A stretch of 20,000 nt of DNA from sequence record SRR20825006_1225; one strand, written 5' to 3'. The notes beneath the pieces were generated by a model. The model was not told the DNA's origin and made no database searches. It saw only the letters and a list, made by a program, of their open reading frames with translations. A program made the translations under genes and the position numbers. How positions within the stretch are numbered: position 1 is the first letter of the stretch; each line of letters begins with the position of its first letter. This document shows positions 1 to 20,000 of this stretch, piece after piece.

Positions 1-1632
1 TTTCTCTACGAATAAAGCGCCACCATTAGAAATGGATTTACTCCTCAAGTCTTTCATTAAGGTTTTGAAATTTTCTGATCCAGGTAAGTTATTCTGTTGA
101 TTTGCAGTAGCTGTTTGTTGTGCTGCTGCATGGGCTTGCTCTACAGAAGCACCTTGAGTTCTCGCCCCTAAAAATGTTTGGAAATAAGGTGTTAAATAAA
201 CTGCTTGATTAATGCGTGTTGCTACAGTGTTTGCCGCGTAAGAATCTCCCGCATCTTCTTGAGTTGTATACGCTCTTAAAAAGAAGTTAGGGTTTCTAAG
301 TTCTAGTTTAGCCGTCCAAATATTGAAATCGTCCAATACAAAACGATCATTAGCTGTATAAACAGTACTCCCAAAACCAGTATTATACTGTGCTAAAACT
401 TCATAATTATCGGTTAAACGATAATGCAAAGCAGCTCCTAATTTTAAACTTTCAGTAGTATTATCTACATAAGAGTTTTCAGAAAAACCTGGGGCAGAAA
501 AAGCGCCAGCTTGTCCATCTGGTATAAGCGATCTTAATGCCGCTACTTGAGCACCTTGAGCACCACCTCCAGCAATTACTCCGTCCGCAATTGATCCAAG
601 AGTAAATACATCATCACCGTAAATATTTACACCGTTATAAACACGAGCACCATTTCTTTCAGTTACTCCACGTTCAACAACTCCCCCTGTTAAAAAGCTT
701 TGATCTCTTGTATCTTGGCCTACAAAATCTTTAGCTCTTAGATAAGATGCGGTAATTTTAAACGCTATTTTATCATTGAATGAATCAGCATATCTCAAAT
801 CATATGATTGATATAGCTGAGGATCACTTTCAACAGCACTGTCAAAGTGATTCATTCCAAGCTTCGTATTAAATGAAAGTCCTTTATACTCGAAAGGGCT
901 CTTACTATTCATTAATAAAATACCATTTAACGCATTAGGACCGTAAAGTGCTGAAGCAGCACCAGGCATCATTTCAGCACTTTCCAAGTCTAGCTCAGAA
1001 ATACCCACAATGTTACCCACTGCAAAGTTAAGACCTGGTGCTTGATTATCGATTCCATCTATTAATTGTACAAATCGAGGATTACCGTTTGAACCAAACC
1101 CACGAGCGTTAACAGATTTAAACGTCATACTTTGAGTACTAAAGTCTACCCCTTTCAGGTTTGCAATGGCATCATAGAAAGAAGGTGACGCTGAAGACTG
1201 AATTTGAATTACATCCATTTTTTCAATAGAAACAGGAGATTTTAAAATACTCTGTTCAACTCTGGAAGCAGACACTACAAGCTCTTCTCCCAAAAATGTG
1301 CGCTCTTGCATTCTAACTTCTAAATCAGAAGTGTTAGAATCTGATATATCTACTTCTTCGGTTTGGAAGCCTACAATAGAAAAAACTAGGGTTAGTGGCG
1401 GATCTTGTTTTACTGAAAGTGAAAACATCCCATTGCCATCAGTGGTTGTACCAACCAATTTATCTTTAACGCGGACATTTACTCCCGCAAGTGGCTCTCC
1501 GTTAACGTCTAGTACCTGACCCGATACTTCAGTTACAGCTTCTGTAATATGTAAACCGTTATCGGCAACAGAAACATACGAAAATACGAGAACCATGCTA
1601 AATACAAGCATACATCGTATTAATTTACTCAT
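1..1632 (-). CDS. TonB-dependent receptor with N-terminal CarboxypepD_reg-like domain and plug; 3' part runs off the left edge
   Basis: Not in the ORF track. Hand translation from ATG at 1632: MSKLIRCMLVFSMVLVFSYVSVA (signal peptide), VSGQVLDVNGEPLAGVNVRVK..GTTTDGNGMFSL..LVFSIVGF (CarboxypepD_reg-like), ELVVSASRVEQ (TonB-box region), plug motifs VNARGF..QLIDG and GAASALYGPNALNGIL. The same frame reads ..GGALFVEK at base 1. Confidence 0.93.
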   Translation of the reverse strand, partial: MSKLIRCMLVFSMVLVFSYVSVADNGLHITEAVTEVSGQVLDVNGEPLAGVNVRVKDKLVGTTTDGNGMFSLSVKQDPPLTLVFSIVGFQTEEVDISDSNTSDLEVRMQERTFLGEELVVSASRVEQSILKSPVSIEKMDVIQIQSSASPSFYDAIANLKGVDFSTQSMTFKSVNARGFGSNGNPRFVQLIDGIDNQAPGLNFAVGNIVGISELDLESAEMMPGAASALYGPNALNGILLMNSKSPFEYKGLSFNTKLGMNHFDSAVESDPQLYQSYDLRYADSFNDKIAFKITASYLRAKDFVGQDTRDQSFLTGGVVERGVTERNGARVYNGVNIYGDDVFTLGSIADGVIAGGGAQGAQVAALRSLIPDGQAGAFSAPGFSENSYVDNTTESLKLGAALHYRLTDNYEVLAQYNTGFGSTVYTANDRFVLDDFNIWTAKLELRNPNFFLRAYTTQEDAGDSYAANTVATRINQAVYLTPYFQTFLGARTQGASVEQAHAAAQQTATANQQNNLPGSENFKTLMKDLRSKSISNGGALFVEK

Positions 1633-1733
1633 AACTAATCCAGATTTATTATTGTTGTAGTCTTATTTTAATCTTAAAGCGGACTCGATGTTTTTAAAAC
1701 CGCACATTAGCAAAGAAACGTTGGTTTCTCGGA

Positions 1734-1753
1734 TTATGCAAGCGCTTTCATAA
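1734..1753. promoter_or_regulatory. Putative LacI/GalR-family operator in the divergent intergenic region
   Basis: TTATGCAAGCGCTTTCATAA is a 20-bp palindrome with one mismatched pair and a central AAGCGCTT, matching the LacI/CcpA-type pattern TGnAAnCGnTTnCA. Confidence 0.7.
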
Positions 1754-1838
1754 ATAAAAAAGTAAAACTTACCTTCCATGTTAATAGTGATTTTATTCGT
1801 TACTATTATTTCTATTTTGGATTAACATAACTTATCAT

Positions 1839-2516
1839 ATGTACAAATTACTTTCTCTTTTAGTAATCTCTTTTTTTCTATTCCCCTCTTCAACTTACGC
1901 ACAACAGCAATTTAACTATTTAGCCCTAGGAGACTCCTATACAATTGGAGAATCCGTAGCCCCAAGCTTAAGATGGCCCGTACAATTAGTTGATTCGTTG
2001 AACACCTCAAATAAATCTCAATATAATCCACCTCAAATAATTGCGCGAACGGGCTGGACAACAAGCGAACTTCAAAAGGCCATTGAGGAAAGTACTATTT
2101 CGGAAACTTATGATTTAGTCTCTTTGTTGATAGGAGTCAATAACCAATACCGAGGTTATGACATTGAACTTTATAGAGTGGAGTTCAGAGCATTATTGGA
2201 GAAATCGATTTATTTTGCAGGAAATGATACCTCAAGAGTATTCGTGGTTTCTATTCCAAACTATGGTGTTACGCCATTTGGGATTAGAAAAGGGGAGGAA
2301 AAAATCCGAAAAGAGTTGCTAGAATATGACAAGATAGCGGAACAAATTTCCTCCGAATATGGTATCCCATTTGTTAATATCACACCAATCTCTGAAAGAG
2401 CTAAAACAGATTCTAGCTTAATAGCCAATGACCAACTTCATCCTTCGGGGAAAATGTATTCGGAATGGGTTCATAAAATTCTTCCAGTGGTTAAATTTCT
2501 ACTTTCAGAATACTAG
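1839..2516 (+). CDS. Secreted SGNH/GDSL-family hydrolase (esterase/lipase)
   Basis: Signal peptide ending TYA-Q; blocks I ALGDSYT, II ARTGWTT, III LLIGVNN, V DQLHPS. Confidence 0.92.
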   Translation: MYKLLSLLVISFFLFPSSTYAQQQFNYLALGDSYTIGESVAPSLRWPVQLVDSLNTSNKSQYNPPQIIARTGWTTSELQKAIEESTISETYDLVSLLIGVNNQYRGYDIELYRVEFRALLEKSIYFAGNDTSRVFVVSIPNYGVTPFGIRKGEEKIRKELLEYDKIAEQISSEYGIPFVNITPISERAKTDSSLIANDQLHPSGKMYSEWVHKILPVVKFLLSEY

Positions 2517-2570
2517 AATCCAAATTAGCCAGTTACTACTTCATAAGTTAATATTTTAACCAAACTAATT

Positions 2571-3251
2571 ATGTTAAAACGCTTTATACCAACACTATTT
2601 ATCTTTTTGTTATTTATTGGATGCTCAGCAAAAGCTCAAGTTGCAGACAATACAATATCCATTGATATGTCCAAATCTGTTCAGCTACCTGCCGATTTGA
2701 TTATCTTTAATATCAATCTAAATGCAGAAGGTTCAACTCCTAAAGAAGCGTTCAGCTTACACAAAAAAAGAGAACAACTTTTAGCGTCTCTCTTAAAAGA
2801 CCTACACATTGATGCCAAGGATATTAAATTCCAGCCAATACAAATTAGCAAACGTTACCGCAACGACGATAAAAACCTGTATTCCCAAACCTCACAACAA
2901 GTAAGCGTTACTTTTAGCGATTTCGGGATTTACGAGCAGATTCAACTCACTTTAATTGAAAATGGTTTTGATTCTTTTAACGGAAATTTTTCATCTACTA
3001 AGCTTGATGAAGGCAAAGACAACGCCCTTGAACTTGCCATAGAAGCTGCAAAGTCAAAAGCTCAATTCATTGCACAGAAGTCTGGTATTCAACTTGGTGC
3101 AATCAAAAACATTAATTATTCTGAATTTCAGGTTAGCCAAGGCTACCGAATGATGGAAGCAAAACTATCATCCGATTCAGAACTCATGGACTTCCCACAA
3201 ACAGTTACAGTTTCAGGTAACATTCACATTAGCTTTAATATCGAAAACTAG
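2571..3251 (+). CDS. SIMPL/DUF541 (YggE/BP26-like) exported protein
   Basis: Signal peptide; N-terminal TISI..VQLPAD, central ALELAIEAAKSKAQFIA..GIQLGAIKNI, C-terminal VTVSGNIHISF, as in SIMPL domains. Confidence 0.85.
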   Translation: MLKRFIPTLFIFLLFIGCSAKAQVADNTISIDMSKSVQLPADLIIFNINLNAEGSTPKEAFSLHKKREQLLASLLKDLHIDAKDIKFQPIQISKRYRNDDKNLYSQTSQQVSVTFSDFGIYEQIQLTLIENGFDSFNGNFSSTKLDEGKDNALELAIEAAKSKAQFIAQKSGIQLGAIKNINYSEFQVSQGYRMMEAKLSSDSELMDFPQTVTVSGNIHISFNIEN

Positions 3252-3862
3252 CTGTTTTTAATTACGGGATATAAATATTCCCAAACCGTTTCGGCAACTA
3301 AAGCATGTCCCTTAGCAGTCGGATGGATTCCATCCGACTGATTTAATTCTGTACTTCCTCCCACTTTTTCTAATAAAAAAGGAATGAGCAGTAATTCATT
3401 CTTTTTAGCTAATTCAGGAAATATACTAGCAAACTGCTGAGTATAATCGGTTCCTAAGTTCGGGGGAACTTGCATCCCCGCTACAACAATCTCAGCCTCA
3501 GGATATTTAGCCAGCACTTTATCAATAATCTTCTGAAGATTTTCTTTAGTGGTGGAAAGATCAATTCCACGTAAAGCATCGTTTCCACCAAGCTCAAGAA
3601 TCATCACATCAACCGTTCTTTGTAGCACCCAGTCAATTCGCCTAAGCCCACCTGCTGATGTTTCTCCGCTCAAACCAGCATTTATCACATTAAAATTGAG
3701 TCCTAACGAATCAATACGATCTTGTATTAAAGCAGGAAATGCTTGTTGAGGCTCTATTCCAAACCCTGCTGTAATGCTATCCCCAAAAATTAAAATATTC
3801 TTTTTTTCTTGGGCAGTTACAGATGTAGCTAGTAAAAGAAATAGTATGCAAAAATTCTTCAT
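3248..3862 (-). CDS. tesA: TesA-like arylesterase/acyl-CoA thioesterase I (SGNH)
   Basis: Signal peptide; FGDSITAG, NAGLSGETSAGGLRRIDW, LELGGND, DGIHP; divergent from a ybbA/ybbP-like ABC pair as in E. coli. Confidence 0.88.
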   Translation of the reverse strand: MKNFCILFLLLATSVTAQEKKNILIFGDSITAGFGIEPQQAFPALIQDRIDSLGLNFNVINAGLSGETSAGGLRRIDWVLQRTVDVMILELGGNDALRGIDLSTTKENLQKIIDKVLAKYPEAEIVVAGMQVPPNLGTDYTQQFASIFPELAKKNELLLIPFLLEKVGGSTELNQSDGIHPTAKGHALVAETVWEYLYPVIKNS

Positions 3863-4018
3863 TATTATTATTTAGAAGGATATGAGATTGAGTAATGTTC
3901 TAGTATAAATTTTTATGAACAAATTATATTTATCAACGTACTCAATGATTTTTTGGTGCGGAATGAATCGTACCTTTTAAATGGTTTACGAAGCAAGTTT
4001 AACAAATTGGATAATTAA

Positions 4019-4726
4019 GTGTCGGATATTCTTCAAGTCAGTAATTTAACACGTGAGTTTAAAAGTGGAAATAAAACACTCACTGTTGTAAATAACATTA
4101 ATTTCAGTATTCAAGAAAAAACAAGTTGTGCAATTGTTGGTCCATCGGGTAGTGGTAAAACAACTTTACTAGGACTCTGCGCCGGGCTAGACCGGCCTAG
4201 TTCAGGAAACGTGATTTTAAATGGCACAAACCTTTCTCCTCTAAATGAAGATGAACGTGCTGCTGTTAGAAATAAGCATGTTGGATTTGTCTTTCAAACT
4301 TTCCAATTAGTACCTACTCTAACTGCTCTTGAAAACGTAATGGTTCCTCTTGAGCTTCGTGGCGATGCTACTAGAAATGTGCGTATTAGGGCATTAGAAT
4401 TACTTAAAGAAGTAGGCTTAGAAGATCGGTCCCATCATTATCCCACCCAACTTTCAGGAGGAGAACAACAGCGTGTTGCTATTGCTAGAGCCTTTATTAA
4501 TGAGCCTAAAATCCTTTTTGCAGATGAGCCAACCGGAAACTTAGACTCCGAAACTGGAGCTCATATTGAGGAACTCATTTTCAATTTAAATACACAACTA
4601 GGTACTACGCTAATACTTGTTACTCACGACCTAGAATTAGCGAACAAATGTTCACGAATTATAAAGCTAAAGAATGGGCAGTTAGATTCTGATACATTGA
4701 AAAAAGACAATGAGGCTACTGTTTGA
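4019..4726 (+). CDS. ybbA: ABC transporter ATP-binding protein, YbbA/LolD-like
   Basis: GTG start; Walker A GPSGSGKT, signature LSGGEQQRV, Walker B/D-loop [12 protein letters not shown]-loop VTHD; synteny with tesA and a ~840-aa permease. Confidence 0.88.
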
Positions 4727-7257
4727 TGAATAATTGGTGGATTTTTAAAATGGCTTGGAGAGATTCTAGGTCGAATAGAAAAAAATTATTTCTTTATATG
4801 GCAGCCATCATTGTTGGTGTGGCTGCACAAGTTGCTATTACTTCGTTCCGTGCAAACCTCAATGCTAGTATTAGTGATCAAGCAAAAGAGCTTTTAGGCG
4901 CCGATCTTGAAGTTGAACGAAACGATACCTTACAAACCGAAGTTCTTGCCTATTTAGATTCGGTAAGCGTAAATCAAGCCTCGGCCGTTTCGTTTACCTC
5001 AATGGCTCTTTTTCCTAAAAACGGTTATACACGATTATCTCAAATCACCGCGCTTGACGGCGACTTCCCATTCTACGGAGCATTTAAGACAAATCCTGTG
5101 GGTGCTGGAATGGAATTCCAGAAAACTAACTCCGCGCTCGTTGAAGAATCCATTTTAGTTCAATTTGATTTACAACCAGGTGATTCTATAAAAATCGGAT
5201 ATCTGACTTATCTAATTTCTGGAGCACTGCAAGAAGTTCCTGGTCAGCCCGTAGCTAGCACATTAATTGGCCCTAGAATCTTCATCCCCAAAGCCAATAT
5301 TGAAAAAACAGGGTTAGTAGAACGTGGAAGTCGAATTGAATACAAACACTACATTAAATATAAAGATGGAATTAAGCCTGAAATTGTTCGGGAAAAACTT
5401 GACCTACTAAATGATGAATTCGATTTCAGATTTGATGATGTAGCTGAACGAAAGGAAGAAGTTGGCCAAGCAATTAACTACCTCTCTGATTTTTTAAACC
5501 TAATTGGTTTCATTGCTCTTCTTTTGGGTGGTATTGGGGTATCTAGTTCTATTTTTGTTTATATCCGCCAAAAAATTAACACTGTTGCTGTTTTACGTTG
5601 TGTGGGTGTTTCTTCGAACCAAGCAATGGGAATCTATGTAATTCAAGCATTTTCAATGGGGCTCATTGGATCTGGTATTGGGGCTATCTTGGGAACCATT
5701 ATCCAACTCTATCTTCCTGTTTTAGTTCAAGATTTTATCCCCGTAGATATCTCGCTTTCCATTTCTTGGTTTTCAGTGCTTACTGGAATTATCACAGGTG
5801 TTTTAATCTCTGTGATATTCGCGATGTTCCCGTTATTAGCAGTTCGGAAAATATCTCCGCTATTTACGCTTCGTTCTTCTGATGTTAACCTCTTTGGCTT
5901 ATTAAGAAAAAGCACAAGAATACTTCTCATTGGATTAGTGGCGGTTTTCACTACTTCATACGCATGGTTGATGCTGAGCAATTTAATAGCAGCTATTTCT
6001 TTTACTTTAGGATTAGCATTCTGCCTGTTACTATTGCTTGGATTTTCTACCATCGTTACCAAACTTGCTCGCAAAATTATTCCACAAGGTTGGAGTTACG
6101 AATGGCGACAAGGAATGGCTAATTTGTATCGTCCTAATAATCAAACAACAACACTTTTACTAACCTTTGGGTTAGGCGTCACCCTGATAAGTTCTCTCTA
6201 CCTAACACAAGATATGCTTCTAGGAACTATCAATTTCGAAAGTGAGGACGATCTACCAAACCTAGCATTATTTGATATTCAGTACGACCAAAACCAAGGT
6301 CTTAATGACATTATCAGAGATAATGGCTTAGAGATTATTCAAAATGTTCCCATTGTTACAATGCGGGTTCAAAAAATTAACAGTAACGACGTTCAAGACA
6401 TACTAGCCGATACTAACCGGCAAGCCCGCCGTTGGGCCCTGACCAGAGAATATAGGTCAACCTACCGAGATTCTCTGGTCAATACAGAAACCTTGAACTC
6501 AGGAACATTCATTGGAATACATACAGATTTAGATAAAACCATTCCAATTTCTGTTGATATCGGATTAATGGAAGATTTGAATGTTGAACTAGGTGATACA
6601 TTAATTTGGGATGTTCAAGGCATTCCTCTTAAAAGCTATATTGCCAGTACAAGAACGATCAACTGGAGTACACCTCAACCAAACTTCTTTGTGGTATTCC
6701 CGTCCGGTATACTTGAAAGTGCTCCTCAGTTTTTTGCTACCACACTTAATACACCTGACAGAAGTGTCTCCTTAGACCTCCAAAGGCAAATTGTCATGGC
6801 ATATCCCAATGTTTCTGCAATTGATGTAGGCCAAATTTTAGAAACCGTTCGTGCTTTTATTGATAAAATCACTTTTGTTATTCAGTTCATTGGGCTATTC
6901 AGCATTATAACTGGATTGATAGTACTTGCTGGGTCCGCTGCTACAAGTAGATTTCAACGGATTAAAGAGGCTGTTTTACTCAGAACACTAGGCGCTTCCA
7001 AAAAACAAGTTATTAAGATTCAAATTATCGAATATGCTCTATTAGGTATTATGGCTGCACTAACCGGGCTGATTTTATCGGTCGGTGCAAGTTACCTAAT
7101 TGGCTACTTCTACTTTGATATCGACTTTGTACCTAACTTCATAATTCTCGGAACAGAAGTCGCTATACTTATAGCACTTGTTCTTACAATTGGCTTATTA
7201 AATACACGAGGAGTTCATAATAAACCACCGTTAGAGATATTAAGGTCTGAAGGATAA
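4726..7257 (+). CDS. ybbP: ABC transporter permease, YbbP-like (two FtsX/MacB-type halves)
   Basis: MAWRDSR start, LLGADL motif, two FtsX-type segments (VAVLRCVG; EAVLLRTLGAS), PNLALFDIQ, C-terminal PLEILR. ATG at 4726 overlaps the ATPase stop (TGATG), so it is preferred over TTG 4723. Confidence 0.88.
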   Translation: MNNWWIFKMAWRDSRSNRKKLFLYMAAIIVGVAAQVAITSFRANLNASISDQAKELLGADLEVERNDTLQTEVLAYLDSVSVNQASAVSFTSMALFPKNGYTRLSQITALDGDFPFYGAFKTNPVGAGMEFQKTNSALVEESILVQFDLQPGDSIKIGYLTYLISGALQEVPGQPVASTLIGPRIFIPKANIEKTGLVERGSRIEYKHYIKYKDGIKPEIVREKLDLLNDEFDFRFDDVAERKEEVGQAINYLSDFLNLIGFIALLLGGIGVSSSIFVYIRQKINTVAVLRCVGVSSNQAMGIYVIQAFSMGLIGSGIGAILGTIIQLYLPVLVQDFIPVDISLSISWFSVLTGIITGVLISVIFAMFPLLAVRKISPLFTLRSSDVNLFGLLRKSTRILLIGLVAVFTTSYAWLMLSNLIAAISFTLGLAFCLLLLLGFSTIVTKLARKIIPQGWSYEWRQGMANLYRPNNQTTTLLLTFGLGVTLISSLYLTQDMLLGTINFESEDDLPNLALFDIQYDQNQGLNDIIRDNGLEIIQNVPIVTMRVQKINSNDVQDILADTNRQARRWALTREYRSTYRDSLVNTETLNSGTFIGIHTDLDKTIPISVDIGLMEDLNVELGDTLIWDVQGIPLKSYIASTRTINWSTPQPNFFVVFPSGILESAPQFFATTLNTPDRSVSLDLQRQIVMAYPNVSAIDVGQILETVRAFIDKITFVIQFIGLFSIITGLIVLAGSAATSRFQRIKEAVLLRTLGASKKQVIKIQIIEYALLGIMAALTGLILSVGASYLIGYFYFDIDFVPNFIILGTEVAILIALVLTIGLLNTRGVHNKPPLEILRSEG

Positions 7258-7293
7258 TTTTAGTTATAACTTTATAACGATTTATTAATCTTT

Positions 7294-7322
7294 GGAACTT
7301 ATTCCTAATATATACTGTGTAA
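7294..7322 (+). promoter_or_regulatory. Possible ECF sigma (RpoE-like) promoter for the OmpA lipoprotein
   Basis: GGAACTT-N16-GTGTAA, compared with the RpoE-type pattern GGAACTT-N16-GTCWAA; ends 27 nt before the ATG at 7350. Confidence 0.35.
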
Positions 7323-7349
7323 AAAATAAACACTAACTAACAGAATTAA

Positions 7350-8024
7350 ATGAAAAAATCGATTTATACATTATCAATAGTGGCATTATTTGCTCTGCTA
7401 ATTTCTACAGGTTGCGATAGTATTAGCAAAACAGCCAAAGGCACAGCGATTGGAGCCGGAGCTGGTGCATTAGCAGGCGCAGTTATTGGTAAAATTGCTG
7501 GGAATACTACTACGGGAGCTATAGTTGGTGCCGCTGTAGGTGGTGCTTCTGGTGCTGCTATTGGCAATTACATGGACAGACAGTCTCGAGAACTTGAAAA
7601 TGATATTGAAGGCGCAAAAATAGAGCGTGTTGGCGAAGGTATTAAAATTACTTTTGACTCAGGAATCCTTTTTGATGTGAACTCATCTCAGCTTAAAGCT
7701 CCTTCAAAAGAAGAGATTGCAAAATTAGCTAAAATTCTTCAAAAGTACGAAGATACTAACGTAATGTTTGCTGGCTACACTGACAACACGGGTAGAGAAG
7801 AATACAACCAACAGCTCTCTGAGAAACGAGCAAAATCAGTTGCTGAGTACGCTTCTTTTGTTGGTGTAGATGCATCTAGAATGACAATTACAGGCTATGG
7901 TGAAAGTGATCCTGTTGCAGATAACTCAACGGTAGAAGGCCGATCACAAAATCGTCGTGTTGAGATAGCAATCTGGGCGAACGAAAAGCTTAAAAAAGCT
8001 GCCGAAAAAGGCGAAATAGAATAA
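7350..8024 (+). CDS. OmpA-family lipoprotein with glycine zipper (YiaD-like)
   Basis: Lipobox-like STGC; GxxxG zipper GTAIGAGAGALAGAVIG; YMDRQ..EL; OmpA_C motifs GYTDNTG..YNQQLSEKRAKSV and GRSQNRRVEI. Confidence 0.93.
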   Translation: MKKSIYTLSIVALFALLISTGCDSISKTAKGTAIGAGAGALAGAVIGKIAGNTTTGAIVGAAVGGASGAAIGNYMDRQSRELENDIEGAKIERVGEGIKITFDSGILFDVNSSQLKAPSKEEIAKLAKILQKYEDTNVMFAGYTDNTGREEYNQQLSEKRAKSVAEYASFVGVDASRMTITGYGESDPVADNSTVEGRSQNRRVEIAIWANEKLKKAAEKGEIE

Positions 8025-8041
8025 TACCCTTACTTTTTTTT

Positions 8042-8067
8042 AAAATCCCCGTTACGCGGGGATTTTT
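8042..8067 (+). terminator. Rho-independent terminator after the OmpA-family gene
   Basis: AAAATCCCCG-ttacg-CGGGGATTTT(T): 10-bp stem ending in a T run. Confidence 0.85.
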
Positions 8068-8112
8068 ATATATTCATTCCATTGTATTTCAAGCCGAACC
8101 AAATATAAACGA

Positions 8113-9213
8113 ATGAATCCCCTTTCTAAGCTTTCCAAACCAAGATTCTCGCCTACTCGATTTAAAAAAACAAGGTCCTCAAAAAAACCTGGTAGCGCAC
8201 CTGGAACCATTGCTCATGTTGGTAATAAAGTTCTTAATGATATTATTATTAATATCCATGACTACGACTTATCACATCTTACAGTAAAGAAGATTGATTC
8301 TATTGAAGAATGTAAACCTTTTGTAGATACAGAAGCTGTTACTTGGGTTCAGGTAATGGGATTACACGACACTGATACATTAAAAAAGCTTTATGACGAA
8401 TTTGAGTTTCACCCTCTAGTTCAGGAAGATATTGTAAACACGAACCAACGTCCTAAAATTGAAATTTATGGCGACCAGATGTTCATCGTGTTAAAGATGA
8501 TTAGAATTGAAAATAACAGAATTGAACACGAGCAAGTAAGCCTCCTATTAAGCAAGAATTTCGTCTTTTCATTCCAAGAGTCAGACAATCCATTCTTCGA
8601 TGCTATTAAAGTTCGTTTAGACATGGAACAAACTAGACTTCGTAGAGGTGGCACTGATTACACAGCCTATGCGCTAATGGATACCATCGTGGATTATTAC
8701 TTTACTGTACTTGAAGAGCTTAGTATTCAAATTGACGAAATTGAAGACGAATTAATGTTAGATGTTGAGCAAGAGCACCTTAAAAGCATTCACAATTTAC
8801 GTAGAGAGTTAATTCGAATTAGAAAATCTATATGGCCATTACGAGACAGCCTTAACTCTTTGTTGCGCGATGATTACCCTCTTATTAAAGACGAGACTAA
8901 GCTCTATATAAGAGATGTTTACGATCACCTTGTGCAAGCCATTGATAACGTTGATAATTTTAGAGAAATGGTTTCAAGTCTACACGACATGTATATGACT
9001 AATATTAGTAATAAGATGAACGAGGTAATGAAGGTCTTAACCATTATTGCTACCATCTTTATACCACTAACCTTTATTGCGGGGGTATATGGAATGAATT
9101 TTAATAATATGCCTGAACTAACTTGGGAGTGGAGCTATCCTATAGTTTGGTTAGTGATGTTAATCGTTACAGCATTAATGATTTACTATTTCCGAAAAAA
9201 GAAATGGTTCTAA
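8113..9213 (+). CDS. corA: Magnesium/cobalt transporter CorA
   Basis: KKPGSAPGT N-terminus, HPLVQEDI..QRPK, NEVMKVLT, two C-terminal TM helices with YGMNF and MPEL, ends FRKKKWF. Confidence 0.95.
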   Translation: MNPLSKLSKPRFSPTRFKKTRSSKKPGSAPGTIAHVGNKVLNDIIINIHDYDLSHLTVKKIDSIEECKPFVDTEAVTWVQVMGLHDTDTLKKLYDEFEFHPLVQEDIVNTNQRPKIEIYGDQMFIVLKMIRIENNRIEHEQVSLLLSKNFVFSFQESDNPFFDAIKVRLDMEQTRLRRGGTDYTAYALMDTIVDYYFTVLEELSIQIDEIEDELMLDVEQEHLKSIHNLRRELIRIRKSIWPLRDSLNSLLRDDYPLIKDETKLYIRDVYDHLVQAIDNVDNFREMVSSLHDMYMTNISNKMNEVMKVLTIIATIFIPLTFIAGVYGMNFNNMPELTWEWSYPIVWLVMLIVTALMIYYFRKKKWF

Positions 9214-9248
9214 AAAAAGAGCCATAAATCTTTCAAATTTATGGCTCT
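9212..9248 (-). terminator. Terminator between convergent corA and the FadL-like gene
   Basis: AGAGCCATAAAT-ctttcaa-ATTTATGGCTCT, 12-bp stem; the A7 run on its left gives a U tract on the minus strand. Confidence 0.8.
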
Positions 9249-9286
9249 AACTAACTACGGAGGTATTTGGGTATTTTCGGATAGAA

Positions 9287-10819
9287 TTAAAACAAAAATC
9301 TTATACCAGCTACTATATTAAGAGACTCGAAGTCTTGGTTCACATATGAGTTTACCAAGTTACCTGAAGTAACATCCGAGTAACTATATAACACTGAACG
9401 GTCCGTCCAAGTTGAATATTGCCCGGAAATATCAAAGTTTATTGAATTAGTTAAAGGGAGGGATAAACCTACTGAAAACACATTTTGTTCAACTTTATAT
9501 GTTTTACTTTTTGCTGGATATAATGCATACCCCCCTTTGATCTCAGTTCTGTTATTTAGCTTATAAGCTGCGCCAATTTTAAGATTAGCTACCGAATTGT
9601 AATCTTGCTTAATTTCGGCATTAATTTCTTGCTCATTTTGCAATAACGATGCCTTCTCGCTTGGATCTGAAATTTCAGTCTCTAATAAACTCAGTTTGAT
9701 GTTTCTATAATCAATAAGCTCTGCTGATCCAGAAATACTGAAACCTGCAATATCTAATATTGATCCCCCAATATTAAATTGGGCTGGGCGAGTAATAGCG
9801 TATTCAAATTCACCAAAAAAATCGTAGGTATCTGTTGCAGTTCCGTCATCAAAATCAGACTTAATTCCAGAAGAATAACTCTCTATAATAACAAGTTTGC
9901 TAGGCAGAGTTAAACTTGCGCCAACTCTAGCTTTCTCTCCCAAAGTATAAGCCAGACCAGTACGAATTGTAACTCCCACAATATCCGAATCGATATCATC
10001 AGCTAAAGTTATGCGTTCAATGTCTGTTCCACCGTTGCCATTTCCATCGGCTCCTATAAAATCTCCGTCATAATCATTAAACTCGTCAAACTCCTGAAAA
10101 TTTCTAGAATAACTCGATGAACCAGATGTTAGGCCAATAGAGATGCCTGCGTATAAGTTCTTCTTAAACTCTGTTGCCGTGAAAAAACTGAACTCACCCA
10201 TTCTTCTTTTGTTATTAACATCCACAAATTGCGTTATTCCTGGATATTGACTTGGCGTAAACCCAAGTCTGAAAATCGATTCATAATAGGTCTCTTCAAC
10301 ATCTCCAAATTCTATGGCGTAGGCATCGTAAGCAATACCATTATAACTGCTTGATGGATCCACAAACATATCTGTAACTGTACTCGACGAATTTCTTCCG
10401 TTTATAAAGGCTTTATTGTCATAAACTTCTTTCAGATCATAACCAGCCCCAATTACTAAGCTACCTTGAGAAGTTGGGATCTTATAGAGCATCCCAATAT
10501 TGCCAAAGTCCGTATTCCCAAAGCTACTCGATGCACTACTATTTAAATACGAGCTAGTTTGGTTTTGATTAGAATAAAACCATGCAATACTTACACTGTT
10601 TTCTTTAGCCAAGGCCATTACTGCTGGGTTATCAATCAAGCTACCAAAACCATTATATGAAGAAACGGATGGCACTACCATTGAGGCCGCATCACCATTT
10701 GAAGAATTTGAGCTAAACTGGAGTCCTAAGCTTTTATATGAAATCGGAGATTCTCCATTTTGCGCACTTAGATTGAATGCTAGAAATAGTCCTAGCATTA
10801 AGAGTATTGTTCTCTTCAT
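9287..10819 (-). CDS. OmpP1/FadL-like outer-membrane beta-barrel protein
   Basis: Signal peptide (LSA-Q), hatch-region NPA motif (LIDNPAVMA), alternating amphipathic strands (LYAGISIGL, NLKIGAAY, FDISGQY), C-terminal AGIRFLF beta signal. Confidence 0.75.
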   Translation of the reverse strand: MKRTILLMLGLFLAFNLSAQNGESPISYKSLGLQFSSNSSNGDAASMVVPSVSSYNGFGSLIDNPAVMALAKENSVSIAWFYSNQNQTSSYLNSSASSSFGNTDFGNIGMLYKIPTSQGSLVIGAGYDLKEVYDNKAFINGRNSSSTVTDMFVDPSSSYNGIAYDAYAIEFGDVEETYYESIFRLGFTPSQYPGITQFVDVNNKRRMGEFSFFTATEFKKNLYAGISIGLTSGSSSYSRNFQEFDEFNDYDGDFIGADGNGNGGTDIERITLADDIDSDIVGVTIRTGLAYTLGEKARVGASLTLPSKLVIIESYSSGIKSDFDDGTATDTYDFFGEFEYAITRPAQFNIGGSILDIAGFSISGSAELIDYRNIKLSLLETEISDPSEKASLLQNEQEINAEIKQDYNSVANLKIGAAYKLNNRTEIKGGYALYPAKSKTYKVEQNVFSVGLSLPLTNSINFDISGQYSTWTDRSVLYSYSDVTSGNLVNSYVNQDFESLNIVAGIRFLF

Positions 10820-10850
10820 GATATTATAAATTACTTAGTCGTGAATTGCC

Positions 10851-12050
10851 TTAGTTCCGTTTTTTTGTAGAACTACTTTTCTTTTTAGATGTAGGTGATG
10901 AGCTGCTTCTTTTTACAGTTGACCTACTAGTGGAACTAGGTGTAGAACTTCTTTTTACAGTGCTTCTTGTTGTACCTGACCGTTTGGTACTGGTACTTTT
11001 AGTAGTCGATCTAGTTGGAGAAGTAGTCGTTCTTGTAACAGGGGTACTTCTTCTAGTTGTAGTGGTACGTGTTGTTGTACCACTACTTCTATTCGTATTC
11101 GTTCTTGAAACAGTTCCTGAAGATCTCTTTGAAGAATTATCGGTATTTACCTTTGTTCCAGTTCTACCTGTAGAACGTTTTGTTGAACTACTAGAACTTG
11201 AGCTTGAACGAGATTTACCAACAGTGCTACTTCCAGAACTTCTACCAGTGGTAGTACTTCTTGTTGTAGTACTTGTTCGAGTCCTAGTTACATTTGAAGT
11301 TCCTGTTGTTCTGCTACCTTTGCTATAAGTACTAGAACCAGAATCGTTTCTACTACGTAGTGTTGAACTATTTGCTCTGTTCCTTGTATTATTGGCATTT
11401 GTCAAACCATTACTTCTTACACGATAATCTCTCTTTTTAGTATACCTGCTTGTATAATTACCGTGATAATTATTAATTATAAAATAATTGCCGTAGTAAC
11501 CGTAATAGCCATAGTTATCATAATATGGGTTATACCAAGGTGTGCTCCAATAAAATGGGTCTGTAACTGCGTGGTAGCTGAAATTAGCAAAACTAAACTC
11601 AAACATATTTCTAAGCTGATAATGTCTTGAGTAAGCAAAGGCTGAAAAGTGATGTCTCCTTGGGTGATAATTTAAATATCGATATGAATAATACTTGGAT
11701 GTATAGTCATCTCTTGCATCGTCATAACCGTCATCATAACCCGACCAATAAACATCAGTTAGGTTATTTTCGGAATACCATTGCTCTTTTTCGTAGTCTT
11801 TGTAGTATAAATCTAAATTTTCGTAAACCTCTTCTTCTTCAACAGGGATATATTCTTTAGCCGTTTGTTCTCGTTCGTACCAGTTATCCCCCTCTTGTGC
11901 AGATTCGTTATCATTCCAGGCGTAATATTCTGATTGACGATTATATCCATCTCTGCCATCTAGAACGTCTAAGCTTTGTAACTGGGTATAGCAACCGCTC
12001 ATAAAAAAACTAACAGCTAATAATGGTAAAATAGTTCTAAAGCTTTTCAT
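10851..12050 (-). CDS. Hypothetical lipoprotein: acidic/Tyr-rich N-half, Ser/Thr/Arg-rich low-complexity C-half
   Basis: Lipobox-like FMSG-C followed by YTQL; 399 aa open; ends 31 nt before the FadL-like gene start; AAGGAG 8 nt upstream of its ATG. Confidence 0.85.
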   Translation of the reverse strand: MKSFRTILPLLAVSFFMSGCYTQLQSLDVLDGRDGYNRQSEYYAWNDNESAQEGDNWYEREQTAKEYIPVEEEEVYENLDLYYKDYEKEQWYSENNLTDVYWSGYDDGYDDARDDYTSKYYSYRYLNYHPRRHHFSAFAYSRHYQLRNMFEFSFANFSYHAVTDPFYWSTPWYNPYYDNYGYYGYYGNYFIINNYHGNYTSRYTKKRDYRVRSNGLTNANNTRNRANSSTLRSRNDSGSSTYSKGSRTTGTSNVTRTRTSTTTRSTTTGRSSGSSTVGKSRSSSSSSSSTKRSTGRTGTKVNTDNSSKRSSGTVSRTNTNRSSGTTTRTTTTRRSTPVTRTTTSPTRSTTKSTSTKRSGTTRSTVKRSSTPSSTSRSTVKRSSSSPTSKKKSSSTKKRN

Positions 12051-12138
12051 AGCAGGGTCTCCTTATTGGAGGTTAATCTTCACTTTGAAATTGAACAATT
12101 CAAGTCGGTTTATCTATCACATGATAATGTTAGCAATC

Positions 12139-12771
12139 TTAAATCTCTCCACGTAGTGATTTAGCAATTACTTCCGCTTTTGAGTTGACATGAAGTTTTT
12201 TATAGATATTTCGGATATGCGCTCGAACCGTATCAATAGAAATATCAAACCTGTCGGCAATCATCTTATAACTCAGCCCGTCAACTAAACCATTAACAAT
12301 ATCTTGTTCCCTAGAAGTTAGCATGCTATCTGGGTTTTTCTTTGGCTTCTGGTCGTTAAAGTGTGTAATTACTTTTCTTGCAATTTGTGGTGACATCGGG
12401 GCACCACCTTTTAAAAGCATTTCAATGGCTTCTTTAATTTCAGGAAGTGAAGTATGCTTCAATAGATAACCAGAAGCGCCTGCTTTTAGCGAATCGAAAA
12501 TTTTGTGCGAGTCGTGATAAATGGTGAGCATGATTATATCTACATCAGGATACTTTTCCTTGATTACTTCCATTCCTTTTATGCCAGACATCCCTGGTAA
12601 TTGAATGTCCATAAGAATAACATCTGGTTGCATATGTTTCTCAAGAAACTCTAGCATTTCCTCCACGCTATCTACTGCTACTGGACATTCAAGCCCATCC
12701 TGCATATCTAAATAACGTTGAATCAGATCTCTGATTTTGACATTATCTTCTACAATTCCAATTACAGCCAT
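12139..12771 (-). CDS. NarL/FixJ (LuxR-HTH) family response regulator
   Basis: REC motifs IVEDN, ILMDIQLPGMSG, MLT, GASGYLLK; HTH LTSREQDIV..GLSYKMIA..ISIDTVRAHIRNIYKKLHV. Confidence 0.95.
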   Translation of the reverse strand: MAVIGIVEDNVKIRDLIQRYLDMQDGLECPVAVDSVEEMLEFLEKHMQPDVILMDIQLPGMSGIKGMEVIKEKYPDVDIIMLTIYHDSHKIFDSLKAGASGYLLKHTSLPEIKEAIEMLLKGGAPMSPQIARKVITHFNDQKPKKNPDSMLTSREQDIVNGLVDGLSYKMIADRFDISIDTVRAHIRNIYKKLHVNSKAEVIAKSLRGEI

Positions 12772-12780
12772 AATAATTAT

Positions 12781-15657
12781 TTAGTTGGCGTTTAACTTGC
12801 CCATTATTGTTATAGTAAAACCATTTTTATTGCTAACATCAACACTTGCACCAATTCGTTCTGCCCGCATTTTCATATTCCTTAGACCATGCCCTGTTTT
12901 CTTAGGGCCCATTCCTGAGCTACCATTGTCGTGGATAGTAAATGTAAAGCTACTACTTTCAGTATGCATGGTTATGCGAACTAAATCTCCGTTAGAGTAT
13001 TTAGATATATTATTAGCCGCTTCCTTAAAGATTAAATACAGATTCTCTTTTAATGGGACCGCTAATTTGTTCTGCATTTTCAGATCTTCAAAATCGTATT
13101 GAACGTTAAAATTCTTGGGCTCTAGCACATTAAGCACATAATCTTGCATTCTATCTGTTAAATCTCCAAGAGTATCATTCCTAGCATCTATAGACCAAAC
13201 GATATCATCTAAGCTCGTTACAATTCTACGGCATTGTGTTCCAATCTGACTCAATGATTTTTTAAACTCTGGATCTGTATCAATGGCTTGAAGAAAATCT
13301 GATTGGAGAGCAATTTCGGTTAAACTAGCGCCCACGTCATCATGAAGATCACTTGCAATTCTAACTCGCATACGTTCTATATCCACCAGCTTTGTTGTTT
13401 TATAATAGCTATAGAACAACCAAATAATACCCACAATAACAGCACCACAAAGAATAAAGAACCACCATTGCAGCCAAAAAGGAGTACTAACGGAAATGGT
13501 TTTCTTTGTAATGATATCACTCCAAGTTCCATTTGTGTTTTTAGCAAGTACACTAAATGTATAATCTCCGCTTGGTAAGGAGGGATATTTTGCAAATCGA
13601 TCGGTTGTCCGTTGCCAAGTGGGGTCAATACCTTCCATCTTGTACTCATACATAATTTGATTCGGAGCTCTGTAATTAATACCCGAGAAATATATTTCTA
13701 CGAAATTCTGTTCGTAAGAAAGATCTAGATGCGTTTTGTTTGTATAGACTCTGCCAGATGCGATTATCTCATTTATTTTCACCTCTGGAGAAACAGGGTC
13801 ATAGTTATATTTTGGAATAAAAAAGTGACTCATACCCTCCACACTACCAAACCATAAATGTTTTTGAGAATCCTCAAAGACAGCTCCTAAATTCATTTCA
13901 TCTGAAATAAGACCTTGTTCTTTAGAAATTATTTGAAAAGCTTGGTCTTTTTCGGTGGGAATTTCACTATAGAATTTCGCGGCGTCAAATCGAGCAATAC
14001 CGCTGTTTGTGCCAATCCAGTAAATGCCATCTTCAGTTTGTTTTATAAAATAACATACTCTATTTGGTAAGCCGTCATCTACCGTTATGCTTTGGAATTT
14101 CTCGCCATCAAACCAGGCAATCCCTCCAAAAGTTGATACCCAAACAGTACCTTTTAAATCTACGATAATCGTCATTATCGCATTATTAGGTAAGCCGTTT
14201 TGGAGGTTGAAGGTTTCAAATTTTCCATTACTGTATCTACTTACACCACCGTACGTAGCTATCCATAAATTCCCTTCCTTATCTTCAACAGCTCCTAAAG
14301 TAGTGTTATCGGCTAGACCGTCTTCAACTAAAAATTGTTGGTAAGATTTTCCATCGTACCGAATTATGCCTTCTTCGTACGTACTTATCCAGAAGTCACC
14401 TGACTTTGCCTCATAAATCTGCCTAATTTTTCTAAACGGGAATTCTGATTCTTTAAAATTTCTGATTTTACCGTTTTCGATGATAGAAAGACCATTCCTC
14501 ATCCCTACCCAAATTCGTTTTTCCGAATCGTATTTAAGTGTATATACTTTGTCGTCTTGTAAACCTTGATCTAAGCTGATATTTTCAAAGGTACCATTTT
14601 TGTATTTGCTAATGCCTCCGCCGTAGGTTCCTATCCAAGTTATTCCGTCATCACTTTCAGTAAAAGAGGTAACTACGTTATTTGCTAGTCCTAAATCTGT
14701 AGTATAGTTTTCAAAGTAATCTCCTAAAAAAAGATTTACACCACCACCAAAAGTTCCAAACCAAAGGTTGCCTTCTCTATCTCTTGTGGCAGAATAGATG
14801 ATACCGTTAGATAAGCCATTTGCAGTAGTAAAATTTTTGAATCTATTTTGGTCAAAAAGGCTAATCCCTCCTTCGGTTCCTAGCCAAAGCCTACCAGACT
14901 CATCATAGCTTAAGGTTTGGACTTTTGAATTTCCAAGACCTTCATTTTCGCCATAAGTGGTAAACTGGTTGTTCTCGAATTTTGTAAGTCCATTTCGAGT
15001 GCCTATCCACAGAATGCCTTTTTCATCAAAAATAATATCTCTAATTCTATCTTCCGGCAAACCGTCTTTAGTTAGGTATGTTCGGATGTTGCCGAAGCTA
15101 AGTTGGGTTAACCCTTCACGAGTTGCAAACCACATATCGCCAGAGTCGCTTTCGATAATTCTTCGAATTCTGTTGTTTTTAAAACCTTGTGTGGTTGAGT
15201 ATTGATATAATTCTTGATCTTTTTGATACAACCAAACTCCATCACCATCGGTACCAAACCACATATCGCCTTTAGAGTCTTCGAAAATGCTAATTATTTC
15301 CATGTTATCCAGTGCCGAAAGCTCTGGTACATAATAAACACTATCGCCCTGAAAGTAGTTTAAGCCAGAAGCGGTTCCAATCCAGAGCCTTTGTTTACTA
15401 TCTTCAAACAAAGCAAAAATTTTACTATTTTGAAGCCCTTGATCCTCAAAATAGCTCTGAAACTCAATTCCGTCAAAGCTATTCAGTCCGTAGCCAGTAC
15501 CCATCCACATGCTACCCTCATGATCTTGAATTATTGAATGAACTACAGACTCACTTAATCCATCCTCAATAGAATAGGTACGAAATGGATAATATTGTGC
15601 GGTTATGTTTGGAGCTATCCAAACAAGGGAGATTAGTAAGAATAGAAATTTCTTCAT
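12781..15657 (-). CDS. Sensor histidine kinase: Reg_prop beta-propeller repeats, Y_Y_Y domain, one TM helix, HisKA_3 and HATPase
   Basis: Many DxxGxxWxGTxxG / DGLxxN repeats; YEYKMEG..W..YPSLPSGDYTFSV; PFWLQWWF TM; H-box RIASDLHDDVGASL; KEAANNISKYS; GHGLRNM. Nine nt from the regulator gene. Confidence 0.93.
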   Translation of the reverse strand: MKKFLFLLISLVWIAPNITAQYYPFRTYSIEDGLSESVVHSIIQDHEGSMWMGTGYGLNSFDGIEFQSYFEDQGLQNSKIFALFEDSKQRLWIGTASGLNYFQGDSVYYVPELSALDNMEIISIFEDSKGDMWFGTDGDGVWLYQKDQELYQYSTTQGFKNNRIRRIIESDSGDMWFATREGLTQLSFGNIRTYLTKDGLPEDRIRDIIFDEKGILWIGTRNGLTKFENNQFTTYGENEGLGNSKVQTLSYDESGRLWLGTEGGISLFDQNRFKNFTTANGLSNGIIYSATRDREGNLWFGTFGGGVNLFLGDYFENYTTDLGLANNVVTSFTESDDGITWIGTYGGGISKYKNGTFENISLDQGLQDDKVYTLKYDSEKRIWVGMRNGLSIIENGKIRNFKESEFPFRKIRQIYEAKSGDFWISTYEEGIIRYDGKSYQQFLVEDGLADNTTLGAVEDKEGNLWIATYGGVSRYSNGKFETFNLQNGLPNNAIMTIIVDLKGTVWVSTFGGIAWFDGEKFQSITVDDGLPNRVCYFIKQTEDGIYWIGTNSGIARFDAAKFYSEIPTEKDQAFQIISKEQGLISDEMNLGAVFEDSQKHLWFGSVEGMSHFFIPKYNYDPVSPEVKINEIIASGRVYTNKTHLDLSYEQNFVEIYFSGINYRAPNQIMYEYKMEGIDPTWQRTTDRFAKYPSLPSGDYTFSVLAKNTNGTWSDIITKKTISVSTPFWLQWWFFILCGAVIVGIIWLFYSYYKTTKLVDIERMRVRIASDLHDDVGASLTEIALQSDFLQAIDTDPEFKKSLSQIGTQCRRIVTSLDDIVWSIDARNDTLGDLTDRMQDYVLNVLEPKNFNVQYDFEDLKMQNKLAVPLKENLYLIFKEAANNISKYSNGDLVRITMHTESSSFTFTIHDNGSSGMGPKKTGHGLRNMKMRAERIGASVDVSNKNGFTITIMGKLNAN

Positions 15658-15859
15658 AACTACTATTGCTGCAAATAATCAATGCTAGTGTACATTTATA
15701 ATGATAAGTTAATTACGGTTAAAACGTTAAAGTATTTTTATCGGCTTAATCAATCTTGCAGTTTTAAAACATGTAATAACTCAAATCGAATATTGTATAA
15801 GAACAGTCGTTTAAATTACTTTGTCTTTCTTTACAATTCTAAAGCATCAGTTTCTATAA

Positions 15860-16387
15860 TTGAAAAAGTCGATTTCCATCTTACTTCTTCTTTCTTTTAT
15901 CACCCCATTTTGGGGAGCTGTGACGATTCTGCAGTTTCAAAAAGCACAAACCCGATTAGAAGTTAAGAAACAAATAAAGGCTGGCTTTTTGCTTGAAGAA
16001 CTTACTCTGCTTAAATTTTCTAAAACGGAAGCCGATGAGCTTTTGCATTGGGAACATGATAAAGAGTTTGAGTTTAATGGCCAGATGTATGACATAGTTG
16101 AACATGGGGAATCGGGCGATTCTCTTTGGTTTTTAAGTTATTGGGATCATCACGAAACCAAAATTAAAAGGAAACTAAATGAACTTATATCTTCGAATGT
16201 AAAACCCATCGTACATAGCAGAGATGCTGTAGCAACTTCGTTTATTCAAATTAAAGCTAATTTTTTTCAGTACACGTATCATTTGTTAAATGCTAATGTG
16301 AGAAAATATCTATCAAAGCCAGAATACATCGCTCAGATTTTTCACACCGATATAGATTCTCCAACCACCCCGCCTCCCCAAGTTTAA
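15860..16387 (+). CDS. Hypothetical membrane-targeted protein ending in PPP; candidate leader/regulatory ORF of the downstream TonB-dependent receptor
   Basis: TTG start, MKK plus hydrophobic segment, core WEHDKEFEFNGQMYDIV..WDHHET, C-terminus DSPTTPPPQV; fills the gap between the kinase and the receptor. Confidence 0.8.
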   Translation: MKKSISILLLLSFITPFWGAVTILQFQKAQTRLEVKKQIKAGFLLEELTLLKFSKTEADELLHWEHDKEFEFNGQMYDIVEHGESGDSLWFLSYWDHHETKIKRKLNELISSNVKPIVHSRDAVATSFIQIKANFFQYTYHLLNANVRKYLSKPEYIAQIFHTDIDSPTTPPPQV

Positions 16388-16464
16388 TAGAGATCACCAC
16401 TTTTAATTAAATGATTAGTGCGAAGCAGAATCTCACTATTTTACTATTAAACGAAAAGATACTT

Positions 16465-18870
16465 ATGAAACACATTTTGTTAATGTGGTTCTTTCTAGGG
16501 CTTTGTGCGGTAAGTAACGCCCAGATTATAACCATTAACGATAAAGTAACTGACCAACCTATTGAGCTAGTTACTATATACAGTGACTCCCCTAGTTTTT
16601 ATGCCATTACAAATGCAAAAGGTGAAGCTGATATTTCGAAATTCAAAAACGTTGAGATTATCTTAATCCGGCGGATAGGCTATCGTTCTATTACAATGAG
16701 CTACGAAGACCTTAATACACGGAATTTTATAATTTCTCTATCTCCTTCAAACATCTCGATGGATAAACTAGTGGTTTCGGCTACACGCTGGCGCCAAACA
16801 AAATCAAATCTTGCTTCAAAAATAACTTCCGTAACACCTCAGCAAGTAGAAGTTCAAAATCCACAAACAGCGGCCGATTTACTGAGCCTTTCTGGAGAGG
16901 TTTATGTACAGAAAAGTCAACTTGGAGGAGGAAGTCCGATGATTAGGGGATTTTCTACCAATCGACTTCTTCTTGTGGTAGATGGAATTCGAATGAATAC
17001 AGCCATTTTCAGGAGTGGTAACCTTCAAAATGTAATTTCTCTAGATCCTTTCGCAATTGAACATACTGAGGTCTTATTCGGTCCCAGTTCCGTAATTTAT
17101 GGAAGCGATGCTCTTGGTGGAGTTATGAGTTTCAACACCCTCACTCCAGGCCTATCGGCTTCTGAGGAACAATTCGTATCAGGTAATGCAGTAGCTCGTT
17201 ATTCATCTGCCAACGATGAAAACACTTATCACTTTGATGTTAGCTTAGGCACAGAAAAATGGGGTTCCATAACCAGCTTCACTAATTTTAATTATGGTGA
17301 TCTTGAGATGGGAAGTCATGGTCCTGAAGAATACCTCCGCCCTGAATTTGTTCAACGAATTGATGGCTCCGATGTGGTGATTGCAAATAAAAATCCACAA
17401 ATACAGCGAACTACAGGTTATTCACAAACAAATTTAATGCAAAAGCTCCGTTTTAAACCCAACGATGATTGGGATTTTAATTATGGCTTTCATTACTCCG
17501 AAACTTCCGATTATGATCGTTATGATCGTTTAATTCGGTATAAAAATGGTTCTCCTAGAAGTGCCGAATGGTACTATGGACCTCAGATTTGGGTAATGAA
17601 TAATTTTTCTATTGCCACAAAAACAGAATCAGCATTTTTTGATGATGCCAAAATTCGGCTAGCTCATCAGTATTTTGAAGAAAGCAGAATAGATCGCGAT
17701 TTTAATGGTACTCAACGTTTTAGTAGAATTGAAAAAGTGAATGCTTATTCCGCTAATCTTGATTTAGTGAAAAAGCTCTCCGATAACCAACAACTTTTCT
17801 ATGGTGTTGAAAGTGTTTTTAATGATGTAAGCTCTTCAGGAACTGACACTGATATAAGTACAGGCGTAACTGTAAAAGGTTCGCCTCGCTATCCAGAATC
17901 GACCTGGGCTTCTTATGCTGCGTACCTAAACTACATGTACGAGATTAATCCAAAGTTAACTTTACAAGCTGGTACTCGGTACAATCAGTTTGTTTTGGAT
18001 GCCGAATTTGAAAACACTTTTTATCCATTCCCATTCAGCGAAGCACATCTAAATAGTGGGGCTCTAACAGGAAGTATAGGTGTTGTATTCAAGCCAGAGA
18101 AATCGATTGCTATAAATACGGTTCTTTCAACGGGTTTCAGATCTCCAAATATTGATGATGTTGGAAAAGTTTTTGACTCAGAGCCAGGCTCCGTTGTTAT
18201 ACCAAATCCAGATCTAAAATCTGAATATGCCTATAACGCAGAATTAGGTGTGAATAAAGTCTTTAATGATGAACTTCAAATAGATGTAACCGGCTATTAT
18301 ACGCTCTTAGAAGATGCTTTAGTCCGAAGAGATTATACCTTAAACGGACAGAGTCAAATTATGTACGATGGCCAATTAAGTCAGGTTCAAGCTGTACAGA
18401 ATGCAGCAAAAGCTACCATTTTTGGAGTTCAAATTGCGGCCGAATTATCTTTACCTGCTGGCTTTGATGCGTCTTCTCAGTTCAATATTCAAAAGGGTGA
18501 AGAGGAATTAGATAATGGCGATAAAAGTCCTTCTCGACATGCTGCGCCGTGGTTTGGGACTACCCATCTTAAATACAGTGCTAATCATTTGAAACTAGAT
18601 TTATATGCTATTTATAGCATGAAAGTAAGCTATAAGAATCTCCCCGATGAAGAAAAAGGAAAAGATTATATGTACGCCATTGACGCTAATGGAAATCCAT
18701 ATTCTCCAGCATGGTACACGCTAAATCTGAAAAGCATTTACCAAGTTACCAAGGTGTTCTCTTTTTCTTCGGGAATTGAAAACATCACAGACCAGCGCTA
18801 CCGACCGTATAGTTCAGGTATTGTTGCCCCTGGTAGAAATTTGATATTTGCTGTTAAAGCGGATTTCTAA
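16465..18870 (+). CDS. TonB-dependent receptor (N-terminal CarboxypepD_reg-like domain, plug, barrel)
   Basis: ATG 16465 gives a clean signal peptide MKHILLMWFFLGLCAVSNA-Q; LVVSATRW; plug GGGSPMIRGF..LLVVDGIRMN..GPSSVIYGSDALGGV; GFRSPN, NPDLKSE, GIENITDQRY..PGRN, terminal F. Confidence 0.94.
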   Translation: MKHILLMWFFLGLCAVSNAQIITINDKVTDQPIELVTIYSDSPSFYAITNAKGEADISKFKNVEIILIRRIGYRSITMSYEDLNTRNFIISLSPSNISMDKLVVSATRWRQTKSNLASKITSVTPQQVEVQNPQTAADLLSLSGEVYVQKSQLGGGSPMIRGFSTNRLLLVVDGIRMNTAIFRSGNLQNVISLDPFAIEHTEVLFGPSSVIYGSDALGGVMSFNTLTPGLSASEEQFVSGNAVARYSSANDENTYHFDVSLGTEKWGSITSFTNFNYGDLEMGSHGPEEYLRPEFVQRIDGSDVVIANKNPQIQRTTGYSQTNLMQKLRFKPNDDWDFNYGFHYSETSDYDRYDRLIRYKNGSPRSAEWYYGPQIWVMNNFSIATKTESAFFDDAKIRLAHQYFEESRIDRDFNGTQRFSRIEKVNAYSANLDLVKKLSDNQQLFYGVESVFNDVSSSGTDTDISTGVTVKGSPRYPESTWASYAAYLNYMYEINPKLTLQAGTRYNQFVLDAEFENTFYPFPFSEAHLNSGALTGSIGVVFKPEKSIAINTVLSTGFRSPNIDDVGKVFDSEPGSVVIPNPDLKSEYAYNAELGVNKVFNDELQIDVTGYYTLLEDALVRRDYTLNGQSQIMYDGQLSQVQAVQNAAKATIFGVQIAAELSLPAGFDASSQFNIQKGEEELDNGDKSPSRHAAPWFGTTHLKYSANHLKLDLYAIYSMKVSYKNLPDEEKGKDYMYAIDANGNPYSPAWYTLNLKSIYQVTKVFSFSSGIENITDQRYRPYSSGIVAPGRNLIFAVKADF

Positions 18871-18872
18871 AC

Positions 18873-18902
18873 AAAAGGCTCTCTATGAGAGCCTATTTCT
18901 TT
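18873..18902. terminator. Probable bidirectional terminator between convergent genes
   Basis: AGGCTCTC-tat-GAGAGCCT 8-bp stem with an A run on the left and ATTTCTTT on the right. Confidence 0.75.
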
Positions 18903-18960
18903 GCTTGAAATTTTTTGGGAATGGTTGGCTTAATGAACTATAGAACTAGGTTAAAAACCA

Positions 18961-19551
18961 TCACAGTTTTTTGGATATTACTAATGCATCTAAACTTGAG
19001 GTATCAAAAGCTTTAACCTCTTTGTAAGAATCTAACCTATAGAGCAAAGTATCATTCCTCTCAATATTCAAAATTCCTTCTAAGGATGCATCCACATGAA
19101 ACATATTGTATACTATTAATACCTGAGGCACGTAACCTTCCAAATTAAATTCACTCCAAATGTAGTACTGAGATCCCAAGTTATACCAACCTCCACCAGC
19201 TATAACTTCATCAAAGTAACCTGACTTTGTTAAAAAATCATACCCAACTTTTGAATCGATATCTGTTGATATTCCAGTAGAGAAGAAACCAATGCCTTTG
19301 GCTTTGGCAAAACTTCTCACTCTCATTTTCAAACTTTTCAGTTCGTTATGAAGTGAATCATTACAATAAGAACACCCTTCTGATCCAATATAAACCAACT
19401 GTAAGTACTCGCCACCTTTAAAGTCTTTAATCCCGCTTTCCGAAGCTCTCTCTGTTTTAGCATTATAAAATTTGGGTAAAATATAAACCCCGATTATTAC
19501 CCCTATAAATACTATAATTATTAATATCCTATTGAATATTTTATCGCTCAT
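18961..19551 (-). CDS. Membrane-anchored hypothetical protein with CxxC, probable thioredoxin-like fold
   Basis: N-terminal TM (ILIIIVFIGVIIGVYIL); strand LQLVYIG then CSYC then helix; later YVPQVLIV at the expected cis-Pro position. Confidence 0.7.
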   Translation of the reverse strand: MSDKIFNRILIIIVFIGVIIGVYILPKFYNAKTERASESGIKDFKGGEYLQLVYIGSEGCSYCNDSLHNELKSLKMRVRSFAKAKGIGFFSTGISTDIDSKVGYDFLTKSGYFDEVIAGGGWYNLGSQYYIWSEFNLEGYVPQVLIVYNMFHVDASLEGILNIERNDTLLYRLDSYKEVKAFDTSSLDALVISKKL

Positions 19552-20000
19552 AATTTTTTAATTTATAGATATTGAAAAAAATTTTCCCGTTTTTCTGTCT
19601 AATTAAATGCCTGCTTGTTACCCAAATGTTTTCGCTTTCAACAAAACTTTGACCGAGGTAATGGGATTTTCCTCTTGATGTATTGATTAAATAGAAGTCT
19701 TGTGATTCATCCCATTTCAACCCCAAATCAGTTACTCTTCTGTTACCGTAATGTCGAATCGTAACCATCAATGTATTGTCGGTAACTTTAGTCACATCCT
19801 GTATTAAACTCCAATCAGAAAAGTTTACAAATAGCTCTTGAGTTGAAGGAACATATCTTCTCTTTGCGATATTGAATCCCGAAAAATTGTATTTCTTAGT
19901 CAACGTTCCATTTTCAAAATGATATAAATAGGGAATCAAATCGAAGTATTGTATTAGGTGTTGATCAACTTCATTGGAGTACCTTATTTTTCCCGATGAA
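19541..20000 (-). CDS. C-terminal part of a hypothetical protein (possibly beta-propeller), truncated by the right edge
   Basis: The frame of ORF 19541..19939 stays open to the window end (SSGKIRYSNEVDQHLIQYFDLIPYLY...), so the TTG start at 19939 is an edge artefact. Short beta-strand-like pattern, ends FNIYKLKNYER; overlaps the next gene by 11 nt. Confidence 0.65.
   Translation of the reverse strand, partial: SSGKIRYSNEVDQHLIQYFDLIPYLYHFENGTLTKKYNFSGFNIAKRRYVPSTQELFVNFSDWSLIQDVTKVTDNTLMVTIRHYGNRRVTDLGLKWDESQDFYLINTSRGKSHYLGQSFVESENIWVTSRHLIRQKNGKIFFNIYKLKNYER

Follow-up and report, generated by a model that had tools for sequence, protein, structure and literature searches.

A conserved proline-tailed small gene upstream of heme-type TonB-dependent receptors in Bacteroidota, a candidate pausing leader

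In SecM, MifM and VemP, a membrane or secretion signal at the N terminus is paired with an arrest segment, about 17 residues long, at the C terminus. In Bordetella pertussis, CruR (Bp2923, DUF2946) is encoded upstream of the TonB-dependent transporter BfrG and acts post-transcriptionally and in cis (PMC9426467); the spacer between the two genes is 162 nt, as quoted in PMC9973294. CutF of Rhodobacter capsulatus is the exported product of a proline-tailed upstream gene that acts in cis and is followed by a spacer stem-loop masking the Shine-Dalgarno sequence, and its proline motif is reported to cause no detectable arrest in a LepB reporter (PMC9973294). The CutF-like proteins described there include many Bacteroidota members with TonB-like neighbours (PMC9973294). 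Upstream open reading frames with RAPP or RGPP motifs are enriched before TonB-dependent receptors in Gram-negative bacteria (PMC12992588). Bacteroidota are described as lacking Shine-Dalgarno sequences (PMC6847099), and the CutF mechanism is therefore not directly transferable to this phylum.

Here, we describe a small gene directly upstream of a heme/hemoglobin-type TonB-dependent receptor in a 20,000-nt stretch of DNA (the window; sequence record SRR20825006_1225), together with the family to which it belongs. We give an even chance to the reading that small gene, spacer and receptor form one cis-regulatory unit, a pausing leader like CruR and CutF built on an unrelated, larger protein. The features of the locus are as follows.

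15810..15837, plus strand: promoter-like site (TTTAAA, 16 nt, TACAAT), 23 nt 5' of the TTG start, from a consensus scan alone
15860-16387, plus strand: small gene, an open frame of 175 codons with a TTG start and a TAA stop at 16385-16387
15872..15934, plus strand: N-terminal membrane helix, about residues 5-25, from hydrophobicity and the structure model
16001..16198, plus strand: conserved core, a beta domain (residues 48-95) and a helix (97-113), from family alignments and AlphaFold2
16220..16312, plus strand: second helix, residues 121-151, from the structure model (pLDDT 72-81), variable in sequence and kept in length
16325..16384, plus strand: C-terminal motif region, residues 156-175, in the window YIAQIFHTDIDSPTTPPPQV; counted by position from the last PP in 247 sequences
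16370..16378, plus strand: PPP codons CCG CCT CCC (P171-P173), the proposed pause site, followed by Q, V and the stop
16388..16464, plus strand: spacer of 77 nt between small gene and receptor
16416..16438, plus strand: weak hairpin TAGTG...CACTA in the spacer, extended inwards by 2 bp; the closest relatives have a stronger hairpin
16465..18870, plus strand: TonB-dependent receptor of 801 aa, heme/hemoglobin type, with a CarboxypepD_reg-like N-terminal domain, Plug and barrel
18876..18894, plus strand: terminator-like hairpin 3' of the receptor, from a consensus scan

The TTG codon at 15860 is directly preceded by an in-frame TAA. The region has as many promoter-like sites as shuffled sequence is expected to have, and the site at 15810..15837 is therefore weak evidence. 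The translation, counted by eye, contains eight His and no Cys, and P168 is encoded at 16361-16363. The receptor ATG at 16465, 77 nt past the small-gene stop, was favoured over an in-frame ATG at 16411 by an alignment of 78 orthologues. An initial annotation of this DNA had described a 175-aa frame with a TTG start, PPP at 16370-16378, a 77-nt spacer and eight His without Cys, all in agreement with the sequence. The span that it gave, 15860-16467, begins at the right position, but its end takes in the spacer and the receptor start codon, the frame itself stopping at 16387. Its statement that no terminator separates the two genes agrees with the consensus scan, which found no terminator-like site between them.

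Homologues of the small protein formed 6667 clusters at 50% identity across Bacteroidota and allies, and the gene was present in 64 of 401 sampled Bacteroidota genomes, about 1 in 6. Most members were 174-180 aa long, with about 176 aa typical. No model in the Pfam and NCBIfam profile libraries matched the small protein or its family, and a literature search found the family nowhere described. The protein atlas placed only unnamed Bacteroidota clusters near the small protein; the nearest named one, DUF2946/CzcI, stood at 0.84, a score that chance often gives. Several thousand sequence clusters stand without a name, a profile or a proposed function. The weak TTG start that had been pointed out in the window proved to be conserved: the homologous start codon was TTG at 68 of 80 loci, GTG at 5 and ATG at 5, while the start codon of the receptor was ATG in 78 of the 78 mapped among those loci.

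The hydrophobic 19-residue N-terminal segment had a mean Kyte-Doolittle value of 2.2 across 205 family members, and the structure model of the small protein contained a continuous helix from residue 2 to 43. Family alignments demonstrated conservation of the membrane helix, with Pro16 nearly invariant, and of a set of invariant or nearly invariant core residues (W64, H66, E69, F70, E71, M76, Y77, D78, D96, E99 and T100). AlphaFold2 modelled the conserved core blocks with pLDDT 94-98, against a mean of 85 for the whole model and moderate confidence (pLDDT 55-73) for the C-terminal tail. The protein is large, and a domain so confidently modelled and so strongly conserved is what one would expect if it had a function of its own, an observation that counts against a leader. 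A Foldseek search of the PDB with two models gave a best E value of 0.17, and a wide VIA-align search with the first model gave nothing above Z 7.8; the top rows of both were unrelated helical proteins. On these models, no fold can be named for the small protein. Complex prediction with receptor residues 21-240 and small-protein residues 27-175, run without family alignments, returned a score of 0.00 and a mark of 0.34; this lends no support to a complex and weighs neither for nor against one.

The composition of the window's protein was not typical of its family. H66 was the only one of the eight His conserved at 90% or above, and Cys93, conserved at 90% or above in the family, is replaced in the window by Ser. 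A His-rich, Cys-free composition was found to be a trait of the Balneola copies only, and the proposal of a His-rich, Cys-free metal sensor fails for the family as a whole. Lys and Arg residues flanking the membrane helix numbered 4.8 after it versus 1.7 before it, and of 163 sequences, 134 had a positive net charge difference across the helix, 19 had none and 10 had a negative one. By the positive-inside rule, the positively charged flank of a helix stays cytoplasmic; thus, the domain of the small protein is predicted to be cytoplasmic. As to an N-terminal signal peptide, the observations are a hydrophobic helix and a charge bias that points to an uncleaved anchor. Because the domain is predicted to be cytoplasmic, sensing of export force is unlikely, and the suggested sensing of export status or of a periplasmic metal is doubtful.

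The receptor matched the Pfam models CarbopepD_reg_2 (below the Pfam cut-off), Plug and TonB barrel. Its best-scoring NCBIfam subfamilies were TIGR01785 (200.5 bits) and TIGR01786 (201.3 bits), though neither score reached its cut-off (316.85 and 323.75, respectively), and the nearest solved chain was PhuR (E 1.2e-18). An orthologous heme/hemoglobin-type receptor lay directly downstream on the same strand at 78 of 80 family loci, so that the adjacency to TonB-dependent receptors put forward as a check by the initial annotation is kept among homologues. Any other neighbour gene was common to at most 11 of the 80 loci, and asd, sought as a synteny marker, was not found among the neighbours. Strains of Marivirga, Spirosoma and Fulvivirga were represented in the set of loci. 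The small gene was always upstream of the receptor and never downstream. It stood without a receptor at 2 of 80 loci, in one case because of a transposase gene insertion. When loci were seeded from the receptor, the small gene was present at 14 of 14 in one set and 58 of 78 in the other, leaving 20 close receptor homologues, about a quarter, without it. Dependence is thus asymmetric: the small gene almost never occurs without the receptor, whereas the receptor often occurs without the small gene.

The proline tail was also kept, as the same check had specified. Its conservation in relatives, like that of the TTG start and of the receptor adjacency, speaks against a chance arrangement. PP occurred within the last 20 residues of 247 of 248 sequences, the sole exception (L020) having PP in frame behind a TAG. 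Among 168 proteins, 162 carried PPP and the other 6 PP; the gap from PPP to the stop was 2-4 residues in 127 of these 162. The motif is PPxPPP[KEQR], usually 2-4 codons 5' of the stop, within a C-terminal consensus (Y...[YF]xS[ILV]x[LIF]xPP[TS]PPP[KEQR]hx-stop) in which conservation spans about 17 residues. PPP was preceded by S, T, V or A in 129 of 162 proteins, and Arg was not among the residues listed. The residues after PPP were moderately conserved, position +2 being hydrophobic in about half of the proteins; a pause at PPP leaves this conservation unexplained, which counts against a leader. The distance from the MYD of the core to the last Pro was 96-99 residues in 217 of 227 sequences, the linker being variable in sequence and constant in length. 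C outweighed G in the region surrounding the stop (-180 to +30), for example with fractions of 0.39 versus 0.12 over the final 30 nt. By itself, PPP slows the ribosome mildly and EF-P relieves the pause; EF-P was present in the nearest related genome examined.

For two genes of one operon, the family spacer is long, with a median of 93.5 nt (interquartile range 79-101). An Rfam search of the spacer matched no family. Spacers across the family were structured (mean z -2.0; 31 of 68 below -2), and in 17 Aequorivita-type spacers two hairpins had 92.8% of cells paired, a level reached by 0 of 500 shuffles and compared with 38-59% in slid controls; 8 of 11 of their pairs showed compensatory changes. 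Mean z was -2.41 for spacers with the small gene (32 of 57 below -2) versus -0.34 for those without it (1 of 22 below -2), the one structured spacer in the absent set, L193, being a mis-sorted locus that does bear the leader. Thus, the structured spacer occurs only where the small gene is present. The hairpin begins 8-36 nt past the stop and ends about 20-40 nt 5' of the receptor ATG, as judged by eye, and does not cover the receptor start codon. At two loci inspected by eye, the proline codons showed no clear complementarity to the arms of the hairpin. The window's own spacer showed no extra stability relative to shuffles (z -0.42; 0.20 for 16340-16500), and the weakness of its hairpin counts against a leader. 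A T-rich motif, TTATTTGTTTAAC, was present in 22 of 68 spacers versus 4.8 expected, having been picked by eye from the same sequences. The Bacteroidetes -7 promoter box is TAnnTTTG; the T-rich motif was rejected as such a box, as the spacing does not fit.

A published receptor may belong to the same arrangement. In Flavobacterium psychrophilum, the heme-type receptor gene bfpR is co-transcribed with an upstream hypothetical ORF, THC0290_1678 (PMC9331221). With haemoglobin, bfpR mRNA increased about 10-fold but the 5' portion of the transcript did not change, and control was post-transcriptional; the authors describe the mechanism as unknown and suggest that an RNase processes the transcript within the upstream ORF, giving 5' ends at -399 to -347 (PMC9331221). 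BfpR shares the CarboxypepD_reg-like N-terminal domain of the present receptor and likewise has a hypothetical ORF 5' of it. An ATG at about -635 from the receptor start would correspond to an ORF of about 179 aa and a spacer of about 95 nt, which fits the family. The F. psychrophilum record did not come up among the loci retained from four scans. By position and geometry, THC0290_1678 is a candidate member and a lead, and the family offers a candidate explanation for the published haemoglobin-dependent mRNA control of this receptor.

Several observations favour the pausing leader: the constant proline tail, the fixed linker length, the conserved TTG start, the fixed gene order with its asymmetric dependence, the long and structured spacer, the excess of C over G around the stop, the precedents of CruR, CutF and the RAPP/RGPP frames, the F. 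psychrophilum lead and the presence of EF-P. The fixed order and a spacer structure that accompanies the small gene lend indirect support to action in cis. Against the leader stand the mildness of a PPP pause, the lack of detectable arrest by the CutF motif and the lack of Shine-Dalgarno sequences in Bacteroidota. The conserved anatomy and the linkage are shown here, whereas we infer the pause, its modulation, the signal and the downstream step, which would operate as follows. The weak TTG start would make ribosome loading rare, and the N-terminal helix would tether the nascent chain to the inner membrane. Residues 48-151, comprising the beta domain and two helices, would have left the ribosome and folded before the final 20-30 residues cleared the exit tunnel. 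PPxPPP would then slow peptide-bond formation, and the ribosome would come to rest 2-4 codons short of the stop, where the sequence is rich in C and poor in G, about 20-45 nt 5' of the spacer hairpin. The dwell time at PPxPPP would decide what becomes of the receptor portion of the mRNA: the paused ribosome would either shield this stretch from Rho or RNase, as proposed for CruR, or alter spacer folding. Given where the hairpin lies between the stop and the ATG, a ribosome that pauses or terminates at the end of the small gene would leave it folded and would not expose the receptor start, which counts against a leader. How long the ribosome dwells would depend on a signal acting through the conserved domain, which is kept at a constant 96-99 residues from the last proline; heme is the best guess for this signal because the receptor is of the heme type.

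The most serious competitor, possible though on the unlikely side, is that the small protein is an ordinary inner-membrane protein of low abundance that serves the receptor system, or works together with it, in trans; it might, for example, regulate, take part in assembly or signalling, or handle heme. The PPxPPP tail would then be a structural or binding element, for example a polyproline-II helix docking on the aromatic residues W64, Y77, W94 and W95, either in the same protein or in a partner's domain, and the spacer hairpin a partial terminator or mRNA-stability element setting the product ratio. A confidently modelled core with a linker of constant length, a conserved membrane helix with its nearly invariant Pro16, and moderate conservation past PPP all suit such a protein; functional partners are commonly co-located, and conserved weak start codons also suit low-copy regulators. 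However, 20 of 78 close receptor homologues manage without the small gene, which is always upstream, and a structured spacer of about 95 nt is found only with it. The predicted cytoplasmic position of the domain argues against direct contact with an outer-membrane receptor, and the tail on which docking would depend is modelled with only moderate confidence.

It is improbable, in our estimate, that the prolines pause translation solely for the small protein's own biogenesis, allowing insertion, folding or oligomerisation before release with no effect on the receptor. The fixed distance between the folded part and the prolines and the N-terminal membrane anchor would fit this explanation, but the strict link to one receptor family, the co-occurring structured spacer and the nearness of the motif to the stop would all go unexplained; moreover, given the length of the tunnel, the membrane helix would be out of the ribosome some 110 residues before the pause. 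The version put forward in the initial annotation, a His-rich, Cys-free exported sensor of periplasmic metal or export status that gates receptor translation as SecM, VemP or CutF do, was suggested by the window's protein, with its eight His, absent Cys, hydrophobic N terminus and proline tail. We consider it highly improbable for the family, in which a single one of those His is conserved, Cys93 is nearly invariant though missing from the window, the strongly positive flank after the helix (134 of 163 sequences) disfavours export, and the start codon is left unmasked by the hairpin.

A more specific form of the pausing leader is a speculative proposal that we regard as unlikely to hold in full. 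A tethered, probably cytoplasmic domain of about 110 residues would serve as a folded sensor, and its ligand-dependent folding would set ribosome dwell at the end of the ORF and hence whether the receptor transcript is completed, kept or translated. We propose that the domain finishes emerging just as the ribosome reaches PPxPPP; the best guess for its ligand is heme, bound via the invariant His66, Met76 and Tyr77. If true, this would be the first arrest-type switch to use a complete conserved domain at a fixed distance as its sensor, and it would account for the haemoglobin-induced bfpR mRNA of F. psychrophilum.

Among known leader systems, CruR resembles the pausing leader proposed here. In both, a small gene whose product begins with a hydrophobic segment and ends in a motif containing proline lies directly 5' of a TonB-dependent transporter on the same strand across a long spacer, and the present gene heads a unit with such a transporter at 78 of 80 loci. 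However, the DUF2946 profile did not match 20 family members or the window protein, with members compared at E values up to 10. CruR carries CXXC, whereas the present family has the single conserved Cys93 and the window none; the CruR motif is RAPP, versus [STVA]PPP[KEQR] or PPxPPP here. The present protein is longer (about 176 aa), with a beta domain, two helices and a conserved TTG start, and its family is found in Bacteroidota and allied groups, where the receptors that it precedes are of the heme type and not copper-related.

CutF shares with the present family a spacer stem-loop, and is described as acting in cis with a sensor motif in its mature part; it differs in being exported, while the present domain is predicted to be cytoplasmic. 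Two of the features by which CutF-like proteins are recognised are also found here, in that PP lies within the last 20 residues of 247 of 248 sequences and a downstream gene follows across a spacer. The filter for CutF-like proteins requires fewer than 150 aa (PMC9973294), which leaves out the present family when its genes are called in full (175 aa in the window). RAPP/RGPP upstream ORFs resemble the small gene in joining a localisation signal to a C-terminal arrest-type motif with a receptor downstream, but their defining motif is absent here and PPxPPP is the candidate arrest motif. SecM, MifM and VemP likewise share an N-terminal membrane segment and a C-terminal motif of about 17 residues; the downstream gene here is not a Sec or YidC component, however, and about 150 residues separate the membrane helix from the motif, a distance over which insertion force would not reach the pause. 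If the small gene is a pausing leader, proline-tailed control of outer-membrane import would extend from Proteobacteria to a phylum without Shine-Dalgarno sequences, in which a different downstream mechanism would have to exist.

The initial annotation described this locus correctly: the TTG-start ORF, its His and Cys content, the PPP motif, the 77-nt spacer before a TonB-dependent receptor gene and the terminator-free junction were all confirmed. An in-frame TAA lies immediately 5' of TTG 15860, so the small gene has no possible earlier start. Its product has a hydrophobic N-terminus, eight His and no Cys, and ends in SPTTPPPQV, with the PPP codons at 16370-16378. A consensus scan found no terminator-like site between the small gene and the receptor.

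Features of the locus and its surroundings
15860-16387, plus strand: small gene, 175-codon frame, TTG 15860 to TAA 16385-16387
up to ATG 16465, plus strand: 77-nt spacer between small gene and receptor
from ATG 16465, plus strand: TonB-dependent receptor, 801 aa
15810-15837: promoter-like site (consensus scan)
18876-18894, 3' of the receptor: terminator-like site (consensus scan)
within 12139-15657, minus strand: histidine kinase (Reg_prop/Y_Y_Y/HisKA_3), 958 aa
within 12139-15657, minus strand: LuxR-type response regulator, 210 aa
within 9287-12050 or 18961-19999, minus strand: ORF of 399 aa, no Pfam family
within 9287-12050 or 18961-19999, minus strand: ORF of 510 aa, sub-threshold FadL/Toluene_X match
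within 9287-12050 or 18961-19999, minus strand: ORFs of 196 aa and 152 aa, no Pfam family

Pfam assigns the receptor a Plug and a barrel, together with a CarboxypepD_reg-like N-terminal domain that scores under the cut-off. Among NCBIfam subfamilies, heme/hemoglobin receptors score best (about 200 bits, under their cut-offs), and of solved chains the heme receptor PhuR is the closest (E 1.2e-18). Alignment with orthologues supports a start at ATG 16465, which opens the signal peptide (MKHILLMWFF); an in-frame ATG at 16411 would add 18 residues (819 aa in the ORF listing). The two-component pair at 12139-15657 points away from the small gene and is missing from the neighbours common to related loci; it is therefore probably unrelated to the module of small gene, spacer and receptor. 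The several ORFs at 9287-12050 and 18961-19999 have weak Pfam families or none.

A word-indexed search recovered 20 relatives of the small protein, and running a profile against 1.84 billion cluster representatives yielded 6667 matches at E <=0.001, 4086 at <=1e-10 and 1088 at <=1e-30. No Pfam model matched any of the 20 members, no NCBIfam model matched the window's protein, and no description of the family was found in the literature. A match was present in 64 of 401 sampled genomes of the phylum, all with completeness of at least 90%, representing 42 of 179 genera; within the genus of Flavobacterium celericrescens, 11 of 301 sampled genomes did. These sets share species and descent, so the counts that follow are not independent events. 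The closest named relatives belong to Balneola and Balneolaceae, and members also occur in Aequorivita, Marivirga, Fulvivirga, Spirosoma, Saprospiraceae, Lentimicrobium, Ignavibacteriales and others.

Near the C-terminus, 162 of 168 family proteins carry PPP and the remaining 6 carry PP. The last PPP is followed by 3 residues in 88 proteins, 2 in 25 and 4 in 14 (range, 0-15). Aligned by their last PP, proteins and translated loci gave the motif Y...[YF]xS[ILV]x[LIF]xPP[TS]PPP[KEQR]hx-stop in 247 of 248 sequences. The sole exception, locus L020, reads an in-frame TAG and then HAPPVPPPRLG-stop. In this stretch (L020:1948-1986, on a contig shared with L222, from a Bacteroidales MAG), the TAG lies eleven codons before the conserved end, after FPVV, and may reflect a sequencing error, a nonsense mutation or stop-codon read-through. 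The tail extends to very remote Flavobacterium members (E about 1e-7 to 1e-26), whose C-termini read PPPRFL or TPPDFV. The stretch between core and tail varies in sequence, and the distance from MYD to the last Pro is 96-99 residues in 217 of 227 sequences. At the codon homologous to the window's TTG, 80 loci had TTG (68), GTG (5) or ATG (5), with 2 unplaced; all 78 mapped receptors of the same loci start with ATG. Thus, the weak start is a feature of the family, not an oddity of the window.

Gene order was also conserved. A receptor orthologue lay directly downstream on the same strand in 78 of the 80 loci recovered by small-protein searches (77 within the scripted search interval, and L051 as an overlapping case), and any other neighbour was common to at most 11 of the 80. 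The exceptions were L062 and L069; in L062 (5058-6599, Polaribacter porphyrae), a DDE transposase gene 3' of the small gene occupies the expected receptor position, apparently as the result of insertion within the module. When loci were gathered by receptor searches, the small gene was present in all 14 loci having upstream DNA in a first set of 16. In a second set of 80, of which the 78 with at least 650 nt upstream were counted, it was present in 58 and absent from 20, one of which retains a fragment ending PPSPPPRFN. Comparison of the two kinds of search thus indicates a one-way dependence, of the small gene on the receptor and not the reverse.

The 20 receptors without the small gene (e.g., L191, L199, L221, L226, L228, L240, L247 and L250) are close homologues, with 59-72% identity over the first 240 residues, and the region upstream of them is unstructured. 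Balneola and Gracilimonas account for some of them, so the window's own family contains receptors with and without the small gene. Of 11 Flavobacterium loci, 8 (L172-L179) had a homologous receptor downstream that was missing the N-terminal domain; thus, the CarboxypepD_reg-like domain is not needed for pairing.

The spacer, from small-gene stop to receptor ATG, is long for an operon junction (median, 93.5 nt; interquartile range, 79-101; 78 loci). The 68 spacers of 40-135 nt, including the window's, folded more stably than mononucleotide shuffles (mean z of -2.0, with 31 below -2 and 49 below -1). Hairpin sequences vary between lineages. In 17 Aequorivita-type spacers, chosen by eye from the 68, two hairpins had 92.8% of cells paired and both-side changes in 8 of 11 pairs; this pairing was reached by 0 of 500 shuffles, and slid controls gave 38-59%. 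The window's own hairpin is weak (z of -0.42 and 0.20 in two folding runs), and its closest relatives retain a stem of 7-9 bp at that position. Among the receptor-seeded loci, the 90 nt immediately 5' of the receptor ATG had a mean z of -2.41 when the small gene was present (32 of 57 below -2) versus -0.34 when it was absent (1 of 22), and that one locus, L193, actually has the small gene. Thus, the structure belongs to the module, not to the receptor's own leader.

No Rfam family matched the spacer, and C exceeds G from -180 to +30 around the small-gene stop. A T-rich motif close to TTATTTGTTTAAC occurred in 22 of the 68 spacers on which it was itself defined (L004, L007, L011, L020, L032, L071, L074 and others), versus 4.8 expected. 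In 11 of these 22, its end lies 15-16 nt 5' of the receptor ATG. Candidate roles are those of a terminator U-tract, a promoter element and an initiation-region element; the motif was absent from the window with up to 3 mismatches allowed. Aequorivita-type loci (e.g., L010, L017, L022 and L043) also share a stretch close to TTCAATTTTACGACATTTG about 15-30 nt before the TTG; this TTCAATTTTACGACATTTG-like stretch may be the module promoter.

The small protein was modelled with AlphaFold2 from 149 aligned sequences (mean pLDDT, 85).

Modelled architecture of the small protein
residues 2-43: single long helix including the membrane segment, pLDDT 76-98 (10-residue blocks)
residues 48-95: beta domain of five strands and a short helix, pLDDT 94-98
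residues 97-113: helix, pLDDT about 94
residues 121-151: helix, pLDDT 72-81
residues 152-175: extended tail, pLDDT 55-73

No solved structure was found to resemble this model. W64, H66, E69, F70, E71, M76, Y77, D78, D96, E99, T100 and the prolines are invariant or nearly so. K+R averages 4.8 in the 15 residues that follow the membrane helix versus 1.7 in the short N-tail; of 163 sequences, 134 have a positive net difference, 10 a negative one and 19 none. Given this bias and the positive-inside rule, the bulk of the protein is predicted to face the cytoplasm. The initial annotation had proposed a His-rich, Cys-free, exported sensor of metal or export status; Cys93 is at least 90% conserved across the family, being Ser in the window copy, and that version now seems very improbable.

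Fixed gene order, asymmetric dependence, a co-occurring structured spacer, a weak start and invariant prolines near the stop collectively favor a cis-acting leader that works like CruR of Bordetella and CutF of Rhodobacter capsulatus. Ribosomes would pause on PPxPPP, placing them on the C-rich end of the ORF; the paused ribosome would control termination, processing or folding of the spacer, with the conserved domain adjusting the pause from a fixed distance. Several observations count against such a leader. Its size, conservation and confident model are those of a protein with a job of its own, and a trans-acting membrane protein is a possible, if less probable, reading. PPP is a mild pause relieved by EF-P, which is present in the nearest genome, and the residues after PPP are partially conserved. 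The hairpins lie clear of both the paused ribosome and the start codon, and since the phylum lacks Shine-Dalgarno sequences (PMC6847099), the final step would be without a known model. Weighing these points, we give the cis-acting leader about an even chance; a pause that serves the small protein's own biogenesis is unlikely.

As to the signal, heme is a fair guess, given the heme-type receptor and a case in F. psychrophilum. There, according to PMC9331221, BfpR, a receptor of the same description, is co-transcribed with a hypothetical ORF upstream, and haemoglobin raises bfpR mRNA about 10-fold with the 5' part unchanged, by a mechanism its authors call unknown. The distances given there are compatible with an ORF of about 179 aa and a spacer of about 95 nt; membership of this ORF in the small-gene family is a lead, not a result. 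The family's interest lies in its size, its unusual set of conserved features and this link to an open published observation.

No PPxPPP leader before a receptor in Bacteroidota was found described in the literature. In published systems, RAPP arrest in CruR stops Rho from terminating before the transporter gene (PMC9426467; PMC9973294), a proline-rich C-terminus and a spacer stem-loop in CutF control cutO, although no arrest was demonstrable in a LepB reporter (PMC9973294), and upstream ORFs of the RAPP/RGPP type show enrichment in front of TonB-dependent receptors (PMC12992588). Unlike DUF2946/CruR, the small-protein family has no match to that profile, no CXXC and no RAPP, and it breaks the length rule of the CutF-like set as published (PMC9973294). 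It appears to share the working logic of CruR/CutF-like systems.

Follow-up and report, generated by a model that had tools for sequence, protein, structure and literature searches.

The spacer of 77 nt that separates a conserved gene ending in three proline codons (hereafter the PPP gene) from the gene of a TonB-dependent receptor is filled by an intercistronic RNA element without an Rfam match, and the closing helix of this element, P1, joins the stop codon of the PPP gene to the region ahead of the receptor start codon. Both genes lie on the plus strand of the window, by which we mean the whole stretch of 20,000 nucleotides analysed here (sequence record SRR20825006_1225). P1 is a genuine stem, for which chance is ruled out by comparison among loci, and we put at roughly 0.55 the probability that ribosomes finishing the PPP gene control translation of the receptor by way of P1.

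The receptor gene (16465..18870, plus strand) encodes a protein of 801 aa with a signal peptide, a CarboxypepD_reg-like domain, a plug and a barrel (PF00593, PF07715, PF13715); its nearest NCBIfam models, TIGR01786 and TIGR01785, both score below cut-off. The listed ORF upstream of it (15860..16387, plus strand) had been called a leader ORF in the preliminary description, a label that has to be given up, as the frame is a conserved gene whose product, of 175 aa, has a predicted folded domain and belongs to a family without a name, with 19 homologues and at least 527 confirmed loci in genome contigs. Carriers of the gene pair include Aequorivita, Fulvivirga marina, Reichenbachiella faecimaris, Marixanthomonas spongiae and Polaribacter porphyrae. 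An orthologous receptor gene lies 3' of the PPP gene in 85 of the 88 loci fetched, and the receptor orthologues that follow PPP genes elsewhere show 46-99% identity. The receptor is the only conserved neighbour: the best other cluster is present in 11 loci, and no regulator gene is conserved beside the pair. The PPP gene and the receptor gene probably constitute a two-gene operon and would then be co-transcribed.

The PPP protein, probably anchored in the membrane, starts with a hydrophobic helix, continues with a small beta/alpha domain and a disordered tail, and ends in PPP-Q-V. In its AlphaFold2 model (mean pLDDT 71.1), the conserved hydrophobic N-terminal segment, which is followed by a Lys/Arg-rich flank, is modelled as a long helix at residues 2-41, strands are found within residues 48-95, and residues 138-168 fall below a pLDDT of 50. 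Stop-to-stop frames elsewhere in the family measure 172-242 aa. The window protein (175 aa) has no Pfam or NCBIfam family match and nothing at E ≤ 0.01 among DUF2946 or related models, and searches of Pfam and NCBIfam at E ≤ 10 with the 19 family members gave no hit to DUF2946, to CzcI or to a PP-tail family. Six-frame searches with PF11162 gave no match over cut-off in 41 related genomes and none at the PPP gene, and a comparison of the predicted fold with the PDB returned nothing at E ≤ 0.001. The nearest named Atlas cluster is DUF2946/CzcI at 0.84, which we treat as a lead only; the Atlas neighbours are otherwise unnamed Bacteroidota clusters. Conserved candidate metal ligands in a set of 84 family sequences are H66 (82/84), E69 (84/84), E71 (83/84), M76, D78 and D96 (84/84), E99 (83/84) and C93 (72/84); position 93 is Ser in the window protein, which contains no Cys.

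The three proline codons P171-P173 (16370..16378, plus strand) stand two codons ahead of the stop codon and are a candidate ribosome pause site. The PPP near the stop codon, already pointed out in the preliminary description, is near-invariant across the family: it is invariant in 19 of 19 sequences, and in the set of 84 sequences P172 is retained in 84, P173 in 83 and P171 in 76. The distance to the stop codon is similarly constrained, with 2-4 residues following the last PP in 75 of 88 loci. The window protein ends in PPPQV and has PP within its last 15 residues, as the filter for CutF-like proteins demands (PMC9973294). Tails of the PP.PP[KR] kind that lack a triple proline are also found (for example, L024, L043 and L057), and the conserved PP.PPP could be a protein-level motif without a pausing role. 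Gene-60-type bypassing or frameshifting at CCC-C was considered and rejected, since the receptor carries a signal peptide and a start codon of its own; a +1 frameshift in the window would terminate after 8 codons.

In the window, the arms of P1 are GTTTAATAG (16382..16390, plus strand) and CTATTAAAC (16444..16452, plus strand), which are exact inverted repeats of 9 nt separated by 53 nt and are paired in the MFE structure of the element. The 5' arm begins at the 4th nt past the last Pro codon and consists of the last sense codon and the TAA stop codon (16385-16387) of the upstream gene and the following 3 nt, while the 3' arm occupies positions -21..-13 relative to the receptor ATG (16465), from which its end is 12 nt away. 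A check of the sequence finds every string and coordinate of the stem and of its minor pairings where they had been placed, and GAGAT/ATCTC, TAGTG/CACTA and the TGC-GAA-GCA hairpin are all there. As structures, these minor pairings fare unequally. TAGTG/CACTA (16416-16420 with 16434-16438) is kept as the inner hairpin P2 (16416..16438, plus strand), which gains two inner pairs in the element MFE, has a probability of 0.72-0.77 in fold contexts up to 16300-16520 and is the sole helix of the RNAalifold consensus of the four closest sequences, whereas GAGAT/ATCTC, with a predicted probability of 0.10-0.16 in the window, is lost in the closest relatives L002 and L003.

Single-sequence statistics of the window stem fall short of significance. 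The fold of 16350-16490 that had been proposed as a check is no better than those of its shuffles (MFE -16.5 kcal/mol, z = -0.44): an equally good fold is reached by 55 of 200 dinucleotide shuffles, and P1 is missing from that native MFE. The predicted probability of P1 varies with the context, being 0.91 in 16373-16470, 0.30 in 16350-16490 and 0.01 in 16200-16600, and the element folded by itself (16376-16456) reaches -10.6 kcal/mol with z = -2.54. The arm-to-arm duplex has an energy of -9.1 kcal/mol (z = -1.82, p = 0.06 against 200 shuffles; computed on locus L001, identical to the window), and ungapped helices of at least 9 bp, with G-U allowed, arise in 47 of 456 shuffled controls. The window stem is AT-rich and, at 9 bp, weak. 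From the window sequence alone, P1 does not differ significantly from a chance pairing (p about 0.06); we judge it to be real because of the cross-locus comparison, although the window statistics fall short.

In orthologous and distant loci alike, the link between the upstream stop codon and the receptor initiation region is conserved and covarying; the preliminary description had named absence of the pairing from orthologues as grounds for refutation, and this check comes out in favour of the stem. Family statistics were computed over 57 non-redundant loci and lineages were tested as 21 clusters at a protein identity of at least 55%; as the loci are related and many of them are MAGs, these statistics overstate independence. 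Across the 57 loci the stop region pairs with a stretch lying roughly between -13 and -27 relative to the receptor ATG, with a mean duplex energy of -9.86 kcal/mol for native against -6.39 for cross-locus combinations and of -5.5 to -6.0 kcal/mol when the 5' window is shifted 30, 60 or 90 nt into the coding region; the native duplex reaches p ≤ 0.05 against shuffles in 26 of the 57. At the level of clusters, the native mean is -9.75 against a cross-cluster mean of -5.75, the native combination is better than the cross-locus one in 18 of 21 (Wilcoxon p = 8e-5; three have no advantage), and the native partner ranks within the top 10% in 14. At least five linking pairs are present in the MFE structures of 49 loci against 18.6 expected, eight loci being devoid of a linking helix, and ungapped helices of at least 10 bp occur in 19 of 57 native, 36 of 451 cross-locus and 20 of 456 shuffled combinations. 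An overlap between the stop codon and the 5' arm of the best helix is seen in 39 of 57 loci, and in 31 of 37 among helices of at least 8 bp, for which the 3' arm in other loci ends between -6 and -32, mostly at -10 to -21.

All five genus-level loci besides the window have the link (7 bp in L002, 8 bp in L003, 6 bp in L004, 8 bp in L005 and 14 bp in L006), and in the congener L004 it is built from different nucleotides. Its minimal version, in L012, is a single 11-bp P1 hairpin and nothing else. In L015 and L074 the stop codon follows PPP immediately, yet the 5' arm lies 8-10 nt farther downstream, and over 12 loci with unusual tail lengths the position of the 5' arm has an SD of 7.8 nt when measured to PPP versus 10.5 nt when measured to the stop codon, which does not make PPP a clearly better anchor of the arm than the stop codon.

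Arm sequences vary among lineages with complementarity retained. In MAFFT alignments across all lineages (A2, 57 sequences; A3, 16 sequences) the 3' arms are out of register, and RNAalifold finds 0 pairs in A3; we therefore used alignment-free duplex statistics together with two alignable subgroups. In the first of these (A4, 19 sequences), 91.4% of the cells are paired against 84.0 +/- 1.0 in shuffled alignments, a value reached by 0 of 500, and slid controls give 27-52%; in the second (A7, eight diverse sequences), 87.8% are paired against 80.3 in shuffled alignments, again reached by 0 of 500, with P1 itself 91% paired and one of its pairs occurring as CG in three sequences, UA in three, AU in one and UG in one. 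The spacer carries one or two hairpins besides P1, and these inner hairpins, P2 and P3, are stable and covarying in A4 and A7. The last codon of the PPP gene is also constrained: where the terminal residue is Ser, 28 of 35 loci encode it by AGT, as against 129 of 1010 (13%) for the other Ser codons of the same ORFs, and GTTAA spans the stop codon in 32 of 85 loci. A covariance model built from the Aequorivita-type group (R1) was set aside, as it finds that lineage and a few others and misses the window; its matches number 28 at E ≤ 1, of which two are antisense. Rfam 15 has no credible match in 15500-16700 (E ≤ 1) and, at gathering thresholds, none that covers the element in 18 loci. The single hit at gathering level, to a DUF805b motif in another part of L035, is unrelated.

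Between P1 and the start codon lies an unpaired A-rich linker (16453..16464, plus strand, from sequence and fold) that has no Shine-Dalgarno-like GGAGG, and in the element-only fold the mean unpaired probability of 16453-16480 is 0.92. Accounts of F. johnsoniae describe initiation as being tuned by pairing within -20..+20 and by adenines at -12/-13. The idea that the stem hides the A-rich initiation stretch has to be narrowed, since the last 12 nt ahead of the ATG stay unpaired whether or not the stem forms and the sequestered part is -21..-13 only; likewise, forcing 16360-16392 open in the window barely changes the predicted accessibility of the initiation region. The reach over P1 of a ribosome positioned at PPP or at the stop codon is judged here from general ribosome dimensions. 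A ribosome at PPP, which had been supposed to cover the 5' arm, would reach the first few pairs of P1, but full opening requires that it advance to the stop codon. With a ribosome modelled at the stop codon, the opening energy of -25..+15 falls on average by 1.69 kcal/mol, versus 0.04 for a control footprint (p = 7.5e-5, 57 loci); in the window itself the energy passes from 7.51 to 7.44 kcal/mol, a gain of about nil. For the proximal region, -12..+15, the drop has a mean of 0.43 and a median of 0.06 (p = 0.07, 57 loci); this region is barely affected, and therefore P1 never hides the start codon. The promoter motif consensus TAnnTTTG occurs in three of 57 spacers against 3.4 expected and is thus not enriched, and the window spacer contains neither a sigma-70-like site on the plus strand nor a terminator-like site; the promoter results are weak evidence against a separate start of receptor transcription within the spacer, a possibility that the preliminary description had named as refuting its reading.

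We propose that P2 would hold the two arms of P1 together and that a ribosome slowed at the near-invariant PPP would arrive at the foot of P1. On termination it would block P1, which could not form because the stop codon within its 5' arm would lie in the terminating ribosome, and the opening of P1 would expose the distal part of an initiation region that lacks a Shine-Dalgarno sequence; when no ribosome is there, P1 would re-form and initiation would be damped. This would be the logic of CutF-cutO and SecM-secA, and by analogy with them the upstream protein may bind a ligand through its conserved domain and thereby set the dwell time of the ribosome. Pausing at PPP, co-transcription, any ligand, and how strongly and in which direction receptor translation responds are our inferences. 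A bolder version, possible but doubtful in our estimate, is that this widespread Bacteroidota/Balneolota family, unrelated in sequence to DUF2946, is itself a ligand-sensing nascent chain, in which the engaged W-H-EFE-MYD-D-ET domain would keep the ribosome arrested on PPP, open the helix at the stop codon and license Shine-Dalgarno-independent initiation at the receptor.

The layout resembles that of the CutF/CruR and SecM-type nascent-chain regulators. A published precedent for the proposed working mode is CutF of Rhodobacter capsulatus (CutF-cutO), which, in the parts of the literature drawn on here, is described as working likewise: a stall at its C-terminal PPP melts a stem-loop shielding the ribosome-binding site of the next gene, and EF-P takes part (PMC9973294; bioRxiv 10.1101/2025.02.05.636593). 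The same source presents CutF as a DUF2946 'CutF-like' nascent-chain copper sensor and reports CutF-like genes to be common in Bacteroidota, with TonB-like as the second commonest downstream neighbour, intergenic regions mostly of < 100 nt, and filters of < 150 aa and PP in the last 15 residues (PMC9973294). With CutF the present system shares an upstream protein that is probably exported or membrane-targeted, a C-terminal PPP near the stop codon, a short spacer (here 77 nt) and an mRNA stem whose opening by a stalled ribosome would permit translation of the next gene. It differs in that the family matches neither DUF2946 nor CzcI nor other models, and in that the window protein has 175 aa as against the published filter of < 150 aa, with a distinct conserved domain and no Cys motif. 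Moreover, there is here no Shine-Dalgarno sequence to shield, P1 spans only -21..-13 of the initiation region and takes in the stop codon, one or two additional hairpins lie in the spacer, and the system is known from sequence alone.

Other nascent-chain systems are likewise similar in part. CruR, encoded ahead of bfrG(crtA) in Bordetella pertussis, is described as belonging to DUF2946, as carrying CXXC and RAPP motifs and as being followed by an intergenic region of 162 nt (PMC9426467; PMC12914433; PMC9973294), and as acting in cis and post-transcriptionally by Rho-dependent termination according to PMC9426467. It is alike in that the operon is headed by an ORF whose product ends in a proline arrest motif and continues with a TonB-dependent transporter gene; the present system differs in having PPP, another protein family and a stop-to-start helix as the conserved feature. 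SecM, MifM and VemP, as the cited accounts portray them, are proteins of about 100-170 aa with an N-terminal targeting segment, arrest a few codons before the stop codon and a ribosome-opened stem-loop, to which an arrest at PPP would correspond only as a proposal; their stem hides a Shine-Dalgarno sequence (PMC10987492; PMC7897499), and their downstream genes are described as encoding the export machinery (Sec/YidC) that releases the arrest, in contrast to the outer-membrane receptor found here. The mgtQ ORF of the Salmonella mgtC-mgtB intergenic region is reported to overlap alternative intergenic stem-loops and, when translated, to promote translation of the downstream transporter, depending on acidic residues and not on its Pro codon (PMC8092293); it is a tiny ORF within the spacer, whereas here the 3' end of a full-length conserved gene is concerned. 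Classical leader-peptide attenuation was rejected, as the upstream ORF is a conserved 175-aa protein and the spacer has no terminator-like site.

Several other explanations of the element deserve consideration. It is unlikely, in our view, that the element serves CruR-type polarity or mRNA processing or stability, in which case the structured spacer and a held ribosome would govern Rho-dependent termination or nuclease access and P1 would shape the fate of the mRNA and would not gate initiation. CruR, itself 5' of a TonB-dependent transporter, is described as combining a C-terminal proline arrest with Rho-dependent termination in the intergenic region; P1 always leaves the start codon and the 12 nt preceding it free, its modelled effect on the proximal initiation region is negligible, and P2 and P3 are stable and covarying, as nuclease barriers should be. 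However, the minimal version in L012 is P1 only, the feature found across lineages is a link from the stop codon to -13..-27, for which a simple barrier hairpin has no need, and the window spacer has no terminator-like site. Passive coupling, whereby P1, P2 and P3 merely compact a spacer of 60-100 nt and hand ribosomes from stop to start, with PPP acting at the protein level and without regulatory pausing, seems to us distinctly unlikely. It would fit the location of the stop codon within the 5' arm in 39 of 57 best helices, the 12-20 nt next to the start codon that are always free, and the PP.PP[KR]-like tails, which suit a peptide-ligand motif; but a ribosome at the stop codon would, judging from its dimensions, already have melted P1 and with it the compaction at the moment of hand-over, and L015 and L074 have their 5' arm 8-10 nt downstream of a stop codon that follows PPP directly.

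That the 9-bp match in the window is a product of AT-rich sequence, with a working helix in other lineages only, is highly improbable: although the window-alone statistics are not significant and nine of 53 foreign 3' regions match the window 5' arm as well as the native one, the link is present in all five other genus-level loci (L002-L006), and the element folded by itself has z = -2.54 with a P1 probability of 0.91. We find it very unlikely that the inverted repeat is an operator or another promoter-associated regulator site acting as DNA. P1 alone has no strand bias, its duplex being equally good on either strand (-9.86 sense versus -9.89 antisense), and Aequorivita-type loci have a palindromic GTTAAC core at both arms, as a site in DNA might. 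The whole element, however, folds better in sense, with a mean z of -3.03 versus -1.87 in antisense and, in 41 of 57 loci, a sense MFE below the antisense one (p = 3e-4); G-U pairs are frequent in P1, P2 and P3 and would turn into A-C mismatches on the opposite strand; the arms diverge between lineages while complementarity is kept; and there is neither an enriched promoter motif nor a regulator gene conserved beside the pair.

P1 itself demonstrates that failure in single-sequence fold tests is compatible with a conserved stem. Were the ligand-sensing version of the proposal true, the system would be a CutF-like switch that arose independently and, in this lineage devoid of Shine-Dalgarno sequences, the first structured RNA helix described as a switch of initiation. 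If control of receptor translation by ribosomes finishing the PPP gene holds, the principle known from CutF, CruR and SecM would extend to a protein family that current models miss, and would reach bacteria without Shine-Dalgarno pairing, in which the control of initiation is poorly understood. P1 would then offer a testable RNA target with natural compensatory variants in dozens of lineages, and the gene pair would be a two-gene cassette, with at least 527 genomic instances, for studying the post-transcriptional tuning of uptake through an outer-membrane receptor.

The spacer between a gene whose product ends in PPP-Q-V (hereafter the PPP gene; 15860-16387, plus strand) and the gene of a TonB-dependent receptor (16465-18870, plus strand; CarboxypepD_reg-like, plug and barrel domains) is flanked by a perfect 9-nt inverted repeat, evident in the sequence and to a repeat finder, whose arms at 16382-16390 and 16444-16452 lie 53 nt apart, as the preliminary description had it. 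The 5' arm of this closing helix (P1) begins at the fourth nucleotide past the last Pro codon (16376-16378) and contains the TAA (16385-16387) that terminates the PPPQV frame, and its 3' arm ends 12 nt short of the receptor ATG at 16465. GAGAT/ATCTC, TAGTG/CACTA and a TGC-GAA-GCA hairpin, the minor pairings described within it, are likewise all present; the first has a low probability in the fold and is not retained in the close relatives L002 and L003, and the second (P2; 16416-16420 with 16434-16438) is the sole helix recovered when the window and its three nearest relatives are folded to a consensus. The arm-to-arm duplex of the window reaches -9.1 kcal/mol (z = -1.82, p = 0.06) and the element folded alone (16376-16456) has z = -2.54; the ensemble probability of the stem moves from 0.91 to 0.01 depending on the amount of flank folded. 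The fold of 16350-16490 that had been proposed as a check has an MFE of -16.5 kcal/mol (z = -0.44), is matched by 55 of 200 shuffles and lacks the stem. The window sequence by itself does not set the stem apart from chance. The structured spacer also holds an in-frame ATG 54 nt 5' of the receptor start (16411-16464), from which the product would be 18 residues longer; only L002 and L003 preserve it in frame, the congener L004 having no ATG there and a stop between. The receptor signal peptide and all orthologues begin at 16465, not at 16411.

Comparison across loci confirms the stem, and we regard P1 as a real, conserved RNA helix with a probability of about 0.9. Loci with a receptor alignment starting at residue 3 or earlier and at least 40% identity (72, or 69 without three duplicates) were narrowed to those in which the aligned start codon is ATG and the spacer measures 40-140 nt, leaving 57 and excluding 12 (five with longer and two with shorter spacers, five without ATG at the aligned position). 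Duplexes of stop-9..stop+18 with ATG-40..ATG-5 in these 57 average -9.86 kcal/mol, against -6.39 for cross-locus pairs and -5.96, -5.46 and -5.77 for controls with the 5' window shifted 30, 60 and 90 nt into the coding region; 26/57 reach p <= 0.05 against 200 shuffles. Upon grouping into 21 lineage clusters (single linkage, at least 55% protein identity), the mean native duplex is -9.75 and the cross-cluster mean -5.75, with the native pair better in 18 of the 21 (Wilcoxon p = 8.4e-5) and the native partner among the top 10% in 14. At least five pairs between the stop region and -35..-8 occur in the unconstrained MFE (stop-12..ATG+6) of 49/57 loci, with 18.6 expected, and ungapped helices of at least 10 bp in 19/57 native, 36/451 cross-locus and 20/456 shuffled cases. 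The arm sequences vary between lineages while complementarity is kept: helices of 13-14 bp are formed in L017, L011 (with G-U pairs), L025 and L006, Aequorivita-type loci share a GTTAAC core with varying flanks, and L004 links stop to start by a different 6 bp. The minimal element, that of L012, consists of a P1 hairpin of 11 bp alone, the stop being within its 5' arm. P1 is therefore the element's core, with P2 and P3 (an extra hairpin of other loci) as accessories.

Covariation points the same way. In alignment A4 (19 Aequorivita-type sequences; P1, P2 and P3), 91.4% of cells are paired, compared with 84.0 +/- 1.0 in shuffles (0/500 reach the native value) and 27-52% in slid controls, and 7/16 pairs show changes on both sides. 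Alignment A7 (eight diverse one-hairpin sequences; P1 of 10 bp, P2 of 9 bp) gives 87.8% against 80.3 +/- 1.8 (0/500), 36-50% in slid controls and 7/19 both-sided changes; its P1 is 91% paired, one pair being CG in three sequences, UA in three, AU in one and UG in one. Together with the cluster comparison, this bears out the proposed stem between the upstream stop codon and the receptor initiation region. The element folds better as sense (mean z -3.03 vs -1.87 for antisense; sense MFE lower in 41/57 loci, p = 3e-4), and P1 taken alone has no strand bias in the 57 loci. A terminal Ser codon is AGT in 28/35 loci, against 129/1010 for the other Ser codons of the same ORFs; TAA is the stop codon in 62/85 loci, and GTTAA spans it in 32/85. 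This codon usage indicates nucleotide-level constraint on the last codon of the PPP gene. The element has no match among Rfam families. Elsewhere, at L035:2529-2561, a DUF805b RNA motif (Rfam RF02914; 37 bits, cut-off 35.6) lies ~940 nt 5' of the family gene.

The upstream frame had been labelled a leader ORF, wrongly: it is a real, conserved gene for a 175-aa protein (TTG start, hydrophobic N-terminus) with 19 homologues in the protein collection and at least 527 tblastn-confirmed loci in a species-representative genome collection, mainly of Bacteroidota (Flavobacteriales, Saprospiraceae, Cytophagales-type, Bacteroidales), 80 of which were taken for analysis. It is present in 6/23 genomes of the window's genus. 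The protein belongs to no Pfam or NCBIfam family, and its AlphaFold2 model (19-sequence alignment, mean pLDDT 71.1), which places a small beta domain and helices between a long N-terminal helix and a disordered tail, has no PDB match at E <= 0.001 with Foldseek. An 84-sequence alignment shows W64, H66, E69, F70, E71, G74, M76, Y77, D78, D87, D96, E99 and T100 to be invariant or nearly so, and C-terminal prolines in 84/84 (P172), 83/84 (P173) and 76/84 (P171); 2-4 residues follow the last PP in 75/88 loci. Within 15500-16700, the plus strand has a single terminator-like hairpin (16106-16125; 8-pair stem, then T-rich tail), which is inside the gene. At L025:1936-2073, the PPP tail (PPVPPPRLG-stop) and P1 5' arm are out of frame with the remainder of the family ORF, which suggests that this MAG has a frameshift or was misassembled there.

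A receptor homologue lies 3' of the PPP gene in 85/88 loci examined (three of the 85 being duplicates) and is lacking in L007, L067 and L075; no other neighbour of the cassette is conserved, the best cluster occurring in 11 loci. The receptor can also occur without the PPP gene: homologues (53-99% identity) are present in 21/23 genus genomes, and the 16 regions upstream of 53-59% identical copies have no PPP family member at HMM E <= 10. Most of L090-L102, regions upstream of 53-54% identical copies in other genus genomes and devoid of the PPP gene, share a highly conserved ~100-nt stretch, possibly a promoter or leader of their own. Two MAGs labelled Aminicenantes (L054, L079) also have the cassette; their spacers are GC-rich, a strong AAGGAGG precedes the receptor start, and they may represent a variant of this arrangement that uses a Shine-Dalgarno sequence. 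In the window, a Y_Y_Y/Reg_prop sensor histidine kinase and a LuxR-type response regulator (12139-15657, minus strand) are divergent from the cassette, a pairing not conserved at other loci; minus-strand ORFs at 18961-19551 (196 aa) and 19541-19999 (at least 152 aa, past the window edge) have no Pfam family.

In the cassette, a putatively membrane-targeted protein carries a near-invariant PPP at 2-4 codons from its stop, and a helix links this stop to the next gene, its 3' arm lying in the 5' portion of that gene's initiation region. This anatomy resembles that of published nascent-chain regulators, of which SecM is the archetype. CruR controls a TonB-dependent transporter by means of Rho and a proline arrest motif at its C-terminus (PMC9426467); CutF-like proteins are frequent in Bacteroidota, with TonB-like genes as second commonest neighbour (PMC9973294). 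In CutF, stalling at a C-terminal PPP opens a stem-loop that masks the ribosome-binding site of the following gene, and EF-P is involved (PMC9973294; bioRxiv 10.1101/2025.02.05.636593). By analogy, the PPP cassette may work like CutF/CruR, although its protein is not detectable as a member of their family DUF2946: none of 19 members of the PPP-protein family matches it at E <= 10 (Pfam, NCBIfam), none of 41 related genomes has PF11162 above cut-off, and an Atlas feature score of 0.84, a lead, is the only hint of kinship. The PPP protein also exceeds the published 150-aa CutF-like filter, and that of the window lacks a Cys motif. We found no account of the family or of a stop-to-start helix in Bacteroidota in the literature covered, which excluded the CutF-paper supplementary lists.

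On this analogy, the preliminary description was probably right in proposing translational attenuation by a ribosome at PPP. Neither the window spacer (plus strand) holds a promoter-like or terminator-like site nor are spacers enriched in a promoter-like motif. The helix starts 1-12 nt past the last Pro codon in 27/29 standard-tail loci with helices of at least 8 bp; in L015 and L074 the stop immediately follows PPP with the 5' arm still downstream, and in L077 and L084 the frame continues through the arm. A ribosome reaches ~11 nt (helicase) to ~15 nt (protection) 3' of the first nucleotide of its P-site. Given these dimensions, a ribosome held at PPP would contact just the first pairs of P1 rather than cover the 5' arm as proposed, and full melting would come at termination. 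Pairing in -20..+20 and adenines at -3, -6, -12 and -13 tune initiation in F. johnsoniae, where bS1 is positioned near -12 to -15; it is therefore plausible that a helix over -13..-27 has an effect. When a footprint is modelled on the stop codon, opening -25..+15 costs on average 1.69 kcal/mol less (0.04 less with a control footprint; p = 7.5e-5) and opening -12..+15 just 0.43 less; in the window itself the change is close to nil. The modelling gives qualified support to the proposed mechanism. The extent of the initiation region hidden by the stem had been overstated. We lean slightly towards P1 being the switch helix of ribosome-dependent control of receptor translation, and, more tentatively, the upstream protein might be a ligand sensor acting via PPP arrest.
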